A stretch of DNA of 43,134 nt, from the IMG/VR virus record IMGVR_UViG_3300045988_126989; one strand, written 5' to 3'. The notes under the pieces were generated by a model. The model ran no database searches and was not told the origin of the DNA. It was given only the letters and a program-made list of their open reading frames with translations. A program made the position numbers and the translations under genes. Positions 1 to 43,134 of this stretch are shown here, piece after piece. The stretch is from a virus. Every line of letters begins with the position of its first letter. Positions within the stretch are counted from its first letter, which is position 1.

Positions 1-79
1 ATTATACCCCAATATACCCCAAGACAAATAAAAAAGCCTTTAAATAAAGGCTTAAAATTCGATGGAGCAGATGAGGGGA
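1..79. repeat. Terminal direct repeat, copy 1 (identical to 43056-43134)
   Basis: Base-for-base identity read directly. Contains tandem TATACCCCAA x2 (3-22) and a terminator hairpin. Confidence 0.95.
28..53 (-). terminator. Rho-independent terminator at the end of the late/lysis operon
   Basis: AAGCCTTT-aaat-AAAGGCTT (34-53), followed by a U-run only in minus-strand RNA. The second copy is at 43083-43108. Confidence 0.6.
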
Positions 80-198
80 TTATATAAATACCTCGTATCT
101 ATTGATATTTGATGTTATTTACATCATTATCCGCGTGTTTTGACATCACTTTGTTGTTTTGTACCCCAAAATGTACCTCACTGCTTCACGCAAGAAAG

Positions 199-227
199 AT
201 AATACAGTATAAACTATATTATGTCAA
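199..227 (-). promoter_or_regulatory. Near-consensus sigma-70-type promoter pointing toward the repeat/att end
   Basis: Minus strand reads TTGACA (227-222), 17 nt, TATTAT (204-199). It lies downstream of the endolysin stop. Confidence 0.5.
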
Positions 228-265
228 TCTTTTTTTATAAATTTTATTTTTTATAAATTTTATCC

Positions 266-1333
266 TTAAACAAATCTTCCGTATGGACTGGTATTGTATC
301 CTTTCGAATTTAACACACCAGCTTTCATCCAACGACGTTCACCTGTTGAAGCACTAATCCAACTAATCCAAACGAATCCTTCACGTTTTACATATCCGTC
401 ATATCTGACAGACATTCCGTTAGAGTAGTACAATCCTGTATCAATTCCTTTTTCTGTAGGTGCTTTTCTAATCTTTAATGTTGTGTTTGGATAGAATGTA
501 GCATTTTCTCTAGTAAAATCTGAAGGAATACTGTTTAATACAGCCTGTACTGATTGAGTTGTTGTTCCGCCAGGAACATGAGGGTCTGAATCAATACCTG
601 TGTCATTTGTCCATCCAATTGCTACACCATTACGATCTACACGATACGGATATTTGGCACCTTTAATCACTCTACCAATCGTACCATTCCAATCACCTTT
701 ATAAACTTTACCAGTACCATAGCAATTTACACTTAATGTATTTGTGCAGATAGGTGTACTAACTGAGTACTTCTCACCACTTGGAGCGCTTGGAGTACTT
801 GGTTGTGTTGGAGCTACAGTTTGACCATCCAATCTAGCATTTACTTCTTGTGCTAACTGTGGCATTTTCGAATGTAAATAAGGGCCCGGACAAGTGGTCG
901 CAGTAAACATTCTATGTTCGGTTAAGCTGCCATTCGCATTACCGGTGTAATTCAATCTGAATCCATATCGTTTACATACATCCACGCATAGATTTACCAA
1001 TGCATTCCATGCTTTAGGTGAGATCGTCCACGTATCTGTATTATCGTTAGCAATTTCAATTGTAATTGATTGGCAATCATTATAATAATTTGATGAAGTC
1101 CACGCTCTATTTTCTTCATCAACATTCGCAACAATTGTACCATCTGAACCAATACAGTAGTTGGCACTAGCTTCCCTTCCAGCTACCTGAAATGATCTAG
1201 CACAAGTCTCTGCTGACCATTGACAAGCCATGTGATGAGGTGTGATTTTACAGACCTTGTAACCACCTCTACCACGCATATAGTTATCTGTACTAGCAGG
1301 AATATATTTATTTGTTAAGCCTGAGTATGACAT
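266..1333 (-). CDS. Endolysin: N-acetylmuramoyl-L-alanine amidase (Amidase_2/PGRP type) with C-terminal SH3b-like cell-wall binding repeats
   Basis: 355 aa. Motifs ITPHHMA, ANYCIGSDG, SITIEIAND, EHRMF..TCPGP. SH3b-like C-terminus (..FVWISWISASTGERRWM..). Adjacent to the holin. Confidence 0.9.
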   Translation of the reverse strand: MSYSGLTNKYIPASTDNYMRGRGGYKVCKITPHHMACQWSAETCARSFQVAGREASANYCIGSDGTIVANVDEENRAWTSSNYYNDCQSITIEIANDNTDTWTISPKAWNALVNLCVDVCKRYGFRLNYTGNANGSLTEHRMFTATTCPGPYLHSKMPQLAQEVNARLDGQTVAPTQPSTPSAPSGEKYSVSTPICTNTLSVNCYGTGKVYKGDWNGTIGRVIKGAKYPYRVDRNGVAIGWTNDTGIDSDPHVPGGTTTQSVQAVLNSIPSDFTRENATFYPNTTLKIRKAPTEKGIDTGLYYSNGMSVRYDGYVKREGFVWISWISASTGERRWMKAGVLNSKGYNTSPYGRFV

Positions 1334-1425
1334 TCTTCTTCACCATCTTCTTTACCATTGCTCAATTCTGTTTGAGCTTCTTCTGGTAAATCTTCAAATT
1401 TTACTTCTTTTTCTTTATCACTCAT
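1315..1425 (-). CDS. Small acidic ORF between holin and endolysin (36 aa)
   Basis: MSDKEKEVKFEDLPEEAQTELSNGKEDGEEECHTQA. ATG is 7 nt after a GGAGG lying in the holin 3' end. Overlaps the endolysin start by 19 nt. Below the ORF-track cutoff. Confidence 0.25.
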   Translation of the reverse strand: MSDKEKEVKFEDLPEEAQTELSNGKEDGEEECHTQA

Positions 1426-1427
1426 TA

Positions 1428-1652
1428 TTATTCCTCCTCTGGTACACTAATTTCAGGCAATCCACCAATACTAGTTAATAACGAAACAACACCCGACAAA
1501 ACCGCGGACGAAATTACAACTCGCCAATCAACGGCTTCCAATAATGCAGATGCTCCAATGACTCCTACTGCTGTCTGAGCAATTGTTTTTAATGCTCTAA
1601 TACTAGCGTAATAGCCATATTGGACCCACCATTCTTTACTATATTTTTTCAT
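1428..1652 (-). CDS. Holin (phiLC3 / TIGR01598-like family)
   Basis: 74 aa, two hydrophobic helices, acidic tail. Pattern RALKTIAQTAVGVIGA..VDW..LLTSIGGLPE resembles phiLC3-type holins. Sits upstream of the endolysin. Confidence 0.8.
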   Translation of the reverse strand: MKKYSKEWWVQYGYYASIRALKTIAQTAVGVIGASALLEAVDWRVVISSAVLSGVVSLLTSIGGLPEISVPEEE

Positions 1653-1673
1653 TTACAAATACCTCCTATCCTA

Positions 1674-1710
1674 ATAATAGTATTTAAATCGTTTGTACAC
1701 TGTACAAAAT
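1674..1710 (-). promoter_or_regulatory. Putative late promoter for the lysis cassette: 19-nt palindromic box plus -10-like hexamer
   Basis: TTTGTACACTGTACAAAAT (1692-1710) is identical to 23708-23726. On the minus strand it is followed after exactly 12 nt by TATTAT (1679-1674). Confidence 0.5.
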
Positions 1711-1731
1711 AAAAGACCGTATTTAACGGCC
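1706..1731 (-). terminator. Terminator after ORF 1732-2214
   Basis: GACCGT-attta-ACGGCC pairs fully only as minus-strand RNA (one G.U pair), then UUUUAUUUU. It sits directly after the stop codon. Confidence 0.55.
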
Positions 1732-2214
1732 TTATTGATACATATTAAACATGTCTCGTATATGTGTCTTAATCATTGTTTTTTCTTCATCTGAATCAAC
1801 GCATCCATGAATCATAGTTACGATTTGTTGCATACATTTCATAGTCTTATCTAATTCACGATGAGACTTTTCTAAATCCATATCACCTTTTGTACGCTCG
1901 TATTCTTCTTTGAACGCTTTATATTTTTTCAAATGTTCTGCAAGCTTATAAACAATATCTTCTGTTTCTGGATCATGAATATTATATCCATCATTATCTT
2001 CTTTTAATCGAGCCACAGTTGAAACCCCATCTTTTCCTATCTCAATTTGATATTTATTTCTCATTGCTTCTATCGTTTCAATATCTTTGATATTATCCAA
2101 AGCTTGAGATAATGCATGGAAATAAGATTCTGCATATCCATATTTCTCTAACATGTTTACTGACTCATGCATTATCTTTTCATTAACTTCCATTGCTTTG
2201 TGCATATTTTTCAC
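1732..2214 (-). CDS. Hypothetical helical protein (160 aa), last gene of the accessory cassette
   Basis: Intact ORF abutting 2215-2634. No recognisable motif. Confidence 0.6.
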   Translation of the reverse strand: MKNMHKAMEVNEKIMHESVNMLEKYGYAESYFHALSQALDNIKDIETIEAMRNKYQIEIGKDGVSTVARLKEDNDGYNIHDPETEDIVYKLAEHLKKYKAFKEEYERTKGDMDLEKSHRELDKTMKCMQQIVTMIHGCVDSDEEKTMIKTHIRDMFNMYQ

Positions 2215-2634
2215 CTACGCAATCTTTTTAATGATGATATTTGCATTTTGAACAGATAAATCCAAACCACTGTTATTTCCTAAAGTAATTGTGTAAGAAG
2301 CTCCACAAGGCACTTGAATCAATGTCGCTCCACTCACATTTCCATATGCGCTTGCAGTTGCAACAGTATAAATAGATTGTGTTCCTCCAATTACTTCTCC
2401 ATTTAGTTCAAGCACTAGAGAAGCTTGTCCTGCCGCTGCACTCGTAATATCCGCAGTATAAGTTACTTCATAGATTCCTTGTTTTGTTAGTGTAAACAAT
2501 CCACTTCCTAGATCGTGTGCCAACCATCCTTTACATGGACACTGGCATGATTTTGATCTTACACGATCTGTAGGAAACAAAACATTATTTGAATTATCGA
2601 CTGTCTGAACAGCCGTAGCAATACTATTAATCAT
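2215..2634 (-). CDS. Stand-alone BclA-C-terminal / C1q-TNF-like jelly-roll domain protein
   Basis: 139 aa. Pattern ..GIYEVTYTADI..ASLVLELNGEVIGGT..SGATLIQVPCGASYTITLGNNS..NANIIIKKI resembles the BclA/C1q-like C-terminal domain. No collagen repeats. Confidence 0.5.
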   Translation of the reverse strand: MINSIATAVQTVDNSNNVLFPTDRVRSKSCQCPCKGWLAHDLGSGLFTLTKQGIYEVTYTADITSAAAGQASLVLELNGEVIGGTQSIYTVATASAYGNVSGATLIQVPCGASYTITLGNNSGLDLSVQNANIIIKKIA

Positions 2635-2658
2635 TTCTTTTATCCTCCTATTAAAATA

Positions 2659-2703
2659 GGGATAGCCTTTCGACTATCCCGTTAAATCCAAAGGCAATTG
2701 CCT
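2659..2703 (-). terminator. Two intergenic hairpins (attenuator-like) between 2722-3345 and 2215-2634
   Basis: GGGATAG-8nt-CTATCCC (2659-2680), followed by a U-rich run on the minus strand. 12-bp palindrome AGGCAATTGCCT (2692-2703). Confidence 0.35.
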
Positions 2704-2721
2704 AATCACATATGTGCTAGA

Positions 2722-3345
2722 TTATAAGTTGTTGTAGCCATTACATCCACATCCGTTGTTATAAGCGTAATATGGTGAACATGTAATGTAAGCTGGTTTT
2801 GGTGTAGGTTGCAAAGTATTAATGATGTTTGCTGATTGTGCCTGTTGACTTAATTGGAAATTAGCCGTCAATAATTCACGGTCACGATCAGCTAAACGAT
2901 CACGTAATTCTTGCATTGTGTTAGCATTGATCAACGCACGTGTAGCTTCACCTTCTGAATGAATTGCTGTTGTAATGTCACAAGTGTTTTTGAAACTTTG
3001 AGCATTTACATTATCAATTGCACGTTGAGTGTTGCAGCAACATTCTTGTTGCTGAGCTTGCAAGTTTTGAAGTCCTAACTGATTAGTATAGCGACTTTCT
3101 AATACATCACGTTGAGTTTGACAACCTGTTTGAGATACATTTGTGTTTGTGTTAAAAATGTCTCGTTTAATGAATTCTTCATTTAATAAAGAATCATTTG
3201 TTAGGTTTCCGTTGCCATATCCTCCATATCCAAATAATACGAAGATTAGCAAGATCCAAATCCACCAACCTCCTCCGTCTCCAAAGCCGTCATTTCTTTC
3301 AGCTAAGTTGTAAGTTGGTTGAATTCCCATTCCGTTTTCCATCAT
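2722..3345 (-). CDS. Membrane-anchored Gly/Trp-rich, Cys-cluster, coiled-coil protein of unknown function
   Basis: 207 aa. N-terminus GFGDGGGWWIWILLIFVLFGYGGYGNGN (TM). Also QQQECCCNTQ, NTCDITTAIHSEGEATR, and C-terminal CSPYYAYNNGCGCNGYNNL. Confidence 0.6.
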   Translation of the reverse strand: MMENGMGIQPTYNLAERNDGFGDGGGWWIWILLIFVLFGYGGYGNGNLTNDSLLNEEFIKRDIFNTNTNVSQTGCQTQRDVLESRYTNQLGLQNLQAQQQECCCNTQRAIDNVNAQSFKNTCDITTAIHSEGEATRALINANTMQELRDRLADRDRELLTANFQLSQQAQSANIINTLQPTPKPAYITCSPYYAYNNGCGCNGYNNL

Positions 3346-3386
3346 ATATGTTCTCCTTTCTTTCTATAATAACGGTTTATCCGTTG

Positions 3387-3629
3387 TTACCTGATTCCAA
3401 ACTGTTTTGCCATTTGTTGCAGTTGTTGCTTTTGTTGTGGATTTAAATTACCCATCATCTGATTTAAAATCATTTGTGGATTTTGGCCACTGTTCATAAG
3501 CATTTGAAATTGTTGAAATGCTTGTGGATTTTTCTGTGATAGCATATTCATTAACATTTGTTGGGGATTTCCCATATTCATCATATTCATTGGATTCATA
3601 TTTCCCATAATACTTTTTAAAGGATTCAT
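3387..3629 (-). CDS. Met/Asn/Gln/Pro-rich low-complexity protein (80 aa)
   Basis: Repeated NPQ(Q/M/A)..M/L units. ATGA overlap with the upstream stop. AAAGGAG lies 10 nt upstream of the ATG. Confidence 0.6.
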   Translation of the reverse strand: MNPLKSIMGNMNPMNMMNMGNPQQMLMNMLSQKNPQAFQQFQMLMNSGQNPQMILNQMMGNLNPQQKQQLQQMAKQFGIR

Positions 3630-4066
3630 TTTGTTTGTGCTCCTTTCTTTGGTTGTTCATTAGCTTGTTTTGGTGGTTTGCTTAATGCACATATCAAATC
3701 ATCTAATTTCTTTTCGATTCCATTTACACGATTTTCTATACTGTTAGAAGTATCTTCCGTGATTTCTTCAAATTTAAATTTTTTAAATGTTCCATCTAAA
3801 GATTTCATATAAAAAATAGATTTATTGTTATCAAATAAAATCGTTGGTAAATTTGCATTCGCAAAGTTTCTAGCTTCCTGCTCGTCATTCACCCATTTTC
3901 CATTAAAATCAAAATTACCTTGTTGTTGTGGTGTAATCTGATTATTAATATTGATAGGTGGAATATTTGCATACTGTTGTACTTGCTGAATTTGTTGATC
4001 TATCATTTGTCTTTTCTGCATCAAGCTGTCAATTCGTGCTTGTGCTGGATTATAATTGTTATACAT
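3626..4066 (-). CDS. Hypothetical Q/N-rich protein, first gene of the accessory cassette
   Basis: The ORF track gives 3626-4075 (GTG). ATG at 4066 lies 5 nt after AGAGGTGG, so it is preferred. Confidence 0.6.
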   Translation of the reverse strand: MYNNYNPAQARIDSLMQKRQMIDQQIQQVQQYANIPPININNQITPQQQGNFDFNGKWVNDEQEARNFANANLPTILFDNNKSIFYMKSLDGTFKKFKFEEITEDTSNSIENRVNGIEKKLDDLICALSKPPKQANEQPKKGAQTK

Positions 4067-4089
4067 TTCAACCACCTCTTTACGCTTTA

Positions 4090-4118
4090 ATTATATGGTT
4101 ACGTAATAAATAATTTAA
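4090..4118 (-). promoter_or_regulatory. Candidate promoter of the accessory cassette
   Basis: Minus strand reads TTAAAT (4118-4113), 17 nt, TATAAT (4095-4090). It sits between an upstream terminator and the cassette RBS. Confidence 0.4.
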
Positions 4119-4140
4119 TACTCGAATAATACTCATAAAA

Positions 4141-4178
4141 TACCCAAAATAAAATGAGCAACCATTATTGATTGCTCA
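4141..4178 (-). terminator. Rho-independent terminator after the sigma-r4-like gene
   Basis: TGAGCAA-10nt-TTGCTCA (4155-4178), followed on the minus strand by UUUUAUUUU. The 5' arm lies in the last codons of 4165-4398. Confidence 0.6.
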
Positions 4179-4398
4179 CATATTTATCGAACATTTTTCT
4201 TGCTTTGCATACTCTGTTCCTTATGGTTTGTACTTCCACACATAATGCATCTGCAATTTCCGTGCATGACATATCATACACGTACCTCATAATCAAAACC
4301 TGTTCATATTTCTTTCTTAATCCAACAGATTTGATAAGTATTAATGCATCATTAGGACGTATCTCTTTTAATCTGTTAGCTTTGTTAATATAAACCAC
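4165..4398 (-). CDS. Small sigma-70 region-4-like HTH protein (77 aa)
   Basis: LRKKYEQVLIMRYVYDMSCTEIADALCVEVQTIRNRVCKARKMF fits the region 4.2 pattern (L..R.V..LRY....EIA......TV..R...AR..L). No regions 2 or 3. GTG start with a weak RBS. Confidence 0.55.
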   Translation of the reverse strand: MVYINKANRLKEIRPNDALILIKSVGLRKKYEQVLIMRYVYDMSCTEIADALCVEVQTIRNRVCKARKMFDKYVSNQ

Positions 4399-4402
4399 CG
4401 CC

Positions 4403-4633
4403 TTAAATTCGTTGGTTTGAATTAGCTTCGCAAGAATTATTCACATGATCATCTTTCCAATAACCACGACAAACAATAGTAGAATAAAGAACAATAATTA
4501 CTAGGATTAAAACCGTAATAATCGTTCTACTTGTTTTATAGTTTCTATCAATTAATTTTGAACAAAAACCATAAATGTTATCTACTTTTTCTTCTACATT
4601 TTGAAGTTTCTTGTTTGCATCTTTAATATCCAT
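4403..4633 (-). CDS. Small membrane protein (76 aa, one TM)
   Basis: Central hydrophobic helix IITVLILVIIVLYSTIV. Translationally overlapped with its neighbours. Confidence 0.5.
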   Translation of the reverse strand: MDIKDANKKLQNVEEKVDNIYGFCSKLIDRNYKTSRTIITVLILVIIVLYSTIVCRGYWKDDHVNNSCEANSNQRI

Positions 4634-4916
4634 TTTTATTACGATCCTCCAACGCTTCTACACGTTTAAACAAAGTAGTTATTTGCTCTTTTATTTGAGA
4701 AAGCTCTACTTCCATTGAATTACTTCCTTTTTTAATTTCTGAAATTGAATCCTTTATATCACTTAAATCCGATTTAATATGTTCCAATTCATTCTTCAAA
4801 AATGCCATATTGGATATTTGCTCGCCATCCATCTTGCGTGTTCCACGATTATACGTAATAAATGCAATTACAAGCATGCATGCAGAAATAATAACACTAA
4901 GATATTCACCACTCAT
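4623..4916 (-). CDS. N-terminally anchored coiled-coil membrane protein (97 aa)
   Basis: TM LSVIISACMLVIAFITY followed by heptad-like KSDLSDIKDSISEIKK..LSQIKEQITTLFKRVEALE. AAGGA RBS. Confidence 0.55.
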   Translation of the reverse strand: MSGEYLSVIISACMLVIAFITYNRGTRKMDGEQISNMAFLKNELEHIKSDLSDIKDSISEIKKGSNSMEVELSQIKEQITTLFKRVEALEDRNKNGY

Positions 4917-4979
4917 ATTCGTTTTCCTTTCAAGTTTTCATCCTATATAAATGCAACAATTTACTAATTTCTTATCTAG

Positions 4980-6818
4980 TTAATTATTGCGAATTTCGTT
5001 GTTCCAAGCAACTAACTCAATATTTTCTATTGTTGAATCACTTGTATTTGGTTTAAGTTCAATTTGTCTGCTCACACTATTTCCACAAACAATTGCTTTT
5101 GTTTTAAGTTGGCTTGTACCATAATAAAGCAAACGAATTGTGTTATTTCCATATAAATAGTTATCTTTGATTGAAATAAATGATTTTGCATTTGGTTGAG
5201 AAGTGTTGTGGATAGAAATAGATGCGGTTGTATCTTTACTTCCAACTGTTTCAAATATACAACTTTCAACATTAAATTCCCCGAACATCCCAAGACCAGC
5301 ACCAATACAATTATGTGCACCCCATGCAGTATTTTCTGTATTATCTAGTTTCATTTGAACATTTATATATTTATTTATATAAGGTTTATCAAAAGATGAT
5401 GGATCATCATGTGAACAGTATCTTGCATTTTTAACATCAATAATACCACCATGTAATTCAAAACCATTAATTTCATAATCCTTTGAAGAATACGGACTGT
5501 AAGGAGCAAAGTTGAAAGGTGAGAATAATTCTTTTACATTGGCATTATCACCGCTATAATGAAATTTAATTATTGCATTTGATGACATTATAATTTTAAT
5601 ACCATTACCTAAATACAGACCTCTTCTTTCTGAGCGTTCAAAGTTATTAAAAAAGTTATCGCCATAAATAGCTTTAAATTCTTCTTCAATGTCGTATTCG
5701 CCATCATCTACATATACCATTGAATTCTTATACTTTACTGCTTCAGTGACTACTGCCGAGAATGATTTATCCGTTCTGTTTTTTCCTACATAATACACAT
5801 TTGGAACAGCGGTATTAATTAATTCATTTATTCCTTTTAAATAGTCAATATAGCGATCATATGGATAATATTTATCAACTTGGAAGCCACCGTCAACTAT
5901 CATTGCATAATCAATATATGCTGAATTAAACGCAACTTTAATATATTTAGCATTAGTAGGTACACTGTATAATGTTTCCGTTAATCCTCTCTTGCCTATC
6001 ACATTTTTTCCTTCATCAAATGCAACAATATATGTGTTAAGTGTATTCCATTTCCCAACATTATAGAACCCTAACACAATGCTATTGTGTCCAGATACAT
6101 CAACATAATCACTAGCACAATATTTATTGTTAGGATCATTTACGATATCTCCATTGTCATTAATAGTTTTATTTAATGTAACTGTATCTTTATTGAACAT
6201 GTTAGGACTAATATATTCATACACACCTATACCTTTTTCTAAATAGCCTAAATCTTCCTTTAGTGAATTAACTTGTGATTGCAAATTATCATTTTGCTTA
6301 TTTATCATATTTGATAACTCAGTATAGATTTGTGCAATTCTATCTTCTTCCTCACTACTAGGTGTATAAGATTTAATATAAATTCCATCAGGTGTAATTA
6401 CAGATGCAATTTGTGTAGACCATCTTTGATCAATTACACTTGAACTATTTTTAGTCATAACTGCGCTCATCGCAAAATGTAATACTCCTGAATTTTTCAA
6501 AGCATCAAATGGCACTTTCCATGAAAATTCACAAGTATCATTATTAATTGTTTTGTTAATCGCAATTGACTGGCCTTTAACTCCCCTAGAATCAATCCAA
6601 TTTATATAAACAATTGAATCTTGCATTTTTTGAATATCAGATAACGTGTTTTTGATTCTAAATTTAATCAGTTTAGAATTTCCATCATATTGCACTCCGA
6701 ACAATCTAGATACATTATTAATATTAATAGTATGTGTATCTGTATCAATCGTAAGATATTCATCATCATAATCATAAGCAACCGCATCAAAACTTAGTCT
6801 TGCTTTTAATCCATCCAT
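4980..6818 (-). CDS. Tail fibre / receptor-binding protein (BppU-N-like N-terminus, possible beta-helix C-terminus)
   Basis: 612 aa, last large structural gene. N-terminus ..TIDTDTHTININ..GVQYDGNSKLIKFRI resembles the baseplate-upper-protein N-domain. Otherwise called by position. Confidence 0.55.
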   Translation of the reverse strand: MDGLKARLSFDAVAYDYDDEYLTIDTDTHTININNVSRLFGVQYDGNSKLIKFRIKNTLSDIQKMQDSIVYINWIDSRGVKGQSIAINKTINNDTCEFSWKVPFDALKNSGVLHFAMSAVMTKNSSSVIDQRWSTQIASVITPDGIYIKSYTPSSEEEDRIAQIYTELSNMINKQNDNLQSQVNSLKEDLGYLEKGIGVYEYISPNMFNKDTVTLNKTINDNGDIVNDPNNKYCASDYVDVSGHNSIVLGFYNVGKWNTLNTYIVAFDEGKNVIGKRGLTETLYSVPTNAKYIKVAFNSAYIDYAMIVDGGFQVDKYYPYDRYIDYLKGINELINTAVPNVYYVGKNRTDKSFSAVVTEAVKYKNSMVYVDDGEYDIEEEFKAIYGDNFFNNFERSERRGLYLGNGIKIIMSSNAIIKFHYSGDNANVKELFSPFNFAPYSPYSSKDYEINGFELHGGIIDVKNARYCSHDDPSSFDKPYINKYINVQMKLDNTENTAWGAHNCIGAGLGMFGEFNVESCIFETVGSKDTTASISIHNTSQPNAKSFISIKDNYLYGNNTIRLLYYGTSQLKTKAIVCGNSVSRQIELKPNTSDSTIENIELVAWNNEIRNN

Positions 6819-6820
6819 TC

Positions 6821-7114
6821 CTAATCTCCTTTCACTTGAAGAATTCCTTTTAACGGTGTTTCTTTAATTCCATTCACATCAATACGAACCATCCAATTAT
6901 AAACACCAGCAGAAAGTTCATCCGTTTGGCAAATCACCTTCAGAGATTCATCAATTGGAATTTTAATCAATTCTTTGCCATCTTTATAAATAATAAACTC
7001 TAAAGAATCATCCTTACCAGGAACAAATAACTGTCCATTCTTATACTTAATCAAAATATCTGTATAGATTGTATCTCCTTGATTTATGAAAATATGATCT
7101 CTTTTAATTTCCAT
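6821..7114 (-). CDS. Small tail-tip associated protein (97 aa), unknown function
   Basis: Tightly packed between structural genes. Beta-rich. Confidence 0.5.
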   Translation of the reverse strand: MEIKRDHIFINQGDTIYTDILIKYKNGQLFVPGKDDSLEFIIYKDGKELIKIPIDESLKVICQTDELSAGVYNWMVRIDVNGIKETPLKGILQVKGD

Positions 7115-7117
7115 TCT

Positions 7118-8218
7118 TTATTCCTCCTTATAAGGTATTGCCTGATGCCATTCCAAGCCATCATATGCACTTAATCTAACAAGGTTATAAGTATCTCTAT
7201 TTCCTACGCCAGAAGAATATGCAGTTATTCCACTATCTAGTTTTGGTTTATTCATTCTTCCAAGAGCCATGGAATACCCCCGTTTCCATGTTCCTCCAAC
7301 AAATACCCACGCTTCCATATAAGTGAATGTTGTGTTAAATTTAAATTCAAACGGTTTGCTGGTTCGTCCAAGTGTATCTTCTATCGTTACTTCAAAGTCA
7401 AATTCTAAGTTTTTAGGCAGATTATTGTATGTGGTACTCGTTCCTTCAGATACTTTGTAATTTCCACGCGTTCCCCACGTACAAGATTTTACATGAGTAT
7501 CATCTGACGTATGCACAGTAAGTGTTACGTTGTCATACTCTGAATCAACTTCCGTTATTACAAAATCAACACTTTCAATGTTTATTTCAGGATAATTCTC
7601 TAGTGTGGTTGCAGTTAATATTTTTTGGCTAACATACGATCCACTTAAATCAGCTTTCCATACCTCAACATGATATTCATACTGTGTTTTTTGTGTTAAT
7701 CCATCAACAGTTAAAGATCCATTTAAATTGTTTGAAATAAACAATCTTTTATCTTGCGAGAATACTCTCAAACAATACAAATTGTATGGATTGCTTTTTA
7801 ATTTTCCGTTGATAACTAAAGATTCTACATCAATATCAGATATAGATGTTTCAAACTCAGGCACTGAAATCAAAGGTGTTTTTACACTGGCTGTTCCACT
7901 TAAATTTGGCCATCCACTAATACTACAATTCCAAGAAAAACTACGTTGCCTATTACATCCCATAGCTTCATTTATTTCACCAGGAATATTTATCCACCCT
8001 GTATCTTGTGTATAATATCCATAATTCATGTATCCTGACCACGTTAATCCACCAAATTTAACAGTATTCGATGCCTGGATAGCGAATTGACCTGTAATCT
8101 TAAACCGAACATTTGCTTTGTATCTTAAATTAGGATAAGAACCTTCGTATCGCTCGTTGTACACATCAAATGATACGCGCAAGTATTGGTTATAGTCTAA
8201 ATTTGCTACAATCCCCAT
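7118..8218 (-). CDS. Baseplate / tail-tip structural protein (366 aa)
   Basis: Called from position in the tail-tip block. No specific motif recognised. Confidence 0.5.
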   Translation of the reverse strand: MGIVANLDYNQYLRVSFDVYNERYEGSYPNLRYKANVRFKITGQFAIQASNTVKFGGLTWSGYMNYGYYTQDTGWINIPGEINEAMGCNRQRSFSWNCSISGWPNLSGTASVKTPLISVPEFETSISDIDVESLVINGKLKSNPYNLYCLRVFSQDKRLFISNNLNGSLTVDGLTQKTQYEYHVEVWKADLSGSYVSQKILTATTLENYPEINIESVDFVITEVDSEYDNVTLTVHTSDDTHVKSCTWGTRGNYKVSEGTSTTYNNLPKNLEFDFEVTIEDTLGRTSKPFEFKFNTTFTYMEAWVFVGGTWKRGYSMALGRMNKPKLDSGITAYSSGVGNRDTYNLVRLSAYDGLEWHQAIPYKEE

Positions 8219-8221
8219 GTT

Positions 8222-8818
8222 CTACTCCTTGTATTTGATATAAATATCACCTTGCTTGTCCGTTGATAAAACAGTTGGATCACTTGTTCCGTAACGCACA
8301 TTTACAGTCAATTTTAACTGTTCTTGGAATTTGCTAATATAATCTTCTAAAACTCTGATGTATTCTCTTTGTTTTGCCATCAATTCAATAGCATTTCTAA
8401 ATTCTTCTTTAGATTCCAAATCAAACGCTATTGCCATATTTTCAATTACATTAATTTTAATAGGAACAGACGTTACGAATTCACCACTCATCAGAACATT
8501 GATTTGGCATTGTACTATGCCAACCTCAGCAATAATCTGTTGGAATATTTTTGAATCTGAAAATTTAATTTCGTAAGCATTCGAATTTTGAAATCTAGAT
8601 ACAGATGTAGCATCCATACTAACCATTAATCCACTAGGCTTAGTAGCCCATAATGTAGCGGTTAAGCTATCATCCGTATACGCTACTTGATCAGTGATAA
8701 TATCGTCACTGACGAATACATCCAATCCTCGTCCTGTATCACCTTGTACCATTTCAACTATAGGCACAGATGTTTGCTTAGTTAAGCTTACAATTACATT
8801 TGAATATACAATTGCCAT
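8222..8818 (-). CDS. BppU-like baseplate upper protein
   Basis: Start moved to ATG 8818 (GGAGG 6 nt upstream). N-terminus ..VEMVQGDTGRGLDVFVSDD resembles the BppU N-domain. Confidence 0.5.
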   Translation of the reverse strand: MAIVYSNVIVSLTKQTSVPIVEMVQGDTGRGLDVFVSDDIITDQVAYTDDSLTATLWATKPSGLMVSMDATSVSRFQNSNAYEIKFSDSKIFQQIIAEVGIVQCQINVLMSGEFVTSVPIKINVIENMAIAFDLESKEEFRNAIELMAKQREYIRVLEDYISKFQEQLKLTVNVRYGTSDPTVLSTDKQGDIYIKYKE

Positions 8819-8819
8819 G

Positions 8820-10460
8820 TTATACCTCCGTTTCCAAAATAAGAGTAAGTTCATCTGGCATTTCTTTGATTAAATCATATGTCATTTTATTTAAATAAAA
8901 TCTTTCTCTTTTACCTGAATTATTTGTATCTACATAAATAACATCATTCAGTTTTAATTGATTCGCATTAGGAATGTTTGATCCAAACAATTTTTCAAAT
9001 TTTATAGTTGTTTCCGTATCCGGATTTTGCAATTCATTTTTTAAATCTTTTCCTGCTATGTATCTTAAATATGCTTGCAAATTAGATTCGTTTTTAAATA
9101 CGCCAAACGTAGATTTTGAAGCCGACGAATCATCAGCCATTAATTTAACATCCGAATATTCTTTTACTTCAATGCGGTGTATTTCATTCTCATCCCATTT
9201 ACTAGATTTAACTATCTCGTTATTTGGCAAAATTCTTCCATTGTATGCCTTTGGAATTATTCCAGTAACAACATTTTCCATAGATACTTTTTTTGTGTAG
9301 TCAACAATTTCTTTATAACCAACATAGAACTCTTTTGGCTTTAACGCTGCTTTATAACCATTAGGTTTGCCAAAATAACAATCATAATTATCAAACATCG
9401 CAACATATCTATGTTCTTCGCATTCAGGCCATCTGTTCATCATAGAATTATCTTCACTTCCAAACAGACATTGAATCAAATTATAACGAATCCAATAGGC
9501 TGTCTGTGTTGATTCCTTATCCTCAAATTGCCAACAAAGACTTTGTGATTTGTTACCTATTCCGTGTGAATATAGTTGTATTTTCACTCCTTGCGTTAAA
9601 CCGCTTCCATCACCGCCTGGCCACCAATTGTAGTTTTTATCGGTAGGTCTAACGATTTTATATCCATTAGCTTCTGGCAAATAGATAAGTCCCCAATAAT
9701 CTTCCCAATGCATATTTGTATTCGATGGATTATTTCTAAGCCAATATGTTTCGATTTTAGAATAATTTTTGTCTTCATAATTCTCAGCACATATCCATCT
9801 GCATGAGCATATCGACATAAAAGACCAGATTTCATGAATTCCATTAATTTCATCCGAAAATTTTTTTAAAACAAATGTTTGAGCAGGTGAATTGTTAGCT
9901 TTAAACATTTCTAATTGTGTTGCTATATCCTCGTTTGCTGATGGAACATCTACACACAAATCAGTTTTATAAGCATTGTGAATATGTACTTCTCTACCAT
10001 CTTCTGGCTTTATATTTTTGTAATCTTCGTACCACCTATCACCATAAACATGATACGGATATTTAGATTTTGATTTTTCGATAATATCATTGGCAGTTTT
10101 AATAGCTCCATCCCACGTTGAATTCACTGTACGATCATCAAATACAAATATTTCTTTTTGAGAGTCAAAGAATATATGCGTTGCATAACATACATAAGTA
10201 TCAGAAATTCTATTTTCTTTAAAATAAACCATTCTAAATAGTTGCGCTGTTTCAAAGTTTAAATCTACTTTAAAAACAGATTCTTCTGAAATTTTCATTC
10301 CCAATAATTCACTCTTTGGAAATTCAATTTCCACATACCAGATTGAGTTTCTTTCAAAAGTTGCTTTTGCGCTTTTGCAGTTCTTAAGAACAATATTTCC
10401 ATTTCGCTCAATCATTTGTTGATATGTTGTATTTTTTTTAGACAAAAATAAATGTATCAT
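8820..10460 (-). CDS. Tail-associated lysin-like / minor structural protein (Tal position)
   Basis: About 546 aa directly after Dit. ATG 10460 lies 8 nt after AAGGAG. Called mainly by position. Confidence 0.55.
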   Translation of the reverse strand: MIHLFLSKKNTTYQQMIERNGNIVLKNCKSAKATFERNSIWYVEIEFPKSELLGMKISEESVFKVDLNFETAQLFRMVYFKENRISDTYVCYATHIFFDSQKEIFVFDDRTVNSTWDGAIKTANDIIEKSKSKYPYHVYGDRWYEDYKNIKPEDGREVHIHNAYKTDLCVDVPSANEDIATQLEMFKANNSPAQTFVLKKFSDEINGIHEIWSFMSICSCRWICAENYEDKNYSKIETYWLRNNPSNTNMHWEDYWGLIYLPEANGYKIVRPTDKNYNWWPGGDGSGLTQGVKIQLYSHGIGNKSQSLCWQFEDKESTQTAYWIRYNLIQCLFGSEDNSMMNRWPECEEHRYVAMFDNYDCYFGKPNGYKAALKPKEFYVGYKEIVDYTKKVSMENVVTGIIPKAYNGRILPNNEIVKSSKWDENEIHRIEVKEYSDVKLMADDSSASKSTFGVFKNESNLQAYLRYIAGKDLKNELQNPDTETTIKFEKLFGSNIPNANQLKLNDVIYVDTNNSGKRERFYLNKMTYDLIKEMPDELTLILETEV

Positions 10461-10462
10461 TA

Positions 10463-11290
10463 TCAAATCTCCTTAAAGTTTCTGAATATTTCAGTACGAA
10501 TCAATCCAATTTCTGTATTGATAACTATGTCGTTTGATCCATATTCAATTTTTAAATTTTCAAATGATCCTTCTGTTTTTAATGTCGTATATTCGAAATA
10601 TCCATTTTCATAAACAGTTTTCATATATGCATTTTCAGAGTTTATTTCTATGTATTTAACAGCCAGTGCATTATCAATGCTACCTGGTTGATAATAATTG
10701 TATTTTTTAGCAAACGGTTGATATATTTTAAAACTGCGGTTATGAGTAAGTGAAGTAATAGAAATCCAGCCAGTCTTTTCTGATGTGTTATAGAATTTAT
10801 ACGTAGGATATGACGGTTCGTAAAGATTTACAATTGATGTAATGTCAAATACCGAAATCTGCATTGGCCTAGCATATTTATCAATATATCTATATCCATC
10901 AACAGTGAATTTGATAGTCAATGAAAACATAAAACCATGCCATCTTTCTGAAATGTTATATTCTATGTTCTTCACTTTCCAGAAATGGTCAGAATCTTCA
11001 TCAGGGAATTTTAACAATCCTTTCCCACCTGCAAAATATTTTTTAATATCATACAATCTTTCATTAGCTTCTTTTTTGTTTTGAACTACAAAATTACAAG
11101 CAACCTCAATCGTTTTATCTTTAAGAACACCAGTGTGACGGTACGATGTTGTACCGTCTCCCATTTCTGATGTTTCTACAATTTCTTCCGAAAAAGGGAT
11201 AATTGGAGCACTAGTTATCTTCAACAAATTACTAATATTTTTGTAAATTGTATAAGGTTGATTTTCAGGTGTGAATTGTAATGTATACAT
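10463..11290 (-). CDS. Distal tail protein (Dit)
   Basis: 275 aa, immediately downstream of the tape measure gene, which is the canonical siphovirus order. Confidence 0.6.
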   Translation of the reverse strand: MYTLQFTPENQPYTIYKNISNLLKITSAPIIPFSEEIVETSEMGDGTTSYRHTGVLKDKTIEVACNFVVQNKKEANERLYDIKKYFAGGKGLLKFPDEDSDHFWKVKNIEYNISERWHGFMFSLTIKFTVDGYRYIDKYARPMQISVFDITSIVNLYEPSYPTYKFYNTSEKTGWISITSLTHNRSFKIYQPFAKKYNYYQPGSIDNALAVKYIEINSENAYMKTVYENGYFEYTTLKTEGSFENLKIEYGSNDIVINTEIGLIRTEIFRNFKEI

Positions 11291-11293
11291 ATT

Positions 11294-14200
11294 CTAAGCT
11301 ACTCCTTTCCCTATATTTTTTAGCATATCTCGAATTGATACAATTTCTTGTACAGTATCTGTAACAACATTTCCGTCCAATTGCATAGGTTGTAGATTAA
11401 TTGTTAGGTTAGTATTCATAACTGTATCAATAAGCTTATCTATCTTTTTTGAGATACCACTAATATTAATATTTGTTGCCTTAGATGTAGATTTAATTGC
11501 TGCACCCGTTACAAATGCTGTGTCCACTGTATCTACAGAAGCATATTGACTAGTATCGGCCAACGCTGCAATAGAATCTGCACTCATTGGAGCAACATCA
11601 GTAAGAACAGGTCTAGACATATCATCAATGTTTTGCTTACTAACATATCTATCTGTACTTACTTTAACTGTTTCTACCGTAAACGTTATTTTTTTCTTTG
11701 CTGCATTGTATAATTGTTCATATTGACTTTGTAGAGATTGAAGTTGACTCTTTGCGTTTTGTATTCCAGGAGATAATGCTTTACCCAGTTGTTGTGTATA
11801 ATAATCACCTGTGCCTGTTGCAGCAGTTCCAGCACCTGACTTTCCTTTACTTAAAGCATTCACAACTTTTTTCTGTGTATCATCTGCTTTTCCTTCAGCT
11901 TTATTTAATGCTTTTTCCAAAGCATCAACTCCGCCGTTTCCAAGAATCTTCATTGCTTCAGAAACTGTGATATCACCTTTCGCAATGCCTTCTGCACAAA
12001 GTTTTGAAATTTGTTCGCCATCATATCCGGATTTAGTCAAAGCTTCTTCAAACTCAATTAGATTGTTAAGCATAGTATTAGCTTCTGATACACTTCCTGC
12101 ATTTGAAATAATACCGTAAGCCATGTCTTGTGGAATATTAAGACCAGCTGCACTTGCATTATCAACTAACTGTTGAAATGTCATCATAGATGCCACAAAA
12201 TTACTTGCCGTTTGATAACTTTCTGTGCCATTCATGATTCCGCTTGTTAACTTTTCAGGAATTTGAATACCCGCTTCACCAGCTTTATCTATAGCACCTT
12301 GTAATGATTGTTTTAACGAATCTCCAATTTTTGTATAGCCACCCGTTTCTGCCTGATTGTTGAGATCTAGTAAAGTCTTATTTGTTTCTTGCATTTTAGT
12401 TGCCATAGTTGCTAAAGAACCGTTTGCTTCATCTATTTTCTTTCTCAACTGCTCAATCTGAGTTTGATACTTTAATGCCTTTTCAGTGTCCCCATCTTTA
12501 AATGCTTGTGATTGTTTGGCTTTCAATTCATCCATCTTGTCATTTAATCCATGAACACTCTCTGCTACTTCACTATATTTCATCTGTTGCTTAATTAAAG
12601 ATTTTGTTTGTTCTTTAATCGCTTCTGCATACGCTTCTTGTTTAGCAGCTTCTTGAACTTTTTGAATGTATTCTTCTAACGCTTGATTGTTTTCAAACAC
12701 CTTGCCTGTATTGTCGGCAACTTTTCCTGTATTTGAATCAATTGTTAAACCGAGATCAGGATAGATTTCATTCAATTGATTAACAGCTTCTTGCAACATT
12801 TGTTTCTGTATAGTATTTTTGTTTTCTACACCATTTAATTGTTCAATCGTTCTCATCAAAGAATTAGACTGACTAATATTCTGTTCATTTGTAGCCAAAA
12901 TAGTTTCTGTTTTTTCTTTATATTCATCAATTTTTTTATTGAACGAACTAACACTGTCTACAACTTTTAAATAACTTTGAGCTACTGCATCATTCTTAAC
13001 AGCATTTTCTAAAGCTTTTTTATTTGCCTTTTCAAACATAGGAACTAACACTGCAATTTCAGCAGCTGCCAATCCAACAGCTATCCCAACTCCACCTAAT
13101 GCAATACTTGAACTTTTTAATGCTTCAGTTGTAACTCCAGTTTTCTTAAACAATTTCGTCAATAATCCATTAGTTTTATCTACAGGGCCACTTAAATCGT
13201 TTAGTTCACTTGCCGTTTTGCCAACCCATGAAGAAACTTTTCCAAATCCATTTGTCAACTTCTGAGCGCCACTAAATATTTTTCCTAATCCTTTTGCGGT
13301 AGGATATGATGCTGCGGTAAGCAACAATAGTTTAGCAATCGTTTCCTGCGTTCCATCATCTAGATTAGAGAATGCATTCGCTGTTTTCTTTACAACTTTT
13401 AAAATAGATGTAAGAGTAGGAGTAAACGCCTGGCCCAATTCATCAGCGGCTTGTTTAACTGCTTCCCATGTCTGTGACATTTGAGATTTTAATGTTCCAT
13501 ATCGCTTTTCTGCTTCAGTTGCCATGGCTGAATTCGCTTGCCATGCGTTTTGAGAAACATTTAATGCTCTAGCCAACACATCCGAACTTTGTGCCAAAGC
13601 ACCCATTGACTGTGCTTGTCGTACTTCCTTAATGCCTAATTCATCCAATGTTTTTGTAACATCCGCCGATTTTCCAATACCTTCTACAAACTTTAAGAAT
13701 GTTCCTGCTGCATCTTCTCCCCAAGCCTTTTGGAATTGTTGAGAAGTCATACCAGACACTTCTGCAAACTTTTGTAGTTTCTTATCTCCAGTAGAAACAG
13801 ATAGATCAATTGTCTTTAACATTTTAGAGACAGAACTACCACCGGCGGCCGCTTCAATACCTAATGAAGATAATGCAGTAGATAATCCTAATACCTGGTT
13901 CGAATTCAAACCAACCATTTTTCCTGCAACACCTAGCCTAGTAGCCATATCCATAATATCCGCTTCAGTAGTAGAGAACTTATTTCCCAAATCTACGATT
14001 GTAGAACCTAAACGAGAATAATATGTATTCGTCTTTTTAGACTGCGAAACCATTACATTTGAGAACTTGGCAATACTTTGTGCTGCTTCTTCACCAACAA
14101 GATTTGTAGTATCACCCAATTCTGTAATAGTTTTAGTAAATCCAACAATAGAATCTGTAGGGATACCCATTTGTCCTGCAAGTTCTGCATAATGTGCAAT

Positions 14201-15124
14201 ATCTTGATATGTACTCGATGTATTTTGTGCAAGATCTTTTAAGCCTGCATTGATTTTTTCAAACTGTTGAGGGGTTGCATTTACTGTTTTTGTAACACCA
14301 GTCCATGCATCTTCAAAATCAATTGCAGTTTTTGTTGCTCCGACAATAACCGCTGCTGACAACGCAGACAATGGTTTAATAGTTTCTGCAAATTGGTTTG
14401 CTTTCTGACTGGCAACACCAAATGAATGTGATAATTTTAATATATTTTCATTATCTGTAATAAAGCTTTTATTCAAACTCTTTAATTCATTGTTTAATGT
14501 TGCTGCACCAGCTCTTAGACCATTAAACGTCCTTTGCGATTCCTCATACGTGCTTCCTAAGTCAACAAGATTTTTCTTTTGTTCCGCAATTTTTGCATTG
14601 TATTCCTTTTGCGAAGCACTATTTGCCTTCATAGAAACTGTAAGTTCTTTATTTCTAGCAGCTAGAGTTGAAATTGCGGTTTCACATTGTTCTGTAGTGT
14701 GATAACTATCACCAATCGCATCTTTCCATGCTTGGATTTGAGTTTGATTTGTCTTATATTCTTTTTGTAAGGCACTCATCGCCGATTCAGTGCTGTTTAA
14801 TTTAGTCTGATATTGCGATAACGTGGCTTTTGATTTGTTAACTTGATCTGTCCATTGTTGTTGTGTTTTAGGATATTCTTTAAGCTTTTTGTTATAGACA
14901 TCCAATTGCTTAGAAGTGCTCTGAATCTTATCCTTTAATAGATTTTGGTATGTTGCAAATGACGAGAAATCATTCGGATTTAGCTTCATCGAAGCTTTTA
15001 GCTTAGACATTGTTTTGTCTAATCCCGATGTTTCTCTTTTGATTTCATTTATCGCTTTCTGAAATCCTGTAGTATCTCCATCAATCTTTACGGAGATACC
15101 TTTTATTTGATTATAGCCTGACAA
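11294..15124 (-). CDS. Tail tape measure protein
   Basis: 1276 aa, coiled-coil rich. Core like ..DIAHYAELAGQMGIPTDSIVGFTKTITELGDTTNL.. TTG start 8 nt after AGGAGG. Confidence 0.9.
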   Translation of the reverse strand: MSGYNQIKGISVKIDGDTTGFQKAINEIKRETSGLDKTMSKLKASMKLNPNDFSSFATYQNLLKDKIQSTSKQLDVYNKKLKEYPKTQQQWTDQVNKSKATLSQYQTKLNSTESAMSALQKEYKTNQTQIQAWKDAIGDSYHTTEQCETAISTLAARNKELTVSMKANSASQKEYNAKIAEQKKNLVDLGSTYEESQRTFNGLRAGAATLNNELKSLNKSFITDNENILKLSHSFGVASQKANQFAETIKPLSALSAAVIVGATKTAIDFEDAWTGVTKTVNATPQQFEKINAGLKDLAQNTSSTYQDIAHYAELAGQMGIPTDSIVGFTKTITELGDTTNLVGEEAAQSIAKFSNVMVSQSKKTNTYYSRLGSTIVDLGNKFSTTEADIMDMATRLGVAGKMVGLNSNQVLGLSTALSSLGIEAAAGGSSVSKMLKTIDLSVSTGDKKLQKFAEVSGMTSQQFQKAWGEDAAGTFLKFVEGIGKSADVTKTLDELGIKEVRQAQSMGALAQSSDVLARALNVSQNAWQANSAMATEAEKRYGTLKSQMSQTWEAVKQAADELGQAFTPTLTSILKVVKKTANAFSNLDDGTQETIAKLLLLTAASYPTAKGLGKIFSGAQKLTNGFGKVSSWVGKTASELNDLSGPVDKTNGLLTKLFKKTGVTTEALKSSSIALGGVGIAVGLAAAEIAVLVPMFEKANKKALENAVKNDAVAQSYLKVVDSVSSFNKKIDEYKEKTETILATNEQNISQSNSLMRTIEQLNGVENKNTIQKQMLQEAVNQLNEIYPDLGLTIDSNTGKVADNTGKVFENNQALEEYIQKVQEAAKQEAYAEAIKEQTKSLIKQQMKYSEVAESVHGLNDKMDELKAKQSQAFKDGDTEKALKYQTQIEQLRKKIDEANGSLATMATKMQETNKTLLDLNNQAETGGYTKIGDSLKQSLQGAIDKAGEAGIQIPEKLTSGIMNGTESYQTASNFVASMMTFQQLVDNASAAGLNIPQDMAYGIISNAGSVSEANTMLNNLIEFEEALTKSGYDGEQISKLCAEGIAKGDITVSEAMKILGNGGVDALEKALNKAEGKADDTQKKVVNALSKGKSGAGTAATGTGDYYTQQLGKALSPGIQNAKSQLQSLQSQYEQLYNAAKKKITFTVETVKVSTDRYVSKQNIDDMSRPVLTDVAPMSADSIAALADTSQYASVDTVDTAFVTGAAIKSTSKATNINISGISKKIDKLIDTVMNTNLTINLQPMQLDGNVVTDTVQEIVSIRDMLKNIGKGVA

Positions 15125-15136
15125 TTTTAGTACCTC

Positions 15137-15762
15137 CTAAAATCTGTCAAAGTCTTCTTGGGTTGCCATACGTACGTTGGATTTCTTTTTATTAATGCTT
15201 TTTTCAGCTCGATTTGTCATGTTGTTTTTTGCAACAATTAAATCAAACATCATTCCAATATCCATATTGTCTATTTCATCCATTTTTAGCCCTAGATTCA
15301 TGCATCCTAAAATTAATTCAGAATAGCTTGTTAATCTTTTTTTTTCTTATTTTCTTCATCTTTTTTTTCAGTTTCATCTTCAACTGTGGCCTTATTTGAA
15401 TAAACGATTTTTTCAAATAAAATAACACCAATTAAAACAAATGATTCATAATCATCAACATTATCTACCATTACATTAAACGGTTCAGTAACCAAGTTAT
15501 TTTTAACATCGTACGCTTTGATGCAGGCCCATAGTAAACGTTCAAAAAATTCCGATCCAACTTCTTTTAATAGAATGAAATATGCATTTTCATCCCCTCT
15601 GTCTTCATCTACCGCTTTTTTAATACCTTCATCAAAATTCATTTGCGCCTGTTGAATATCAATCAATAAATCACGATTGAATGTTTCTCTATAAATACGT
15701 GCTGTAATCCCTTTATATAGGACACCGTGTTCTTTACCTTCGATTTTTACTGTAGTTTCCAT
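15137..15762 (-). CDS. Tail assembly chaperone -1 frameshift fusion (gpGT-like)
   Basis: A -1 slip in A9 (15337-15345) opens 66 further codons (..MATQEDFDRF) ending at TAG 15137-15139, just before the tape-measure RBS. Confidence 0.65.
15331..15762 (-). CDS. Tail assembly chaperone (gpG-like)
   Basis: 143-aa acidic protein between the major tail and tape measure genes. Ends in a Lys-rich tail containing an A9 run. Confidence 0.75.
   Translation of the reverse strand: METTVKIEGKEHGVLYKGITARIYRETFNRDLLIDIQQAQMNFDEGIKKAVDEDRGDENAYFILLKEVGSEFFERLLWACIKAYDVKNNLVTEPFNVMVDNVDDYESFVLIGVILFEKIVYSNKATVEDETEKKDEENKKKKD
15337..15345 (-). promoter_or_regulatory. Slippery A9 tract for programmed -1 ribosomal frameshift
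   Basis: AAG AAA AAA AAA GAT TAA in frame 0. The -1 frame is open from here to 15140. Confidence 0.6.
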
Positions 15763-15773
15763 ATAACCTCACA

Positions 15774-15793
15774 AAGAGGGGGTTGCCCCTCTT
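15774..15793 (-). terminator. GC-rich hairpin overlapping the major tail stop (partial terminator/attenuator)
   Basis: AAGAGGGG-caac-CCCCUCUU then UGUG on minus-strand RNA. Confidence 0.35.
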
Positions 15794-16448
15794 ATAATGC
15801 GCTCACTTCCTTGCCATCATCACTTTGTACTTCTACCGGTGTACCGGCTTCATGGCTCACTTGGCTCACTTCACTAGCTTTTGGTGTAGGTAATTTTGGC
15901 GCAGTCGTAAAGAAACTAGTATAGTTTGTATCACCTTTTTTGCAGTCAATTTTTACCCATGCATGATCATCTTTTTCTACAGGAATAGCTGTAATATCCA
16001 TAGTTGTTGTATTTGGATCAATACTTTCTTCTCTTGTTTCACCTTCAACAGATGGGCGAGCAAATACCACTTTGAAGAACATATGTTTTGTCGCATTTTT
16101 GTCTCCTTCAAATTGGAACATTAAGCCTACGTTGTTTGGTAGAACGTTAGCGTCTTCAGCCAAGTTACCTTCCTCTGTTTCAATATTATTAAAAATCATT
16201 TTTTTAATTTCATCTTCCAAGTATGTCATTTCAATACTTCCGGAATATCCATTATTACTGTTTGTTGTAAAATATGCAGTGTTGTCTGCATAATATGTAT
16301 TTGTATCTCCTTCCGGATCTAGTGTTAATGATTTAGCACCTTTCCATGCTACAGGTGTACCATACGTAATATTTCCACCTTCTTCAGACTCAATAGGAAC
16401 TACATGTACATTTTTAATTCCATATTTAACTTTGTTTGTATCTGCCAT
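15792..16448 (-). CDS. Major tail protein (phi13-family-like)
   Basis: 218 aa. N-terminus MADTNKVKYGIKNVHVVPI..YGTPVAWKGAKSLTLDPEGD is typical of phi13-type major tail proteins. Position supports the call. Confidence 0.8.
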   Translation of the reverse strand: MADTNKVKYGIKNVHVVPIESEEGGNITYGTPVAWKGAKSLTLDPEGDTNTYYADNTAYFTTNSNNGYSGSIEMTYLEDEIKKMIFNNIETEEGNLAEDANVLPNNVGLMFQFEGDKNATKHMFFKVVFARPSVEGETREESIDPNTTTMDITAIPVEKDDHAWVKIDCKKGDTNYTSFFTTAPKLPTPKASEVSQVSHEAGTPVEVQSDDGKEVSAL

Positions 16449-16453
16449 AGTTT

Positions 16454-16864
16454 TTATCCTTTCAAATATTTTTCGATTAAACCTGGCAGTTCCTTGATTG
16501 CGTTTGTTTCTCCATCTTTCCAGTGCTTAAATGCACGTGTACGTCGAGGAGAGTTCCATAAATTATGTCCGTTTTCTAGTAAATGAGTCAATGAATATTC
16601 ATGGCCACTCGCATAAATAACACCGCGTGTATGAGCTAACTCACGCTCAATCTTATATGTTATAGACCTTTTATATTTGCCCTTTCTGCGTGTGTTTCTA
16701 TGATCTACATTGGCCTTAGCTTTAATAATATCTTTAGAATCTTTTGTAGTTTCTTCTACTGCTCTATCAATCTGCGCCAAAGAATGCTCTTTATATTCTT
16801 GAATCATCTTTCTAATTTCTTGTCCAAGCTGCGACATATCGCAATATACATCATTGACGGCCAA
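16454..16864 (-). CDS. HK97 gp10-like neck / tail-completion protein
   Basis: 136 aa. ..YASGHEYSLTHLLENGH.. resembles the HK97 gp10-family motif. Position supports the call. Confidence 0.6.
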   Translation of the reverse strand: MAVNDVYCDMSQLGQEIRKMIQEYKEHSLAQIDRAVEETTKDSKDIIKAKANVDHRNTRRKGKYKRSITYKIERELAHTRGVIYASGHEYSLTHLLENGHNLWNSPRRTRAFKHWKDGETNAIKELPGLIEKYLKG

Positions 16865-17189
16865 CTAATGTCACCGTCCATTCTGTACAGTGTACTTTTT
16901 GAGCTTTTATATCTTCATCTGTGATAGTTTGGTATGGTATTTCTAATTCATCGAACATGTCTTCGATTTTAGCTTCTAATTCAAAATCTTTTTGATCAGT
17001 CACTAATCTATATATGTAAGTTCCAATCTTGCAATACGTTCTATTGTCTGCAAAGTAATTATTTGTATAATCCAATGCATAATTCCCATATGGAGTATGG
17101 GGCTTTGACTTGAAACTGCCATATACAAATTGTCCTTCACCTAAAAGTTCAGTGAATTTAGCAACGATTTGTTTTCTTACTGTTTCCAT
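16851..17189 (-). CDS. Neck / head-tail joining protein (position-based)
   Basis: 112 aa, overlapping its neighbours within the neck module. Confidence 0.45.
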   Translation of the reverse strand: METVRKQIVAKFTELLGEGQFVYGSFKSKPHTPYGNYALDYTNNYFADNRTYCKIGTYIYRLVTDQKDFELEAKIEDMFDELEIPYQTITDEDIKAQKVHCTEWTVTLVGRQ

Positions 17190-17512
17190 TCTCCAACATC
17201 CTGTTGAACATATAGTTCAATCGTATCTCCGGATGGGAACGTACGATAAACCGCATACTTTTTGTCGTTGTATTTCACTGTTGTCTCACCATTGTAATCA
17301 ATGCTTGGAATAACAAGCTTATACGCTAACTGTATGCCTGCCTGGTAGGCTTCATTAAATTCTTTTGAATAAATTCCACCAACTCGGCAAAAAACTTCAT
17401 TCTCCGTTTCGTTAACATGTTCCACACCATCTTCATCAACATATCTTTCTTTTTCAATCAGATATGCCACATCATAATAAAGATTATTCTCACGAGTATA
17501 TTCATATGCCAT
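17177..17512 (-). CDS. Head closure / head-tail adaptor protein
   Basis: 111 aa. Position and size are typical of an HK97 gp7-like protein. Confidence 0.55.
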   Translation of the reverse strand: MAYEYTRENNLYYDVAYLIEKERYVDEDGVEHVNETENEVFCRVGGIYSKEFNEAYQAGIQLAYKLVIPSIDYNGETTVKYNDKKYAVYRTFPSGDTIELYVQQDVGEWKQ

Positions 17513-17513
17513 A

Positions 17514-17816
17514 CTATGTCACCTTCTTATGGGATTTATCTGTCATAAGAATCTGACGTAAATCATCATACGTTTTAGCCATTGATTCTTTATATGAAGC
17601 ATCCGTTGTACCAAATTTTGACTTCACATATGTTATTACCGCTACTACAATTTCATCTTCTAACTCATCCTCATCAAATAAGATATTTAATCTATCCAAA
17701 TCGTATAAACATGCATTGATATATGTTTTGATTTCATCATCATATGCGCGTGATTTAGCTCTTGTAGCAGCGGTTCTAACACGTTCTAGAAGGCTTTCAG
17801 AAATATTGAACTCCAT
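17514..17816 (-). CDS. gp6-like head-tail connector protein
   Basis: 100 aa directly after the capsid gene. ..YINACLYDLDRLNI.. is typical of this family. Confidence 0.6.
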   Translation of the reverse strand: MEFNISESLLERVRTAATRAKSRAYDDEIKTYINACLYDLDRLNILFDEDELEDEIVVAVITYVKSKFGTTDASYKESMAKTYDDLRQILMTDKSHKKVT

Positions 17817-17826
17817 TATCTATCAC

Positions 17827-19320
17827 CTAAGCTTTCTTCGTACTGCTTTTTCGAGTGGTTTTCTTAGGCTCATCATCTAATACAATAGGTTCTTCATCAG
17901 GTAATGATTGTGTTCCTGTTTGGCTTTCATCTGTTGCAACAGGTTCATCCTCAGGTAATGATTGTGTTCCTGTTTGGCTTTCATCTTTCGTAACATCTCC
18001 ATTGCTTAAGCTACTTTTTTTTTTTAACAAGAAGATGTATTGAGGATCTAGTACTTTACCATCATTAATAACTAAAGCCTGAGTTACTTCCTCATTTTTT
18101 TCATAATCCCAGTACTTCTTCACACCAAACTGCATATTTGAGTTGATTGCATAGGCTTCTTTTCCTACCCAATACATTCCGAAATATTCACCGTTCTGTG
18201 CTTCATCAAAATCCTTGAAAGTATCATTTTCAACGAAATTTACAGTTCTAGCTTTGAATGTAGCACGTTCTGCACCATCAATAGGATTATATGTTTCTGC
18301 ATAAACAGGACGATTATTATCGTCGGCCAATGTTTTAATGTTTGCTTCATATGTTGCCGGAGTCATAACAAACTCTGGTTTTAATTTACGCATTGATAAA
18401 GGAATCTTTGCGAACAATTTTGTTTGCCATGATTTCCAATCTTTCATTTCTGCTTCCGTAAATTCAATGATATGGTCCGCTTTAATACGTCCACCTGATT
18501 TGTTAGCTTCTGTCAAGATACCTTCACATTCATTATTTGTAGAGTTACCTGTTAAAATTTCACGATCCATAGCTTCCAAATAAGCTTCTACAATAACTTT
18601 TGCTAATTCAGTTTCGAATGCAGTTACAGTCAATACTGTTTGTAGTAATGTACGTGCTAAACGAATTTCACCAATCAAATATCCAAATTGTACAAATTCT
18701 GTAACAGAACCGGCCTTTTGACGATCAGATACTGTTGTTTCAGTGATACGTTTAAATGTAGCCTTGAATGAACCGATAGGATATTTAACACCACCACGGA
18801 AATTAGTATGTAATACCGCATTGTATAAGTAACCACGTGATTTACTTAATTCAGTCATTACTTTCTGAACAATTGTTTCAGGAATTAAAATACCTAGATC
18901 AGCTGCCACACCTGCTTCTGCGCTACGTTGTCTTAAGATTTCTGACTGTTTTCCTTTTTGAACGAATTCCATGAATGCACTACGATATTCCATATCGTCT
19001 TCCATTCCTTTTTTACGTTCTGACAATCCTTTTGGCATTGTTGGATGTCCTTTACTACGAGCTTGTTCCTGTTGTTTAACAAAAGTTTCTTCTTCATCTT
19101 CAATAGATTTTGCCATAGTATCTAAGAACGCTTGACGTTTTGCAACCTGGCCTTGTAACTCTTTGTCACGCTTTTGTAGGATATCAAATTCCGCCTGTAA
19201 CATTTCCAAGTCTGTATTAGGATCGTTTTTGTTGACCTCATCTTGAATTTCTTTAAATCTTTTTTGAATCTGTTCGTGATTCATTGCATTGAATGCTGCT
19301 AGTTGTTGCTCTGTAAACAT
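17827..19320 (-). CDS. Major capsid protein, HK97 fold, with N-terminal delta/scaffold-like coiled coil and an unusual C-terminal extension
   Basis: 497 aa. ..EYRSAFMEFVQKGK.. and the core resemble TIGR01554-type capsids. The C-terminus carries an 18-aa tandem repeat and a Lys-rich tail. Confidence 0.85.
   Translation of the reverse strand: MFTEQQLAAFNAMNHEQIQKRFKEIQDEVNKNDPNTDLEMLQAEFDILQKRDKELQGQVAKRQAFLDTMAKSIEDEEETFVKQQEQARSKGHPTMPKGLSERKKGMEDDMEYRSAFMEFVQKGKQSEILRQRSAEAGVAADLGILIPETIVQKVMTELSKSRGYLYNAVLHTNFRGGVKYPIGSFKATFKRITETTVSDRQKAGSVTEFVQFGYLIGEIRLARTLLQTVLTVTAFETELAKVIVEAYLEAMDREILTGNSTNNECEGILTEANKSGGRIKADHIIEFTEAEMKDWKSWQTKLFAKIPLSMRKLKPEFVMTPATYEANIKTLADDNNRPVYAETYNPIDGAERATFKARTVNFVENDTFKDFDEAQNGEYFGMYWVGKEAYAINSNMQFGVKKYWDYEKNEEVTQALVINDGKVLDPQYIFLLKKKSSLSNGDVTKDESQTGTQSLPEDEPVATDESQTGTQSLPDEEPIVLDDEPKKTTRKSSTKKA
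17887..17994. repeat. 54-bp tandem repeat x2 inside the capsid gene 3' end
   Basis: 17887-17940 versus 17941-17994, about 48/54 identical. Encodes DESQTGTQSLP(E/D)(D/E)EP twice. Confidence 0.85.
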
Positions 19321-19931
19321 TAATTAATAGCCTCCTTAATCTGCAACAACAAACTCAGTCTTTCTCGTTTCTTTTCATTATCTTTTTTAACCCGTTCTTC
19401 ATCCATTAAAGACTTTGCCCTTGCTTCAATAGACGTTTGATCATTTGCAGGAATCGACACTGCCGAAACATCATAAATTTTTGACACTTTACGTGTTGTC
19501 CACGTTTTTGTATCTCTATCATATGATTCCTCATCCACCATGTATCGCCATGACATCTGATTCACCATTCCTGCCTGAATACTGTCGTACAAACGTTTTG
19601 CAGCTTCTGTTCTTCCTAAATCTGCTGCAACAAACAATCCATGTTCATCTACTTCAACAATAAGTGAACCATTGCTTGTACGTGCATATACCATTCCTCC
19701 ATGATCAAATTGGAAGATGATATCACTCATATCAGCGTTATCCAAACTTGAACGCTCAATCAATTCATATACATCATTACCTTCGTAATCTCGATAAAGC
19801 ACATAAGGCTTGAATGTAGTAGCATATCCCTCAACATAGTATTGAGTATCAATCCGTTTGTTTTCCGTCACCGGATTCATCTGAAACGGAATTGAGCGCA
19901 TTTGGATTTTGCTGTGGTTCGGTTTCGCCAT
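19320..19931 (-). CDS. Prohead maturation protease (HK97 family)
   Basis: ..YVEGYATTF.., ..FQFDHGG... Sits between portal and capsid. The true start is probably internal (19901 or 19880), because the ORF overlaps the portal 3' end. Confidence 0.8.
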   Translation of the reverse strand: MAKPNHSKIQMRSIPFQMNPVTENKRIDTQYYVEGYATTFKPYVLYRDYEGNDVYELIERSSLDNADMSDIIFQFDHGGMVYARTSNGSLIVEVDEHGLFVAADLGRTEAAKRLYDSIQAGMVNQMSWRYMVDEESYDRDTKTWTTRKVSKIYDVSAVSIPANDQTSIEARAKSLMDEERVKKDNEKKRERLSLLLQIKEAIN

Positions 19932-21132
19932 TGTAACTAATACCTCCTTGATTTGATTTAGTTACCTGGATGTATTCACCTCGAATAAAACGTTTCTTAC
20001 CTTCATCATCTGGTAAAGGCGCTTTGTTCATAATATTTAATGCCCCGTTCGTATCAATCATTCCTCTATCGAACATTTGAGTCGCAACATTCAGCTTTGT
20101 CTGTGTTGAATCATACTGTAAACGATCGCTTGTAAGAATGATTTCACTACCATTCATAATCTGATTTACGGAATATAACATTCCACTCAACACTTCTCCA
20201 ACTTCAATAAAGAATGGTTCAATAATTGATTCATAAAATGCATTCCATTCATCAGGTTTATATTTATTTTGTAAAATAGCTTCACTAATTCCAAAATAGC
20301 TGTATACACTATTTTCAATGGCTTGCTTCTGCTTGGCATCCACTAACAGTGGTTTACTTTCAATCGGTTTTACTTCATCAAAACGGTTATCAATAAGAAA
20401 TACACCTGTTTCATTCTTGTTCAGGTTATTTCTTAAGATTTGGTTCTGTTGCTCTTTGTAATCCTCATCATCATCAATCGGTGTTGAAATTTTAGCTAAG
20501 AATCGAACAATTGAACTCGACTTAATCGCATTGATTGCTCCTTCTTCCTGAGCAAGCATCAATTTAGCTGTTGTATCAAATGCATCATTTACATCACCAA
20601 AGTAATCATCTTTATACTGCATTTGCCTTAGATGTCCTACTTTGCTGTATTCAATCAATTTTGTTTCGCCATAGATGAAATTAAAATAAATATAAACTGC
20701 ACCATTGATTTCTTTTAACTGACACTGACTTGGAACAGCAGGCCATAATCCTTTTATCATTCCATATTCATCTTCAATTGGAATAATGAAAGCATTGTTT
20801 TCTGCAAAATATATAGTTGCCAGCCTTTTGTAAAATTGACTAGCTGTCATATAAGGATTTGGCTTTTTCTTAACCAAATAGTTATATATCTTACTTTTGT
20901 AGTCTTTGTTTGTCAGTTCAGGTGAAGCCTTTCCACATGATGTAGCAATTCGATTGATACATGCTCTGCATAGTCCAATCTCATATATTCCACCATCATA
21001 TGATGAATACACTGGTGAATATCCACCTAAGCTTGCAAACATTGAATGTAATTGATTTTGTTTAGGTGCTGGCTTATTTAGTCCTAATAGACTTCCTAGC
21101 AAACCAAATCTTTTTCTTCTGCTTTTAGCCAC
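19849..21132 (-). CDS. Portal protein (HK97 family)
   Basis: 427 aa immediately after TerL. Typical size and order. Confidence 0.85.
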   Translation of the reverse strand: MAKSRRKRFGLLGSLLGLNKPAPKQNQLHSMFASLGGYSPVYSSYDGGIYEIGLCRACINRIATSCGKASPELTNKDYKSKIYNYLVKKKPNPYMTASQFYKRLATIYFAENNAFIIPIEDEYGMIKGLWPAVPSQCQLKEINGAVYIYFNFIYGETKLIEYSKVGHLRQMQYKDDYFGDVNDAFDTTAKLMLAQEEGAINAIKSSSIVRFLAKISTPIDDDEDYKEQQNQILRNNLNKNETGVFLIDNRFDEVKPIESKPLLVDAKQKQAIENSVYSYFGISEAILQNKYKPDEWNAFYESIIEPFFIEVGEVLSGMLYSVNQIMNGSEIILTSDRLQYDSTQTKLNVATQMFDRGMIDTNGALNIMNKAPLPDDEGKKRFIRGEYIQVTKSNQGGISYNGETEPQQNPNALNSVSDESGDGKQTD

Positions 21133-22790
21133 TAATTCACCTTCCTTTTCTTGTTTTCAAGGCGGTATTTAAATGTATCCCACCATTTTTGTCTTACTGT
21201 ATATGCATCAATAACAGATGCATATCCATCAATATGTTTTCTTGAATCAGTTTTAATCATGCGAACACGATTGTCCTCCGCAACTTTCTTTAATGCCACA
21301 CTAGACATATGTGCTTGTAAAAGTCCATTCGTTCCTGTATGAACAAATCCATCTCTTACATATCCTGTAAATTCATTAATAACCGGTGTAAGGTTAGTGC
21401 CCTGAATGACATCATCCATCTTGTATCCGTATTTCTTCATATCATCCACAAGATATTGAGCTGAATAACGGTCATATCCAACGACTACACAATAAATCTT
21501 GTATTTCTTACGCAACATTTCAAACCATTCCGTAACATCCTCATACCGTACAAAGTTTTCCCCACTTGGACTTAAATATCCCAATTGAATAAATCTTGTA
21601 TATGGTATTTTGTCTCTTTCCTCTAGCTCCTTGATTTTTAATGTTGGAAGCCAGAAATGAGTAAATATGTAGTCATGTTCTTGAATTCGTATAACTACAG
21701 ATGCGGCTGTTAAATCGGTTGTTTGTGACAAGTCAATTCCACCAACTGCATATGTATGTGCAAAATCTTCAAATCTAAGTTCTTCACCTTTAACTTTGTT
21801 AATATCTTCTGCACTAAATAATGCTTCTGTTGAATTCTGTTTGATATTCGCATATTTTGTTATGAATTCAGCCTTATATGTAGGTGAGCTATGGGCCTTT
21901 AAAATTTCATTCTGCAAATATTCATAAGAGACAGATATTCCAAGGTTTGGCATTGCCTTCCTCAATTCAATAGGATCATCCCATTTTTGAATATCATCAA
22001 TCATGTAAAAGAAAGGCAACATTTGTTTTTCATCAGACGTACCAAGTAAAACAGATGTTCCACGAACAAATAGTTCATCATATAATCCTTCATCAATATA
22101 GTTTGCGGTACTTACAGGAATATAAAGTGGATCAGGTCTTGCACCACCTGCCGACAACATAACGTTGTACATTTTCATACCCGCTTCACCTTCCCAGGCT
22201 GCAAACTCATCAAAGATTGTCAAATATGGGTTGAATCCGTCTGATTTTTTAGATGCAAAGGCAATTGGCTCCCATCTACAGTTGTTCTGTTTCATGTAGA
22301 TATCTGTTCTACGTTTTTTTACTCTTTGACTCAATGCTTTAGAGTGTTCCATCATTTGATACAGAACGTTGTAAATGATCTGCGCTTGTTTTAACTTTGG
22401 CGCTATATTGTATATCTGCATACCTGCTTCATCAGATGTAAATCCAACATCAAGTTCAATACCTGCACAAAGAAATGATTTTCCTTGTTTTCGGCCCATG
22501 ACTGTAGGTATTTCACGGAACTGCCTTTTCCCATTCTTATCAACAAGTCCGAATATGCACGCAATATAGTATTTTTGCCAAGGTTCAAGCTTTACTTTTG
22601 TTGTTTTTCCTTCTACGTGGTGACAAAACGTTTCAATAAACGCTATATGCATTTCCGCTTTTTTTTCATCATAGAAGAAATCTCCATTTGCTAAACCTCT
22701 TTCAACATATTGAAGATTAAGCTTTATCCACTTACCGACTACATCTTCACCCGATTTAATACGTTCTTTATAAATGTCTAGATATTTCAT
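21132..22790 (-). CDS. terL: Terminase large subunit
   Basis: 552 aa. Walker-A-like MGRKQGKS and DEF acidic motif (TIFDEFAAW). Terminase_1-like organisation. Confidence 0.9.
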   Translation of the reverse strand: MKYLDIYKERIKSGEDVVGKWIKLNLQYVERGLANGDFFYDEKKAEMHIAFIETFCHHVEGKTTKVKLEPWQKYYIACIFGLVDKNGKRQFREIPTVMGRKQGKSFLCAGIELDVGFTSDEAGMQIYNIAPKLKQAQIIYNVLYQMMEHSKALSQRVKKRRTDIYMKQNNCRWEPIAFASKKSDGFNPYLTIFDEFAAWEGEAGMKMYNVMLSAGGARPDPLYIPVSTANYIDEGLYDELFVRGTSVLLGTSDEKQMLPFFYMIDDIQKWDDPIELRKAMPNLGISVSYEYLQNEILKAHSSPTYKAEFITKYANIKQNSTEALFSAEDINKVKGEELRFEDFAHTYAVGGIDLSQTTDLTAASVVIRIQEHDYIFTHFWLPTLKIKELEERDKIPYTRFIQLGYLSPSGENFVRYEDVTEWFEMLRKKYKIYCVVVGYDRYSAQYLVDDMKKYGYKMDDVIQGTNLTPVINEFTGYVRDGFVHTGTNGLLQAHMSSVALKKVAEDNRVRMIKTDSRKHIDGYASVIDAYTVRQKWWDTFKYRLENKKRKVN

Positions 22791-23179
22791 TTAAATCTGC
22801 TCATGAACTCATCCAATTCATCACCTTTTTTTCCGGATACTTCTGTTGTTTTTGAAAGTGAAGTAGGTGACAAGCCAAGTTCTTTGCAGTATTTCATAAT
22901 TTGATCACGTAATTGAACGGTAATAATGTAATATGGTGAGCGTGATAAATTCGTTGCACCAGCCTTGTTCGTGTATTCAACAACCATCTGTAATGTTTTG
23001 AAACCATTTGCTTTGCTTGAATCTCTCCATTGCTTCATTGTTGAATCATATTGGGCCAAGGCATCTGCAAGTGAATCAATCGCAACCGAATATTCAGGGG
23101 AATATGTACCTAAATTTTCTAGTTGAGAATTTATTCTTTTTTTCCATGCTCCTTTTTGCATTCTTCCTCCCTTCCACAT
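22787..23179 (-). CDS. terS: Terminase small subunit (P27-family-like)
   Basis: About 125 aa. C-terminal ..CKELGLSPTSLSK.. is typical of the P27 family. Overlaps the terL start. Confidence 0.7.
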   Translation of the reverse strand: MWKGGRMQKGAWKKRINSQLENLGTYSPEYSVAIDSLADALAQYDSTMKQWRDSSKANGFKTLQMVVEYTNKAGATNLSRSPYYIITVQLRDQIMKYCKELGLSPTSLSKTTEVSGKKGDELDEFMSRFK

Positions 23180-23502
23180 CCTATAAGCATTCCATTTTCA
23201 TCAAATTCAAAAGATGGTTTGCGTTTGGAATGTTCTTCTGCATGGCATAAGTCACACAACGCTTCCAAATTAGAATCACCAAATAGAATGTGTATATCTC
23301 TATAGTTGTCCTGGTCAATGTGTACTTTGTGGTGCACACAAGTAGACCTTGTATAGATTCCTTTTTTTAAACACCTTTCACAAAGCGGATGCGCCTTTCT
23401 ATACGCTTTACTTTTCTTTTCCCAAGCCTTGCTTGAGTAGAATTTTCTAGCATAATTTCTAGCGCCCGTTTTCGTTGCTTCTGAACCATAATATTTTTTC
23501 AT
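23131..23502 (-). CDS. HNH endonuclease associated with cos-type packaging
   Basis: CERCLKKG..VHHKVHI..LCDLCHAEEH (HNH/zinc motifs). Located directly upstream of terS/terL, as in HK97-like cos phages. Confidence 0.85.
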   Translation of the reverse strand: MKKYYGSEATKTGARNYARKFYSSKAWEKKSKAYRKAHPLCERCLKKGIYTRSTCVHHKVHIDQDNYRDIHILFGDSNLEALCDLCHAEEHSKRKPSFEFDENGMLIGCGREEECKKEHGKKE

Positions 23503-23578
23503 ATCGCTACATTCAAAGTTTTAGTTAACAGATTTAAAGGACGACAATATGAACAGTAAACCCTTTGAATGCAGTGAT
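23503..23578 (-). promoter_or_regulatory. 16-bp imperfect inverted repeat abutting the HNH start codon
   Basis: ATCGCTACATTCAAAG (23503-23518) versus CTTTGAATGCAGTGAT (23563-23578), 14/16 complementary. No Shine-Dalgarno precedes the ATG at 23502. Confidence 0.45.
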
Positions 23579-23581
23579 ATG

Positions 23582-23611
23582 AAAAAGACCCGTGTTTCCA
23601 CAGGTCTTTTT
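23582..23611. terminator. Bidirectional rho-independent terminator in the late-operon leader
   Basis: AAAAA-GACCCGTG-tttc-CACAGGTC-TTTTT. 8-bp stem with one mismatch, and A/T runs on both sides. Confidence 0.6.
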
Positions 23612-23689
23612 CAAACGGGCACAATATGAAACAATCCAAGAACTACCTTGTTTGTGTTCTAGAAGATGTTTTCCAATCTTCACAACTAC

Positions 23690-23726
23690 AGAATATCACG
23701 GTTTTTCTTTGTACACTGTACAAAAT
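23690..23726 (-). promoter_or_regulatory. Putative late promoter for the packaging/head/tail operon: same 19-nt box plus -10-like hexamer
   Basis: TTTGTACACTGTACAAAAT (23708-23726) is identical to 1692-1710. After 12 nt on the minus strand comes TATTCT (23695-23690). Confidence 0.5.
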
Positions 23727-23735
23727 GAAGAAATT

Positions 23736-23837
23736 CAGATTTTACCCCCCTCTCGTGCGCGCATGACCGAGTTTTTTTAAACTCCCCACGCCGTTCCCCG
23801 AAACGCAAAAAACTTCCGAAAGATAGGGGGGTATCTG
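23736..23837. repeat. Interrupted 13-bp inverted repeat with C6/G6 runs enclosing a GC-rich 73-nt segment (cos-region or RNA-stem candidate)
   Basis: CAGAT-ttt-ACCCCCCT (23736-23751) pairs with AGGGGGGT-ATCTG (23825-23837). An internal hairpin GAGTTT-tttt-AAACTC is present. Confidence 0.5.
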
Positions 23838-24149
23838 CTGATCTGATCCCAGCCAAGGGCGCTTTCAGGGTTCAAAATTTGGATTATGCAGCTACCACCA
23901 CACCGCACCATTCACGGCTTTAATCATATGACATTCACATATTTATTATTGTGTTGAAACATTTTTCAACACGCATTGTTGAAAGCGTGTTTCATACCAT
24001 AGCCATGACTACATCAATAGAACACGCGCGCACGTTCTTATATATGCAATAACTCTTGCATCACTCCAGTGCATTGCATCATGCGCACCCGTTCCATATG
24101 TTTTTAGCGTGTCGCTTGGCTTCCTTGATGGAGCTCAAGCAAACCACAC

Positions 24150-24173
24150 AAAAAAAGGACGCTCACCACGTCC
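24150..24173 (-). terminator. Short intrinsic terminator on the minus strand
   Basis: GGACG-7nt-CGTCC followed by U7 in minus-strand RNA. The stem is only 5 bp. Confidence 0.4.
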
Positions 24174-24196
24174 ATACATGTATATAATACCGGTCT

Positions 24197-24253
24197 GATA
24201 ACTATATCTTATAAGACCAAAAGCGAACACGCTTAAAAGCCTTATAAATAGGC
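24197..24253. repeat. Copy B of a 57-bp repeated module (copy A at 29094-29150)
   Basis: GATAACTATATcTTATaAGACCAA matches copy A at 22/24. AAAAGCCTtaTAAATAGGC matches at 17/19. Same orientation. Confidence 0.7.
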
Positions 24254-24326
24254 GCTTGCGTGCACGTTTGAGAATACAAAAGCTTTTTGAAAAAATGAGC
24301 ACCGAAAAAATATTATTAATTTTTTA

Positions 24327-24354
24327 TTGACATATACATGTATATGTTTATAAT
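24327..24354 (+). promoter_or_regulatory. Consensus sigma-70-type promoter of the plus-strand island
   Basis: TTGACA (24327-32), 16 nt, TATAAT (24349-54). Confidence 0.7.
24331..24346. promoter_or_regulatory. Perfect 16-bp palindrome (operator candidate) inside the promoter spacer
   Basis: CATATACATGTATATG is its own reverse complement. It overlaps the -35 and the spacer. Confidence 0.55.
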
Positions 24355-24358
24355 GTAA

Positions 24359-24618
24359 GTGTAAGCTAAATAAAAAGCTTACACAAAACAAACGGCGCTT
24401 ACTCATAAAGCCAAGCCAAGACAACTATAAATTGATAGATTGGACTTGATAGTATGGATAAGTTTATAAGCCTATTAAATAAATTGTTGTTTAAACTTCA
24501 TATAAAAATAAGTTTAGACATAAAAAAAGGGCGCTTACTCATAGACATAAAAGTCAATGAATAGCGTCATTAAATAAGCAAATAAATTATAGCGCCGTTT
24601 GTTTAAATAGTCAAGTTT
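24359..24618 (+). promoter_or_regulatory. Structured 5' leader of the plus-strand island
   Basis: 5' hairpin GTGTAAGCT-8nt-AGCTTACAC (24359-84). 14-nt perfect long-range complement 24386-99 / 24591-604. Direct repeat GGCGCTTACTCATA at 24394 and 24530. Confidence 0.45.
24586..24614 (-). promoter_or_regulatory. Near-consensus minus-strand promoter facing the island promoter
   Basis: Minus strand reads TTGACT (24614-09), 17 nt, TATAAT (24591-86). Predicted start sites of the two promoters are about 220 nt apart, with overlapping transcripts. Confidence 0.6.
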
Positions 24619-24631
24619 AGGAGGTGTAAAC

Positions 24632-24823
24632 ATTGTAAGAAAAAAAAGTGGTTCTTTCAATCAAATAGAATACATAAAAGAATTTAATAAAGCCAATTAT
24701 AGAAAATACGAAATCAGAGTGAAAAAAGAAAATATAGACCTTATAAAATGGCTTGATAAACAACCAAATAAAACCGCTTATATAGTAGATTTGATTGAAA
24801 AAGACATGAACAAAAAAAAATAA
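24632..24823 (+). CDS. Small ribbon-helix-helix-like DNA-binding protein with a non-canonical ATT start (63 codons)
   Basis: AGGAGG (24619-24), 7 nt, ATT. Frame open to TAA 24821-23. No ATG/GTG/TTG is available upstream. ..YRKYEIRVKKENIDLIKWLDKQPNKTAYIVDLIEKDM looks like strand-helix-helix. Confidence 0.4.
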   Translation: MVRKKSGSFNQIEYIKEFNKANYRKYEIRVKKENIDLIKWLDKQPNKTAYIVDLIEKDMNKKK

Positions 24824-24909
24824 AAACGTGAACCCCTTCCAGGTCGCCAAACTCAAAAGGGATTCACACAACGGCAATTATACACAATATTCAGGAGGTT
24901 AAGCCCGTC

Positions 24910-24960
24910 TTGTATATATTGCTTTTCTATTCTACCATAGACGGGTTAAAAAGAAAATGA
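24910..24960 (+). CDS. 16-codon upstream mini-ORF, possibly coupling translation into 24957-25439
   Basis: AGGAGG (24893-98), 11 nt, TTG. MYILLFYSTIDGLKRK. Its TGA overlaps the downstream ATG (ATGA), and the downstream gene lacks its own SD. Confidence 0.25.
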   Translation: MYILLFYSTIDGLKRK

Positions 24961-25439
24961 AAGAACAAAAATACTATTATGGAAATGCTATTAGTGAATA
25001 CGGTTTAGAAAATGGACGTGTAGACTATGCCACACTTGCAAAGGCTTTCGATGCCGTATTAAACAATGACATCATGAACTTGACTTATGACATAGGTTCA
25101 TGGGAGCAAGTGAGCGGTATTATTGACAACACGGACGAGATAGAAGAACTAGAAGAAAAAAGAGACGAGTTAGAAGAAGAAAACGAAAATAACCCATCGC
25201 AAATTATTGAAAATGAAATAAATGAAATAAATGAACAAATAGAAGAACTTGAAAACGAACAAAATGAATATCAAGAAGTATTTCAATGGTTTATTGTGGA
25301 TGATTGGGGCGCTAGATTATTACAAGATATCGATGAAGTTGTTTACTACAACGAAAAACTTGATATGTATTTATGGGGCGTTACGCACTACGGTACTTCT
25401 TGGGATTATGTTCTAACAAACATTAAAATTGATTGGTAG
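24957..25439 (+). CDS. Hypothetical protein with a central acidic coiled coil (160 aa)
   Basis: YYYGNAISEYGLENGRVDYATLAKAFDAVL.. then an E/N-rich linker then ..WGVTHYGTSWDYVL. No function recognised. Confidence 0.6.
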   Translation: MKEQKYYYGNAISEYGLENGRVDYATLAKAFDAVLNNDIMNLTYDIGSWEQVSGIIDNTDEIEELEEKRDELEEENENNPSQIIENEINEINEQIEELENEQNEYQEVFQWFIVDDWGARLLQDIDEVVYYNEKLDMYLWGVTHYGTSWDYVLTNIKIDW

Positions 25440-25452
25440 GTGTAATATTCCA

Positions 25453-25602
25453 ATGTTAACACGCAAAGATCTTGACAAGATGAGCGCCGTCCAGGTGCTC
25501 ATACTTGCATTATTAAAATTCTACTTCTATATATGTTTTGACGCATTGTTGATAGGCCTATTTTTAGGCTTATCAAACATAATATTACCACTTATTTATT
25601 AA
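25453..25602 (+). CDS. Small hydrophobic protein (49 aa)
   Basis: MLTRKDLDKMSAVQVLILALLKFYFYICFDALLIGLFLGLSNIILPLIY. Fills the gap between ORFs. Weak RBS (GGTAGGTG). Below the track cutoff. Confidence 0.3.
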   Translation: MLTRKDLDKMSAVQVLILALLKFYFYICFDALLIGLFLGLSNIILPLIY

Positions 25603-25619
25603 TTGCAGGAGGCTATACA

Positions 25620-25892
25620 ATGGAACTTTTAGAAATTAAATTATTGCATAAATATGCAAGAATAAGATCATATATGAATGATCTTATTTCAGGTAATTAC
25701 ATCATTTATGATTTTCTTTATGAATGTTTGGTGGATCATATTGAATCTTTTATTTTTGATCTTGCTTATATAGAAAATGAGAAAGTCATAAATATTTATT
25801 ATGATCAACTATTAAGCGATTCTAAACAAGTAAGTAACAAACTTTATACACTTGTTATAAATATTTTTGAAGATAATGAATGGAGGTTTTAA
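25620..25892 (+). CDS. Hypothetical protein (90 aa)
   Basis: AGGAGG 7 nt upstream of the ATG. Confidence 0.55.
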   Translation: MELLEIKLLHKYARIRSYMNDLISGNYIIYDFLYECLVDHIESFIFDLAYIENEKVINIYYDQLLSDSKQVSNKLYTLVINIFEDNEWRF

Positions 25893-25894
25893 AA

Positions 25895-26125
25895 ATGAAT
25901 AACAAAGAATATATTGAATTTACAGAAAAAAAACTAGATCGACTAAATGGATCTAGCTGCAAACCTTACACAATAACCAAACATTTAAACGGTTTATATG
26001 ATCTTAATTATGGTTTAGATACAATTGTGTGGATGCTTGAACCGCGCGAACTTTGGCTATTTGTAAATACTTTGTATACGTTGGATATTTTAGGAGGTCT
26101 TAAAAATGACAATATGGAAGCGTGA
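25895..26125 (+). CDS. Hypothetical protein (76 aa)
   Basis: ATG at 25895 lies 8 nt after GGAGG and is preferred over the track start at 25880. Confidence 0.55.
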   Translation: MNNKEYIEFTEKKLDRLNGSSCKPYTITKHLNGLYDLNYGLDTIVWMLEPRELWLFVNTLYTLDILGGLKNDNMEA

Positions 26126-26687
26126 GCGAACTCACTTTAACTACTATATTACAAATGAACGGAAACAACCCCACATTTATATTGAAGCGTTAGGAACTCC
26201 AAGCGCTTCAACTGAAAAAGTTTTAAAAGATCATGGTTTTAAATTTGATCATAATAAATGCATGTATGCAGCAGCTCAAACAAATGAATTAAGGCTTTTT
26301 GTCGCTCATGATCTTGACAAGCTTTTCAACTATGATATTCAAATATATTTCAATACAGAAGCGAAAAAAGAACTTTTCGCGCCTGATATCCAAGAAATAA
26401 AAGATATCTGTTATTTCTTCAAAATTTATAAATGCTATGTTGATATTTTAAACAAGGATCTTTTTAAGATTTGTAAACCAGGTTCAAAAAGCTTGCTAGC
26501 AACTTATAACACTTATTCAAAAACTATAGATGTTTTTAATAGAAACAAATTACAAGAAAGCTATATATACAAAAATGGTAAAATCAATAAAATGAGCGTT
26601 GAAAAAGCAGCGCCAAAGAAGAAGAAAAAAACAGCACTTACAGAACAACAAAAATTAAATGAAATGCTTGAAGCATTTCCATTTTAG
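26106..26687 (+). CDS. Hypothetical protein (193 aa) with a Lys-rich C-terminal segment
   Basis: AGGAGG 8 nt upstream. ..APKKKKKTALTEQQK.. No recognised domain. Confidence 0.6.
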   Translation: MTIWKRERTHFNYYITNERKQPHIYIEALGTPSASTEKVLKDHGFKFDHNKCMYAAAQTNELRLFVAHDLDKLFNYDIQIYFNTEAKKELFAPDIQEIKDICYFFKIYKCYVDILNKDLFKICKPGSKSLLATYNTYSKTIDVFNRNKLQESYIYKNGKINKMSVEKAAPKKKKKTALTEQQKLNEMLEAFPF

Positions 26688-26699
26688 GAGGTAAAGAAA

Positions 26700-27014
26700 A
26701 TGAAAAAAACTGTTAATGACATTAAAAATTTATGTAATTTATTGCAATATATGAGCCGTGAAGCCGGCTTATTCAGCAATGGATATATTAGTTATATATC
26801 AATTGGAAGATATGCAAAGTATGTTGATTTACATTTTATAAACGGATCTATTTACAACTTTGATTCATATACAAAAGCTTTTCTATATGATCAGCTTTTA
26901 AGATATGCAAAAAACCATCTAGAAAAATGGGATCAAAAAGAAAAAAGCAAGCGCGAAAAAAATCGCTTCAATCGCGCAAAAAGAGAACTTGAAAAAATTG
27001 AAAAGGACTTGTAA
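26700..27014 (+). CDS. Hypothetical protein (104 aa), basic coiled-coil tail
   Basis: AGGAGG RBS. Last gene before the terminator. Confidence 0.6.
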   Translation: MKKTVNDIKNLCNLLQYMSREAGLFSNGYISYISIGRYAKYVDLHFINGSIYNFDSYTKAFLYDQLLRYAKNHLEKWDQKEKSKREKNRFNRAKRELEKIEKDL

Positions 27015-27030
27015 AAAAGTCCTTTTTTTA
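27001..27030. terminator. Bidirectional terminator between the convergent plus-strand island and the early operon
   Basis: AAGGACTT-6nt-AAGTCCTT followed by T7. A-run upstream. Confidence 0.7.
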
Positions 27031-27035
27031 TACTT

Positions 27036-27586
27036 TCATTTTTTTATCTGCTTCTGGATCAGCTGTTTTTTAACCGGATTCGATGCGAAAAAGTTCATAA
27101 AAAGTTTAGTTTTAAACTCATATTCTTTTTGGTCCATTTCCTTTATATCCAAAACTCTTTTAAATATCACTATCGCGATAAAATTCGCAAACAAGTTTGC
27201 ATCTTTTTCTATTTCCTGATTCTCATAGTGTTCGTTGCTTGAATCCTTATAACTTTCAAATTCTTTTTTCCATATAGAAACGCTTCTTTCATCTATAGAA
27301 AACACTTTTTGATTCTTCTTATATACACATGCATATTGGTATAAATGTCTTATTTCATGTGCAAGATATATATATAAACTAAACTACTATCTATGGATGT
27401 ATTCAGGTTTACACAAATTACATTTTCTTTTGGGTATGATGTGCATATGCTTGTATCTTTTACTTGAAAAAGTTCTTTATTGACTGGTTTATGTTTAAGA
27501 TCATAAACCTTATCATTTGCTTTAAAGTAAACTTTTGGAATCTTTATATTTAATAGTGTGCATAGAAAACTTACATAATCATTCAT
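27036..27586 (-). pseudogene. ImmA/IrrE-type (Peptidase_M78-like) HExxH metalloprotease split by a frameshift in a TA repeat
   Basis: Track ORFs 27350-27586 and 27036-27305 join in another frame: ..SSLVYIY|LAHEIRHLYQ...NQEIEKDANLFANF (HExxH plus an E.E.AN.FA-like motif). Removing one TA from 27366-27376 restores one ORF of about 180 aa. Confidence 0.6.
27366..27376. repeat. (TA)5T dinucleotide tract at the frameshift point
   Basis: Minus strand reads TATATATATAT. A change of -2 or +1 nt fuses the two reading frames. Confidence 0.8.
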
Positions 27587-28242
27587 GCATCCATTATATC
27601 TGAAAAACTTTATTTTGAAAAACTTATTTATCTAGAATCAAAAAAACTTTTTCTAATTGTTCTTGAGAAGTTGGAAAAAACTTTTGAGATTCTTTTTCAT
27701 GCTTGCATAGAATCGAACCGTCAAAAAACTTTTCCAGCAACTGATAAAACTTTTCTTTCTTCACATAATAAACATAATTCACAGACACATCTTCATCATC
27801 ATGCGCATTGTATTCAAAAACTTTTTCAACCATCTTAGAACAAATAACACCAATCTGTACATTATCATACTTTATAAAAACTTCTTTATAAGAAAACCTA
27901 TTTTCGTCCATTTCATCACTCCTAAAAAACTTTCTACATATCAAACAATACTCTTAAAAACTTTGCATATTCTTTTTCTGATTTCAGATAAAACTTATTA
28001 CATCCATCCATGATATCTTCATAGTTGCAAGTCTCAATTTCATTATCCAAAAACTTTCTATATAAACTTTTGAATTGCGATTCACAAATATAATGCTCAG
28101 CCACTAGTATATCATTCTCATAATGACACCTTATAAACTTATAATGTGCCATATAAATACATGCAACATTATTTCCATATTGCACAAATAAACTTTCTAT
28201 ATCACGAATCAGAAAAAACTTTTTCACTTCTGATAAAAACTT
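27566..28242 (-). repeat. Dispersed same-orientation array of AAAACTT(T) (minus strand AAAGTTTT)
   Basis: 15 exact AAAACTT plus 3 ATAAACTT counted by eye in 677 bp, with irregular spacing. They occur in intergenic DNA and in at least two different reading frames. Confidence 0.75.
27624..27944 (-). CDS. Hypothetical protein (106 aa), weak paralog of 27934-28248
   Basis: Shares FIKYDNV.. / FVQYGNN.. and ..KFYQLLEKFFD / ..FKSLYRKFLD segments with its neighbour. Confidence 0.5.
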   Translation of the reverse strand: MICRKFFRSDEMDENRFSYKEVFIKYDNVQIGVICSKMVEKVFEYNAHDDEDVSVNYVYYVKKEKFYQLLEKFFDGSILCKHEKESQKFFPTSQEQLEKVFLILDK

Positions 28243-28248
28243 TCTCAC
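27934..28248 (-). CDS. Hypothetical protein (104 aa), weak paralog of 27624-27944
   Basis: See the paralog entry. Overlaps the downstream start by 11 nt. Confidence 0.5.
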   Translation of the reverse strand: MRKFLSEVKKFFLIRDIESLFVQYGNNVACIYMAHYKFIRCHYENDILVAEHYICESQFKSLYRKFLDNEIETCNYEDIMDGCNKFYLKSEKEYAKFLRVLFDM

Positions 28249-28261
28249 AATATCACTCCTA

Positions 28262-28606
28262 TCAACCAGCGGTCATTTCCGCATAAAAATCATAATAACA
28301 TTTACCTAAATACATCCGGCCATTATTGAAATGCGTTCTTAAATAAAACATTACTTTTTCAAAATTCTGCCGATCAAGCGCTATAATTCTTTTAAATCCA
28401 TCACGTCCATGAGCATCTTGTCTATATCTATACTTTATTCCATCGTTGACAATAAACTTATCAAACTTTTTATATTTTGTTTTGGTGAGATTATATTCAT
28501 AACCCCATCCTTCATCATTATGCAAAATTATAAACCATCTGTTATAGCACGGCATGATTTTTAAGTATCCAACACTTTCCATGATACCGTTCCTATTTAT
28601 CTGCAA
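28262..28606 (-). CDS. Hypothetical protein (114 aa)
   Basis: Intact ORF in the early operon. No motif recognised. Confidence 0.5.
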   Translation of the reverse strand: MQINRNGIMESVGYLKIMPCYNRWFIILHNDEGWGYEYNLTKTKYKKFDKFIVNDGIKYRYRQDAHGRDGFKRIIALDRQNFEKVMFYLRTHFNNGRMYLGKCYYDFYAEMTAG

Positions 28607-28868
28607 TCGTTTCTACAAAACAATTATAATAAACATATCTTTTCCCATCATAATCAAATTTTACATATCCACCATCATTTGTTTCAATATCAATTCTTCC
28701 CTCATAGCTAGCTATAATTTTTCCATCTGCTGTATACACATTGATTATTCTATTCAATCCACCATTCAAATCGGATTTTATATCAGTACCCCAACGATCC
28801 ATAGATGCACATCCAAATAAGGAAATGCTAATCATTCCAACCATTAATAATTTGTATAATTTATTCAT
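28593..28868 (-). CDS. Lipoprotein (91 aa), paralog of 29212-29613
   Basis: Start moved to ATG 28868 (AGAGGA RBS). Signal peptide MNKLYKLLMVGMISISLFGC (lipobox LFGC). Shared motif EGRIDIETNDGG. Confidence 0.65.
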   Translation of the reverse strand: MNKLYKLLMVGMISISLFGCASMDRWGTDIKSDLNGGLNRIINVYTADGKIIASYEGRIDIETNDGGYVKFDYDGKRYVYYNCFVETIADK

Positions 28869-28908
28869 TTTATTCCTCTTTTCTTTGACAACCCTATAAA
28901 GCATACAT

Positions 28909-29073
28909 TTATTCAAATTCAACAAATCTTGTATCTTTCACTTTCCCGCATTTCAAACACACAAGATACTGAGTCTCACCGCTGATACAATGAAACATCT
29001 CATTCTTTACACACCAAGTAAATTCATGCTTACAGAATAATCTTTTAAAAAACCATTTAATTTTGTTTATCAT
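28909..29073 (-). CDS. Small Cys-rich (zinc-ribbon-like) protein, 54 aa
   Basis: MINKIKWFFKRLFCKHEFTWCVKNEMFHCISGETQYLVCLKCGKVKDTRFVEFE. Purine-rich but weak RBS. Below the track cutoff. Confidence 0.3.
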   Translation of the reverse strand: MINKIKWFFKRLFCKHEFTWCVKNEMFHCISGETQYLVCLKCGKVKDTRFVEFE

Positions 29074-29093
29074 CTGAACTTCTTTCTATGTCC

Positions 29094-29150
29094 GATAACT
29101 ATATATTATCAGACCAACTACAAACCTTTTAAAAGCCTAGTAAATAGGCT
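29094..29150. repeat. Copy A of the 57-bp repeated module, including a minus-strand terminator hairpin
   Basis: GATAACTATATATTATCAGACCAA ... AAAAGCCTAGTAAATAGGC. On the minus strand, AGCCTA-tttac-TAGGCT then UUUUAAAA, downstream of the lipoprotein stop. Confidence 0.65.
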
Positions 29151-29211
29151 ACTTTATAACACTTTTCTAAAATAAAAACTTTATGAATTTTTGAGCCATG
29201 CTGTAATGTGT

Positions 29212-29613
29212 TTATTTATTTGTATCTTCTACGTTAATCAAGCCATGTTCAATCGTTTCTTTAGCAGGAAAGAATGTTATTTTATATCCATACGGATTTT
29301 CTTTTACCGAATCGGTCTGAATACTTGTATATGTAACATCTTTTGATAAATGTGCATAAAACAATTTATATTTATCTTTTCCAGTTTTAATCGTTACATT
29401 CAAATCGCCATCACTATCTGTTTCAATAGATATTTTTCCTTCAACAGAAAACAATGGTTCATTTGTTCTAGTATTTAATGCCACAACCTTTCTCGATATT
29501 TTAAAGTTGTTTGCATCCACTCTTAAATTATGATTAGCTGTATCTGATTCTTGGCATCCCGCCAAACCTAGACACATTGTCATTCCTAAAATTGCACATA
29601 ATATTTTTTTCAT
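29212..29613 (-). CDS. Lipoprotein (133 aa)
   Basis: MKKILCAILGMTMCLGLAGC (lipobox LAGC). Motif EGKISIETDSDGD is shared with 28593-28868. Confidence 0.7.
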   Translation of the reverse strand: MKKILCAILGMTMCLGLAGCQESDTANHNLRVDANNFKISRKVVALNTRTNEPLFSVEGKISIETDSDGDLNVTIKTGKDKYKLFYAHLSKDVTYTSIQTDSVKENPYGYKITFFPAKETIEHGLINVEDTNK

Positions 29614-30077
29614 TTGTTCAAATCTCCCATAATGAGCTTTTTAAGCTCTTTTTTCATCGCGTAATACATTTTCATTCTGCTACAGAACTTTTCGCCTGAA
29701 AGCTTCTCAAATGATTCTCCGTTGACATAATGACGTTTCATATATAAACGAATATCATCATCTGGAATAAGATCAATAATTGTTTCAATTTCTCTCATCT
29801 TTCCTAAGATAAGATTCTTATCATCTTCAAGCACTTTTTCTTTTGAAATAAACTTTACAAGAACATCATTTGTAATATCCTTGTTCTTTTTTGAATCCAA
29901 CCTTTGTTCAAATGATGGAGATTTTGGATCTGAAAATTCTTTTTTTCGAACTTCCAAATCCTTTAAAATTCCATCCAACGATTTAAACTTTCTTTCATAG
30001 ATTTTGAACATTTCAAGCTTTTTAATTAATGCATCCACTTGAACATCTACATATTCTTCATAATCCGTTTTACTCAT
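29610..30077 (-). CDS. Candidate late-gene transcriptional activator (sigma-70 region-4-like C-terminus; ArpU/RinA-type by architecture)
   Basis: 155 aa. C-terminus ..DDDIRLYMKRHYVNGESFEKLSGEKFCSRMKMYYAMKKELKKL fits a region-4-like HTH. The family assignment is not verified. Confidence 0.4.
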   Translation of the reverse strand: MSKTDYEEYVDVQVDALIKKLEMFKIYERKFKSLDGILKDLEVRKKEFSDPKSPSFEQRLDSKKNKDITNDVLVKFISKEKVLEDDKNLILGKMREIETIIDLIPDDDIRLYMKRHYVNGESFEKLSGEKFCSRMKMYYAMKKELKKLIMGDLNK

Positions 30078-30209
30078 TTTCTCTCCTATGCAATCTCTTC
30101 AATTTCCTCAATGCTGCATGATGGATGTTTCATATAGAACTTATACATTGCCATACTTTTTGACTCTTCATGAACTTCCATCACACAAATATTATTGTCT
30201 TTGATATAT

Positions 30210-30422
30210 TTAATTCTGTATTTCTTTAACACCTTTATATCCTAACCTTTCTAATTCTTTTTTTCTTTCTTCATTTTCTCTTACTTTCAGCCATGTACAT
30301 CCTTCAACAAACCAATCATCTCCATACATGTCAAAAATCAGTTTCATAGTATAAGAGTAAACATCTTCTTCGCCTAAGTGATCTACAATAAAAGCTAATT
30401 CTTCTCTTGGTATTAATTTCAT
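30210..30422 (-). CDS. Hypothetical protein (70 aa)
   Basis: Intact ORF with a 4-nt overlap with the upstream gene. Confidence 0.5.
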   Translation of the reverse strand: MKLIPREELAFIVDHLGEEDVYSYTMKLIFDMYGDDWFVEGCTWLKVRENEERKKELERLGYKGVKEIQN

Positions 30423-30613
30423 TTTGTTTCCTCAAATCCATCATACAAATATTCTTTATTCACCTTATTTTTTAAATCCATAATTTCCATTTTTTGTGCT
30501 GCAATCATATTTTCTAAACTTGTAATCTGCGATACCATTGCACAACTACATACAATCAATCCGCATATAGCACCTAACATCAATCCTATTGTAAACCACA
30601 TATTAGAAACCAC
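30419..30613 (-). CDS. Small membrane protein (60-64 aa)
   Basis: TM helix WFTIGLMLGAICGLIVCSCAMV plus a short coiled coil. Start is either GTG 30613 or ATG 30601. Confidence 0.45.
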   Translation of the reverse strand: MVSNMWFTIGLMLGAICGLIVCSCAMVSQITSLENMIAAQKMEIMDLKNKVNKEYLYDGFEETK

Positions 30614-30749
30614 TCTCCAACGGATTACCTGATGGTGCGTTCAATCCATATAATGTTGCATATACAATAACTGCATATACAACATAAAGTACTGTACAAG
30701 GAATAATAAGATTCAGGTTCTTAATAATTGATTTTTTAATTTTATTCAT
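30603..30749 (-). CDS. Small membrane protein (48 aa)
   Basis: MNKIKKSIIKNLNLIIPCTVLYVVYAVIVYATLYGLNAPSGNPLESGF. Its ATG overlaps the upstream stop (ATGAATAA). Below the track cutoff. Confidence 0.3.
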   Translation of the reverse strand: MNKIKKSIIKNLNLIIPCTVLYVVYAVIVYATLYGLNAPSGNPLESGF

Positions 30750-31038
30750 CATCATTTAAATATTCAAACTCTTTCATTAACTCATCCTTTGTTTTTTCAA
30801 ACTCTGATTCGATTTGTTTCTGTACATCAATCTTAGTTTGTTTAAACCATTTCTTTTTGAACTTAGTAACTGTTTCACGATAACGTTTTTCATCACAGTC
30901 ACACGACTGCCACCATTCTAAATCGTGTAGCACTTTAACTAAATCTTTCATCATTTCATTTAATTGAGAATCGAACATTCTGTTAACACATTCTTCTTCA
31001 ACTTTGCAATACACATAGCTGTAACTTCCACCACTCAT
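30742..31038 (-). CDS. Hypothetical protein (98 aa)
   Basis: Intact ORF in the early operon. Confidence 0.55.
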   Translation of the reverse strand: MSGGSYSYVYCKVEEECVNRMFDSQLNEMMKDLVKVLHDLEWWQSCDCDEKRYRETVTKFKKKWFKQTKIDVQKQIESEFEKTKDELMKEFEYLNDDE

Positions 31039-31053
31039 TAGTTAATCTCCTTT

Positions 31054-31452
31054 TCAATCGACAATCTTCCTGCCGCAATTTGGACAATATCTCGGTGCGT
31101 ATTCTTTCATACATCTATCTTCTGGATAATCTTCATCAATTTCGATTTCGTTATAATTTTCGATAATAATTCCACAATTTGAACATTCAAATCCATCTAC
31201 TAAATTATATTCTGATTCGTTTGTACAAGTTTCTTCTTCTAACCACCCAAGCTCTTCACATTGTTTATTAATCGCTTTTACCAATTTACAGTCTAAGAAT
31301 TCGTACCCTAAACCATGTTGTGTTGAAATTCCAACTCCTGTTGTGCAAAAGTTTACCCATGTAAATGGGTCATTCTTCTTGATATACACAGGACTTATGC
31401 ATTCATCACATTTTTTGTATCCTAATTTTTCAAACATTTCTTTTGCATTCAT
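31054..31452 (-). CDS. Hypothetical protein with a C-terminal zinc ribbon (132 aa)
   Basis: CSNCG...CPNCGRK Cys pairs. Confidence 0.55.
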   Translation of the reverse strand: MNAKEMFEKLGYKKCDECISPVYIKKNDPFTWVNFCTTGVGISTQHGLGYEFLDCKLVKAINKQCEELGWLEEETCTNESEYNLVDGFECSNCGIIIENYNEIEIDEDYPEDRCMKEYAPRYCPNCGRKIVD

Positions 31453-31506
31453 AAGTATATTTACCTCCTATTTAAAAAACTGCAAGAATCATACTGATAA
31501 TACTAA

Positions 31507-31740
31507 TCACCAAAATAAACGATTTAATTCTTTCTTCAAAACGATTTGGTTTGCCTTTCTTTCTACAATTTTGTGCAAACTACATATTCTGCTATTATCA
31601 ACTTCTGATAAGCAGTCAGATTCTTTTAAAACATTCTCCAACTCATCTTTATACTTTTTTAGACATTCTGTGTCATCTTCAATTTCTATAGTGTACATTT
31701 CAATTAAAGAATCAAGTTCTTCAATCCTTGTTTTAATCAT
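31507..31740 (-). CDS. Hypothetical coiled-coil protein (77 aa)
   Basis: Intact ORF with a 4-nt overlap. Confidence 0.5.
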   Translation of the reverse strand: MIKTRIEELDSLIEMYTIEIEDDTECLKKYKDELENVLKESDCLSEVDNSRICSLHKIVERKANQIVLKKELNRLFW

Positions 31741-31970
31741 TGTTCTTGCTCCTTTAGCTTTTTAACAAATTCATCAGTTTCTTTTTTGATTTGCACCATT
31801 CTTTTAAGTTTTCTCAAACTTGCGTTTTGCTTTTTTCTCAGTTTATTCATAATTAATTCTTGTTCTTTTTTTGAATCATCCTCAAGCATTTGTCTAAATT
31901 GTTCTTTAACCTTTTTTTTATACTCTTCTTCTGTGAATCTGTTTTTTTCTAATAATTCTTTTTCTTCCAT
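31737..31970 (-). CDS. Hypothetical Lys/Glu-rich coiled-coil protein (77 aa)
   Basis: Intact ORF, charged heptads. Confidence 0.5.
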   Translation of the reverse strand: MEEKELLEKNRFTEEEYKKKVKEQFRQMLEDDSKKEQELIMNKLRKKQNASLRKLKRMVQIKKETDEFVKKLKEQEQ

Positions 31971-31990
31971 TTAAAAATCATCCTCCTTGT

Positions 31991-32413
31991 TTATTTTTCC
32001 TTTTCAAAATAAAACTTAATTTTCTTCTTATGCTCTTCAATCAATCCGTATTTCAACGCCAAGCGATATATGAATGGCTTCTGCAACCTTTCATGTAATG
32101 TTTCTAACCGTTTTCGCAAATATTCAATATCGGCTATTCCTTTATAGAAATTACACATTCTACAACTAGGCAAAAGGTTGTCTATATTGTTATCGCCATT
32201 TCCATATACTGATTTAACATGGTCTACCTGCATATCTTTGTAATCTAATTCACATCCGCAATAGGCACAATGACCGTTGTATTTTTGGTAGACTTGTTCT
32301 CTGATTTTTTTGGTATTGGCTTCCTTGTCATACTTCCACCTCCTCATCTTGTGGCATTTGATAAATTTCTTTCCATTCTTTTGTAAAAAATCTCCTCGTA
32401 CAATTTGCGTCAT
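31991..32413 (-). CDS. HNH endonuclease (second copy, early region)
   Basis: HCAYCGCELDYKDMQVDHVKSV..NIDNLLPSCRMCNFYKG. Start uncertain; an internal ATG at 32347 is possible. Confidence 0.75.
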   Translation of the reverse strand: MTQIVRGDFLQKNGKKFIKCHKMRRWKYDKEANTKKIREQVYQKYNGHCAYCGCELDYKDMQVDHVKSVYGNGDNNIDNLLPSCRMCNFYKGIADIEYLRKRLETLHERLQKPFIYRLALKYGLIEEHKKKIKFYFEKEK

Positions 32414-32603
32414 CAGTATGATAATGATGCTCAGTCATAATACAAGTTTGAATTTCGTCTAATACTTTTAAAGCTTTTTCCTTGGTTGAATATATTCCTA
32501 ATGTACAACCATTCCCTACAATGTATATTCCAATTTCAAATTGCTCAATTACAAAACGATTAACATCGTGTAATTGCATTCTATTCTGACTTCTAATCCA
32601 CAT
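32328..32603 (-). CDS. Hypothetical protein (91 aa)
   Basis: Intact ORF of a common small phage-protein type. No function recognised. Confidence 0.5.
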   Translation of the reverse strand: MWIRSQNRMQLHDVNRFVIEQFEIGIYIVGNGCTLGIYSTKEKALKVLDEIQTCIMTEHHYHTDDANCTRRFFTKEWKEIYQMPQDEEVEV

Positions 32604-32605
32604 AC

Positions 32606-33121
32606 CTAGTATCCCTCTTTCAATCTTTGATAATTCACTTTGTTTTTGTCACAATATGCTTTATGCACATCTTCAATCGTGAAACCTAGGTATTCAGTGA
32701 TTGCGATTAGTCTTTCAAGCTTTTCTGATTTAATGCTCGGTACATCTGCAAGTAAACAAATAATTCCAGTTTTAAAAGCTTTAATTTCAGAAAGCCATGT
32801 TATAGCATCGTCAATCATTTGTTCTTCTGCTCTCAATCCCTCTTCACAACTACCGAAATGATTTTGATAACTTAAAACAAAATGCCAAACATCAACTAAT
32901 TCGCCTAGCACCTTGCTTTTATCAACTTTTGGTTGTGTTTTCTTCCACCAACACCAATTACCTTTTAATTCGTGTGTTAATTCTCCAACTTCGTCTAGAA
33001 TTGCGAAACTAAGTTTTGTTTCGTCAATTTCAGTCAATCCGTATTCTTTCATAATTGCTTCATCTAGTTTAGCTTGCATTTGAAGCATTTCTTTTATTAA
33101 ATCAATATCTTTACTTGTCAT
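32606..33121 (-). CDS. dut: Dimeric (all-alpha, dUTPase_2-type) dUTP diphosphatase
   Basis: 171 aa. ..ILDEVGELTHELK..WKK..LGELVDVWHFVLS...AYCDKNKVNYQRLKEGY matches the pattern of dimeric phage Duts. Confidence 0.75.
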   Translation of the reverse strand: MTSKDIDLIKEMLQMQAKLDEAIMKEYGLTEIDETKLSFAILDEVGELTHELKGNWCWWKKTQPKVDKSKVLGELVDVWHFVLSYQNHFGSCEEGLRAEEQMIDDAITWLSEIKAFKTGIICLLADVPSIKSEKLERLIAITEYLGFTIEDVHKAYCDKNKVNYQRLKEGY

Positions 33122-33133
33122 TTGTTTCTCCTT

Positions 33134-33697
33134 TTATTCATCTATGAAATTTATGATATATGTTAATTCTTTCATTCTTTTTACCGCTTCTTCTTTAATG
33201 AATTGCAAAGCTGCTCTCTTTGCTACTTCAAAACTTTTAAACGGATGAACAATGCTTATTGTTTCTCCAAAATACAATGTGAAATATATATAAAACAATT
33301 TTGGCTCACTATCGTTAAGTTGGTGCTCTTCAATTGTTGCGATTGCTCTGTTTTCATTGTAGGCATCAGTCAATATAAGTCGTGTTATTTTTTGCCCGTC
33401 AAATCTATTTTTTTTCCATATTAATTTCATATTTTTCTCTTCGGCAACAACTTCAGATTTTTTATCTTTTGTTATTCTATGTTTTACATGATCTTTACCG
33501 GTTAATAATCTATATAAACAAGTTTTTCCACCAAAAAATTCAAGATTTCTAGAATCAAATTCAATTGATCGTAGCTCTAAATCTTCATTAAAATACAGTG
33601 GGTTGCATTGCTTAAACTCACCATCCACATCAAATGCATCATATGGTTCTAAACCATTTTCTTCCATGAATTTTTCAATAACTTTTGATTCAATCAT
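33134..33697 (-). CDS. Hypothetical protein (187 aa)
   Basis: Intact ORF in the replication module. Confidence 0.55.
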   Translation of the reverse strand: MIESKVIEKFMEENGLEPYDAFDVDGEFKQCNPLYFNEDLELRSIEFDSRNLEFFGGKTCLYRLLTGKDHVKHRITKDKKSEVVAEEKNMKLIWKKNRFDGQKITRLILTDAYNENRAIATIEEHQLNDSEPKLFYIYFTLYFGETISIVHPFKSFEVAKRAALQFIKEEAVKRMKELTYIINFIDE

Positions 33698-33900
33698 TCT
33701 ATTTCCTCCAATTCCAATTCTTCACATATTTTTACGATTATAAATCCATTCCTTGAACGCTTTATTTTTCCTTTTTTCTGTTTGGAATACATGGATCTAA
33801 ATGTATTGATTGTTGTTTCTAAAAACAATGCACATTCATCTTCTGTTCCAATACAAGCAGGAAGATCATCCTTGTATATTCCATATATTTTTCGTGCCAT
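33694..33900 (-). CDS. Hypothetical protein (68 aa)
   Basis: Intact ORF, overlapping start and stop. Confidence 0.5.
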   Translation of the reverse strand: MARKIYGIYKDDLPACIGTEDECALFLETTINTFRSMYSKQKKGKIKRSRNGFIIVKICEELELEEIE

Positions 33901-34691
33901 CAGTTCAACCTGTAATTCTTTCCAGGCTCTTTCTCAATTTCAAAGAAGAAACCATTGCACTTTTCAACAATTCGTCCAACTACCGCTTCATTTATATCAA
34001 TCATTTCCTGGCTTGTTCTTTCGCAGGATATGATCGTCTGCATGTTATTGTTATAGCGATAATCAATCAAATCAAAGATTGCTTTATCATCCAACCGATT
34101 AGCACTAGATTTGAATAAATCATCTAGATACAAGATTTGAGCGTGTTTAGCGCGTTCTAGAAGCGAATAATCAAAGTTGCTAATAGAATTGCTCAATTCA
34201 ATATATCTGACGTACAGAACGCGTTTATTTTGTTCTAACAACCAATTACTGATTCCTGAACATAGATGTGTTTTACCACATCCACTCTGTCCTAAAAACA
34301 TCAGCCAATTGCAAGGAGTATGTTCTGCAAAATTGTTTTTACAATCCTGAATGTAATTCACTGCCATTTTTTTGATTGCTTCCTGCCAAGGATCTGATGC
34401 ATTGAAGCTATTGATTCGTTTATTCAACAAATCACCTAGCCCACTGTTCTTTTTGTTTTTCTCAATCCATTCACTGCGATAGCTTGATAGCTTCTCACAG
34501 TCATTTCTTTTTGAACAGAACACCTTTGTTGCAGCCACCAAGTATTTACCGTCATAATACGCTGGCTTTTCCCAAATACCACAAGCGCCTGCTGCCATGC
34601 ATTTGTCACAATCGCTTTGACAATGTTTGCTTTTAAGATATTTCTTATTTTCTTCATTTTGTTTTTGGATTATTTCACTAACTGACTGCAT
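33900..34691 (-). CDS. DnaC/IstB-like AAA+ helicase loader
   Basis: Walker A GQSGCGKTHL, Walker B ILYLDDLF. Cys-rich N-terminus. Follows the replisome organiser. Confidence 0.8.
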   Translation of the reverse strand: MQSVSEIIQKQNEENKKYLKSKHCQSDCDKCMAAGACGIWEKPAYYDGKYLVAATKVFCSKRNDCEKLSSYRSEWIEKNKKNSGLGDLLNKRINSFNASDPWQEAIKKMAVNYIQDCKNNFAEHTPCNWLMFLGQSGCGKTHLCSGISNWLLEQNKRVLYVRYIELSNSISNFDYSLLERAKHAQILYLDDLFKSSANRLDDKAIFDLIDYRYNNNMQTIISCERTSQEMIDINEAVVGRIVEKCNGFFFEIEKEPGKNYRLN

Positions 34692-35491
34692 TACATCTTC
34701 ATTCCTTTCGTGATCACAAAATTATTTGTTTTTTGTTTAGGTGCTACACTGTTCAGATAAATTTCAAACTTAGATCCAAACAACGTGTCAGGCCTTAGAT
34801 ACTTGTTCATTTTTGTATCGTTTAACCAATCATAAGCTTTAACATCAATCACAAGCTTAAAGTCTTCTAATCTGAATCCCTCATTCCATCTAGCATGAAT
34901 CTTCTCTCTAGCAATGCGATTACTGTGTTTGTAACGCTTTGAACATTTAGAATTCAAGTAGTCAATAATTTCATCATAAGGAATTGTTTCTGATGCTGAT
35001 AAATCAGTGTCGTCGGAACTTTCTTTTATATTTCTTTTATTAACTGTGTTACTAACTGTGTATATAACTGTCTTAGATTGGTCATTTTTGGCCATTGTAC
35101 ATTGGTCATTTTTGACTATTCTACAATTGCCATTTTCGACCGTTCGATTAGTCACTTTTGACCAATCTATACTTAAAGCACTTTTTAACTTTTCTCCTAC
35201 TTCTCCAAACGCATACCAAGTTGTATGATTCCATGGATTTTCGTTATAGTTTCCCTTGACTAACAAGCCAAGTTCAACCATTTTATTTAAGATTCTTTTT
35301 ATCTTTTGAACATTCCAATACGGGAACATTTTATGCAATCCTTCATATGTATTGAACGTCCAATATTTCCCGTCCTGGAAATTGTAATTATTTGCTTCGT
35401 TCTTGCTGATCCAAAAACAAAACATATCGAACATGATAGCTATTTCAACTCCATATTCATTCGCAATTTCCACATCAAAACTATGTTTCAT
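34691..35491 (-). CDS. Replisome organiser / DnaD-like replication initiation protein with conserved phage C-terminal domain
   Basis: 266 aa. C-terminus ..HARWNEGFRLEDFKLVIDVK..WLNDTKMNKYLRPDTLFGSKFEIYLN resembles the phage rep-organiser C-domain. Iterons lie inside the gene. Confidence 0.75.
   Translation of the reverse strand: MKHSFDVEIANEYGVEIAIMFDMFCFWISKNEANNYNFQDGKYWTFNTYEGLHKMFPYWNVQKIKRILNKMVELGLLVKGNYNENPWNHTTWYAFGEVGEKLKSALSIDWSKVTNRTVENGNCRIVKNDQCTMAKNDQSKTVIYTVSNTVNKRNIKESSDDTDLSASETIPYDEIIDYLNSKCSKRYKHSNRIAREKIHARWNEGFRLEDFKLVIDVKAYDWLNDTKMNKYLRPDTLFGSKFEIYLNSVAPKQKTNNFVITKGMKM
35038..35168. repeat. Iteron cluster (putative origin of replication) inside the organiser gene
   Basis: ATTGGTCATTTTTG at 35077 and 35101 (identical). 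Degenerate copies at 35126 and 35147. Inverted GATTGGTCAAAA at 35157-68. TAACTGTGT-like x3 at 35041-35072. Confidence 0.7.
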
Positions 35492-35498
35492 ACTATCC

Positions 35499-35762
35499 TC
35501 AAAATAAAGATACTTCCTTTATTCTCTTTCTATTTCTTGTATTACTCTTAGGTAGAATCACAAGCTCATAAAGCCTTCCATCCACCTGATAAAAACGATA
35601 TGCTGCACCCATGCAAGAAATGTTTTTTCTTTGTACAAGTGCAGCTGTTATTCCATATTCTTCAAACATATAAACTGCATCAGGAACTACTTGTAGAACC
35701 TCGTATGATGCATTTTGAACCTGAATAACATCTCCTGTATTAACATTAGTAGCTTCTTTCAT
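35499..35762 (-). CDS. Hypothetical protein (87 aa)
   Basis: Intact ORF upstream of the replication genes. Confidence 0.5.
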   Translation of the reverse strand: MKEATNVNTGDVIQVQNASYEVLQVVPDAVYMFEEYGITAALVQRKNISCMGAAYRFYQVDGRLYELVILPKSNTRNRKRIKEVSLF

Positions 35763-35785
35763 TTGTTTCTCCCGTCTTGTATAAT
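35757..35785 (+). promoter_or_regulatory. Candidate promoter of the antisense-oriented gene 35810-36265
   Basis: Perfect TATAAT (35780-85) with a weak -35 TTTCAT 17 nt upstream. AGAGG RBS 9 nt before the ATG at 35810. Confidence 0.4.
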
Positions 35786-35809
35786 TACCTCGAAAAGAGG
35801 TATATTTAT

Positions 35810-36265
35810 ATGAAATTTGATAATGATTTTTTAAATTTTGCTTTTAAATCGTGGCCTTATATAGTCGCGATAATTCCATCTTGTGTAGGCCTTCATAAGT
35901 CGATTAAAGTAGAGAAGATTATAGCTGCTAACAAGGAACTTGTTTCTATAATCCAAGCTCGCGCACCAATAACTCAAGAGCATTACAATCAATTATTAAG
36001 TGTTTTCTCTGATTATTTAGACAAAGCCGCTAGATACAATAAATCAGATGGGAACACTTTATTAAAAGAATATCGTGCTGCCTATTTAAAATCTCGAATG
36101 TTAATCCCTGACAAAGAACTACATGATAAAATGGATGAAGTTAATACGTATTTGTTAGATCAAAAAAAATCTAATATTAAATCTGAATTGGAATTCACTA
36201 ACATGTTGGCTGATATATCTGACTCTTTCAGTCTCTTTCTAGATCAAATTGAAAGAAACGCATGA
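35810..36265 (+). CDS. Membrane-anchored helical protein encoded antisense to the early operon (moron-like)
   Basis: 151 aa from ATG 35810. N-terminal TM WPYIVAIIPSCVGL. Has its own promoter/RBS. Converges on 36244-36435. Confidence 0.55.
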   Translation: MKFDNDFLNFAFKSWPYIVAIIPSCVGLHKSIKVEKIIAANKELVSIIQARAPITQEHYNQLLSVFSDYLDKAARYNKSDGNTLLKEYRAAYLKSRMLIPDKELHDKMDEVNTYLLDQKKSNIKSELEFTNMLADISDSFSLFLDQIERNA

Positions 36266-36435
36266 CATAGTCCAAATGCACATGCATGTCCATAGAACCA
36301 AAATTTAAAATACTGAATTGCATGTCTTTTAATATCGTCTTTATAGTCATAGAATTTAGTTTCACTAAATTCTAAAATAAAAGCAATCGTGATTGTTACC
36401 ATCCATCCAACATCCACTGCAAATTTAACATCCAT
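36244..36435 (-). CDS. Small membrane protein (63 aa) downstream of the recombinase
   Basis: Hydrophobic helices. Starts 8 nt after the recombinase stop. Confidence 0.45.
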   Translation of the reverse strand: MDVKFAVDVGWMVTITIAFILEFSETKFYDYKDDIKRHAIQYFKFWFYGHACAFGLCHAFLSI

Positions 36436-36443
36436 TCCATTCC

Positions 36444-37343
36444 CTACTTTCTTTTCGCATAACTCAATGATTCAAGATTCTGCTTTTTCATTTTCCTTGT
36501 TGTACGAACATAGATTCTTGTGGTTTCTAAACTAGAATGTCCAAGAATATCAGCCAATTCAGCAATCGCATTTTCACCATTCTGCATCAAATACTGAATC
36601 GCGAACAAATGCCTAAATGCATGAGGATGTACTTTACCAAGCTTAATTCCTCTGCACTTACCAGCGATCATTTTTAGATCCCTGGATAACACACGAGCGT
36701 TTACAGGACTTTTCTTATCAGAAGAAGTAAATATATACCCTTCTTCGATTTTGTTGTCCTTGCAATATTTTAGAAGCTCTCGCCGCAAGTCTGAACGTAG
36801 AATGATTCCTCTTCCTTTTCCTTTGTTCATAACATACACATTGTCATCCGTTACTGCTTCTACAGTGAAGAACTGTAATTCACTCAATCGAATGCCCGTA
36901 TATCCAAATACCTTCATGATCTCGTATAAATCCATACGATTGATTTCACGGGCTTTTTTCAATAGCCTTTGAAATTCATTAGGTTCTAGAATATCATCCA
37001 AAGAATCGTCTTTCTGGACTCTTACGTTCTTCAATAAGTTCTTTGAATAATATTTCTTTAGCTTAAGAAAATTAAAATCATCATCAGAATCAATGATTTC
37101 GCTATATTTAATAAATTTATTAATGATCACAATATAGTTGTTTACTGTACTGATTTTATAATCATGCAGCAGTTTATCTTTAACACCAACTATATCGGAC
37201 TTTTGTATTTCACCATCAGGCAATGAGTTAACAAACAAGATAGTTACATGTTTGTATTTACGAATGGTATTCTTACTTTTCTCATCCGCTGTTTCTTCTT
37301 CTATGAACCCGTCAATCTTTGTTTGTAACTCATCCTTAGTCAT
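36444..37343 (-). CDS. Second tyrosine recombinase (XerC/D-like, 299 aa)
   Basis: ..GIRLSEL.., ..HPHAFRHLFA.., ..LGHSSLETTRIYV.. (the R...HxxR...Y catalytic pattern). Confidence 0.85.
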   Translation of the reverse strand: MTKDELQTKIDGFIEEETADEKSKNTIRKYKHVTILFVNSLPDGEIQKSDIVGVKDKLLHDYKISTVNNYIVIINKFIKYSEIIDSDDDFNFLKLKKYYSKNLLKNVRVQKDDSLDDILEPNEFQRLLKKAREINRMDLYEIMKVFGYTGIRLSELQFFTVEAVTDDNVYVMNKGKGRGIILRSDLRRELLKYCKDNKIEEGYIFTSSDKKSPVNARVLSRDLKMIAGKCRGIKLGKVHPHAFRHLFAIQYLMQNGENAIAELADILGHSSLETTRIYVRTTRKMKKQNLESLSYAKRK

Positions 37344-37344
37344 A

Positions 37345-37563
37345 TTACTTAACTACCTGGATGATTGTAGTTACCAAAATCTTAGTAGATAAGAACACAC
37401 ATACATTCAACGCAAGTAAAGCGATATTAATGAATGTACACGGAACGACATAATTTTTTGACTTAGGTTTCTCATTAATGACAAGCTTGTCATTTAACTT
37501 ATAGATGTCATACTTATCGAAATTTGGAATCTCCCAAGTTTCTTTTTCTTTTTCTTTTGCCAT
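37345..37563 (-). CDS. Small C-terminally anchored membrane protein (72 aa)
   Basis: Start moved to ATG 37563 (AAGGAG 7 nt upstream). TM FINIALLALNVCVFLSTKILV. Stop abuts the recombinase start. Confidence 0.5.
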   Translation of the reverse strand: MAKEKEKETWEIPNFDKYDIYKLNDKLVINEKPKSKNYVVPCTFINIALLALNVCVFLSTKILVTTIIQVVK

Positions 37564-37604
37564 TTTATATCTCCTTATATAATAGTGATTGGAGGTGAAA
37601 AGAA

Positions 37605-37820
37605 ATGTCTGATTTAGCAATTCAAATCCATAAATTTGTCCTAGCAAACAAACGTGGAGAAGAAAAACTATGCAGTTTAGAAGATGTCACAGATGCGTTC
37701 CCTACTCATTCTGAAGATCAAGTCAAGAAAGCACTTCACGAATTAGGTGATAACGGCTACATCCGTTCCTTTATGAACGCTGACAACTTCATTTATTACG
37801 TATTCAGTGTGATAGAATAA
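37605..37820 (+). CDS. Small winged-helix-like protein (71 aa), divergent from the recombinase unit
   Basis: GGAGGTG RBS. ..EDQVKKALHELGDNGYIRSF.. is wHTH-like. Has its own terminator. Confidence 0.5.
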   Translation: MSDLAIQIHKFVLANKRGEEKLCSLEDVTDAFPTHSEDQVKKALHELGDNGYIRSFMNADNFIYYVFSVIE

Positions 37821-37823
37821 GTA

Positions 37824-38114
37824 TTAGCACTCTTTTGAGTGCTTTTCTTTTTGTCTTACCCTTTCATGAATCGAATATGCTCTATCTTGATGATCTATTC
37901 TTTTCACCAAAATCCAATCCTTAGCCAAAATATCTTTTGTTGTAATTCCTGCCATGCGAACAATATATCCTTTAAAAGGAATATAAGCGCCATAGCCATA
38001 AATAGCATTATCAAACGGCACTAAATAGCCATTTACAGTTGTGAGGAATGAGTTCTTACGTACCATTCCCATTTTTCTTTTCTTTGCCAACTTAGTGGCT
38101 TTAACAATATTCAT
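37824..38114 (-). CDS. Hypothetical basic protein (96 aa)
   Basis: AAGGAG RBS. Intact ORF. Confidence 0.55.
   Translation of the reverse strand: MNIVKATKLAKKRKMGMVRKNSFLTTVNGYLVPFDNAIYGYGAYIPFKGYIVRMAGITTKDILAKDWILVKRIDHQDRAYSIHERVRQKEKHSKEC
37826..37852 (+). terminator. Plus-strand terminator after 37605-37820
   Basis: AGCACTC-tttt-GAGTGCT followed by TTTTCTTTTT. Confidence 0.65.
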
Positions 38115-38140
38115 TTTTTTATTTCTCCTTTTAGAAACTG

Positions 38141-38212
38141 TGATATAATGAACTCGTAATACATTAACCCAGGGCTCACTACCCTAGCACTCTTGGCCAA
38201 GAGTGCTTTTTA
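38141..38212 (+). ncRNA. Candidate ~57-nt antisense RNA (extended -10 promoter plus terminator)
   Basis: TGaTATAAT (38141-49). About 40 nt later comes a perfect 22-bp palindrome AGCACTCTTGGCCAAGAGTGCT (38186-38207) followed by TTTTT on the plus strand only. No plus-strand gene lies here. Confidence 0.35.
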
Positions 38213-38444
38213 TTTCTTGTTTCCAAATGTCATTAAGCGCACTTTTAGTCTCAGGAAAATACTCAACAAATATTGGAGTGGGAACTGCAAGAATCTTTCC
38301 AAGCATAGTGTCTCGATATGATCCTTCGAACATTTCACCCTTTTTGTCTTTTTGTTTGCGTAGATTATGTAAAATCTTTCTAGCCTGTGTATCCTTTACT
38401 GGTAAAACAAGCATCACATCTTTCACAGTCACATATGCTTTCAT
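38184..38444 (-). CDS. Small HTH (excisionase/Cro-like) DNA-binding protein, 86 aa
   Basis: Start moved to ATG 38444 (GGAAAGGAG upstream). ..VTVKDVMLVLPVKDTQARKILHNL.. is HTH-like. Second gene of the early operon. Confidence 0.45.
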   Translation of the reverse strand: MKAYVTVKDVMLVLPVKDTQARKILHNLRKQKDKKGEMFEGSYRDTMLGKILAVPTPIFVEYFPETKSALNDIWKQEIKSTLGQEC

Positions 38445-38593
38445 TTTTCTTCGTTCTCCTTTCCTTTTGAGCCTTTTCTTTTGCTCTGAGTCAAAATACA
38501 TGCGATAAAGCCTCGATCATACTCGTTGATGTCATATCCCATCTTTTCGAGCGTATCCAAAGCTTCTTTAGTGACATTTTCCTCATCAGTCAT
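38441..38593 (-). CDS. First early gene, 50-aa acidic/basic protein
   Basis: GGAGGG 5 nt before ATG 38593. MTDEENVTKEALDTLEKMGYDINEYDRGFIACILTQSKRKGSKGKENEEK. Its TGA overlaps the next ATG. Below the track cutoff. Confidence 0.45.
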   Translation of the reverse strand: MTDEENVTKEALDTLEKMGYDINEYDRGFIACILTQSKRKGSKGKENEEK

Positions 38594-38620
38594 TACATCC
38601 CTCCTTTTAAAATACTTTTT

Positions 38621-38710
38621 GTATGTTACACATACATTATAAGTATGTGTTGCATACTATGTCAACTTTAAATTATTCAAATAATTTGTTTTTTTGTATA
38701 CTCGGCATAC
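38621..38710. promoter_or_regulatory. Three 15-bp operators GTATG-N5-CATAC of the immunity switch
   Basis: O1 38621-35 GTATGttacaCATAC. O2 38643-57 GTATGtgttgCATAC. O3 38696-38710 GTATActcggCATAC. Confidence 0.65.
38636..38665 (-). promoter_or_regulatory. Early lytic promoter (PR-like)
   Basis: Minus strand reads TTGACA (38665-60), 18 nt, TATAAT (38641-36). Operators lie in the spacer and just downstream. Confidence 0.7.
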
Positions 38711-38755
38711 TTTTTAATGTATAATCACAGTGTAAGCAGTTAAGAGGTGAAAATC

Positions 38756-39160
38756 GTGGAAGAACATATAGGGTCGAGAATATATAAAATACGTAAACAT
38801 TTTAATTTGAGTATGGAAAAATTCGGTAAACAAATAGGTATCTCAAAAGGTTCAATCAATAACATTGAAAAAGGAACTACCAATCCATCAAGCCAAACCA
38901 TCAATTCTATATGTCGAGAATTTAACGTTGACTATGTATGGTTAACTGAAGGTATTGGAGACGATATGTTCATTTCTATACCTGATTCAAAAATAGATCA
39001 GCTAATCGAAGATTATGGATTAAAGCCAGAAGATAAATGGCTTGTGCGAGGATACCTTGAAGCACCGCCGGATATAAAGCAACAAGTTGCAGATTATTTG
39101 TGGTCAATTGTAAATAGAGAATTAGCTAAAAGAGAAAAAGAAAAGAGTAACAAGAAATAA
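38756..39160 (+). CDS. CI-like repressor (XRE-family HTH, no S24 peptidase domain)
   Basis: GTG 38756 lies 8 nt after AAGAGG. ..LSMEKFGKQIGISKGSINNIEKGTTNPSSQTINSICREF.. Divergent from the early promoter. Confidence 0.8.
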   Translation: MEEHIGSRIYKIRKHFNLSMEKFGKQIGISKGSINNIEKGTTNPSSQTINSICREFNVDYVWLTEGIGDDMFISIPDSKIDQLIEDYGLKPEDKWLVRGYLEAPPDIKQQVADYLWSIVNRELAKREKEKSNKK

Positions 39161-39220
39161 CTTGCTACTTTTTGTTTTATAAATTAAATATTTACATAGC
39201 TTATTTATGGAGGAATAGTA

Positions 39221-39907
39221 ATGGAAAAAGTAGTTTATTATTGCCCTAATTGTGGAAAAACAGTTTCTAGATTAAAAGGAAATAAAGACAATTGTTCTAA
39301 CTGCAACGGGAAAATGGTTCAAACACCGATTGATGTAGAAAAATGGAAAGAGTTGTCTGATGATGAAAAAGCAAAAATCAAGTCAGAAATATCATTTTAT
39401 GGAATCCCTGAATATAGTGGAGAACCATTAAGTGCTTTAAAACATAGATATGACTTAATTCAAATTCAGAAGATTTCCGTCACTACAACAGACATAAAAC
39501 GTGATTATGTTATTATTGGGCCTGTATTTTATCAAATAAATGATGCAGGATCAGGAAAAATGATTTTTCAAAAGCAAAAAGAATATCGTAGTGTAATAAA
39601 TTCTTTAAAAGATCAAAATCAATTAGTGAATCAAAAAGCATCAATATCTGAAGCTTTAGGTACAATATCAAGTTTTTTTGAATTAATTAATACTGGTGAT
39701 ATATCTGCATCTACAAAAGATTTATTAGGAAATGGTCACACTCAATTTGATGAAGCTTTTTTTATTTCGGTAGAAGAATTAAAAAAGCGTGCATATTATA
39801 TGGGTGCAGATGCTGTCATTGGCATGAAAGAAGAACTAAATTTAGATACTAATGGATTTCAACATTTTTATATGCAAATGTATGGAACAGCTGTTAAATT
39901 TAAATAA
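39221..39907 (+). CDS. Zinc-ribbon plus YbjQ/DUF74-like domain protein, co-transcribed with the repressor
   Basis: YYCPNCGK..CSNCNGKM at the N-terminus. C-terminus ..RAYYMGADAVIGMKEELNLD..MQMYGTAVKF resembles the YbjQ fold. GGAGG RBS. No terminator after the cI-like gene. Confidence 0.6.
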   Translation: MEKVVYYCPNCGKTVSRLKGNKDNCSNCNGKMVQTPIDVEKWKELSDDEKAKIKSEISFYGIPEYSGEPLSALKHRYDLIQIQKISVTTTDIKRDYVIIGPVFYQINDAGSGKMIFQKQKEYRSVINSLKDQNQLVNQKASISEALGTISSFFELINTGDISASTKDLLGNGHTQFDEAFFISVEELKKRAYYMGADAVIGMKEELNLDTNGFQHFYMQMYGTAVKFK

Positions 39908-39937
39908 AAGCTAGGGTAAATTCCCTAGCTTTTATTT
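39906..39937 (+). terminator. Terminator of the lysogeny operon
   Basis: AGCTAGGG-taaatt-CCCTAGCT followed by TTTATTT. Confidence 0.7.
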
Positions 39938-40054
39938 CTTCTTTGCCAACTACTTCATCAGACCAAATTTTAGCCTTCATAGCATTCAAATCTTTCCACA
40001 ATTGAGATTCTCTTTTTTCTTAAATTTAGTATCCTTCTTTTAAATTTGTGCGTA

Positions 40055-40070
40055 AATACCTATAGGTATT
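40055..40070. repeat. Perfect 16-bp palindrome
   Basis: AATACCTATAGGTATT. Confidence 0.8.
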
Positions 40071-40074
40071 AGTG

Positions 40075-40194
40075 TTATTCTTTTTTAGATGATAACAGCA
40101 GTCTTTGTGCATGATTGTACAGAATTCGCAGATCATCAACACTTAGCTTTTTCGCTAGGATAATTAATTTTGTTATCCATAAATTCCTTTTCAT
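40075..40194 (-). CDS. Small helical ORF (39 aa)
   Basis: MKRNLWITKLIILAKKLSVDDLRILYNHAQRLLLSSKKE. AAGGGA lies 7 nt upstream. A TTGACA-like promoter is at 40279-84 on the minus strand. Speculative. Confidence 0.25.
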   Translation of the reverse strand: MKRNLWITKLIILAKKLSVDDLRILYNHAQRLLLSSKKE

Positions 40195-40230
40195 AAGACC
40201 ATCCCTTTCCATTCATCTTTTATGAACAAA

Positions 40231-40248
40231 AAGGAAAACGTTTTCCTT
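40231..40248. repeat. Perfect 18-bp palindrome (operator or hairpin)
   Basis: AAGGAAAACGTTTTCCTT. Lies between the candidate minus promoter and the 39-aa ORF. Confidence 0.8.
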
Positions 40249-40368
40249 ATTCTAATATAATAAGTCTTAAATTTTATATGTCAATGCATGTTTTGTATTA
40301 AATTGTACAAATATAATACTAAAATGTGCAAGTGGTTATATATCACATTTCCAGTCTCGAATTTTTTC

Positions 40369-40377
40369 GGGGGGGGG
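40369..40377. repeat. G9 homopolymer in AT-rich intergenic DNA
   Basis: ttttttcGGGGGGGGGtag as read. Sits at the 3' end of an 18-codon ORF starting at 40324. Confidence 0.8.
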
Positions 40378-40554
40378 TAGAATTTTTAATGTACTTTTGG
40401 TTATATTATTAATGACTGATTTTGTTTTGTAAATATTTATTAATATTTTGCATTTTTAATTACTCTTTTTAAAATGCGATGTTATTATTCATGTGTACAT
40501 GATAAATATTTTAGGCTTTTTTCTATTTCCTCAAGAAAAGATTAGCAGAGAATG

Positions 40555-40600
40555 AAAAACAGATAGTGGTGTTGAGCAGCATACACTATCTGTTTTTCTT
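40555..40600. terminator. Bidirectional terminator after the int operon
   Basis: ACAGATAGTG-15nt-CACTATCTGT (10 bp), flanked by AAAAA and TTTTTCTTTTT. Confidence 0.75.
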
Positions 40601-40606
40601 TTTGTA

Positions 40607-41371
40607 TTAACTAAATAAGCCTTTCTCTTTTTCAAGATTACTGAATGGAACTGTCATTATTCCATATTCTTTAAAACCTTGTACGATATCGCTTTTTATT
40701 GTTTGAGCATCGTTTAGAATTACAATGCATTTCGCATCGTTTCTAGTCTTTTCTATATCCAACCACGCAAATACTGTAGTAGTCAGACTATCTCTAGTAG
40801 GATTGTTGATTGCCTTGCATAAGCGCTCGTTGTGATTTTTATTTCTTTGAAAGCATAGATCAAATTTTTGAGTTAGTCCTGACCTTCCAACAAATGAAAC
40901 GTTATCCGAAAAATAAATATCATTTTTAATAAAAAAGTTTGTTACATCTTCCAAGAAATATGATGTAGTACGAACTGTATTTGTTAAATACATATCGTCA
41001 ATTTGAAGCATTGTCATTGCTAATTGATGCACTTTAGACGGTAAATCCTTCTCAGATGATAAAACAGTCATTTCATTATCATCACTTAAGGAAACCCCTG
41101 ACAACATGCAAATTTGTTCAATGGTTTTTCTTCTGCTGGATTTTTTATCAATATTAATGCCTGTATCAATAAGATTATTTATAATATATCCATCATCGGA
41201 AACCAAAAACATACCGTTTTCTTTTTTATCATCCACATAGCAAACTATTGAATCTCCTATGTGATCTTCAAAAGGAAGGACTATTTCATGTGCAGTTTCT
41301 ATTTTTTTTACAGATAAATTAGATTTTAAAAAATTCAAATAATTCTTTGCAAAGTCTTTTAAATTTTCCAT
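40607..41371 (-). CDS. DUF1828/DUF1829-like two-domain protein (254 aa), function unknown
   Basis: ..VLPFEDHIGDSIVCYV..LVSDDGYIINNL.. and ..FVGRSGLTQKFDLCF..KAINNP..VILND.. recall the DUF1828+DUF1829 architecture. This is from memory and is not verified. Confidence 0.55.
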   Translation of the reverse strand: MENLKDFAKNYLNFLKSNLSVKKIETAHEIVLPFEDHIGDSIVCYVDDKKENGMFLVSDDGYIINNLIDTGINIDKKSSRRKTIEQICMLSGVSLSDDNEMTVLSSEKDLPSKVHQLAMTMLQIDDMYLTNTVRTTSYFLEDVTNFFIKNDIYFSDNVSFVGRSGLTQKFDLCFQRNKNHNERLCKAINNPTRDSLTTTVFAWLDIEKTRNDAKCIVILNDAQTIKSDIVQGFKEYGIMTVPFSNLEKEKGLFS

Positions 41372-41398
41372 AACACCATTCCTCCCTACAAAAACATT

Positions 41399-41869
41399 TT
41401 AACAAAATCTAGGCATTTCCACCACGCTATTTTTGTTTAATTCAATTACTTTAAATTTTCTTAAAAATTCTACACAATAGTTTACCAAGTTAGGATCATT
41501 GATATCAAACTTTGTTGCATATTTATCTTGGTATTGTTCGGTAAATATATGTAGATGAGTTCCATAAATAATTTCACCGTCCGGATTTTTATGAGCGTGG
41601 TTATCAGGAACTACATCCAATCGCATCAAAGGTAATTTTGCTTCTTTATCTAAGGCAAGATATGTTAGTTTATCAGGTTGTCTGTTACCTCTACGCAAAA
41701 TAATTTTGAATTTATGTTTAAATTCTTCTATAAGATAAGCTTCATATTCATTTCCTTCAGCTGGATTTGGAATTTCAATTTGTTTTTCTCGTAATCCCTT
41801 AAATCCATCTAATAATTTTCTGATTTCTTCTTCTTTCATTTCCTCGTGCACCTCTATATTAATTTTCAT
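41399..41869 (-). CDS. Hypothetical protein (156 aa) with a His-rich motif
   Basis: ..DNHAHKNPDGEIIYGTHLHIF.. Lies between int and the DUF1828-like gene, with gaps of 22 and 27 nt (operon-like). Confidence 0.55.
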   Translation of the reverse strand: MKINIEVHEEMKEEEIRKLLDGFKGLREKQIEIPNPAEGNEYEAYLIEEFKHKFKIILRRGNRQPDKLTYLALDKEAKLPLMRLDVVPDNHAHKNPDGEIIYGTHLHIFTEQYQDKYATKFDINDPNLVNYCVEFLRKFKVIELNKNSVVEMPRFC

Positions 41870-41891
41870 ATCGACATTATTTATGTCTCAT

Positions 41892-42989
41892 TTACAACAA
41901 CTTATTCATCATATCTACAATGCTCTTGTCTTTTGTATCAAACCAGTGTGCATATGTATTGTGCAATGTTTCAACTGTATCTCCTAAGCGCTTGGCTATA
42001 TCAAAATCTGAAAATCCAGCACCTGCCATGTTATTAATTAGAAATGATGCGTGTGAATGTCTAAAATCATGGATTCTTATTTTAGGCAATCCATCATCTT
42101 TTTCTTTTGCCTTATTATATGCATCATCAAATCTTCTTTGCACTGTCTGAGGTGATATTGGTTTATAGTATCCAAATACAAATTTATCTTTTGTAAAATC
42201 ATCCCATTTAGAACATTCTAGAAACCATTCTCGAAGCATTTTAGACAATGTATTAGGCATTGTAATAGTTCTATAGCTATTGTTTGTTTTTGGCGGTGTA
42301 AGCCATTTATTAGGGTCTTTCTCTTTGTATCTATATGTTTTGTTGATGTCTATCGTTTGCTTCCTAAAATCAATGTCTTTCCATTGTAGGGCCATTGCTT
42401 CACCTTTTCGCAATCCCATATAGAATAAAACAGAATAAAAACATTTCATCATTTGTTCATTTACTTCTTCAATAAACAAATCAAAATCATATTGCTGCCA
42501 TATTGTCATTTCTTCTTTTCTTTCATTCAATCTAAGATCACGTTTTACATATGTCATTGGATTGGTTGGAATGTATTCAGAAGTAACACCAAATTTATAT
42601 AGCTTATTTAAAAAGAAATAGATTCTTGATACATATGCCTTTGAATATTTTTCATCAAATTTGTTGATCAAGTTTTGCATTTGCCTTTTATCTAGAAAAT
42701 CAATATCTTTCATTTCCTTAGAAAGGACATTGTACAAATATTCATCTGATTTTAGTGTTGATTCTTTTACATACTTTTTATTATATTCTTTAAAAGCTTT
42801 ATATAGTCTGTCAAAATTCATGTCTGATGGAAGCATAAAGAAATCTTTCCTGAATTCAACCTCAGCTTTTTGTGCTTCCCATTTAGAATCAAAACCACGC
42901 TTACGATATCGCTTTATACATTTACCATCTTTATATATTTTTCCGGCAAACATATATTTTCCTGTCTTCTTATCTAATTCCACTGCCAT
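41892..42989 (-). CDS. int: Tyrosine integrase with an N-terminal arm-binding-like domain
   Basis: 365 aa. ..LRKGEAMAL.., ..IRIHDFRHSHASFL.., ..GDTVETLHNTYAHW.. Adjacent to the terminal repeat. AAGAGGG RBS. Confidence 0.9.
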   Translation of the reverse strand: MAVELDKKTGKYMFAGKIYKDGKCIKRYRKRGFDSKWEAQKAEVEFRKDFFMLPSDMNFDRLYKAFKEYNKKYVKESTLKSDEYLYNVLSKEMKDIDFLDKRQMQNLINKFDEKYSKAYVSRIYFFLNKLYKFGVTSEYIPTNPMTYVKRDLRLNERKEEMTIWQQYDFDLFIEEVNEQMMKCFYSVLFYMGLRKGEAMALQWKDIDFRKQTIDINKTYRYKEKDPNKWLTPPKTNNSYRTITMPNTLSKMLREWFLECSKWDDFTKDKFVFGYYKPISPQTVQRRFDDAYNKAKEKDDGLPKIRIHDFRHSHASFLINNMAGAGFSDFDIAKRLGDTVETLHNTYAHWFDTKDKSIVDMMNKLL

Positions 42990-43012
42990 TTTTTGTGCCC
43001 TCTTATATGTCC

Positions 43013-43041
43013 ATAATATGCAAAAAAAGGGTATAATTCAA
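43013..43041 (-). promoter_or_regulatory. Candidate integrase-operon promoter
   Basis: Minus strand reads TTGAAT (43041-36), 17 nt, TATTAT (43018-13). Confidence 0.5.
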
Positions 43042-43064
43042 TATTTTAATATCAAATTATACCC
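43029..43064. repeat. 9-bp inverted repeat flanking an AT-rich 18-nt spacer (core-site or operator candidate)
   Basis: GGGTATAAT (43029-37) ... ATTATACCC (43056-64). The right arm is the first 9 nt of the terminal repeat. Confidence 0.6.
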
Positions 43065-43134
43065 CAATATACCCCAAGACAAATAAAAAAGCCTTTAAAT
43101 AAAGGCTTAAAATTCGATGGAGCAGATGAGGGGA
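43056..43134. repeat. Terminal direct repeat, copy 2
   Basis: Identical to 1-79. Confidence 0.95.

Follow-up and report, generated by a model that had tools for sequence, protein, structure and literature searches.

Five co-oriented minus-strand open reading frames (g1–g5, positions 1732–4075), flanked by two strong terminator hairpins, make up one copy of a widespread, conserved and horizontally mobile accessory module of tailed phages from gut and rumen anaerobes. The window analysed here is the whole stretch of 43,134 nucleotides of viral DNA in which this cassette lies. Across 88 loci the same-strand order sig4, terminator, g1, g2, g3, g4 or c3 (an alternative cysteine-rich β-protein) and then g5, c5 or c6 is conserved; a Cys-His-Asp protein (c8) is sometimes part of the module. 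Its conservation and mobility, its regulatory architecture and the fold assignments of its products are established by the comparisons given below, and its identity and regulatory autonomy, taken alone, are held with very high confidence. Our preferred explanation of the whole mechanism is tentative: a mobile, self-activated, late-lytic module that would build a membrane-anchored, cysteine-linked assembly.

Gene order and regulatory elements

The features of the cassette are listed in Table 1. In the window it lies between a tail-fibre gene on one side and the holin and endolysin genes on the other, as the first-pass annotation had placed it. That annotation had described a self-contained unit of five genes; the five co-oriented reading frames were confirmed, but the extent was not, as the sig4 gene upstream had been missed. 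This gene is the last of the upstream late transcription unit and belongs to the cassette unit, which extends upstream. The true start of g1 is likely to be the ATG at 4066 (146 residues) and that of g5 the ATG at 2205 (157 residues). Rfam and tRNA scans of the window gave no matches.

Table 1. Positions of the cassette genes, their neighbours and the associated sequence elements
Feature	Position	Strand	Details
Two small TM helix and coiled-coil genes	4403..4916	-	97-aa XhlA-like and 76 aa; upstream of sig4
sig4	4165..4398	-	77 aa; sigma-70 region-4 helix-turn-helix only
Intrinsic terminator overlapping sig4 stop codon	4154..4179	-	dG -14.9 kcal/mol, RNA folding z -4.7
Three direct repeats	4116..4145	-	11-bp phasing; abut/overlap the -35
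Promoter-like TTAAAT(4118-4113)-17-TATAAT(4095-4090)	4090..4118	-	Sequence
g1	3626..4075	-	ORF 149 aa
g2	3387..3629	-	80 aa
g3	2722..3345	-	207 aa
Internal hairpins between g3 and g4	2659..2703	-	dG -20.3 kcal/mol, z -2.5
g4	2215..2634	-	139 aa
g5	1732..2214	-	ORF 160 aa
Intrinsic terminator ending cassette	1713..1733	-	RNA folding z -4.05
19-nt palindromic element ATTTTGTACAGTGTACAAA	1690..1708	-	Upstream of holin gene

Terminators were scanned for on the minus strand over 7 kb, and six terminator-like hairpins were found, compared with 2.3 ± 1.7 expected. The strong upstream terminator, the internal hairpins and the cassette's own downstream terminator, all proposed at first pass, are among the folded structures of Table 1. 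The hairpin at the end of sig4 is predicted to shield the cassette from late-operon read-through. Compensatory changes preserve the pairing of its stem (4179–4154) in a diverged relative (L011), and a hairpin with a T-run between sig4 and g1 is seen again in many loci. The hairpins between g3 and g4, of which that at 2680–2659 has a 9-bp stem with five GC pairs, may act as a partial terminator or stabilize the RNA. The proposed promoter is present in the sequence and both hexamers are invariant in L011, yet it falls under the cut-off of the consensus scan; its TTAAAT −35 matches the consensus at three of six positions. The spacer between the hexamers has diverged in L011. Promoter-like sites overall are not enriched (27 found, 38.7 expected). 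The predicted terminators, the conserved hexamers and the compensatory stem changes thus support the transcriptional insulation that had been claimed for this accessory cassette. Outside it, the palindromic element ATTTTGTACAGTGTACAAA marks its downstream boundary; an identical copy is located at 23706–23724, at the head of the late operon, and three copies are present compared with 0.11 expected. This element, common to the start of the late operon, supports the separate promoter box suggested before the holin gene.

The direct repeats comprise GGGTATT (4145–4139) and two copies of GAGTATTA (4134–4127 and 4123–4116). The 8-nt GAGTATTA repeats were established by pattern search and a custom scan and were not reported by a general repeat finder; by pattern search, GAGTATTA occurs only three times in the whole window. 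L011 retains the repeats as three copies of (G/T)AGTAT. Across loci, repeats of at least 7 nt upstream of g1 are spaced by exactly 11 in 17 of 24 cases, and repeats of at least 8 nt are found in 20.5% of g1 upstream regions compared with 7.9% of control upstream regions. The repeats are a candidate activator-binding site.

The product of sig4 exceeds the cut-off for Pfam Sigma70_r4_2 (E = 5.8e-9), and in Pfam only Sigma70_r4_2 and r4 match (residues 27–68 of 77). In NCBIfam, ECF and positive-control sigma-like families are matched in region 4 only, at the C-terminal end of the sigma models. No sigma region 2 was found in Pfam or NCBIfam when regions 2 and 4 were both looked for, which places the protein outside the sigma-70/ECF families; as it has region 4 only, it is not a complete sigma factor. 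A homologue of sig4 lies directly upstream of g1 in 47 of the 88 loci and was not detected near g1 in the other 41. This adjacency makes sig4 a candidate for a dedicated activator of the cassette.

Two known regulatory arrangements resemble this one in part. In lambda Q/PR'/tR', too, the genes downstream of a small regulator gene are gated by a promoter and an intrinsic terminator placed immediately after it, and PHROG families matched by sig4 include Q-like as well as sigma-factor families (PHROG 79, Q-like, E = 2e-5). The match to Phage_antitermQ (PF06530) is, however, weak (E = 4.9e-4; 20.5 bits against a cut-off of 26), so that sig4 is not a lambda Q-type antiterminator by the family cut-off. 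Moreover, the terminator in the window precedes the promoter; antitermination is therefore not required, and a Q-type reading was dropped. Nor were Q-binding or pause elements found. The late region of Bacillus subtilis PBSX (the sigma-like positive control factor Xpf and the lysis genes xhlA-xhlB-xlyA) is similar in that the cassette, too, has putative XhlA-like genes, a holin gene and an amidase endolysin gene around it, and in that sig4 has a weak NCBIfam match to 'positive control sigma-like factor'. Unlike Xpf, sig4 comprises region 4 only. We know of no counterpart of g1–g5 in PBSX.

The two small TM/coiled-coil genes are frequent module neighbours outside the core. The 97-residue protein has a TM helix at residues 6–22, matches only generic coiled-coil families in Pfam and matches PHROG 1863, 1009 and 937 ('hemolysin'/XhlA-like) with E values of 3.5e-7 to 6e-5. 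Homologues of the 97- and 76-residue genes are detectable in only seven of the 88 loci; other loci carry analogous TM/coiled-coil genes (c44, c33).

Predicted products of the module

The core of the module consists of g1, g2 and g3. Two Q/N-rich products had been noted at first pass, and the compositions agree (38% Q+N in g2, 24% in g1). g1 is found in 78 of the 88 loci, immediately upstream of g2 and g3. Its N-terminal helix is Q/N-rich and is followed by a disordered P/Q linker, a small conserved α/β domain and, at the C-terminus, a further helix; the protein has no signal peptide and belongs to a function-unknown family (PHROG 21718). Its AF2 model has a pLDDT of 73.8 overall and of 83–96 across residues 55–135. 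No PDB fold was matched at E < 0.06 (best E = 0.066), and a likeness to the collagen XVIII trimerization domain was discarded as too weak (fold similarity E = 0.23); in BFVD, many uncharacterized gut-phage proteins match. g2 is a helical protein rich in Q, N, M (20%) and P. It is present in 64 of the 88 loci, besides variants (c49), and its homologue in phage Ceridwen is PHROG 22984, another function-unknown family.

The hallmark protein g3 is predicted to be a membrane-anchored, cysteine-rich helical protein. A short N-terminal tail is followed by one Gly/Trp-flanked hydrophobic helix and a long helical region. The single hydrophobic segment (GWWIWILLIFVLFGYGG), eight Cys, 18 Gly and three Trp residues bear out the earlier description of a Gly/Trp-rich TM protein with CCC and CGC clusters. 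CCC (in the helical region) and PAYxTCSPY are invariant, and the C-terminus carries a CGC(GC) tail (alignments A1 and A2). Among g1–g5 a hydrophobic segment is confined to g3, and all five lack a signal peptide. A YjcZ-like 'tiny TM' identity for the anchor found no NCBIfam support. The protein corresponds to PHROG 16490 and 9288, both of unknown function, and its 5106 homologue clusters have neither a Pfam family nor a name. The g3 family profile did not match any PDB sequence. The AF2 model (helices at 27–39, 92–104 and 119–169) is of low confidence (pLDDT 47) and could not be used for a fold search.

The fourth product, g4, is assigned from profile comparisons as a stand-alone BclA-C-terminal-like (TNF/C1q-like) β-sandwich, in keeping with the jelly roll proposed at first pass. 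The family profile has a full-length match to the F-BclA C-terminal domain, as solved by crystallography (PDB entry 9H38; E = 1.4e-8, profile positions 3–133 of 137), and matches BclA entries 2Z5W, 2R6Q, 3TWI and 1WCK with E values of about 5e-3. The protein itself matches Pfam BclA_C (PF18573) with E = 1.9e-8 and 34.6 bits, below the gathering cut-off of 38 bits; most close homologues carry a precomputed PF18573 match. Nearly all of the 119 homologues have 137–145 residues. The N-terminal 40 residues contain cysteines (SCQCPC). g4 is thus homologous over the whole TNF-like jelly roll to the domain (PF18573; PDB entries 1WCK and 9H38) found in the Bacillus exosporium nap and in the tip fibrils of endospore appendages (ENAs). 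It differs from BclA in having no GXY repeats (and no collagen Pfam domain in its homologues), collagen-like stalk or exosporium-targeting N-terminus, and so is not a whole BclA-type exosporium glycoprotein. It also differs in being encoded by a phage of a non-sporulating host and in being exchangeable for an unrelated Cys-rich β-protein. g4 follows g3 at +1 or +2 in 36 of the 88 loci; c3 is found in 43 and the two are mutually exclusive. Profile–profile comparison finds no relationship between the g4 and c3 families, both of which have N-terminal cysteines. The c3 and c8 family profiles gave nothing significant against PDB sequences. ENA tip proteins likewise carry cysteines N-terminal to their BclA-type domain, and the F-BclA domain is trimeric (PMC12357932).

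As described at first pass, g5 is helical. Its relatives often have an Arg/Gly/Tyr-rich insert. Its slot varies between copies of the module and holds g5, DUF7841 or a ferritin-like protein; no significant family was found for g5 in Pfam, PHROG or NCBIfam, and profile–profile comparison with c5 and c6 finds no relationship. Of the HMM and structure predictions that had been suggested as a check, the profile searches gave a BclA-type match for g4; among the AF2 models, that of g1 had no PDB fold match and that of g3 was of low confidence. No characterized family was found for g1, g2, g3 or g5 in the Pfam, PHROG, NCBIfam, PADLOC and PDB searches, and none of g1–g5 has an NCBIfam match.

Distribution and genomic context

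Module loci occur in bins of Clostridia, Negativicutes, Treponema, Gastranaerophilales and Bacteroidales, metagenome bins being able to mis-assign phage contigs. The module is also present in cultured phages, namely Butyrivibrio phage Ceridwen, regarded as virulent by its authors, and the CPD1-like Clostridium perfringens phages; as these two systems carry it, its function is directly testable. The host of Ceridwen is a non-spore-former. The host of the window virus is Holdemanella biformis (Erysipelotrichaceae), which is non-sporulating and is counted among the 'former spore-formers', a group that is sensitive to ethanol and scores low for sporulation (PMC8340488).

The synteny survey that had been proposed returned the recurring gene order in varying contexts. 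Elsewhere, the module lies between a Mu-F-like minor capsid (head-morphogenesis) gene and a scaffold gene, next to or after an integrase gene, or after lysis genes, which are its commonest recognizable upstream neighbours. The contigs that bear it are labelled siphovirus, myovirus and podovirus. The whole cassette is kept in 47 of 53 close relatives, and a natural 1.8-kb deletion variant (L102) exists; the module is therefore dispensable but maintained. Megablast gave no match for the region among 50,697 phage records, and literature on DUF7841, Holdemanella prophages, BclA-like prophage proteins and C. perfringens phage virion proteomes held nothing on the module.

In samples from gut and rumen, the multigene unit moves intact among phages whose hosts belong to different bacterial phyla. 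Current annotation misses its function; g3, with more than 5,000 clusters, has no name or literature. With phage morons and lysogenic-conversion cassettes it shares an own promoter and terminators (by prediction), a varying insertion site and presence/absence polymorphism (varied contexts and the L102 deletion). Unlike them, it is a conserved unit of five to eight genes with a candidate dedicated HTH regulator, spans several bacterial phyla, occurs in a phage regarded as virulent and has no recognizable host-benefit gene.

Proposed function and its alternatives

The conservation, private regulator and strict insulation of the module argue for a selectable function in gut phage biology. For its timing, assembly and purpose we infer the following. 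The sig4 protein would be made last from the late operon and would bind the GAGTATTA repeats, switching on g1–g5 very late in the lytic cycle. As only g3 among the products has an export signal, g1, g2, g4 and g5 would use the g3 anchor as their assembly site in the cytoplasm. The Cys clusters of g3 (CCC, TCSPY and the C-terminal CGC) may pair with the N-terminal cysteines of a trimeric TNF-like g4, giving a multiprotein structure that would be tethered to the membrane, linked through cysteines or metal, and active at or after lysis. The S- and L-ENA appendages, which have N-terminal Cys connectors, offer a parallel, as the module too has small β-sandwich subunits with N-terminal cysteines and Cys-rich partners. 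Neither the module products nor the ENA subunits have signal peptides, which by analogy would imply cytoplasmic self-assembly (PMC12357932). c3, g1 and g3 have no sequence similarity to Ena proteins in the PDB, and the likeness is an analogy only.

It is unlikely, in our estimate, that the products instead elaborate on the XhlA–holin–endolysin cassette by modulating the triggering of the holin or the breakdown of the envelope. The cassette is wedged in, with the XhlA-like genes on one side and those for holin and endolysin on the other, and lysis genes recur upstream across loci; tight insulation and a dedicated activator would suit a function barred from early expression, and the TM helix, coiled coil and cysteines of g3 may recall spanin-like or antiholin-like proteins. 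However, some copies of the module lie far from lysis genes, monoderm and diderm hosts alike carry it, Pfam and PHROG show no homology of any product to holins, spanins or endolysins, and jelly-roll and ferritin-like components have no known lysis role.

Superinfection exclusion or another form of protection encoded by the prophage appears distinctly unlikely; here g3, with its partner proteins, would keep competing phages from entering or injecting their DNA, or would mask receptors on debris after lysis. The location of the cassette among accessory genes at module boundaries, its predicted membrane-anchored protein (g3), its dispensability in the deletion variant and its insulated promoter and terminator, as in other morons, are consistent with such a role. 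Known exclusion systems consist of one or two genes, whereas here a conserved unit of five to eight genes encodes structural-looking proteins, and g1–g5 and sig4 gave no significant match to 5027 defence-system models (PADLOC). Although exclusion proteins tend to be specific to a host and receptor, this module is conserved in hosts whose envelopes differ greatly. It is also present in Ceridwen, a phage regarded as virulent.

The preferred explanation, a membrane-anchored assembly made late, can be taken further, to a phage-built supramolecular lattice or fibre controlled by sig4 late in infected gut anaerobes; this we consider quite improbable. As part of the same improbable reading, its components would be a BclA-CTD-like trimer or Cys-rich β-protein, ferritin-like or helical partners and Q/N/G/Y-rich linkers, and these would be joined through cysteines or metal ions. 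If true, the lattice or fibre would parallel, in a phage, the chemistry by which exosporium and endospore appendages are assembled, and would be freed at lysis to aggregate, shield or carry virions across the oxic gap between hosts.

Only a slim chance is given to lysogenic conversion, the first-pass hypothesis, in which the cassette, expressed in lysogens, would place BclA-like and Cys-rich proteins in surface layers of the host, remodelling the surface either of the spore or exosporium or of the vegetative cell. Lysogenic-conversion genes, too, typically sit beside lysis genes and att sites, which counts against the preferred explanation. g4 is truly homologous to the BclA C-terminal domains of exosporium and endospore appendages, the Cys-rich, Q/N/G/Y-rich composition is like that of coat proteins, the promoter and terminators are moron-like, many hosts are Clostridia, and C. 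perfringens phages carry the module. The spore version is nevertheless largely refuted: as the module phages infect many gut anaerobes, mostly non-sporulating, spore remodelling is very unlikely. The host H. biformis, a 'former spore-former', does not sporulate; the module also occurs in bins of Negativicutes, Treponema, Gastranaerophilales and Bacteroidales and in Ceridwen, judged virulent and with a non-spore-forming host; g4 has neither collagen stalk nor targeting N-terminus and gives way to an unrelated family in 43 loci; and no product other than g3 has an export signal. 'BclA-like' or Cys-rich phage proteins should thus not be taken as spore-related.

The slimmest chance falls to a virion accessory set, in which the products would serve as chaperones of the tail fibre, as tip domains or as decorations of the head, and g4 would form a trimeric tip for receptor binding (a tail-fibre set was the first-pass alternative): TNF/C1q-like trimers act as fibre tips in other systems, the cassette comes after the tail-fibre gene in the window and the module lies inside the head gene cluster in some phages, but no product resembles known chaperones or fibres in the Pfam, PHROG and PDB searches, the hallmark g3 has a membrane-type hydrophobic helix, a conserved terminator separates the cassette from the structural operon, the deletion variant L102 exists, and the module, carried by sipho-, myo- and podovirus-labelled contigs, has no fixed position relative to tail or head genes, being located elsewhere among head and scaffold genes, after integrase or after lysis genes.

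Gene order and conservation of the module

All genes of the window from position 1 to ~23,500 are on the minus strand. An exact direct repeat of 79 bp occurs at the two termini of the window (1-79 and 43056-43134), and the end of the window is joined to its start in a related viral contig (L102); the window is therefore a complete phage genome, the repeats being either att cores or a circular-assembly overlap. The first-pass annotation described a self-contained accessory cassette of five genes (g1-g5). This description is right and the feature is real; the module is also larger than was described, with a sigma-70 region-4 gene (sig4) upstream of g1 in 47 of 88 loci, usually as gene -3 relative to g3. 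The cassette is very probably a previously undescribed, widely distributed, mobile and self-regulated phage module with regulatory autonomy. The genes of the region are listed in the table.

Genes of the cassette and its surroundings in the window
Feature	Position	Strand	Remarks
Tail fibre	4980-6818	minus	upstream of cassette
XhlA-like protein, 97 aa	4623-4916	minus	TM helix and coiled coil
TM protein, 76 aa	4403-4633	minus	
sig4, 77 aa	4165-4398	minus	sigma-70 region-4 HTH only; Pfam Sigma70_r4_2, E 5.8e-9
g1	3626-4075	minus	
g2	3387-3629	minus	
g3	2722-3345	minus	
g4	2215-2634	minus	
g5	1732-2214	minus	
Holin, r1t-type	1428-1652	minus	downstream of cassette
Highly acidic ORF, 36 aa	1315-1425	minus	MSDKEKEVKFEDLPEEAQTELSNGKEDGEEECHTQA; between holin and endolysin, overlapping endolysin start
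Endolysin	266-1333	minus	Amidase_2 and SH3_5; downstream of holin

Genes g3 and g4 were found adjacent in other phage records using tblastn, and the order g1-g2-g3-(small gene)-g4-(helical gene) was repeated on ORF maps of these records. The setting differed among three of them: the module is flanked by a Mu-F-like head gene and the scaffold gene in MT837318, but lies 3' of an M15 peptidase in MT838536 and 3' of an integrase in Dulem virus 39. A collection of 5.8 billion proteins yielded 5,106 clusters of g3 homologues (E<=1e-3), none of which has a Pfam domain or name. One genome per GTDB species was scanned, giving 223 loci, 80 of which were retrieved. ORFs were called in all loci, iterated HMMs were built from the window proteins and neighbouring genes were clustered; the 88 loci having g3 served as the denominator for gene positions.

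Gene g1 occupies position -2 relative to g3 in 78 of these loci and g2 position -1 in 64, with further variants (c49) in addition. Position +1 is taken by g4 (36/88) or by c3, an N-terminally Cys-rich beta protein unrelated to g4 (43/88). The next slot contains g5 in 19 loci, a DUF7841 protein in 33 and a ferritin homologue in 14 (L018 9333-9926 and 13 further loci), the profile of which matched PDB ferritins with an E value of 2e-5, with His and Glu positions conserved. In 13 loci the next gene encodes c8, a protein whose Cys-His-Asp pattern is conserved. Profile-profile tests gave no homology between the alternatives within each slot. In six loci (L015, L026, L046, L069, L070 and L079) the regulator just upstream of g1 is replaced by a fusion of an AgrB-like polytopic membrane domain with an HTH of the same type, preceded by another polytopic membrane protein; the fusion points to a membrane-tethered form of the regulator. 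The survey of homologous cassettes gave a conserved order in 88 loci and various genomic settings.

In a Pfam census of the flanks, the upstream genes encode lysis enzymes, holins, minor capsid proteins, tail fibres and integrases, and the downstream genes are those of scaffold, integrase, Gp157, ERF and RecU; this places the module at varied module boundaries, most often where the late region ends. In at least five loci, HNH/AP2 homing-endonuclease genes lie within the module, suggesting that homing between co-infecting phages often has the module as its target or vehicle. Such free-standing genes were located between module genes of unrelated phages at L002 5005-5655, in L018 (family c23, minus strand), and at L029 2762-3211, L065 6762-7217 and L090 5377-6240.

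Retention was counted in 53 close relatives recovered via the XhlA-like gene. The entire cassette is kept in 47, and one, L102, has a clean natural deletion of 1.8 kb with one end within sig4 and the other within g4 (window 4330 to 2531; L102 6594-6647); sig4 and g1-g3 are lost together with the g4 N-terminus. Two database proteins, P0140 (g1 fused to BclA_C) and P0294 (HTH fused to BclA_C), are consistent with similar deletions. The module is therefore accessory yet strongly maintained. The endolysin is exchanged among otherwise near-identical prophages, the Amidase_2 and SH3_5 enzyme of the window being replaced by a CHAP-domain enzyme in a Holdemanella contig (L006 11920-12687); holin and cassette remain conserved across this exchange.

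Products of the module genes

The sequence compositions reported earlier for the products (two Q/N-rich proteins and a Gly/Trp-rich TM protein with cysteine clusters) are correct. The match of g4 to Pfam BclA_C lies just under the gathering score. A profile of the g4 family (32 members) matched PDB entry 9H38, the crystal structure of the C-terminal domain of Bacillus thuringiensis F-BclA (PMC12357932), over its whole length with an E value of 1.4e-8, which bears out the BclA-C-terminal domain claimed for g4; the E value against BclA itself was ~5e-3. The AF2 model of g1 has a mean pLDDT of 73.8 (83-96 across residues 55-135) and predicts an N-terminal helix, a disordered P/Q linker, a small alpha/beta domain and a C-terminal helix. 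The model had no fold match in the PDB and matched dozens of uncharacterised BFVD proteins from uncultured sipho-, myo- and podovirus contigs.

AF2 did not give a confident structure for g3. Its alignment comprises a Gly/Trp-flanked hydrophobic helix, invariant CCC, LRD and PAYxTCSPY motifs and a C-terminal CGC(GC) tail. No signal peptide or hydrophobic segment was found in g1, g2, g4 or g5, and the N-terminal segments of both g4 and c3 contain cysteines. Endospore appendages and BclA-type tips form by cytoplasmic cysteine-mediated self-assembly (PMC12357932). The combination of module proteins resembles this system by analogy only, and it is on this resemblance that we propose that g3 may anchor a Cys- or metal-linked complex.

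Hosts and possible roles

The most likely mode of action, offered tentatively and at slightly less than even probability, is a predicted late-lytic, membrane-anchored protein assembly. The module may instead have an accessory role in lysis or egress, or may act in superinfection exclusion.

Surface conversion has a low probability. The first-pass annotation had proposed, as one hypothesis, spore- or cell-surface remodelling through lysogenic conversion. Holdemanella biformis genomes have identical or near-identical proteins in their annotation (WP_302129787.1), and the same prophage end adjoins radC, mreC and polA on a 99.7-kb contig. H. biformis DSM 3989 is among the Erysipelotrichaceae isolates of PMC8340488, where the ethanol-sensitive 'former spore-formers' have sporulation scores of 19-23%; it was assigned to this group by elimination, since it is not among the four named spore-formers (PMC8340488). 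The module also occurs on long contigs of Phascolarctobacterium (545 kb) and Dialister (2.5 Mb), in C. perfringens phages and, with the proviso that binning can mis-assign phage contigs, in four Treponema bins, about eight Gastranaerophilales/Vampirovibrio bins and Bacteroidales and Fibrobacter bins. Despite possible mis-binning, a distribution limited to Firmicutes spore-formers is untenable in view of the long contigs and of assignments made repeatedly and independently. In Butyrivibrio phage Ceridwen, sig4, a terminator, c8, g1, g2, g3, g4, an HNH gene and a g5-like gene follow directly 3' of the lysis genes; only a lytic cycle was observed for this phage, which its authors consider virulent (PMC7372960). 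Host status, host range and the virulence of Ceridwen argue against spore-surface remodelling and also against a general role in lysogenic conversion.

A virion role also has a low probability. The tail-fibre accessory set suggested earlier as the alternative is not supported: the module varies in position, a terminator separates it from the structural operon, and g3 has a hydrophobic anchor.

Control elements

The terminators and internal hairpin claimed earlier are all present on the right strand (4179-4154, 2680-2659 and 1733-1713), and each folds much more favourably than shuffled sequence does (z-scores -4.7, -2.5 and -4.05, respectively). In a diverged relative (L011; g3 88% identical) the upstream terminator stem is kept through compensatory substitutions (GAGCAATC/GGTTGCTC versus GAGTGATC/GATCACTC), and a GC-rich hairpin with a T-run recurs between the sigma-4 gene and g1 in many loci. 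The claimed promoter, TTAAAT-17-TATAAT (4118-4090), is present; both hexamers are invariant in L011, where the 17-bp spacer has diverged. On consensus alone the promoter is unremarkable (the -35 matches 3/6), and promoter-like sites show no enrichment in this AT-rich DNA.

Three repeats phased at 11 bp (GGGTATT, GAGTATTA, GAGTATTA; 4145-4116) lie downstream of the terminator and run into the -35; GAGTATTA occurs only three times in the whole 43 kb. Across loci, exact direct repeats of at least 8 nt spaced 9-13 bp apart were present in 20.5% of regions upstream of g1 versus 7.9% of control upstream regions, and 17 of 24 repeats of at least 7 nt upstream of g1 are spaced at exactly 11 bp. As a sequence pattern, this fits a promoter that needs an HTH activator on tandem sites, for which the adjoining sigma-4 protein is the obvious predicted candidate. 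Sigma-4 is the final gene ahead of the late-operon terminator in the window, and the simplest reading would be a relay from the late operon through sigma-4 to g1-g5.

A 19-nt palindromic element, ATTTTGTACAGTGTACAAA (palindrome TGTACAnTGTACA), is located just 5' of the holin gene (1690-1708) and again at the head of the late operon (23,706-23,724), upstream of the HNH and terminase genes. With a third copy bearing one mismatch (16884-16896), three copies were found against 0.11 expected. The element probably acts as a late promoter or operator common to both places; because it recurs at the late-operon head, the lysis genes appear to be under a late control element of their own, which supports the separate promoter box claimed for the holin. 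A stretch of ~1.4 kb (23503-24956) that separates the late operon from the divergent early genes lacks convincing ORFs and Rfam or tRNA matches; it contains a G+C-rich patch and a terminator-like hairpin near 23,570-23,600. A gene for a 123-aa HNH-endonuclease-like protein (23131-23502) lies immediately 5' of the small and large terminase genes, the typical layout of HNH-dependent cos packaging.

Follow-up and report, generated by a model that had tools for sequence, protein, structure and literature searches.

A cos site and late-operon control region as the probable identity of a gene-free, GC-rich segment in an HK97-like phage of the human gut

In the 43,134-nucleotide viral DNA analyzed here (the window; IMG/VR record IMGVR_UViG_3300045988_126989), the late genes are found on the minus strand, downstream of a GC-rich segment that is free of open reading frames (ORFs). 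This segment is very probably the junction of the virion-chromosome ends, combined with the control region of the late operon, in an HK97-like siphophage that is temperate and has a human-gut Firmicute as its host. It is a composite of a cos site, a late-promoter box, a leader and a right-end block, i.e., an ordinary phage feature and not a new RNA gene, and the type of packaging, HK97-like HNH-TerS-TerL cos packaging, is already known. A sequence-only reading of the same DNA had proposed a cos region, an antitermination leader or a large noncoding RNA. The cos site, the late box and the layout of promoter and terminator stood up to the analysis, as did the presence of the listed repeats and terminators, but the large RNA did not.

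The span at 23503−24616 (1114 nt) is the longest in the window without an ORF of at least 70 aa, in agreement with the earlier claim that it contains no credible ORF. The part at 23740−24180, which had been described as rich in G and C, has a GC content of 45.6% as compared to 32.7% overall; it is, within 7 nt, the maximum among all 441-nt intervals, and the content reaches 53.7% at 23740−23860. Alternating purine-pyrimidine tracts of at least 12 nt were considered as a special feature of the segment and rejected, because 16 of them are spread across the window. A search for tRNA and tmRNA genes found none. Because a blastn search of INPHARED in “distant” mode with 23400−24700 gave no match, no annotated relative could be used. 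About 100 related contigs were found, some of them within bacterial contigs of 87−141 kb. A metagenome search with the HNH protein of the diverged relative L131 returned main-clade relatives only, and each diverged lineage is represented by one contig. The only hints to the host are MAG bin labels (Solobacterium sp. and Waltera intestinalis), and such labels are unreliable for phage contigs.

On the gene (minus) strand the segment is followed by the gene of an HNH endonuclease (23131−23502; PF01844, phrog_144), which opens the left arm and shares 49 nt with the gene of a small terminase, TerS, of the P27/Terminase_4 family (22787−23179, minus strand; PF05119, phrog_361, TIGR01558). The gene of the large terminase, TerL (21132−22790, minus strand; PF03354, PF20441), is followed by genes of an HK97-type portal (PF04860), S78 protease (PF04586) and capsid (PF05065). 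An HNH gene adjacent to terS and terL, as well as a portal, protease and capsid of HK97 type, are characteristics of an HK97-like module. In another such characteristic, the location of cos between HNH at the right end and terS at the left end, the window departs from this pattern, as cos lies 280 bp upstream of HNH. This placement is a gene-order variant that is not essential to the mechanism.

The cos site was located from the ends of public contigs, from which the position and polarity of the virion ends can be read. The cohesive end, cosN, is an 11-nt 3′ overhang at 23783−23793 (CGGCGTGGGGA on the gene (minus) strand, TCCCCACGCCG on the plus strand), centered between the arms of the C6/G6 repeat discussed below. 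Among the 22 contig ends found in relatives at most 6 kb upstream of HNH, four fall exactly at window position 23782 (L016, L027, L047 and L056) and one more at 23778. The four contigs that end at 23782 carry differing variants of the adjacent palindrome, i.e., they represent distinct strains. In L027 and L047 a TruSeq-type adapter is joined directly to GTTYAAAAAAAC. Moreover, contig 146550 of L047 (44,713 bp) bears an Illumina adapter at each end, and on the joined map 11 nt separate the two; it starts with adapter followed by GTTCAAAAAAAC, and its other end, where CGGGGAA is followed by adapter, reads TTTCGGGGAA/AGATCGGAAGAGCG. The sequence CGGCGTGGGGA is absent from both ends of this contig, but present in the window, in ~100 joined copies and in contig 160163, one end of which reads through the site. 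Its loss from both blunt-ended termini fits end-repair of a 3′ overhang, where the right end, and hence the length and polarity of the overhang, is that of one contig, the ends being taken from assemblies. Fixed termini with 3′ cohesive ends of ~9−13 nt, as expected for an HK97-like phage, are thus observed indirectly, via assemblies. Most related contigs pass straight across the site, as prophage or circular forms.

The nicks are found within a conserved core, GGGGAA/CGGCGTGGGGA/GTTTAAAAAAAC (23771−23799, minus strand; diversity, pi, 0.022), where an A7 tract occupies +4 to +10 from the left-end nick. The 20-mer GGGGAACGGCGTGGGGAGTT, which contains the overhang, is unique within the window and is found unchanged in ~100 loci; for a 20-nt core, zero chance matches are expected. 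One base of the core is changed in a relative with 78% HNH identity, and GGAACGGCG...TTAAAAAAAC is kept in a relative with 58% identity. In the diverged relatives the core is retained ~280−313 nt upstream of HNH, and a degenerate search for it yielded one more plausible cos site (L191) and two false positives in coding DNA. In the mechanism proposed here, the terminase subunits TerS and TerL and the HNH nuclease encoded beside them would jointly nick concatemeric DNA inside this core, with the nicks in the two strands 11 bp apart, which would generate the 11-nt 3′ overhangs.

The C6/G6 runs that had been described as an interrupted inverted repeat do form one, with 17-nt arms that are 82% complementary, and the center of this repeat (I5), at 23788, is also the center of the overhang. 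In the gene-strand reading, the G6 arm at 23743−23759 is conserved in relatives and has its G run at 23745−23750, 32 nt from the left-end nick; the C6 arm at 23817−23833 has its C run at 23826−23831, 32 nt from the right-end nick. L131, L064 and L191 likewise have a C6 box, at a comparable distance. A short palindrome of mostly alternating purines and pyrimidines at 23752−23775, i.e., at +8 to +31 from the nick, is variable (pi 0.168). It occurs in 16 sequence variants of three main types, each of which is still palindromic. The A7 tract and this small palindrome would reside inside the left end at the position where TerS binds in HK97, and by its position the palindrome is a candidate contact region for the small terminase. 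No co-variation of TerS and the palindrome was seen, and co-evolution of TerS or HNH with the palindrome type was rejected because an identical TerS accompanies types B and C. A 9-bp GC inverted repeat claimed earlier is present in extended form (12 nt, 92% complementary, at 23754−23765 and 24023−24034), but its arms do not co-vary. Long-range pairing between the two was rejected, as the distal tract is constant while the proximal tract changes in relatives; the repeat is incidental.

The second part of the segment would be the control region of the packaging and structural operon. The late box at 23726−23690 of the earlier reading is supported: on the minus strand, the 19-nt box ATTTTGTACAGTGTACAAA (23726−23708) is followed after a 12-nt spacer by a TG-extended, −10-like TATTCT (23695−23690), with a predicted transcription start near 23683. 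The duplication of this element is directly observed. The same 19-nt box, with the same 12-nt spacing to TATTNT (here TATTAT), is found at 1674−1710 on the minus strand, after a terminator and before AGGAGG and the genes of an r1t-type holin (1428−1652) and an amidase endolysin (266−1333). Within the box, the palindrome TTGTACAgTGTACAA has an exact second copy at 1693−1707, where zero copies of a 15-nt palindrome are expected by chance; at up to three mismatches there are 10 matches as compared to 2.2 expected, and no shuffle reached 10. In IMG/VR the box has 105 matches, at least 24 contigs are matched twice, and the context of the lysis-type box is kept in ~45 loci. The packaging copy is strongly conserved (pi 0.012).

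The predicted late promoter has no recognizable −35 element and was not called by a sigma-70 scan; it looks activator-dependent rather than constitutive. A candidate regulator of 155 aa, encoded at 29610−30077, matches the phrog_36 “transcriptional regulator” (1.3e-5), scores 19.8 bits against DUF1492, below the Pfam cutoff of 21.5, and has no NCBIfam match; its assignment as the activator is weak. An activator-dependent promoter of this composition, located ~60−90 bp inside the left end and reused before holin and endolysin, could allow one phage factor to switch on packaging, morphogenesis and lysis jointly.

The promoter is followed by a nearly invariant leader of ~180 nt (fold z = −4.96), in which a stem-loop at the 5′ end precedes an intrinsic terminator and a hairpin of 24 bp. 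The diversity of box plus leader (pi 0.012) is below that of HNH (0.044) and terS (0.050), and in L131 and L064 the three elements are found in the same order, although their sequences are unrelated. In minimum-free-energy folds, the stem-loop SL1 (GAAGAU-UGGAAAAC-AUCUUC, 23662−23681, minus strand) is found directly after the predicted transcription start, and stem-loops of different sequence occupy this position in L131 (GUAAAGAA/UUCUUUAC) and L064 (GUAAGAU/AUCUUAC). The terminator, A5-GACCUGUG-GAAA-CACGGGUC-U5 at 23580−23613 (inverted repeat I3, also seen in the fold), has the bidirectional shape that had been ascribed to it, i.e., 15-nt arms with A and T runs on both sides. It was not called by the terminator scan, probably owing to the T run, which becomes part of the stem. 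In relatives its stem shows a compensatory change from GACC/GGUC to GAUC/GAUC, and terminators of unrelated sequence are found at the same position in L131 and L064. The promoter-then-terminator layout is thus retained in these diverged lineages, with ~70−100 nt between the predicted start and the terminator in the window.

At the end of the leader, a long hairpin (inverted repeat I1, 23495−23586, minus strand) is formed by 24-nt arms at 23495−23518 and 23563−23586, which are 92% complementary and enclose a variable loop of 44 nt (pi 0.000−0.005 in the arms, 0.088 in the loop). A 16-bp inverted repeat abutting the HNH start codon had been described here; the repeat is indeed found, but its arms are longer and the ATG (23502−23500), which is not preceded by a Shine-Dalgarno sequence, is contained within the 3′ arm. 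In L131 and L064 the arms are wholly rewritten yet complementary. In L064 the hairpin is located upstream of a normal Shine-Dalgarno sequence and AUG, i.e., occlusion of the start codon is not universal. A promoter inside the hairpin loop was considered and rejected, as the loop of L064 is only ~21 nt. We infer that, through the leader elements, expression of the nuclease and terminase genes would be tightly shut off, or kept low, as long as late transcription is neither strong nor modified, and that the hairpin would act in the RNA, by translational occlusion and/or by RNase III processing and stabilization. A terminator placed downstream of the promoter would make sense only if it were leaky or overridden, and how transcription and translation pass this terminator and the start-codon hairpin is the point of wider interest.

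An explanation that is compatible with the cos site is that the leader is a dedicated antitermination device, which we regard as possible, yet doubtful. In one version, a protein would be loaded at the late promoter as in the lambda Q/tR′ system; in the other, a cis-acting put-like or EAR-like RNA, consisting of SL1 and the invariant ACAAACAAGG, would render the polymerase resistant to the terminator at 23580−23613 and to later ones. Without such a device, transcription would yield only a ~100-nt RNA. The order of promoter, ~100 nt and terminator in three lineages with unrelated sequence is consistent with this explanation, as are the ~125 nt from the G6 box to the terminator, which are nearly invariant (pi 0.012) and less diverse than coding genes, the retention of SL1 at its position with compensatory sequence, and the length of the late operon (~22 kb), which would gain from processive antitermination. 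However, neither a Q-family protein nor another antiterminator was recognized by Pfam, PHROG or NCBIfam among the neighboring genes scanned, and Rfam gave no match to a defined antiterminator RNA. Furthermore, the lysis-gene box has no downstream terminator and is found directly after the terminator that ends the structural operon, a position that fits ordinary termination better than a terminator-resistant polymerase. Three lineages are too few for covariation statistics, and a leaky safety terminator accounts for the layout equally well. Antitermination at the leader terminator is a possible function.

It is unlikely that the inverted repeats between cos and HNH act instead in the DNA, as cosB-like sites for terminase or accessory proteins, such that their conservation reflects packaging recognition. 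The repeats do occupy +37 to +290 from the nick, a location that corresponds to cosB in lambda and is covered by the functional HK97 cos fragment (−312 to +472), and for the window clade and L131 the two strands give similar hairpin energies. In L064, however, the hairpin is much more stable on the mRNA strand (−27.0 kcal/mol, as compared to −14.4 kcal/mol for the complement) and includes seven G·U pairs, which is expected only for RNA. Furthermore, the arms change completely between lineages in which TerS and HNH remain 58−78% identical, one arm includes the start codon and the U tract of the terminator and is thereby tied to expression, and the box recurs at the lysis cassette, a unit without a role in packaging. 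More speculative still is a combination of the above elements, in which the ~100-nt late RNA (SL1, ACAAACAAGG and terminator) would be an undescribed antitermination or riboregulatory leader of Firmicute phages, put-like or dependent on an unrecognized Q-like factor, and RNase III cleavage of the hairpin would yield a leaderless HNH mRNA without a Shine-Dalgarno sequence, i.e., a two-step lock on the cos nuclease; we see only a slight chance of this.

An assembly or library artifact at a GC- or homopolymer-rich spot, with the true site elsewhere or with headful packaging, is an improbable origin of the contig-end pile-up at cos. Adapter remnants are found also at other, unrelated IMG/VR contig ends in the same dataset (L151 and L170), only 5 of ~60 related contigs end at the site, and adapter-junction searches of IMG/VR with left and right patterns returned no further examples, i.e., only contig 146550 and unrelated matches. 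Because of these remnants elsewhere, an adapter alone is no proof, and the argument is based on the coincidence of positions. The four ends at one identical nucleotide stem from sequence-distinct strains. The genome-length contig of 44.7 kb has both of its ends here, with a gap as from a trimmed 3′ overhang, and the chance that a random second breakpoint falls within 15 nt is below 1e-3. In addition, no other 20-mer of the region is as conserved as the site, which is located at the symmetry center of the flanking inverted repeat, and the combination of HNH, P27-type TerS and HK97-type TerL is a gene set of cos packagers (PMC11331095).

On the other side of the nicks, the stretch at 23794−24310 would be the noncoding right end of the chromosome. 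In the alignment of relatives it appears as a GC-rich block of conserved motif islands in variable spacers; the relatives align up to position 24310 and then diverge, which defines the boundary with a swappable plus-strand cassette. No other part of the region is as variable as this block (pi 0.14−0.17, many indels, 30% gap columns), and for each of its strands the fold z is about −2.7 to −2.8. The weak terminator noted earlier was called by the scan at 24173−24157 on the minus strand (GGACG-UGGUGAG-CGUCC followed by U7), shows compensatory changes in the stem (pair variants UG, UA and GC) and probably shields cos and the late operon against transcription that reads through from upstream. A second, weaker terminator-like hairpin at 24221−24234 (minus strand) was identified by the scan only; together, the terminators would stop read-through into cos. 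The element described as overlapping alternative hairpins (GTGTTGAA/TTCAACAC) is present, but is composed of three 8-mers TTTCAACA in alternating orientation, starting at 23952, 23964 and 23977 (TTTCAACA, TGTTGAAA, TTTCAACA; 23952−23984). The 8-mers are nearly invariant while the 4−5 nt between them vary, and they are a candidate protein-binding array. In the palindromic alternating purine-pyrimidine tract GAAC(GY)nGTTC at 24020−24037, the flanks are invariant and the core varies. These short repeats would be plausible sites for terminase or accessory proteins.

A large structured noncoding RNA at 23794−24180, of the GOLLD, ROOL or HEARO type or of an unknown class, is very improbable, even if ~370 nt of GC-rich, ORF-free DNA in an AT-rich phage folds somewhat better than shuffles (z = −2.8). 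The z value does not differ between the strands, a sign of palindromes in the DNA, and the diversity is the highest of the region (pi 0.17, 30% gap columns). An Rfam covariance scan of the whole window at gathering thresholds, and of 23300−24800 at E up to 10, identified no family and gave only chance-level miRNA and sRNA matches. With 49 relatives, the covariation term of RNAalifold is only −1.5 kcal/mol, and the compensatory pairs (2 of 55) are found almost only, and most clearly, in the small terminator. No promoter is predicted on either strand, and on the gene strand a terminator is located at the 5′ side of the putative RNA. That the segment conceals a protein-coding gene or a recent pseudogene is hardly credible, as several ORFs of 33−62 aa are present but none of those of 24−62 aa within 23503−24310 is kept intact across the 53 relatives (a 46-aa ORF is shifted in frame by a 2-nt indel and a 26-aa ORF is disrupted in most), none is intact beyond a minority of them, one frame-changing ORF excepted, and INPHARED shows no phage DNA homology.

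Identification of the segment as a cos junction fixes the ends, orientation and packaging strategy for an abundant family of uncultivated human-gut prophages, which is useful for annotation of the genome start, for prediction of transduction and for spotting satellites that might carry the same cos core. Cos phages are usually devoid of generalized transduction. The duplicated late-promoter box offers a tangible starting point for work on how the late genes of this family are controlled, and the adapter-fused contig ends illustrate that public assemblies can expose physical termini without reads. The understanding of phage packaging as such is unchanged by the result.

In HK97, the cohesive ends have a 10-nt 3′ overhang, TerS binds 15−29 bp inside the cut, at a site with an A-tract, and cleavage at cos is stimulated by the HNH protein gp74 (PMC11331095). 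The window phage resembles HK97 in its 3′ cohesive end of about one helical turn (11 nt, as compared to 10 nt in HK97), in the HNH protein encoded beside the terminase genes, in the HK97-type TerL, portal, S78 protease and capsid, and, by position, in the stretch from +4 to +31, the A7 tract and palindrome of which correspond to the TerS site with its A-tract. It differs in that the two cos sites are without sequence similarity and in its TerS, which is of the P27/Terminase_4 type. The gene order is also different: here the left arm begins with HNH, which is located 280 bp inside the end and overlaps terS, whereas gp74 is encoded by the last gene of the right arm. HNH genes commonly adjoin cos and terminase genes (PMC3592412). 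The order differs likewise from that in phages gamma and phi105, where HNH is found at the record end opposite terS by GenBank numbering (PMC3592412, Table 2), which is read here as cos located between HNH and terS.

In Gram-positive phages, the target of the late activators is a promoter immediately in front of terS, and both packaging and lysis genes are under their control (PMC3753634). As in the RinA/Ltr systems (phi11, phiSLT, phi12 and the DUF1492/LtrB phages), the window phage would use a single activator, a promoter upstream of the packaging genes and joint control of morphogenesis and lysis, with the promoter near cos and terminators that insulate it from upstream transcription (PMC3753634, PMC3152322). 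The window differs from these systems in having two copies of the box, for packaging and lysis, as compared to one promoter per late cluster, in its weakly assigned activator (phrog_36; DUF1492 below cutoff) and in an extra terminator and long hairpin downstream of the promoter.

The cos site of lambda (cosQ-cosN-cosB) is similar in that the nicks are found within a partly symmetric site with accessory sites on both sides, and the pR′-qut-tR′ region in that a late promoter is followed by a terminator within ~100−200 nt, such that a short RNA is made without read-through. However, lambda has 12-nt 5′ overhangs and no HNH protein, and its pR′ is located far from cos; no Q homologue was found in the window, the promoter of which looks activator-dependent. 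In the Lactococcus Skunavirus sk1 (HrdP) and the S. aureus phages phi12 and phiSLT, a small HNH protein is needed for efficient cos packaging (PMC12967558, PMC5052747). The cos sequence of the window phage is unrelated to those of these phages, and its host lineage is a human-gut Bacillota (by MAG labels only), but it shares with them the features of a Firmicute siphophage in which a small HNH gene adjoins terS and terL.

The window is a temperate siphophage with an integrase gene (41892-42989), early genes on the minus strand (~27.6-38.5 kb) and a small gene island on the plus strand (24632-27014). A single, long late operon on the minus strand, i.e., the gene strand, encodes HNH (23131-23502), TerS (22787-23179) and TerL (21132-22790), followed by the portal, S78 protease, HK97-fold capsid and tail genes. 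Downstream of the structural genes, behind a second copy of the late promoter, are an r1t-type holin (1428-1652) and an Amidase_2/SH3_5 endolysin (266-1333). The HNH and terS frames share 49 nt (23131-23179), an unusually long overlap for neighbouring phage genes, and the true terS start may be found further downstream than annotated (crude ORF extraction gives 124 aa in relatives and 130 aa here). A second, unrelated HNH gene, which is endonuclease VII-like, is located in the early region (31991-32413, minus strand; PF01844, phrog_2118).

The noncoding region under study is the gap separating the plus-strand island from HNH. It was described from sequence alone as ORF-free and GC-rich, and both statements hold: 23503-24616 is the window's longest stretch not covered by an ORF of at least 70 aa, and 23740-24180 is the richest of all 441-nt windows (45.6% G+C vs 32.7% overall; 53.7% at 23740-23860). 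A repeat search recovered the repeats listed at the same time, with slightly shifted limits, and a terminator scan called the terminator at 24173-24157. Using the HNH protein, relatives were gathered that comprise 63 close IMG/VR loci at 82-95% nucleotide identity, the diverged loci L064 (58% protein identity) and L131 (a MAG contig, 78%), and a further 31 human-gut metagenome contigs added later. No small ORF in the region is maintained across 53 distinct spanning relatives; one stays open, but in two different reading frames. At the level of sequence comparison, these data confirm that the region is noncoding. Because the continuous alignment of all relatives, unbroken from HNH onward, stops at position 24310, where a swappable cassette begins, 23503-24310 is one conserved unit. 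Long human-gut metagenome contigs, e.g., OPDD01000010.1 (141 kb) and OJKO01000009.1 (131 kb), carry close relatives in integrated form (L194-L222) and could reveal the host; the MAG labels of relatives (Solobacterium sp., Waltera intestinalis) conflict at the family level.

Among 22 contig ends found at most 6 kb upstream of HNH, four (L016, L027, L047 and L056) are located exactly at 23782 and one more is 4 nt away. The adjacent variable palindrome differs among these four contigs, which therefore represent distinct strains, and in two of the four an Illumina adapter is joined directly to GTTYAAAAAAAC. At its opposite end, the genome-length contig 146550 (L047; 44,713 bp) reads ...GCGTTTCGGGGAA and then AGATCGGAAGAGCG. 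The window, like about 100 joined copies, reads GGGGAA-CGGCGTGGGGA-GTTTAAAAAAAC, which includes 11 nt missing from the contig ends; hence both ends, the right one being known from one contig, lack the same 11 nt. During end-repair of libraries, T4 polymerase trims off 3' overhangs, while 5' overhangs are filled in. That 11 nt are missing rather than duplicated therefore indicates that the phage DNA has 11-nt 3' cohesive ends at 23783-23793. Contig 160163 displays the cut left end (the HNH/terminase side of the nick) at one terminus and the joined site, read through, at the other, i.e., both cut and joined DNA were present in that sample. Adapter remnants are also found on unrelated contig ends in the same dataset, and the putative cos is placed by positional coincidence, not by the adapters themselves. 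IMG/VR contigs of this dataset (3300045988) retain adapter pieces at L027:1-36, L047:1-21, L104:1-14, L151:1-12 and L170:1-7, which is a data-quality fault, yet usable for detecting physical DNA termini.

The 20-mer surrounding the nicks is invariant (pi 0.022) and differs by one base in L131, while L064 retains GGAACGGCG...TTAAAAAAAC at the same distance to HNH. The overhang occupies the centre of the C6/G6 inverted repeat, each run of which is 32 nt from the nearer nick. This invariance of the core and the flanking symmetry agree with a cleavage site and, together with the four coinciding contig ends and the 11-nt gap, bear out the cos proposed in the sequence-only reading. An A7 tract (+4 to +10) and a small palindrome (+8 to +31), which occurs in 16 sequence variants that are all still palindromic, form a candidate TerS contact; because one identical TerS is found with two of the three main palindrome types, this contact is assigned by position only. 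A cos-like core, TACCCCCCTACG...GGGAACGGCGAGTTCCCTTAAAAAAAA, with a C6 box at a similar distance, is also found in a 72-kb viral contig (L191:5800-5890) that lacks similarity to the window phage across ~340 nt downstream of the core, and the core motif may be common beyond this phage family. The second-longest ORF-free stretch of the window (39908-40606, 699 nt), near the lysogeny module, harbors a C/G homopolymer run of ~9 nt (40369-40377) containing the TACCCCCC motif that is also found beside cos.

Between the G6 run and the terminator (23751-23625), the sequence hardly varies: pi is 0.012, vs 0.044-0.050 in the coding sequences of HNH and terS. This block contains a perfect palindrome, TTGTACAgTGTACAA, of which a search of the window returned a second perfect copy at 1693-1707. 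The two copies are identical over 19 nt (ATTTTGTACAGTGTACAAA, referred to as the box), and at both a -10-like hexamer follows exactly 12 nt after the box, i.e., TATTCT, preceded by TG, at 23695-23690 and TATTAT at 1679-1674 (both minus strand). The second copy (1674-1740, minus strand) is located after the structural-operon terminator (1712-1731) and before an AGGAGG and the holin ATG; the lysis cassette thus appears to possess a separate late promoter and not to form the end of the structural operon. Exact matches to the box number 105 in IMG/VR, with at least 24 contigs matched twice, and about 45 loci preserve the lysis context with TAT[T/C]AT at equal spacing. This recurrence, and the exact duplication before the holin and endolysin genes, substantiate the late box noted earlier, and the pattern is as expected if a late activator of the phage acts on this promoter. 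The late promoter was not called in a sigma-70 scan because it has no -35 hexamer. In Gram-positive phages, RinA/Ltr-family activators act at a promoter just upstream of terS that controls packaging and lysis genes (PMC3753634). A weak candidate for the late activator is a 155-aa protein (29610-30077), which matches phrog_36 and, below threshold, DUF1492, with no match in NCBIfam.

Transcription is predicted to start near 23683. The leader would comprise a first stem-loop, SL1 (23681-23662, minus strand), a conserved single-stranded ACAAACAAGG segment on the same strand, an intrinsic terminator (23613-23580) and a 24-bp hairpin (23586-23495). The hairpin's 5' arm starts with the terminator's U tract. 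The HNH start codon and the first two Lys codons are located in the 3' arm, and the window has no Shine-Dalgarno sequence ahead of this AUG. An inverted repeat had been noted at the HNH start as 16 bp abutting the start codon; the repeat is real, but its arms are 24 nt long and the start codon is inside. The leader folds far better than shuffled sequences (z = -4.96). In the window clade the variable loop of the hairpin is flanked by invariant arms, and the terminator displays a compensatory change (GACC/GGUC to GAUC/GAUC). The order of 5' stem-loop, terminator and long hairpin is retained in L131 and L064 with a different sequence. The L064 hairpin has seven G.U pairs and a folding energy of -27.0 kcal/mol for the mRNA strand vs -14.4 for the complement, which points to selection acting on the RNA. 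Because L064 has an ordinary Shine-Dalgarno sequence and AUG downstream of the hairpin, start-codon occlusion is limited to the window clade and L131. The terminator and hairpin would keep expression of the cos-cutting enzymes down, and the hairpin would also provide a stabilising element or a site for RNase III. Passage through the terminator would be partial and constitutive, or else depend on a factor. The succession of late promoter and terminator had suggested antitermination of the lambda Q/tR' type, which is possible by analogy; however, no protein or RNA family match supports it, and the lysis promoter copy is terminator-free and located right after an operon-ending terminator, which fits ordinary termination better.

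On the other side of cos, conservation within the region is lowest in the right-end block (23794-24310; pi 0.14-0.17, many indels). A large noncoding RNA had been considered here and is rejected: the block does fold better than shuffled sequences, but only modestly and equally on either strand, and RNAalifold with 49 relatives gave hardly any covariation beyond the stem of the terminator at 24173-24157. The block is composed of conserved islands amid variable spacers, i.e., two gene-strand terminators, a palindromic GAAC(RY)nGTTC tract, three TTTCAACA 8-mers, GGATCAGATCAGCA and the C6 box. It is plausible that the terminators halt transcription arriving from the early region; that the motif islands are accessory sites of the cos region is speculation, by analogy with the similarly extended cos fragment of HK97.

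In the plus-strand cassette that begins at 24310, a perfect-consensus promoter (TTGACA-16-TATAAT; 24327-24354, plus strand) inside a 17-nt palindrome faces a near-consensus promoter (24614-24586, minus strand) across a ~260-nt leader, which contains a 22-nt direct repeat and is closed by a 14-nt perfect inverted repeat (24386-24399 / 24591-24604). The layout of 24310-24631 looks like an antisense-controlled accessory module; its 36-aa ORF is not conserved. A 63-aa plus-strand ORF within 24620-24823, truncated to 34 aa in the ORF listing, has an apparent ATT start at 24632, 7 nt after GGAGG (24620-24624). The encoded protein is conserved in 27 distinct relatives, where substitutions are conservative, the ATT start is kept in every variant translation displayed (18/27), and the only family match is a weak one to phrog_14312.

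The observation made in the sequence-only reading is correct and its interpretation as cos and late box is right. The gene set, i.e., HNH, P27-type TerS, HK97-type TerL, portal, protease and capsid, is the same as in HK97-like cos packagers. HK97 has an HNH/terS arrangement like that of phages gamma and phi105. The records of gamma and phi105 number terS first and HNH last (PMC3592412), implying a location of cos between these two genes. In contrast to these and other characterised HNH-terminase phages, HNH is here found inside the left arm, overlapping terS. In HK97 the 3' overhang is 10 nt, cleavage is stimulated by the HNH protein gp74, TerS reads an A-tract in its binding site 15-29 bp inward of the cut, and the functional cos fragment is several hundred bp long (PMC11331095). 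The feature is a further instance of the well-known HK97-like cos packaging region, with a different gene order.

Follow-up and report, generated by a model that had tools for sequence, protein, structure and literature searches.

What do two promoters that point at each other control? In the viral sequence studied here (IMG/VR record IMGVR_UViG_3300045988_126989, 43,134 nt; hereafter the window), two such motifs lie between the late genes and an island of accessory genes, with predicted start sites ~218 nt apart. A sequence-only reading had proposed that they form a switch between these two sides, with long overlapping transcripts. Our comparison set comprised 40+ related loci, with 26 unique leaders in one gut phage family and 32 loci for the pairing of operators with proteins. 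On balance, the region is probably one compact control module, made up of a self-repressed rightward promoter, P(+), a folded peptide-coding leader and a short antisense RNA from the leftward promoter, P(−), rather than a switch between two sets of genes. The framing elements are:

24327–24354, plus strand: P(+), TTGACA-16-TATAAT, matching the consensus at 12 of 12 positions, with an A/T-rich tract upstream.
24331–24346, no strand assigned: operator candidate recognised from the sequence, a perfect 16-bp palindrome, CATATACATGTATATG, inside the P(+) spacer.
24586–24614, minus strand: P(−), TTGACT-17-TATAAT, matching at 11 of 12 positions.
24620–24823, plus strand: SD GGAGGUG (24620–24626) and gene of a 63-aa basic DNA-binding candidate, with an ATT start at 24632 and a stop codon at 24821–24823.

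Both promoter motifs and the spacer palindrome were found as the sequence-only reading had described them. The window is AT-rich and near-consensus promoters are common there: six sites match at ≥11 of 12 positions against a mean of 4.2 in dinucleotide shuffles (not enriched), and all promoter-like sites between 22 and 27 kb number 22 against 22.3 expected. Since such sites are as frequent in shuffles, the two motifs by themselves do not prove promoters, and the functional case for them comes from conservation across the 40+ related loci, where both members of the convergent pair are retained. The −35 and −10 elements of P(+) and their 16-bp spacing are kept in all 26 unique family leaders as well as in the loci L031, L063 and L056. 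P(−) scores 10–11 of 12 with a 17–18-bp spacer in seven leader alleles of otherwise differing sequence; a match of this grade occurs in 0–3.4% of shuffles per allele.

The palindrome had been claimed as an operator, and the comparison across loci supports this. The operator position falls into seven sequence classes, among them CATATACATGTATATG in the window and the foreign classes CATATAGTCATATATG and CATAGTTATAACTATG. These correspond one-to-one to seven classes of a predicted beta-strand (residues 22–34) in the downstream 63-aa protein at 32 of 32 loci, independently of the leader allele lying between them. Because operator class and class of the predicted DNA-reading strand pair exactly, a role of the 63-aa protein as autorepressor is supported, and the palindrome behaves as the operator of this small protein, to which binding is predicted. 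We propose that P(+) is a strong housekeeping-type promoter repressed through the product of its own transcript. The exact palindrome core, ATACATGTAT, occurs just twice in the window. A palindrome copy at 24174–24185 was considered as a second operator of the 63-aa protein and rejected, as it is invariant across loci whose promoter operators belong to different classes. The main CI-like repressor was likewise set aside as the palindrome binder, there being no further palindrome copy near the immunity region at 38.6–39.2 kb.

The ATT start of the 63-aa gene aligns with ATG in L031 and P0035 and with ATA in L027 and L041. In the AF2 monomer model (pLDDT 82.6), a helix (residues 11–22) is followed by an extended segment (23–34) and two further helices (35–42 and 47–62), giving a strand-helix-helix-like segment plus an extra N-terminal helix. 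The earlier description of the protein as RHH-like found no backing in searches: the protein had no Pfam match even at E = 10, its family profile had none among PDB sequences, Foldseek with the AF2 model returned none from the PDB, and hhalign against Arc and CopG sequences gave a probability of 0.2%. Judged by the model, an RHH fold is plausible.

Between the two promoters, the predicted P(+) transcript contains the following elements:

24359–24384, plus strand: 5′ hairpin, GUGUAAGC...GCUUACAC, from predicted fold and covariation.
24386–24399, plus strand: 5′ arm of a long-range helix, AAACAAACGGCGCU, pairing with 24591–24604.
24591–24604, plus strand: 3′ arm of this helix, AGCGCCGUUUGUUU, within the P(−) spacer and U-rich after a GC core.
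24403–24457, plus strand: helix masking the ribosome-binding site (RBS), in which 24403–24419 pairs with the SD region and AUG of a small ORF (24440–24457) in both MFE and centroid structures.
24454–24564, plus strand: small ORF of 36 aa, MDKFISLLNKLLFKLHIKISLDIKKGRLLIDIKVNE, basic and amphipathic, open in every allele.
24488–24520, plus strand: hairpin within the small ORF, with compensatory changes.
24522–24543, plus strand: second copy of a 22-nt direct repeat (first copy 24386–24407; 20 of 22 nt identical).

The 5′ hairpin and the 14-nt perfect complement were present at the positions first reported. The complement proved to be an RNA helix maintained by compensatory change: it encloses a fold of ~200 nt and exists in five non-identical versions across alleles, all of them complementary. 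GC-to-GU changes on the plus strand occur in 5 of 15 type-A sequences, and one common variant is a G–U pair on the minus strand only. The 5′ hairpin covaries as well (GUAAGG/CCUUAC in L031; GUAAGGC-GAAA-GCCUUAC in L056), and the hairpin within the ORF shows AU-to-GC double compensatory changes in five sequences, with synonymous or conservative codons there, together with an invariant U–G pair on the plus strand. In the predicted folds, the start codon of the small ORF is paired in all alleles through different sequences, and its SD is also paired in every allele. Compared with shuffles, leader folding gave z = −6.3 for the window's own leader and −5.5 to −8.4 over the alleles (−5.8 to −8.4 in six). 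The minus strand folds equally well, and with z below −4.6 for both strands folding energy was discarded as a guide to the transcribed strand.

At least seven leader alleles exist, swapped between otherwise near-identical phages. The previously reported GGCGCT-centred repeat family is present, GGCGCTT occurring seven times against 1.2 expected. The direct repeat noted with it is also there, its extent now corrected to 22 nt. This repeat is restricted to leader type A; other alleles repeat 8–12 nt of the small-ORF SD region. The complement of its second copy (24522–24543) forms the 3′ half of the predicted antisense RNA described below, whose predicted secondary target varies with the allele: for type A it is the anti-RBS, but for types A2, B2 and C the RBS, so that translation could be affected in either sense.

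The small ORF is open at 32–41 codons in every allele and has an SD-like sequence; an ORF of such length arises in 1–8% of shuffles per allele. Among the variable codons of type A, 11 differ synonymously only and 6 change the amino acid. The B, B2 and B3 peptides align without gaps, one in-frame deletion variant exists, and the motif I-K-I-S-L-(D/T)-x-K-K-(G/A)-R-L is common to phage and chromosomal versions. These are signs of coding selection: beyond the length of the ORF, the sequence of the peptide is conserved. The peptides have GRAVY values of −0.2 to 0.75 and net charges of +2.5 to +6.5, carry no signal sequence and contain no hydrophobic run of transmembrane length (~18 residues). A homologue search with the 40-aa type-B peptides gave matches in this phage group only. 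The 36-codon ORF had been overlooked in the sequence-only reading.

On the opposite strand, two features lie downstream of P(−):

24522–24579, minus strand: predicted cis-antisense sRNA of ~58 nt, defined by P(−) and a hairpin with U-run (z = −3.95).
24150–24173, minus strand: intrinsic terminator, GGACGUGGUGAGCGUCC followed by U7, conserved and with a compensatory stem.

The predicted sRNA comprises a 13-nt 5′ tail, a hairpin (24566–24532), CCC and U7 (24528–24522). This design of tail, hairpin and U-run (U5–8), ending 53–61 nt from the P(−) start, recurs in all alleles, and in L056 a terminator scan scored the homologous hairpins as terminators. This RNA would pair without mismatch to the final 14 codons of the small ORF plus the next 15 nt. 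The ~220-nt overlap of the two transcripts proposed earlier is not supported, as the hairpin and U-run intervene in every allele, and for most transcripts an overlap of ~58 nt is predicted. The minus-strand hairpin with its U7 (24566–24522), directly downstream of P(−), is a further feature that the first reading had missed.

The layout of P(+) with its palindrome, 5′ hairpin, long-range helix, masked small ORF, convergent P(−), and hairpin with U-run is common to the related loci. It was found in one gut phage family (26 unique leaders; HNH 96–99% identical) and also in a distant Faecalicoccus prophage family and one chromosomal-looking contig (L056). In the Faecalicoccus family (L063), a canonical terminator stands directly 3′ of the 63-aa gene, followed by a gene in convergent orientation. 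L056 carries three tandem whole modules and no island, with small ORFs and sRNA signals intact and two of the 63-aa gene copies decayed. The terminator in the one case and the tandem triplication in the other indicate that the module is self-contained. In the window's own family, no terminator was detected after the 63-aa gene, so the island may lie on the same transcript, and control may in truth be aimed at it.

This last observation feeds the best-surviving alternative, a rather unlikely one in our judgement: the island would be controlled solely through its leader or an attenuator, on the pattern of pIP501 repR or pCF10 Anti-Q/IRS1. The small ORF would then be a regulatory uORF without peptide function, and sRNA and fold would set the flow to the 63-aa gene and the accessory genes (p160 etc.), which in the window's family follow with no detectable terminator or promoter between. 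The GC core and subsequent U-rich run of the 3′ arm, seen in five of five helix versions, is attenuator-like, and the duplicated 5′-arm cores (GGCGCU twice; GACACGG twice) would permit alternative pairings. A plus-strand terminator scan of the leader region made no call; the only candidate is the long-range helix with its U-rich run, and a terminator stem with arms ~190 nt apart would be unusual. The conserved peptide sequence, with synonymous changes exceeding non-synonymous ones in type A and a shared motif linking phage and chromosomal versions, also speaks against a mere uORF, as does the fact that in L063 and L056 the module stands alone, its 63-aa gene being followed by a terminator.

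The switch first envisaged fares considerably worse. A bistable pair of convergent promoters would send a long P(−) transcript through P(+) into the late operon and so decide between island and late genes. The facing promoters with their nearby predicted starts, the leftward late operon on the same strand as P(−), and the precedents of pCF10 and coliphage 186 all fit such a scheme, but the conserved hairpin and U-run downstream of P(−) would end most transcripts early, and further signals follow at 24173–24150 and, terminator-like, at 23613–23580 before HNH. The former, located between P(−) and the late genes, had been described as weak; its hairpin (24173–24157) and T-run are indeed present, but "weak" is not apt for a conserved GC-rich hairpin with U7–8 and compensatory stem variants (GGACGTT/AACGTCC and GGACGG/CCGTCC). 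An antisense transcript running through P(+) and reaching the late genes is thus unlikely. A protein-coding programme for each promoter was not found either, no gene lying downstream of P(−) ahead of the three terminator-like hairpins. Moreover, the unit ends after the 63-aa gene in the Faecalicoccus family, and the triplicate modules of L056 have neither an island nor late genes downstream of P(−). We consider this switch highly improbable.

Least credible of all is that chance AT-rich promoter look-alikes, with no antisense RNA, flank a DNA-level structured element (such as a hotspot at which cassettes recombine, or a section of the packaging site): the background frequency of promoter-like hexamers, a GC-rich block, perhaps cos, ~0.5 kb from the region and the swapping of leader alleles would suit it, but P(−), the hairpin with U-run and the ORF recur in sequence-unrelated alleles and in a non-phage context, and the G–U substitutions and compensatory pairs indicate RNA over DNA.

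Returning to the compact control module, the comparison itself shows the anatomy of the sequence, how it is conserved, the covariation in the RNA and the joint variation of operator and protein; from these we infer both transcripts, repressor binding, an effect of the sRNA and an activity of the peptide, and picture them as follows. P(+) would fire rightward until the 63-aa protein, translated weakly from its ATT start, binds the spacer palindrome and silences the promoter from which it is expressed. Over its first ~270 nt, the transcript would close up into the 5′ hairpin and then the long-range helix around several hairpins, hiding the RBS of the 36-aa basic protein. P(−), inside the 3′ arm of that helix, would fire leftward to yield a ~58-nt RNA that ends at its own terminator. 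Pairing of this sRNA would presumably block or destroy the P(+) transcript; in Bacillota, a likely route would be double-strand cleavage that parts the protective 5′ hairpin from the remaining RNA, another option being attenuation at the U-rich 3′ arm. Transcription from a derepressed P(+) may in turn dampen P(−). The payload under this triple lock of repressor, masked start and antisense RNA would most likely be the small protein itself, and we favour an element resembling a type I toxin–antitoxin or a secondary-immunity system with its own repressor.

More tentatively, and with less confidence than in the module as such, the parts may be read as an undescribed autonomous three-component element: a masked small protein, a terminator-ended cis-antisense sRNA, and a repressor with a promoter-embedded operator. 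It would evolve by swapping specificity at two independent levels, that of operator and reader (seven or more classes) and that of leader and sRNA (seven or more alleles). In gut Erysipelotrichaceae phages it would reside beside the presumed end of the genome, and on chromosomes in tandem arrays. Its function might be secondary immunity or addiction, in which the RNA and the protein of a resident copy both act in trans to silence newly arriving copies of its own type, and loss of control frees a harmful small effector.

Several known systems share parts of this design. In pIP501/inc18, a strong sense promoter is the target of a small repressor and is followed by a 329-bp leader that contains a convergent antisense promoter; when the sense promoter is repressed, the antisense promoter is also freed from interference (PMC4981023). 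Small repressor, long leader, convergent antisense promoter and Bacillota hosts are thus shared with pIP501 CopR/RNAIII at the repR leader. CopR, however, is an HTH protein encoded upstream from its own promoter, RNAIII is 136 nt long, and the pIP501 leader contains no peptide, targets a replication initiator and works by attenuation via a local terminator. In the enterococcal prgQ/prgX region of pCF10, promoters converge over 223 nt with documented transcriptional interference, the sense leader holds the small ORF prgQ, Anti-Q acts on the nascent leader, and a repressor acts at the sense promoter (PMC3181467). The comparison with pCF10 made in the sequence-only reading is therefore apt in layout. 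In pCF10, though, the repressor PrgX is expressed from the antisense promoter as well, whereas here the repressor candidate is encoded by the sense transcript; prgQ gives rise to a peptide that is secreted as a signal, unlike the basic peptide without signal sequence found here; and Anti-Q is processed from a longer RNA, while our sRNA is predicted to end at its own terminator. Coliphage 186 pR/pL is likewise a convergent promoter pair of a temperate phage, regulated through interference, but both promoters drive protein-coding operons (lytic versus lysogenic) and P(−) apparently yields a short RNA only.

In P22 immI, the strong promoter Pant has the Arc operator between its −35 and −10 elements, its transcript encodes the small repressor protein, and sar is transcribed from a convergent promoter within the operon. 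The sar product is a 68–69-nt antisense RNA that blocks ant translation, and in P1/P7 heteroimmunity results from c4 differences (PMC12197685), to which the allelic specificity here is parallel. Compared with P22 immI and P1/P7 c4-ant, the order here is small ORF then repressor and the hosts are Gram-positive gut bacteria; compared with P22, the 63-aa protein has no sequence similarity to Arc by hhalign, and no antirepressor is among the parts recognised here.

Type I toxin–antitoxin systems (bsrG/SR4, txpA/RatA, par Fst RNA I/II, hok/sok, aapA1/isoA1) typically have an ORF of <60 aa with a masked RBS, a 5′–3′ long-range helix, a short cis-antisense RNA over the 3′ part of the ORF and extra short complementarity near the start, and occur in tandem arrays and in prophages. 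The small ORF of 32–41 codons, its RBS masked in silico, the long-range helix and the tandem copies conform to this pattern, and so would the predicted antisense RNA of 53–61 nt. Most type I toxins are hydrophobic membrane helices, unlike the amphipathic, basic peptide here, and the mRNA here continues into a dedicated repressor gene; we know of no type I system that co-encodes one.

Judged by the searches made, the module matches no catalogued family and is previously undescribed. Rfam gave no match at the gathering score over the whole window and only sub-threshold chance matches within 23400–25000 at E up to 5, blastn of 23500–24900 against 50,697 phage records returned no match, and a tRNA/tmRNA scan found nothing. 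Pfam, PHROGs, NCBIfam and PADLOC held no informative match for the small peptides, the 63-aa protein or five island proteins; the AF2 model of the acidic 160-aa island protein (pLDDT 55) was too poor for a fold search. If the model holds, the small protein and the repressor would each define a new family and the sRNA would be new as well, with no entry for any of the three in Pfam, NCBIfam, PADLOC or Rfam; the locus would also be a Gram-positive gut-phage case in which a protein and an antisense RNA exert control in layers. To our knowledge, this design has so far been known mainly from plasmid copy control and the P22/P1 immunity regions. The swapped alleles constitute a natural specificity experiment, with seven repressor/operator pairs and at least seven sRNA/target pairs in a near-constant background, and the collection suggests selection for escape from cross-silencing among related phages. 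Orthogonal repressor–operator pairs within one consensus promoter could also serve as genetic parts.

A scan of genome contigs identified one species representative only, an Erysipelotrichaceae bacterium. More distant homologues of the 63-aa protein lie directly behind a strong promoter with a palindrome, without the leader.

All features named by the sequence-only reading were located in the window, and its observation as such is confirmed. The rightward promoter P(+) and the convergent leftward promoter P(−) enclose a folded leader of ~200 nt in a 1.1-kb gap, bordered by the HNH gene on one side and, on the other, by the island, a set of unknown genes running rightward (24632-27014). Two elements had been overlooked: a small ORF enclosed by the long-range helix and a hairpin followed by a U-run on the minus strand.

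Features of the promoter-leader region
24327-24354, plus strand: P(+), TTGACA-16-TATAAT
24331-24346: perfect palindrome CATATACATGTATATG in the P(+) spacer
24359-24384, plus strand: 5′ hairpin
24386-24399 and 24591-24604: 14-nt complement, long-range helix
24454-24564, plus strand: ATG-started ORF of 36 codons
24566-24532, minus strand: 13-bp bulged hairpin, then CCC and U7 (24528-24522)
24614-24586, minus strand: P(−), TTGACT-17-TATAAT
24632-24634, plus strand: start codon of the 63-aa protein gene

By sequence alone, both promoters are unremarkable, with 6 matches of at least 11/12 in the window versus a shuffle mean of 4.2. Folding of the plus-strand RNA 24361-24640 yielded z = −6.3. The direct repeat reported earlier is present, its true extent being 22 nt with 20/22 identity. 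The window has 7 copies of GGCGCTT (1.2 expected), with four plus-strand ones clustered in 680 bp (23858, 24251, 24394, and 24530); RNA pairing in leader type A accounts only for those at 24394 and 24530.

We compared more than 40 loci, gathered by searches with the 63-aa protein and by DNA pattern searches. Most belong to a single gut phage family (96-99% identity in HNH, 93-99% in TerS), in which both flanks of the leader are near-invariant: P(+) together with the 5′ hairpin, and the SD plus the beginning of the 63-aa gene. The ~200 nt between these constant ends fall into discrete, mostly non-alignable alleles (A, A2, B, B2, and B3), joined by C from a Faecalicoccus prophage family and D from a chromosomal-looking contig. 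Every allele keeps the same anatomy: 5′ hairpin, long-range helix, ORF, P(−), and minus-strand hairpin with U-run. The 5′ hairpin covaries (GUAAGC/GCUUAC, GUAAGG/CCUUAC, GUAAGGC-GAAA-GCCUUAC), and the long-range helix exists in five distinct versions, each complementary.

Versions of the long-range helix (5′ arm / 3′ arm)
AAACAAACGGCGCU / AGCGCCGUUUGUUU
AAAAGCGGUGCU / AGCACCGCUUUU
AAAGACACGG / CCGUGUCUUU
GGGAGA.CGAUG / CAUCG.UCUCCC
AGGUCUUUGAAGUAG / CUAUUUCAAGACCU

Alignments within types revealed double substitutions (AU to GC) in the hairpin 24488-24520, GC pairs replaced by GU on the plus strand of the long-range helix, and, in type B, a compensatory change in the hairpin masking the start codon. 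Shuffled sequences contained an ORF as long as observed in 1-8% of cases per allele and a P(−) as good as observed in 0-3.4%; on these sequence statistics, chance is ruled out over about four independent allele groups.

All alleles contain an ORF of 32-41 codons with an SD-like sequence and a start codon that is paired in the predicted fold. Among the variable codons of type A, 11 show synonymous changes only and 6 conservative residue changes, while the B, B2, and B3 peptides (40 aa each) align without gaps at 30-63% identity. Public gene calls include 11 variants, one with an in-frame deletion of 7 codons. Phage and chromosomal peptides, which are basic and amphipathic and not membrane-spanning, share the motif I-K-I-S-L-(D/T)-x-K-K-(G/A)-R-L. 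These substitution patterns indicate that the small ORF is coding.

The minus-strand hairpin begins 13 nt past the predicted P(−) start and, with CCC and U7, has the shape of an intrinsic terminator that would yield an RNA of ~58 nt. P(−) matches at 10-11/12 in all alleles, its spacer containing the 3′ arm of the helix, and the hairpin with U5-8 likewise recurs throughout, giving predicted sRNAs of 53-61 nt with an additional 8-14 nt of complementarity to the small-ORF RBS (A2, B2, and C) or anti-RBS (type A). The earlier proposal, a switch between island and late genes with P(−) transcription continuing toward the latter, was partly right in its architecture and wrong about target and antisense-RNA length. 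Such a transcript is unlikely, as it would have to pass three barriers before reaching the late genes: the sRNA terminator, a conserved hairpin at 24173-24157 with U7 and compensatory stem variants, and a terminator-like hairpin at 23613-23580.

The 63-aa protein has no match in Pfam, NCBIfam, or PDB. Its AF2 model (pLDDT 82.6; N-terminal helix, extended segment 23-34, two helices) is consistent with an RHH monomer, a fold for which Foldseek and hhalign gave no support. In 32 loci, the P(+) spacer carries one of seven palindromes, and each class pairs with a single version of residues 22-34 and no other, even where the intervening leader allele has been exchanged. This co-variation, seen at the sequence level, is the strongest functional evidence.

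Candidate operator palindromes and corresponding residues 22-34 of the 63-aa protein
CATAT[AG]CATG[CT]ATATG: YRKYE[IF]R[VI][KR]K
CATATAGT[CT]ATATATG: YKRYIVQIRN
ACATTACACATATAATGT: YKRYIFQVRK
ACATTATCTGTATAATGT: YKRFELRIRL
CATAGTTATAACTATG and TACGGTTATAACTGTA: YKRVTVLVP
TCATGAAGATTATTATTCATAA-type: FNVAITIRK

In more distant homologues, no leader separates the gene from a strong promoter, which has a palindrome of its own; the repressor-operator pair therefore looks ancestral, with the leader, the small ORF, and the sRNA apparently inserted. Three copies of the palindrome ACATGCGCACATGT precede a distant homologue (36% identity) in two related loci (L048/L049:1450-1700), in agreement with a family of operator-binding autoregulators. 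A second exact copy of the palindrome sequence ATACATGTATAT (24174-24185), conserved in nearly all loci, abuts the conserved minus-strand terminator; it shows no co-variation with the 63-aa protein and stays the same across promoter operator classes. In ~30 of 32 related loci, the start codon of the 63-aa gene is ATT, or ATA in L027, L041, L042, and L096; ATG takes this place only in the distant L031, L063 (Faecalicoccus), and L056 (chromosomal-looking contig) versions. The ATT shares nucleotides with a TTG-TAA start-stop pair (24633-24638).

Judged by its arrangement elsewhere, the module is self-contained. The Faecalicoccus family has a canonical terminator (GGCUGAUCACUGAAUCAGUC and U7) behind the 63-aa stop codon, and the gene beyond it runs convergently. 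In contig L056 (200-2200), the whole module of ~735 bp is present three times in tandem, adjoining ordinary cellular genes (nucleoside hydrolase, membrane protein); each copy has an intact small ORF, promoters, and sRNA terminator, while the 63-aa gene has decayed in two. The terminator scan itself scored these minus-strand hairpins as terminators. Differences between the copies of the sRNA hairpin are compensatory. The family to which the window belongs has no terminator behind the 63-aa gene, and variable accessory genes follow across a conserved junction; the island may therefore be co-transcribed in these phages.

We propose that P(+) would be active without phage factors until the weakly translated repressor builds up and shuts it, which would also lift interference from P(−), as relief of interference on an antisense promoter was shown for CopR of pIP501 (PMC4981023). 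The sRNA would pair with the 58-nt overlap and could promote cleavage that costs the transcript its protective 5′ hairpin, block translation, or make termination likelier at the U-rich 3′ arm. The simplest candidate for the product under this triple lock of repressor, masked start codon, and sRNA is the small protein, and we therefore lean toward an element resembling a type I TA or a secondary-immunity system. Separate diversification of the two specificity layers, operator and leader, is compatible with selection against cross-silencing between related elements, in parallel to P1/P7 c4. The module follows a known regulatory principle with plasmid and phage precedents (PMC4981023, PMC3181467, PMC12197685) but falls in no catalogued family; its transcripts and activities are predicted.

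The window is a complete genome or prophage of a temperate siphovirus-like phage, whose TerL is less than 50% identical to its nearest known proteins (Butyrivibrio and Clostridioides phages, human-gut contigs).

Genome setting of the module
266-1333: endolysin
Minus strand: late genes including portal, TerL (21132-22790), TerS, and HNH (23131-23502)
38.5 to 27.0 kb, minus strand: early genes
38747-39160: CI-like HTH gene
41892-42989: integrase

A second consensus promoter (12/12, TTGACA-18-TATAAT; 38636-38665, minus strand) points away from the CI-like gene and probably drives early lytic transcription; the early region also holds a second tyrosine-recombinase gene (36444-37343). The HNH start codon (23502) lies within a 24-nt inverted repeat, 92% complementary (23495-23518/23563-23586); with the terminator-like hairpin (23580-23613) just upstream, this may be a control point of late-gene expression. 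Between HNH and module, a GC-rich block with G/C runs and CGTGCGCGCATG-like repeats (23740-24100) in an otherwise AT-rich genome may be a cos or packaging site; the virion DNA would then carry the module at one of its ends.

The junction (24824-24960) is conserved irrespective of the next gene. It holds two hairpins (24828-24838/24857-24867 and 24901-24910/24939-24947) and a strong SD (24893-24898) with a TTG-started mini-ORF of 16 codons, its TGA and the 160-aa gene's ATG overlapping as ATGA; two related loci, L012 and L026, have the mini-ORF fused in frame with the next gene. Public metagenomes contain 3545 clusters homologous to the 160-aa protein (24957-25439; net charge −31, pI 4.05, central acidic coiled coil), which belongs to no Pfam family and may be a DNA mimic or act against restriction. 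The gene for a hydrophobic 57-aa protein (25429-25602; GRAVY 1.21) and the 63-aa gene are the only island genes present in essentially all related loci.

Follow-up and report, generated by a model that had tools for sequence, protein, structure and literature searches.

A plus-strand island in the viral genome IMGVR_UViG_3300045988_126989 (the window, 43,134 nucleotides, is the whole stretch analysed here) is a genuine operon that comprises eight small genes, probably regulates itself and adjoins the packaging genes of a temperate phage. Sister phages carry the known counter-defence gene ArdA in the slot of its acidic protein p2, and the island is therefore most likely a toolkit that disables bacterial defences on entry. 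We favour, with reasonable though not high confidence, an anti-restriction or anti-defence 'establishment' operon of a temperate siphovirus-like phage, arranged as an array of exchangeable cassettes.

Anatomy and coding status of the island

A sequence-only reading had described a plus-strand island with its own promoter, operator, leader and terminator, and scans for open reading frames, promoters and terminators recovered these elements in place (Table 1). The sign of both the GC and the AT skew is reversed exactly across 24-27 kb. The terminator is common to the island and the converging early operon. The same reading held the island to be the sole multi-gene block on the plus strand, which is contradicted by two genes at 38747-39907 on that strand, one encoding a CI-like HTH protein and the other a protein of 228 aa.

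All eight open reading frames, the seven listed earlier and an extra one of 36 aa, are under purifying selection. In a comparative test with 6-43 distinct orthologues each, the seven gave dN/dS values of 0.11-0.36 and are thus coding. Their orthologues are free of internal stops, with the sole exception of one stop in one of 41 p5 orthologues. The 36-aa frame was compared across 9 distinct sequences (pS 0.44).

Table 1. Features of the island and its upstream flank; helices are given as paired segments.
Feature	Position	Strand	dN/dS	Remarks
G+C-rich patch, candidate cos site	23745..23835	.		tentative; in 800-bp non-coding region
Sigma-70 consensus promoter, TTGACA-16-TATAAT	24327..24354	+		sole 12/12 match within 23400-27400
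18-bp perfect palindrome ACATATACATGTATATGT, putative p1 operator	24330..24347	.		inside promoter spacer
Stem-loop GTGTAAGCT...AGCTTACAC at predicted transcript 5' end	24359..24384	+		in MFE and centroid folds
Structured leader	24386..24604	+		14-bp long-range closing helix, 24386-24401 with 24590-24604
Eighth gene, 36-aa ORF MDKFISLLNKLLFKLHIKISLDIKKGRLLIDIKVNE	24454..24564	+	0.07	within leader; cluster C10, 12 loci
Antisense promoter-like site, TTGACT-17-TATAAT	24586..24614	-		11/12 match; within leader 3' arm
p1, 63-aa basic protein, pI 9.8, putative autorepressor	24632..24823	+	0.31	RHH-like by pattern only
Post-p1 hairpin GTGAACCCCTT...AAGGGATTCAC	24828..24867	+		in predicted fold; no U-tract
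Structured 5'UTR of slot-2 gene	24873..24947	+		two interleaved helices: Ha, 24873-24884 with 24911-24923; Hb, 24902-24910 with 24939-24947
p2, 160-aa acidic protein, net -31, pI 4.05	24957..25439	+	0.11	candidate anti-restriction protein
p3, 49-aa hydrophobic peptide	25453..25602	+	0.36	probable small membrane protein
p4, 90-aa acidic protein	25620..25892	+	0.17	optional cassette, 31 of ~50 loci
p5, 76-aa protein	25895..26125	+	0.16	conserved island core, 50 loci, 60-100% identity
p6, 193-aa basic protein	26106..26687	+	0.13	conserved core, all loci, 81-94% identity
p7, 104-aa basic protein	26700..27014	+	0.12	last slot
Bidirectional intrinsic terminator	27000..27027	.		scored on both strands; 10-11 pairs, then T-run

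The consensus promoter is kept at the same position in all 19 of the 19 p1-type sister loci. The palindrome in its spacer occurs once in the 43 kb even when up to three mismatches are allowed (0.05 expected), and across sister phages its sequence varies in step with the p1 allele. The variant ACATATGCATGCATATGT carries substitutions on both arms, ACATTA...TAATGT accompanies p1 alleles at 54-56% identity, and ATACGGTTATAACTGTAT accompanies an allele at 38% identity. This co-variation supports an operon-encoded autorepressor that acts on its own operator. Judged from these sequence patterns, p1 would be that repressor, although a profile search of Pfam, NCBIfam and PDB assigned it to no DNA-binding family. 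An hhalign comparison with a small, hand-compiled RHH alignment placed its predicted strand and first helix on those of Arc with a non-significant probability of 0.4%. The gene has no ATG, GTG or TTG start; it begins with ATT, 7 nt after a GGAGG and with an in-frame stop upstream. The ATT is shared by 17 of 19 sister sequences, the remaining two having ATA.

The predicted transcript is structured from its first nucleotides. The 5' stem-loop is kept in all p1-type loci and may have a stabilising role, by analogy with known 5' stem-loops of Firmicutes mRNAs. The leader upstream of p1, recognised in the sequence-only reading, is indeed present; it is not merely a leader, as it contains the conserved 36-aa frame within a very stable RNA fold (MFE -69.5 kcal/mol, z = -6.3). 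Its closing helix is maintained by compensatory changes in three leader variants, and the -10 of the antisense promoter-like site is kept in all leader variants. In the window the ribosome-binding site of the 36-aa frame is weak or absent. Downstream, 133 nt of structured RNA lie between p1 and p2 and include a hairpin retained in sister variants with a differing loop.

The earlier assignment of a strong AGGAGG to every gene does not extend to p3, whose site is the weak GGTAGGTG, or to p2, whose ATG has no such motif in the 15 nt before it. Instead, an AGGAGG lies between helices Ha and Hb of the slot-2 5'UTR (24893-24898), 58 nt upstream of the p2 ATG. Across two phage lineages, 40 distinct UTRs retain both helices, which occur in at least four co-varying versions. 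Hb has a mean of 8.05 bp against 4.1 in shuffled sequences, and Ha 10.1 bp against 6.0. These pairings were counted per sequence; a MAFFT alignment failed to bring the helices into register. An Rfam scan of the window, this 5'UTR included, gave no match, and a tRNA scan of the window found nothing.

Cassette exchange among sister phages

The comparison covers about 50 sister phages with near-identical core genes. Their terL products are 98-100% identical in amino acids (dS 0.15), while the island between such genes is mosaic, with dS of 0.22-0.64. Published work describes such a mosaic, diverged locus amid a near-identical core as characteristic of phage accessory regions, which are enriched in counter-defence genes. 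The sequence-only reading would have been undermined by a lack of conservation; the island is present in every relative, as a hypervariable array of cassettes flanked by near-identical core genes.

The decisive slot lies between the regulatory module and p3. It holds p2 in 8 loci, ArdA in 19, and two further cassettes, C14 and C16, in 10 and 9. The sister ArdA is full length and matches PF07275 (Pfam E=2.8e-35). No locus carries two of p2, ArdA and C14, and these three proteins are alike in size (160, 166 and 156 aa), net charge (-31, -31 and -30) and pI (4.05). Other gene sets that follow p1 in relatives are C16, C44+C45 and C47+C34. ArdA is found solely behind an HTH-type module and never behind a p1-type promoter, so the allelic argument rests on the shared p3 boundary and not on the whole context. 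In the ArdA-carrying loci, the place of the p1 module is taken by a small, divergent HTH gene that has a promoter of its own; the island therefore always has a dedicated regulator.

Further along the array, the peptide p3 follows every slot-2 variant (48 loci), p5 and p6 overlap by 20 nt, and the last slot holds p7 in 12 loci and cassette C4, with or without C28, in 38. A search for p6 homologues returned 128 relatives, none of them distant, which confines the protein to this lineage. In the family alignment its C-terminus resembles the SSB tip, in that ...DDFEFPF or ...EAFPF comes after a basic linker. The AlphaFold2 model of p6 has a pLDDT of 67, and a fold search with it found no match, OB-folds included. 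With close relatives only, a model of this confidence and no fold match, the reading of p6 as an OB-fold or SSB protein is unsupported beyond the C-terminal motif.

In a second phage lineage, p2 is again accompanied by p3, and a p7-like gene is present at 34-39% identity. There the p2 cassette is oriented toward the terminase genes, not away from them, and a Pfam search of the cassettes of this lineage found nothing besides an HNH. GenBank phages have no DNA similarity to the window. The sole genome match is a MAG labelled Solobacterium.

The acidic protein p2 and its family

None of the seven longer island proteins received an annotation from Pfam, PHROGs, NCBIfam, PADLOC or PDB sequences, and no family was found for p4. 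The PADLOC defence models gave only coiled-coil noise with p2 and no match with any other island protein. No known inhibitor or characterised anti-defence family is found among the window's own eight island proteins. The impression from sequence alone that the products match nothing recognisable was borne out by the profile searches and, for p2 and p6, by the structure searches.

The family of p2 is widespread (644 clusters), uncharacterised and very acidic, and is without a structural match in PDB or BFVD. The AlphaFold2 model of p2 (pLDDT 96.1, pTM 0.82) has a globular domain, assembled from the N-terminal and C-terminal regions, and an acidic helical hairpin. A fold search with this model against PDB and BFVD gave no match, with nothing below E=0.7 in PDB. 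Among 77 diverse family members the median net charge is -30, and 95% have a charge of -15 or lower. The hairpin ranges from 7 to 149 aa across the family and the acidity persists regardless of its length. A strong negative charge throughout the family, as looked for in DNA mimics, is therefore seen in p2 and its relatives at the level of net charge, and p2 may act by DNA mimicry. Domain fusions among the 77 relatives amounted to coiled-coil noise only. Annotated phages contained no match to p2 and annotated plasmids one partial match. In other phage lineages, p2-family genes again adjoin terminase genes and a p1-like gene.

Compared with ArdA, p2 is alike in size, charge, pI and genomic slot, and the two are mutually exclusive. 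However, p2 has no sequence similarity to ArdA, its predicted fold is unlike that of ArdA or Ocr, and its charge is clustered in a helical hairpin whose length varies. The possibility that p2 is a divergent ArdA was rejected, as it does not match the ArdA profile PF07275 up to E=1 and its model gave no match to the three-domain ArdA-like fold.

A bolder reading joins these observations, and we hold it tentatively, as possible but not probable. According to this reading, p2 would found a widespread and structurally new anti-restriction or anti-defence family, whose hundreds of clusters occur in mobile elements, phages among them, of Firmicutes-like hosts. It would work by electrostatic DNA mimicry through an acidic hairpin of adjustable length and be interchangeable with ArdA. 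It would be delivered from a plug-and-play slot whose pseudoknot-like ribosome-binding site insulates translation from the insert and provides homology for swaps exactly at the ATG.

Proposed expression on phage entry and related systems

In the proposed establishment operon, naked phage DNA would enter a cell free of p1, where the consensus promoter would act at full strength. The resulting mRNA, with its 5' stem-loop and structured leader, would yield in order the 36-aa peptide, p1, p2 (from the structured ribosome-binding site), the membrane peptide and four further small proteins. p2 would take the role that ArdA has in the sisters and inactivate a defence enzyme that binds DNA. The most likely target would be type I restriction-modification, and electrostatic DNA mimicry the probable means. 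p1 would build up slowly because of its ATT start codon, which may serve as a timer, and would then bind the palindrome between -35 and -10 and shut the operon down. Through this shut-off, expression would be a short burst and the operon quiet in the lysogen.

The position of the island may contribute to the same end. Upstream of the HNH gene, a non-coding region of 800 bp is 81-92% conserved in all sister phages, and the gene order HNH-terS-terL is typical of cos phages. One IMG/VR contig starts at 23794, directly after Illumina adapter sequence, and another at 23728; adapters also occur at non-terminal breakpoints in other contigs of the same dataset. The one adapter-tagged contig end thus hints weakly at the position of cos. 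If packaging runs in the direction seen in lambda/HK97-type phages, the island would probably lie about 0.5 kb from the cos end that enters the capsid last and the cell first, with its promoter directed inward. Near the first-injected end and so oriented, it would be the first DNA open to transcription.

Much of this anatomy is shared with a lysogenic-conversion or superinfection-exclusion 'moron', which a prophage would express weakly under autoregulation to the benefit of the lysogen, for example by keeping out other phages with p3 and its partners. The island has a promoter and terminator of its own, lies as an autonomous unit between conserved genes, is transcribed opposite to the lytic genes, and encodes a small membrane peptide. 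The phage is temperate, having been found both integrated and excised, and an autorepressed promoter could also give steady low expression in a lysogen. This reading is nevertheless unlikely. The unit departs from a classic moron in that every relative has it and only its contents vary; ArdA stands in the same slot in 19 sister phages and, if constitutive, would disarm the lysogen's own restriction. No defence or exclusion family is matched by the island proteins, and a perfect consensus promoter with an internal operator fits strong expression followed by shut-off. The post-p1 genes also speak against an operon for plasmid-style maintenance or of the type II toxin-antitoxin kind, in which p1 would be an RHH antitoxin, autoregulated through the palindrome, and a downstream gene the toxin. 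Many RHH-antitoxin operons do begin with a gene for a small basic protein, have a palindromic operator over the promoter and continue with small genes, as seen here. Here, 133 nt of structured RNA takes the place of translational coupling between p1 and p2, and the gene after p1 is freely swapped among the unrelated p2, C14, C16, C44+C45 and C47+C34. Given this spacing and free exchange, the toxin-antitoxin reading was rejected as highly improbable; no toxin family was detected, and p2 is very acidic, unlike known toxins.

A third possibility, an accessory DNA-metabolism module that would aid the replication, recombination or circularisation of incoming DNA, overlaps with the establishment operon more than it excludes it. 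p6 could then be SSB-like or bind an SSB partner, and p2 could be a Gam-type nuclease inhibitor, for example. In plasmid leading regions ssb, psiB and ardA occur together, the tail of the p6 family resembles the SSB C-terminal tip, and the island adjoins a probable genome end. Homology of the island products to ordinary replication or recombination families was looked for and is absent, the low-confidence p6 model has no OB-fold match, and the phage has a separate replication module elsewhere in its genome, with DnaA-like and Phg_2220_C proteins. Taken as a separate explanation, such a module is quite improbable.

The establishment operon has several known counterparts. An anti-defence or accessory role with acr-aca-like logic, put forward in the sequence-only reading, gains support from the cassette hypervariability, ArdA in the p2 slot and the co-variation of operator and p1. 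Like acr-aca loci, the island is a hypervariable locus amid core genes, with a strong promoter containing an internal inverted repeat, an operon-encoded small putative DNA-binding protein and several small unrelated proteins, and a known counter-defence gene at the same locus in its relatives. In contrast to them, its putative regulator is encoded at the head of the operon instead of at its end, is not of HTH type and starts with ATT. The window contains no anti-CRISPR or other characterised inhibitor, and upstream of the slot lie a long structured leader that contains a small ORF, and a ribosome-binding site with a pseudoknot-like structure.

Anti-defence genes occupy a leading position on plasmid DNA entering a cell. 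The island differs from such conjugative plasmids in belonging to a dsDNA phage without relaxase or oriT, and its first entry would follow from the probable cos. T7 gene 0.3 (ocr) and the T5 pre-early, first-step-transfer genes counter restriction from the first-entering DNA end, under strong host-type promoters. The phage described here is instead temperate and siphovirus-like, with an integrase and a putative entry end, and expression of the island would be limited by a putative autorepressor rather than by stepwise DNA entry. On plasmid p576, RHH repressors control the strong promoters of variable, mosaic anti-restriction and establishment genes, which leads to transient expression on entry, as it does in acr-aca loci. 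The establishment operons of the p576/pLS20 family follow the same logic as that proposed for the island, although the p576 repressor belongs to the RHH family and p1 is RHH-like by pattern only.

Anti-restriction proteins determine which DNA enters which bacterium and, to our knowledge, only a handful of their families are known. Here, in one slot of near-identical phages, ArdA alternates with at least two proteins of equal size and charge. The variation in this slot supplies a small set of ranked candidates for simple plaquing assays. The proposed 'burst then shut-off' design would be compact, consisting of a consensus promoter, a co-evolving operator, a weak ATT start and a structured ribosome-binding site. 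The structure of this ribosome-binding site is conserved across unrelated inserted genes, which is of interest for both phage biology and engineering.

Gene content of the island

The seven plus-strand ORFs of the island (p1 to p7, left to right) lie where the sequence-only reading had placed them, and the base skews change sign along precisely this stretch. Each is under purifying selection, with dN/dS values, computed against 6-43 distinct orthologues per ORF, of 0.31 (p1), 0.11 (p2), 0.36 (p3), 0.17 (p4), 0.16 (p5), 0.13 (p6), and 0.12 (p7); all seven are therefore genes. The control elements of the proposed operon were also recovered. Its consensus promoter is the sole perfect match in the 4 kb scanned, the operator-like palindrome in the promoter spacer is single in the genome at ≤3 mismatches (0.05 expected), and the terminator scores on both strands.

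Features of the island and of the surrounding phage genome
Feature	Coordinates	Strand	Remark
79-bp direct repeat	1-79 and 43056-43134		both window ends; terminal genes are lysin and integrase
Amidase endolysin	266-1333		one window end
24-nt inverted repeat	23495-23518 with 23563-23586		at HNH start
Non-coding region, 800 bp	23503-24300		island promoter to HNH gene
G+C-rich patch	~23745-23835		inside non-coding region
Terminator-like hairpins	24173-24157 and 24234-24221	minus	
Consensus promoter	24327-24354		TTGACA-16-TATAAT
Direct repeat GGCGCTTACTCATA	24394 and 24531		in leader
36-aa ORF	24454-24564	plus	in leader
Promoter-like site, 11/12	24586-24614	minus	antisense to leader
p1 start (ATT)	24632		
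Hairpin	24828-24867	plus	between p1 and p2
Slot-2 UTR	24873-24947		
Helix Ha	24873-24884 with 24911-24923	plus	slot-2 UTR
Helix Hb	24902-24910 with 24939-24947	plus	slot-2 UTR
p6 C-terminus	26600-26687		
Bidirectional terminator	27000-27027	both	
Two small ORFs	27036-27586	minus	89 aa (27036-27305), 78 aa (27350-27586)
Second tyrosine-recombinase gene	36444-37343	minus	Phage_integrase, 299 aa
Second plus-strand pair	38747-39907	plus	
Accessory block, likely	39221-41869		CI-like repressor to integrase
Tyrosine integrase	41892-42989		opposite window end

Some details required revision. The island is not the only multi-gene plus-strand block, as a second plus-strand pair exists, and strong AGGAGG sites do not precede every gene: p2 lacks a Shine-Dalgarno adjoining its start codon, and p3 has only a weak site. 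The leader is present, yet it is not a leader only, since it also holds an eighth conserved ORF.

Searches of Pfam, PHROGs, NCBIfam, PADLOC, and PDB sequences returned no significant match for any island protein, in line with the earlier statement that none was recognisable. In the p6 family, the C-terminus carries AAPKKKKK and then ...NNMIDDFEFPF in the majority of members or ...EMLEAFPF in the window; it is reminiscent of the acidic tip by which bacterial SSB docks partner proteins. This likeness may serve only as a lead to p6 function.

Exchangeable cassettes in two phage lineages

Across 49 related IMG/VR loci, recovered with the p6 protein as query, identity is 98-100% for terL and 94-100% for HNH and terS; island genes may be absent, and where present they share 38-100% identity. 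Synonymous divergence is above that of terL (0.15) for every island gene (0.22-0.64), and is 2-4 times as high for most. In published work, hypervariability at loci flanked by conserved core genes is the hallmark of phage accessory regions in which counter-defence genes abound.

Clustering of all plus-strand island ORFs reveals a fixed frame with exchangeable slots. The regulatory module consists of p1 with the consensus promoter, or of a small basic protein (cluster C6/C33) with a divergently transcribed HTH gene. Slot 2 holds p2, C7, C14, C16 (with or without C34/C52), C44 with C45, or C47 with C34. It is followed by p3, an optional p4, p5 and then p6 of the fixed frame, and a last slot with p7 or C4 (alone or with C28). 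Nineteen loci carry C7, which is a full-length ArdA (PF07275, E=2.8e-35, model positions 1-154 of 155). p2, ArdA, and C14 never occur together in any one locus, and they are nearly equal in size (160, 166, and 156 aa) and net charge (-31, -31, and -30; pI 4.05). Part of the p1 ribosome-binding site survives in ArdA-type loci, and thus the HTH-type module replaced the p1-type module by deletion and insertion. In locus L004, this remnant (AAGTTTAGGAGATGTAAACATAGAAGAAAAAAG) is joined to the conserved flank at a distance of ~790-850 nt from the start of HNH.

The p2 family is large. With clustering at 50% identity, an exhaustive search without profiles yielded 644 clusters (E ≤ 0.001), 307 of them below 1e-10; a word-indexed search found 3545 proteins. 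Pfam detected no domain but coiled-coil noise in 77 diverse members. An AlphaFold2 model with these members as alignment (pLDDT 96.1, pTM 0.82) combines an alpha/beta domain, built from the N- and C-terminal thirds, with a long antiparallel helical hairpin (residues 59-103); Foldseek returned nothing significant for this very confident model, the best hits having E 0.74 in PDB and, over 76 columns, E 0.025 in BFVD. Conserved residues sit in the globular part. The hairpin ranges from 7 to 149 residues across members, yet stays acidic (median charge -19), so charge is conserved without conservation of sequence; whole proteins have a median charge of -30, and in 95% of members the charge is -15 or lower. 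Such a pattern would be expected of a DNA mimic, and the p2 proteins are strong candidates for a new family of anti-restriction proteins. More distant homologues (45-57% identical) are found on larger elements, neighboured by a p1-like gene, a two-helix membrane protein, a Uma2 nuclease, and a ParB-like protein.

An unrelated ~50-kb phage lineage also has the p2-p3 pair, at 80-96% identity, immediately upstream of terS and terL. Sixty relatives from this lineage (terS 96-100% identical) follow the same island logic, in the order p1-like gene, variable slot, p3, and p7-like gene. The variable slot contains p2 in most and C14 in two, as well as C34-, C45-, and C47-like genes and others; the named types and the p7-like genes belong to the same cassette pool. 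A ATCATGAT palindrome is common to the promoters of the p1-like gene and p2. In the loci of this independent lineage (L159-L218), the stretch between the p1-like gene and terS is an equivalent hypervariable island; a gene for a PemK/MazF-like toxin and one for an HNH_3 protein lie close by.

Regulatory elements of the operon

In 19/19 p1-type loci the promoter position is unchanged, while the spacer palindrome varies with the p1 allele. It is ACATATACATGTATATGT with the p1 of the window and close alleles, and ACATATGCATGCATATGT carries changes on both arms. The same half-sites with a different centre accompany p1 of 62-65% identity, ACATTA...TAATGT accompanies 54-56%, and ATACGGTTATAACTGTAT accompanies 38%. 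The p1 alleles differ most (alignment A3) in the residues that would make up the DNA-reading strand if p1 had an RHH fold, which searches did not confirm. This regulator-operator co-variation is the main support for p1, a 63-aa basic protein, as a putative autorepressor. A published parallel is plasmid p576, in which an RHH repressor acts on strong promoters of mosaic anti-restriction 'establishment' genes; the arrangement gives an expression burst in a naive cell, and was explicitly compared to acr-aca loci.

p1 has no canonical start codon, and its translation must begin at an ATT located 7 nt downstream of GGAGG, with an in-frame stop upstream in the window's leader type. In sister phages the start is ATT in 17 sequences and ATA in 2. 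This weak, conserved codon would delay operon shut-off.

The 36-aa leader ORF is conserved in 12 loci (dN/dS 0.07), has a weak ribosome-binding site, and is enclosed by a long-range helix. The surrounding RNA fold is unusually stable (z = -6.3), and its 14-bp closing helix occurs in three sequence variants with pairing maintained by compensatory changes. Other leader variants carry different small ORFs at this position (C25, 43 aa; C36, 54 aa). A promoter-like site reads leftwards across the leader, its -10 kept in all leader variants; together with the GGCGCTTACTCATA repeat, it could possibly exert antisense control of the leader or small ORF.

Upstream of the slot-2 gene, helices Ha and Hb interleave around AGGAGG, followed by an A-rich stretch and the ATG, forming a pseudoknot-like element with the Shine-Dalgarno 58 nt from the ATG. 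Both helices are retained in 40 distinct UTRs of both lineages, in at least four co-varying versions (mean 10.1 bp vs 6.0 in shuffles for Ha, 8.05 vs 4.1 for Hb). The element matches no Rfam family. Unrelated genes are fused to it exactly at the ATG, and it would act both as a structure-dependent ribosome-binding site and as the junction at which cassettes recombine into the slot.

Position in the phage genome

The window comprises the complete genome of a temperate, siphovirus-like phage. One metagenome contig carries the same genome in integrated form, adjacent to host thrS and smpB. In a separate 58-kb scaffold holding more than one genome length, the lysin gene is directly followed by the integrase gene, which indicates an excised or concatemeric form. 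GenBank phages include no close relative and no DNA match, with the best terL at ≤48% identity; at species level, only one genome matches, a MAG that bears the label Solobacterium.

The minus strand carries nearly all genes, and the genome order is early genes, island, non-coding stretch, HNH, terS, terL, portal, and remaining late genes. The early region contains a second tyrosine-recombinase gene besides the terminal integrase. Prophages often have defence or conversion genes between repressor and integrase; here a YbjQ-like 228-aa protein, a DUF1828/DUF1829 protein, and a DUF6978 protein are encoded in what is likely a second accessory block. Directly right of the island, two small ORFs look like split halves of one 189-aa HExxH protein, which the second lineage has in one piece (L059 3807-4376). 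The 89-aa ORF is 48-55% identical to its C-terminal half, the likeness of the 78-aa ORF to its N-terminal half is visible by eye only, and the split is kept in sister phages.

The 800-bp non-coding region, with its G+C-rich patch, is kept in all sister phages and missing from the second lineage. One IMG/VR contig starts at 23794, directly following adapter sequence, and another at 23728; the HNH-terS-terL order is typical of cos phages. Together these suggest a cos site in this region. Lambda and HK97 begin packaging at the terminase-proximal end and inject the opposite end first. By analogy, the island, with its promoter reading inward, would enter the cell first; this is the weakest step of the argument. 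Adapters in the same dataset also mark non-terminal breakpoints.

The comparative evidence supports the anti-defence role proposed from sequence. With gene content that is uncharacterised, the island would belong to a known type, the autoregulated anti-defence/establishment operon.

Follow-up and report, generated by a model that had tools for sequence, protein, structure and literature searches.

The window analysed here, a stretch of 43,134 bp, is a complete temperate phage genome of ~43 kb with a GC content of 32.7%. Its minus strand carries two overlapping ORFs that the preliminary description had proposed to join into one protein of about 180 aa, with the break lying inside a TA tract. 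The upstream ORF (27586..27350) ends in ...NLNTSIDSSLVYIYILHMK and a stop codon, and the downstream frame (27383..27036) reads FSLYIYLAHEIRHLYQYACVYKK...NQEIEKDANLFANFIAI...KQIKK up to its stop, without a start codon of its own ahead of the catalytic motif (Table 1). The two frames overlap by 34 nt. The junction sequence at 27366-27376, TATATATATAT, is an 11-nt TA tract, the single one in the window against an expectation of 0.11; at least one such tract was present in 8 of 100 shuffled sequences. Both the removal of one TA unit and the gain of one nucleotide fused the frames, as had been predicted, and gave a protein of 182 aa. The codons of the HEIRH motif begin 7 nt past the tract.

A homolog search of 5.8 billion proteins returned 41 relatives. 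The closest intact homologs are single-frame proteins of 183 to 186 aa, which cover 100% of the repaired protein at 96 to 97% identity. Across the junction they all read ...SLVYIYLAHEIRH... (for the best relatives, ...SLVYIYLAHEIRHLYQY...), and their DNA has (TA)4T at the site of the (TA)5T in the window. These results confirm that 27586..27350 and 27383..27036 are one gene broken by a frameshift in the TA tract, and the annotation was corrected from two ORFs to one broken gene. An alignment with the closest relatives further revealed a second lesion near the 3' end, by which the stop comes three codons earlier in the window (QIKK) than in these relatives (QIKKMKV).

Table 1 Features of the split metallopeptidase gene and of the phage genome around it
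Feature	Position	Strand	Remarks
5' fragment of metallopeptidase gene, 78 aa	27350..27586	-	N-terminal alpha/beta part, then out-of-frame tail ILHMK and stop
3' reading frame	27036..27383	-	-1 relative to the 5' part; encodes active-site helix and remaining protein
(TA)5T tract	27366..27376	-	Frameshift site; in intact homologs the tract is in frame and shorter by one TA unit, (TA)4T
HEIRH codons (H76-E77-x-x-H80 of repaired protein)	27345..27359	-	Zincin metal-binding and catalytic motif
EIEKDANLFA codons	27186..27215	-	E126, D128, A129, and F132 nearly invariant; predicted helix 124-141
Second lesion, 1 nt short before A7 run	27036..27047 (~27045)	-	From alignment with closest relatives
Bidirectional intrinsic-terminator-like hairpin	27000..27027		Between protease gene and convergent plus-strand gene 26700-27014
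Upstream accessory cluster	27624..28925	-	Same strand as protease; lipoprotein and three small proteins
DUF5052-like lipoprotein	28593-28925	-	
Three small proteins without assigned function	28262-28606, 27934-28248, 27624-27944	-	
Lysogeny module	38.7-43.0 kb		HTH repressor, zinc-ribbon/YbjQ-like, DUF1828/1829, and DUF6978 genes, integrase
Integrase	41892-42989		
Repressor ORF	38747-39160	Opposite to protease gene	137 aa; HTH_3/HTH_19, no S24 domain

The protease gene and the upstream accessory genes form a cluster of five, which is separated by a gap of 287 nt from an RDF-like gene at 29212. This RDF-like gene is the end of a leftward block that starts with a Cro/Xis-like gene at 38501 and encodes a Xer-like recombinase, DnaD- and DnaC-like proteins, a dUTPase, an HNH endonuclease, and an ArpU-like regulator. 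Terminator-like sites such as the hairpin next to the protease gene were found four times (0.7 expected), and sigma-70 candidate sites occurred at chance level (18 versus 18.4 expected). The protease gene, 11 kb away from the repressor gene, belongs to an accessory region that is variable and is oriented toward a plus-strand cassette; the downstream neighbor of the repressor gene encodes the zinc-ribbon/YbjQ-like protein, not a protease. In one relative, the facing cassette contains ArdA. One related contig belongs to a MAG labeled Solobacterium.

Sequence family and predicted fold of the repaired protein

The repaired protein gave a single Pfam match, to the putative metallopeptidase family DUF6782 (PF20573), with an E value of 6e-4 and a score of 19.6 bits, which does not reach the gathering cut-off of 27 bits. 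This match covers residues 51 to 94, about 45 residues around HExxH, and adds no function. None of the NCBIfam models, including those for ImmA/IrrE, matched the protein, and the PHROGs match was to phrog_10499, a family without an assigned function. Megablast with 26000-29000 as the query gave no match among GenBank phages, and a search of the literature on DUF6782 and on Holdemanella prophages found nothing relevant. The 93%-identical homolog WP_118010753.1 from Holdemanella biformis, which UniRef places by name in the ImmA/IrrE family, is listed as hypothetical at NCBI.

An exhaustive profile search of 1.84 billion representatives yielded 94 clusters at 50% identity. In an alignment of 72 diverse relatives, H76, E77, R79, H80, Q83, W105, Y112, Q123, E126, D128, A129, and F132 were nearly invariant, and the conserved motif is HE.RH..Q...W...Y...Q.IE.DA.AF. 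When these 72 members were scanned one by one against Pfam, matches were to zincin families only, most often to DUF6782 (45/72) and DUF3920 (PF13058; 22/72), followed by SprT-like (eight) and Peptidase_M78 (eight, best E value 2.4e-4). The DUF6782 cut-off was passed by few members (P0055 with 30.3 bits and P0123 with 27.5 bits), and by these scores the family is placed at the edge of the DUF6782 model. The PADLOC capP model gave weak matches in 13 of the 72 members (best E value 8e-6). CapP is a CBASS-associated M78-like protease with the HTH partner CapH; by contrast, the window protein had no PADLOC match, and its gene has no CapH-like partner or CBASS genes nearby.

AF2 with a shallow alignment of 28 sequences gave an unusable model (pLDDT 56), and searching the PDB with a sequence profile of close homologs alone found nothing; the 72-sequence alignment improved both. 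The resulting AF2 model has a pLDDT of 90.4, with strands in residues 18 to 60, followed by a helix at 67 to 88 that carries H76, E77, and H80 and a helix at 124 to 141 that carries E126. The model thus has a beta-sheet subdomain, HExxH on an active-site helix, and a glutamate on a later helix, the arrangement of zincins and gluzincins, and E126 is the predicted third zinc ligand, of the gluzincin type. The improved profile matched the minigluzincin MJ1213 (E value 5e-4) over 54 residues only. Among solved structures, the sequence profile found only minigluzincins (projannalysin MJ1213 and proabylysin; PDB 4qhf and 4jiu). Like the window protein, they are minimal soluble scaffolds of ~100 to 180 aa in which the HExxH helix follows an edge beta-strand. 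However, they are archaeal zymogens without a link to mobile elements, and the query-normalized TM-score of the fold is ~0.31. Foldseek against the PDB found nothing at E ≤ 1e-3; anthrax lethal factor, proabylysin, IrrE (3dti), and PrpR appeared at E values of 0.01 to 0.3, with IrrE (E value 0.086, TMq 0.36) ranking below anthrax lethal factor. In BFVD, the best match was a phage protein named "IrrE N-terminal-like" (E value 5.6e-4, TM 0.40), and the next were uncharacterised phage proteins (e.g., of Sinorhizobium phage phiM12) and SprT-like proteins. Every one of the weak matches, by profile or by fold, was to zincins.

The preliminary description had taken HExxH together with E.E.AN.FA as the signature of ImmA/IrrE (M78) proteases. 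Both elements are present, as HEIRH and EIEKDANLFA, and are found family-wide, but PF06114 did not match the repaired protein even at E ≤ 1, so the profile search that had been named as a possible refutation places the product outside M78. Proteins of the ImmA/IrrE/PprI family (MEROPS M78, PF06114, COG2856; ICEBs1 ImmA, Deinococcus IrrE, and Sfi21 orf122) are likewise small cytoplasmic zincins with HExxH and, after it, a helix of the type Glu-x-[ED]-A-N-x-F-A; they have weak profile and fold similarity to the window family and are carried, as it is, by temperate phages and integrative elements of Firmicutes. We compared the window family with an alignment of true ImmA proteins, consisting of orf122 of Streptococcus phage Sfi21 and its relatives, all of which have PF06114. 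The hhalign probability was 26.7% over 34 columns, covering the edge strand and the HExxH helix only. The distance from HExxH to the glutamate is ~43 residues in the window family versus ~16 in the Sfi21 ImmA family, and the ~25 extra residues are a conserved W/Y helix. By these comparisons, the protein is a zincin, and probably a gluzincin, that borders on the DUF6782/M78 neighborhood but is not a member of M78; the intact protein would be expected to have peptidase activity.

Lesions at the TA tract and gene loss in related phages

To survey the tract, we recovered the gene from IMG/VR, metagenome, and Logan contigs, which yielded 55 unique sequences. The tract was (TA)4T in 51 of them, was shortened by in-frame substitutions in three (such substitutions break up the TA run in, e.g., L012 and L061), and was a frameshifted (TA)3T in one (lineage L007/L049). 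Four units are in frame, and three, five, or six units are out of frame. Among the out-of-frame lengths, (TA)3T was found in two backgrounds, with products ending in VYISSS (P0279/L007) or VYISCT (P0291) before the stop; (TA)5T was found in the window and in L193; and (TA)6T was found in P0272, ending in VYIYISSS and a stop, and was confirmed at the DNA level in L194. Other lesions lie directly at the tract, namely, a 13-bp tandem duplication beginning in the TA run (L004 to L006 in three assemblies and P0284 on five contigs), a 5-nt deletion immediately before the run (P0290/P0294), and a CT deletion immediately after it (P0297). At least eight independent lesions thus fall within ~25 nt of the TA run, showing that the run and the adjacent bases are a recurrent mutational hotspot, with slippage as the presumed mechanism of the changes in tract length. 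Lesions in the rest of the protease gene of relatives include nonsense mutations at Y51 and W105, A-run frameshifts, loss of the active site by in-frame deletion, and large deletions.

Fifty loci, centered on the DnaC-like gene with 10-kb flanks, were then compared. The state of the protease gene could be read in ~30 informative loci, where it was intact in 21, had point lesions in two, and was missing in seven. By contrast, wherever the 50 loci extend to them, the integrase and the Xer-like recombinase retain their full length, and the ArpU-like regulator is essentially complete. In the seven relatives without the gene, homology to the window ends at 27618-27624 and restarts at ~26645-26702, and the last codons of the protease gene are its sole remnant. 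The replacement segment, which takes the place of window positions 26687-27618, measures ~180 to 1060 nt and in six of the seven holds a paralog (34% identity, E value 3e-12) of the upstream 106-aa gene at 27624-27944. These results show that the protease gene is recurrently and specifically inactivated or deleted, whereas the other neighbors that were checked are complete wherever covered.

Three of the seven contigs without the protease gene (L150, L153, and L167) span the attP junction, running from the integrase through a single copy of a 79-bp sequence into the structural genes. This is the attP form, in circular or concatemeric DNA. The repressor of L150 and L167 is 99% identical to that of the window. 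In the window itself, the same 79-bp sequence forms both ends, and this terminal repeat may be an attL/attR pair or a circular-assembly overlap. Since the gene is lost while its neighbors remain complete, the protease is not needed for persistence or circularization. Intact copies, however, have a median dN/dS of 0.17 (1069 pairs), which shows that they are under purifying selection and indicates that the gene is functional when intact. The window copy and its nearest relative gave a dN/dS of ~1, a value that is based on very few changes (dN 0.020, dS 0.021).

Interpretation of the (TA)5T allele

We consider that the feature is probably a loss-of-function allele that arose in nature. The affected gene, for a single-domain, zincin-type metallopeptidase of ~183 to 185 aa, is a dispensable accessory gene, and the temperate Holdemanella biformis phages that carry it form a widespread group. 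The gene anatomy in the preliminary description was correct, the frameshift is real, and relatives have lost the gene repeatedly. The intact protein would consist of an N-terminal alpha/beta subdomain, the active-site helix with H76-E77-x-x-H80, and the later helix with Q.IE.DA.AF. Slipped-strand mispairing would have added one TA to the (TA)4T that encodes Tyr-Ile-Tyr, just upstream of the HExxH codons, so that translation of the (TA)5T allele would stop after 78 residues and the catalytic residues would not be made. The second 1-nt loss near the 3' end would be consistent with the decay of an already dead gene.

A sequencing or assembly error, with (TA)4T as the true sequence and an intact gene, had been offered as another option, and both indels of the protease gene do fall in low-complexity runs. 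However, the exact 78-aa truncated product is found on three contigs from two sources, JGI/IMG (the window itself) and Logan, and a contig from another run (L193, run ERR11569973), 91% identical to the window over the region, carries the same (TA)5T with a different 3'-half allele. The (TA)5T allele either recombined into this second background or arose in it. Other assemblies show other lesions at the same spot. Furthermore, a comparison over 14.5 kb with relatives at ≥93% identity showed no indel of a length other than a multiple of three in the structural genes (17.9-23.1 kb, ~5 kb), which indicates that the window sequence is not generally error-prone. An error is therefore highly improbable and essentially excluded. 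Still less credible is programmed recoding, in which -1 ribosomal frameshifting or transcriptional slippage on the TA run would yield the full-length protein from (TA)5T. The shift needed is indeed -1, and the frames share the 34-nt overlap, but this overlap contains neither an X XXY YYZ slippery heptamer nor a homopolymer, and nearly all relatives have the gene in one frame; since a slippery site is absent and the two-frame layout is confined to rare alleles and not conserved, programmed frameshifting was rejected. The tract that had been proposed as a phase-variable switch does vary in length among natural relatives (three, four, five, and six units). As in contingency loci based on simple sequence repeats, a dinucleotide repeat lies within an ORF, a change of one unit flips the frame, and the length is polymorphic in close relatives, with at least five independent changes in both directions (to three, five, and six units). 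The longer OFF tracts would be more mutable and could revert, and gene-specific loss combined with purifying selection on intact copies suggests fluctuating selection. A true contingency locus, with reversible ON/OFF switching of a costly or host-defense-exposed protease whose function is unrelated to induction, is nevertheless quite unlikely. The modal tract has only four units, which is short for high-rate slippage in this type of phase variation, and out-of-frame tracts are a small minority of the recorded sequences, which argues against frequent switching. Irreversible lesions, such as nonsense mutations and deletions, are at least as common. The tract itself merely encodes Tyr-Ile-Tyr in an AT-rich genome and is not kept beyond this coding need, in that the repeat is missing from distant members of the family, which have different residues there. 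The rarity of out-of-frame alleles and the lack of conservation of the tract across the family make a designed phase switch unlikely, and the tract is more aptly seen as a slippage hotspot that supplies null alleles than as a maintained switch.

The remaining alternative is that the gene encodes an ImmA-like anti-repressor that acts at a distance and cleaves the XRE-type repressor, so that (TA)5T locks or dampens induction and slippage to (TA)4T restores it. The description of the repressor as an XRE HTH protein without an S24 domain was borne out, and the repaired protease is the only HExxH ORF in a window whose repressor has no self-cleavage domain of this type. The similarity of HExxH and E.DAN.FA to the M78 signature, the subthreshold Peptidase_M78 (8/72) and CapP (13/72) matches, the IrrE-named fold match in BFVD, and the appearance of IrrE and PrpR among the PDB matches point in the same direction, as does the finding that many ImmA proteins of the Sfi21 orf122 family cross-match DUF6782, the best family of the window protein. 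Natural tract lengths of three to six units would fit such a mechanism, and disruption of immA lowers the activation of ImmAR-type prophages (PMC12637031). Against it stand the missing PF06114 and NCBIfam matches, the short hhalign overlap, the longer spacing to the glutamate, and the similar folds of uncharacterised proteins in other phages. Canonical ImmA genes are in tandem with the repressor gene, as in ICEBs1 (PMC8960796) and in the adjacent orf127/orf122 pair of Sfi21, whereas 11 kb separates the two genes here. For distant relatives, the surroundings of the gene are an adjacent integrase (L051), an FtsK/Rep integrative element (L113), or, in another phage (L115), the stretch that separates the replication module from the packaging module; in none of these three is an operon shared with an HTH gene, and larger family members have no HTH fusion. 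The same type of protease also occurs with two repressor alleles that are ~65% identical to each other. Covariation of protease and repressor was uninformative as a test, because both repressor types co-occur with the protease; the relatives without the protease are the informative ones. Most telling are the phages that have a 99%-identical repressor and no protease and yet span the attP junction, in which the gene is evidently dispensable. The functional link to the repressor claimed in the preliminary description lacks support, as do the assignment to the ImmA family and the mechanism of an induction switch, and we regard this alternative as unlikely. Some observations nonetheless weigh against the null-allele reading. 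The protease is the sole zincin candidate in this phage, and three to six tract units exceed the variation that a plain pseudogene needs. Host-level selection against an induction gene would also yield recurrent nulls. UniRef gives the name "ImmA/IrrE family metallo-endopeptidase" to the 93%-identical homolog. It is conceivable, though with a slim chance, that the family is an unrecognised ImmA/IrrE-like branch that acts in trans from a distant accessory locus on the phage repressor or on a regulator of the host or of a competitor, in which case the many independent nulls, clustered at a slippage-prone TA run right before the catalytic motif, would be the outcome of selection that silences induction in lysogens, at times reversibly. 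If so, natural populations would hold in these alleles a record of how prophages are tamed through a single gene.

With the null-allele reading preferred, this study documents an uncharacterised zincin family that comprises ~94 clusters (at 50% identity) and occurs in gut Firmicutes, on their phages and integrative elements, and cautions that the motif alone is insufficient to name a protein ImmA/IrrE. It also describes a population pattern in which a single gene is often broken or lost in an abundant group of Holdemanella phages while its neighbors stay intact. This pattern singles out the protease gene as a good candidate for having a conditional cost, through a function such as induction control, anti-defense, or host takeover, and the recurrent losses are ready-made natural mutants.

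Accessory genes around the protease gene

The set of small genes upstream of the protease gene differed from relative to relative. In six of the seven relatives that lack the protease, its place was taken by a paralog (34% identity) of the product encoded at 27624-27944. The region formed by these small genes and the protease gene behaves as a cassette-exchange site. Two relatives carried a displaced copy of a tail-region segment, with the DUF5052-like lipoprotein gene on one side of it and the small accessory genes on the other.

Besides the frameshift at the (TA)5T tract, the protease gene in the window contained a second indel, and because one nucleotide is lost before the A7 run, the stop codon precedes that of the closest relatives by three codons. 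Three unique protease alleles of the relatives had a −1 change in another A run, which cut the C-terminus and left a protein of 174 aa.

Features of the window, with counterparts in related phages (L-numbers denote related loci)
Feature	Position	Strand	Remarks
Terminal direct repeat	1-79 and 43056-43134		exact, 79 bp, at both window ends
Tail-region segment matching the displaced copy	16227-16447		~220 nt, 92% identical; copies at L151 14798-15018 and L166 12004-12226
Second indel of protease gene	27036-27047	−	1 nt missing before A7 run
Small genes upstream of protease	27624-28606	−	paralogs among them; compare L149, L153, L155, L167, L172
RDF-like gene	29212-29613	−	match to phrog_478 ("recombination directionality factor")
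Tyrosine recombinase	36444-37343	−	XerC/XerD/XerA-like, 299 aa; second besides integrase (41892-42989)
Repressor	38747-39160	+	alleles compared across L143-L192
Zinc-ribbon/YbjQ_1-like protein	39221-39907	+	228 aa; directly downstream of repressor gene
DUF1828/DUF1829 protein and DUF6978 protein	40607-41869	−	254 aa (phrog_5059) and 156 aa

Genome ends and recombination genes

The reverse complement of the terminal repeat starts with TCCCCTCATCTGCTCCA, which is similar to a tRNA 3'-end and is followed by a terminator hairpin; for this reason, the repeat resembles an att core. ARAGORN detected no tRNA in the whole window. Where related contigs span the end junction, they contained a single 79-bp copy, corresponding to the attP form. 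The window ends may be attL and attR or the overlap of a circular assembly.

The Xer-like recombinase gene is located within the early, replication-side block, and its product was full length with 96-99% identity in all related loci covering the gene. About half of the related loci lacked the RDF-like gene; its counterparts in relatives matched Pfam Phage_VG64.

Lysogeny module and repressor alleles

The 228-aa protein combines an N-terminal CxxC...CxxC zinc ribbon with a C-terminal YbjQ_1-like domain (PF01906). Its gene was found in only about one-third of the related loci and is therefore variable cargo of the lysogeny module. The stretch that separates the repressor region from the integrase gene holds the DUF1828/DUF1829 and DUF6978 genes, which may be moron or defence cargo.

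Two repressor alleles were present among phages that are otherwise 90-99% similar, one with ~96-100% and the other with ~63-67% identity to the repressor of the window. The adjoining Cro/Xis-like gene was steady at 85-96%. The occurrence of two repressor alleles in such similar phages suggests swapping of immunity type.
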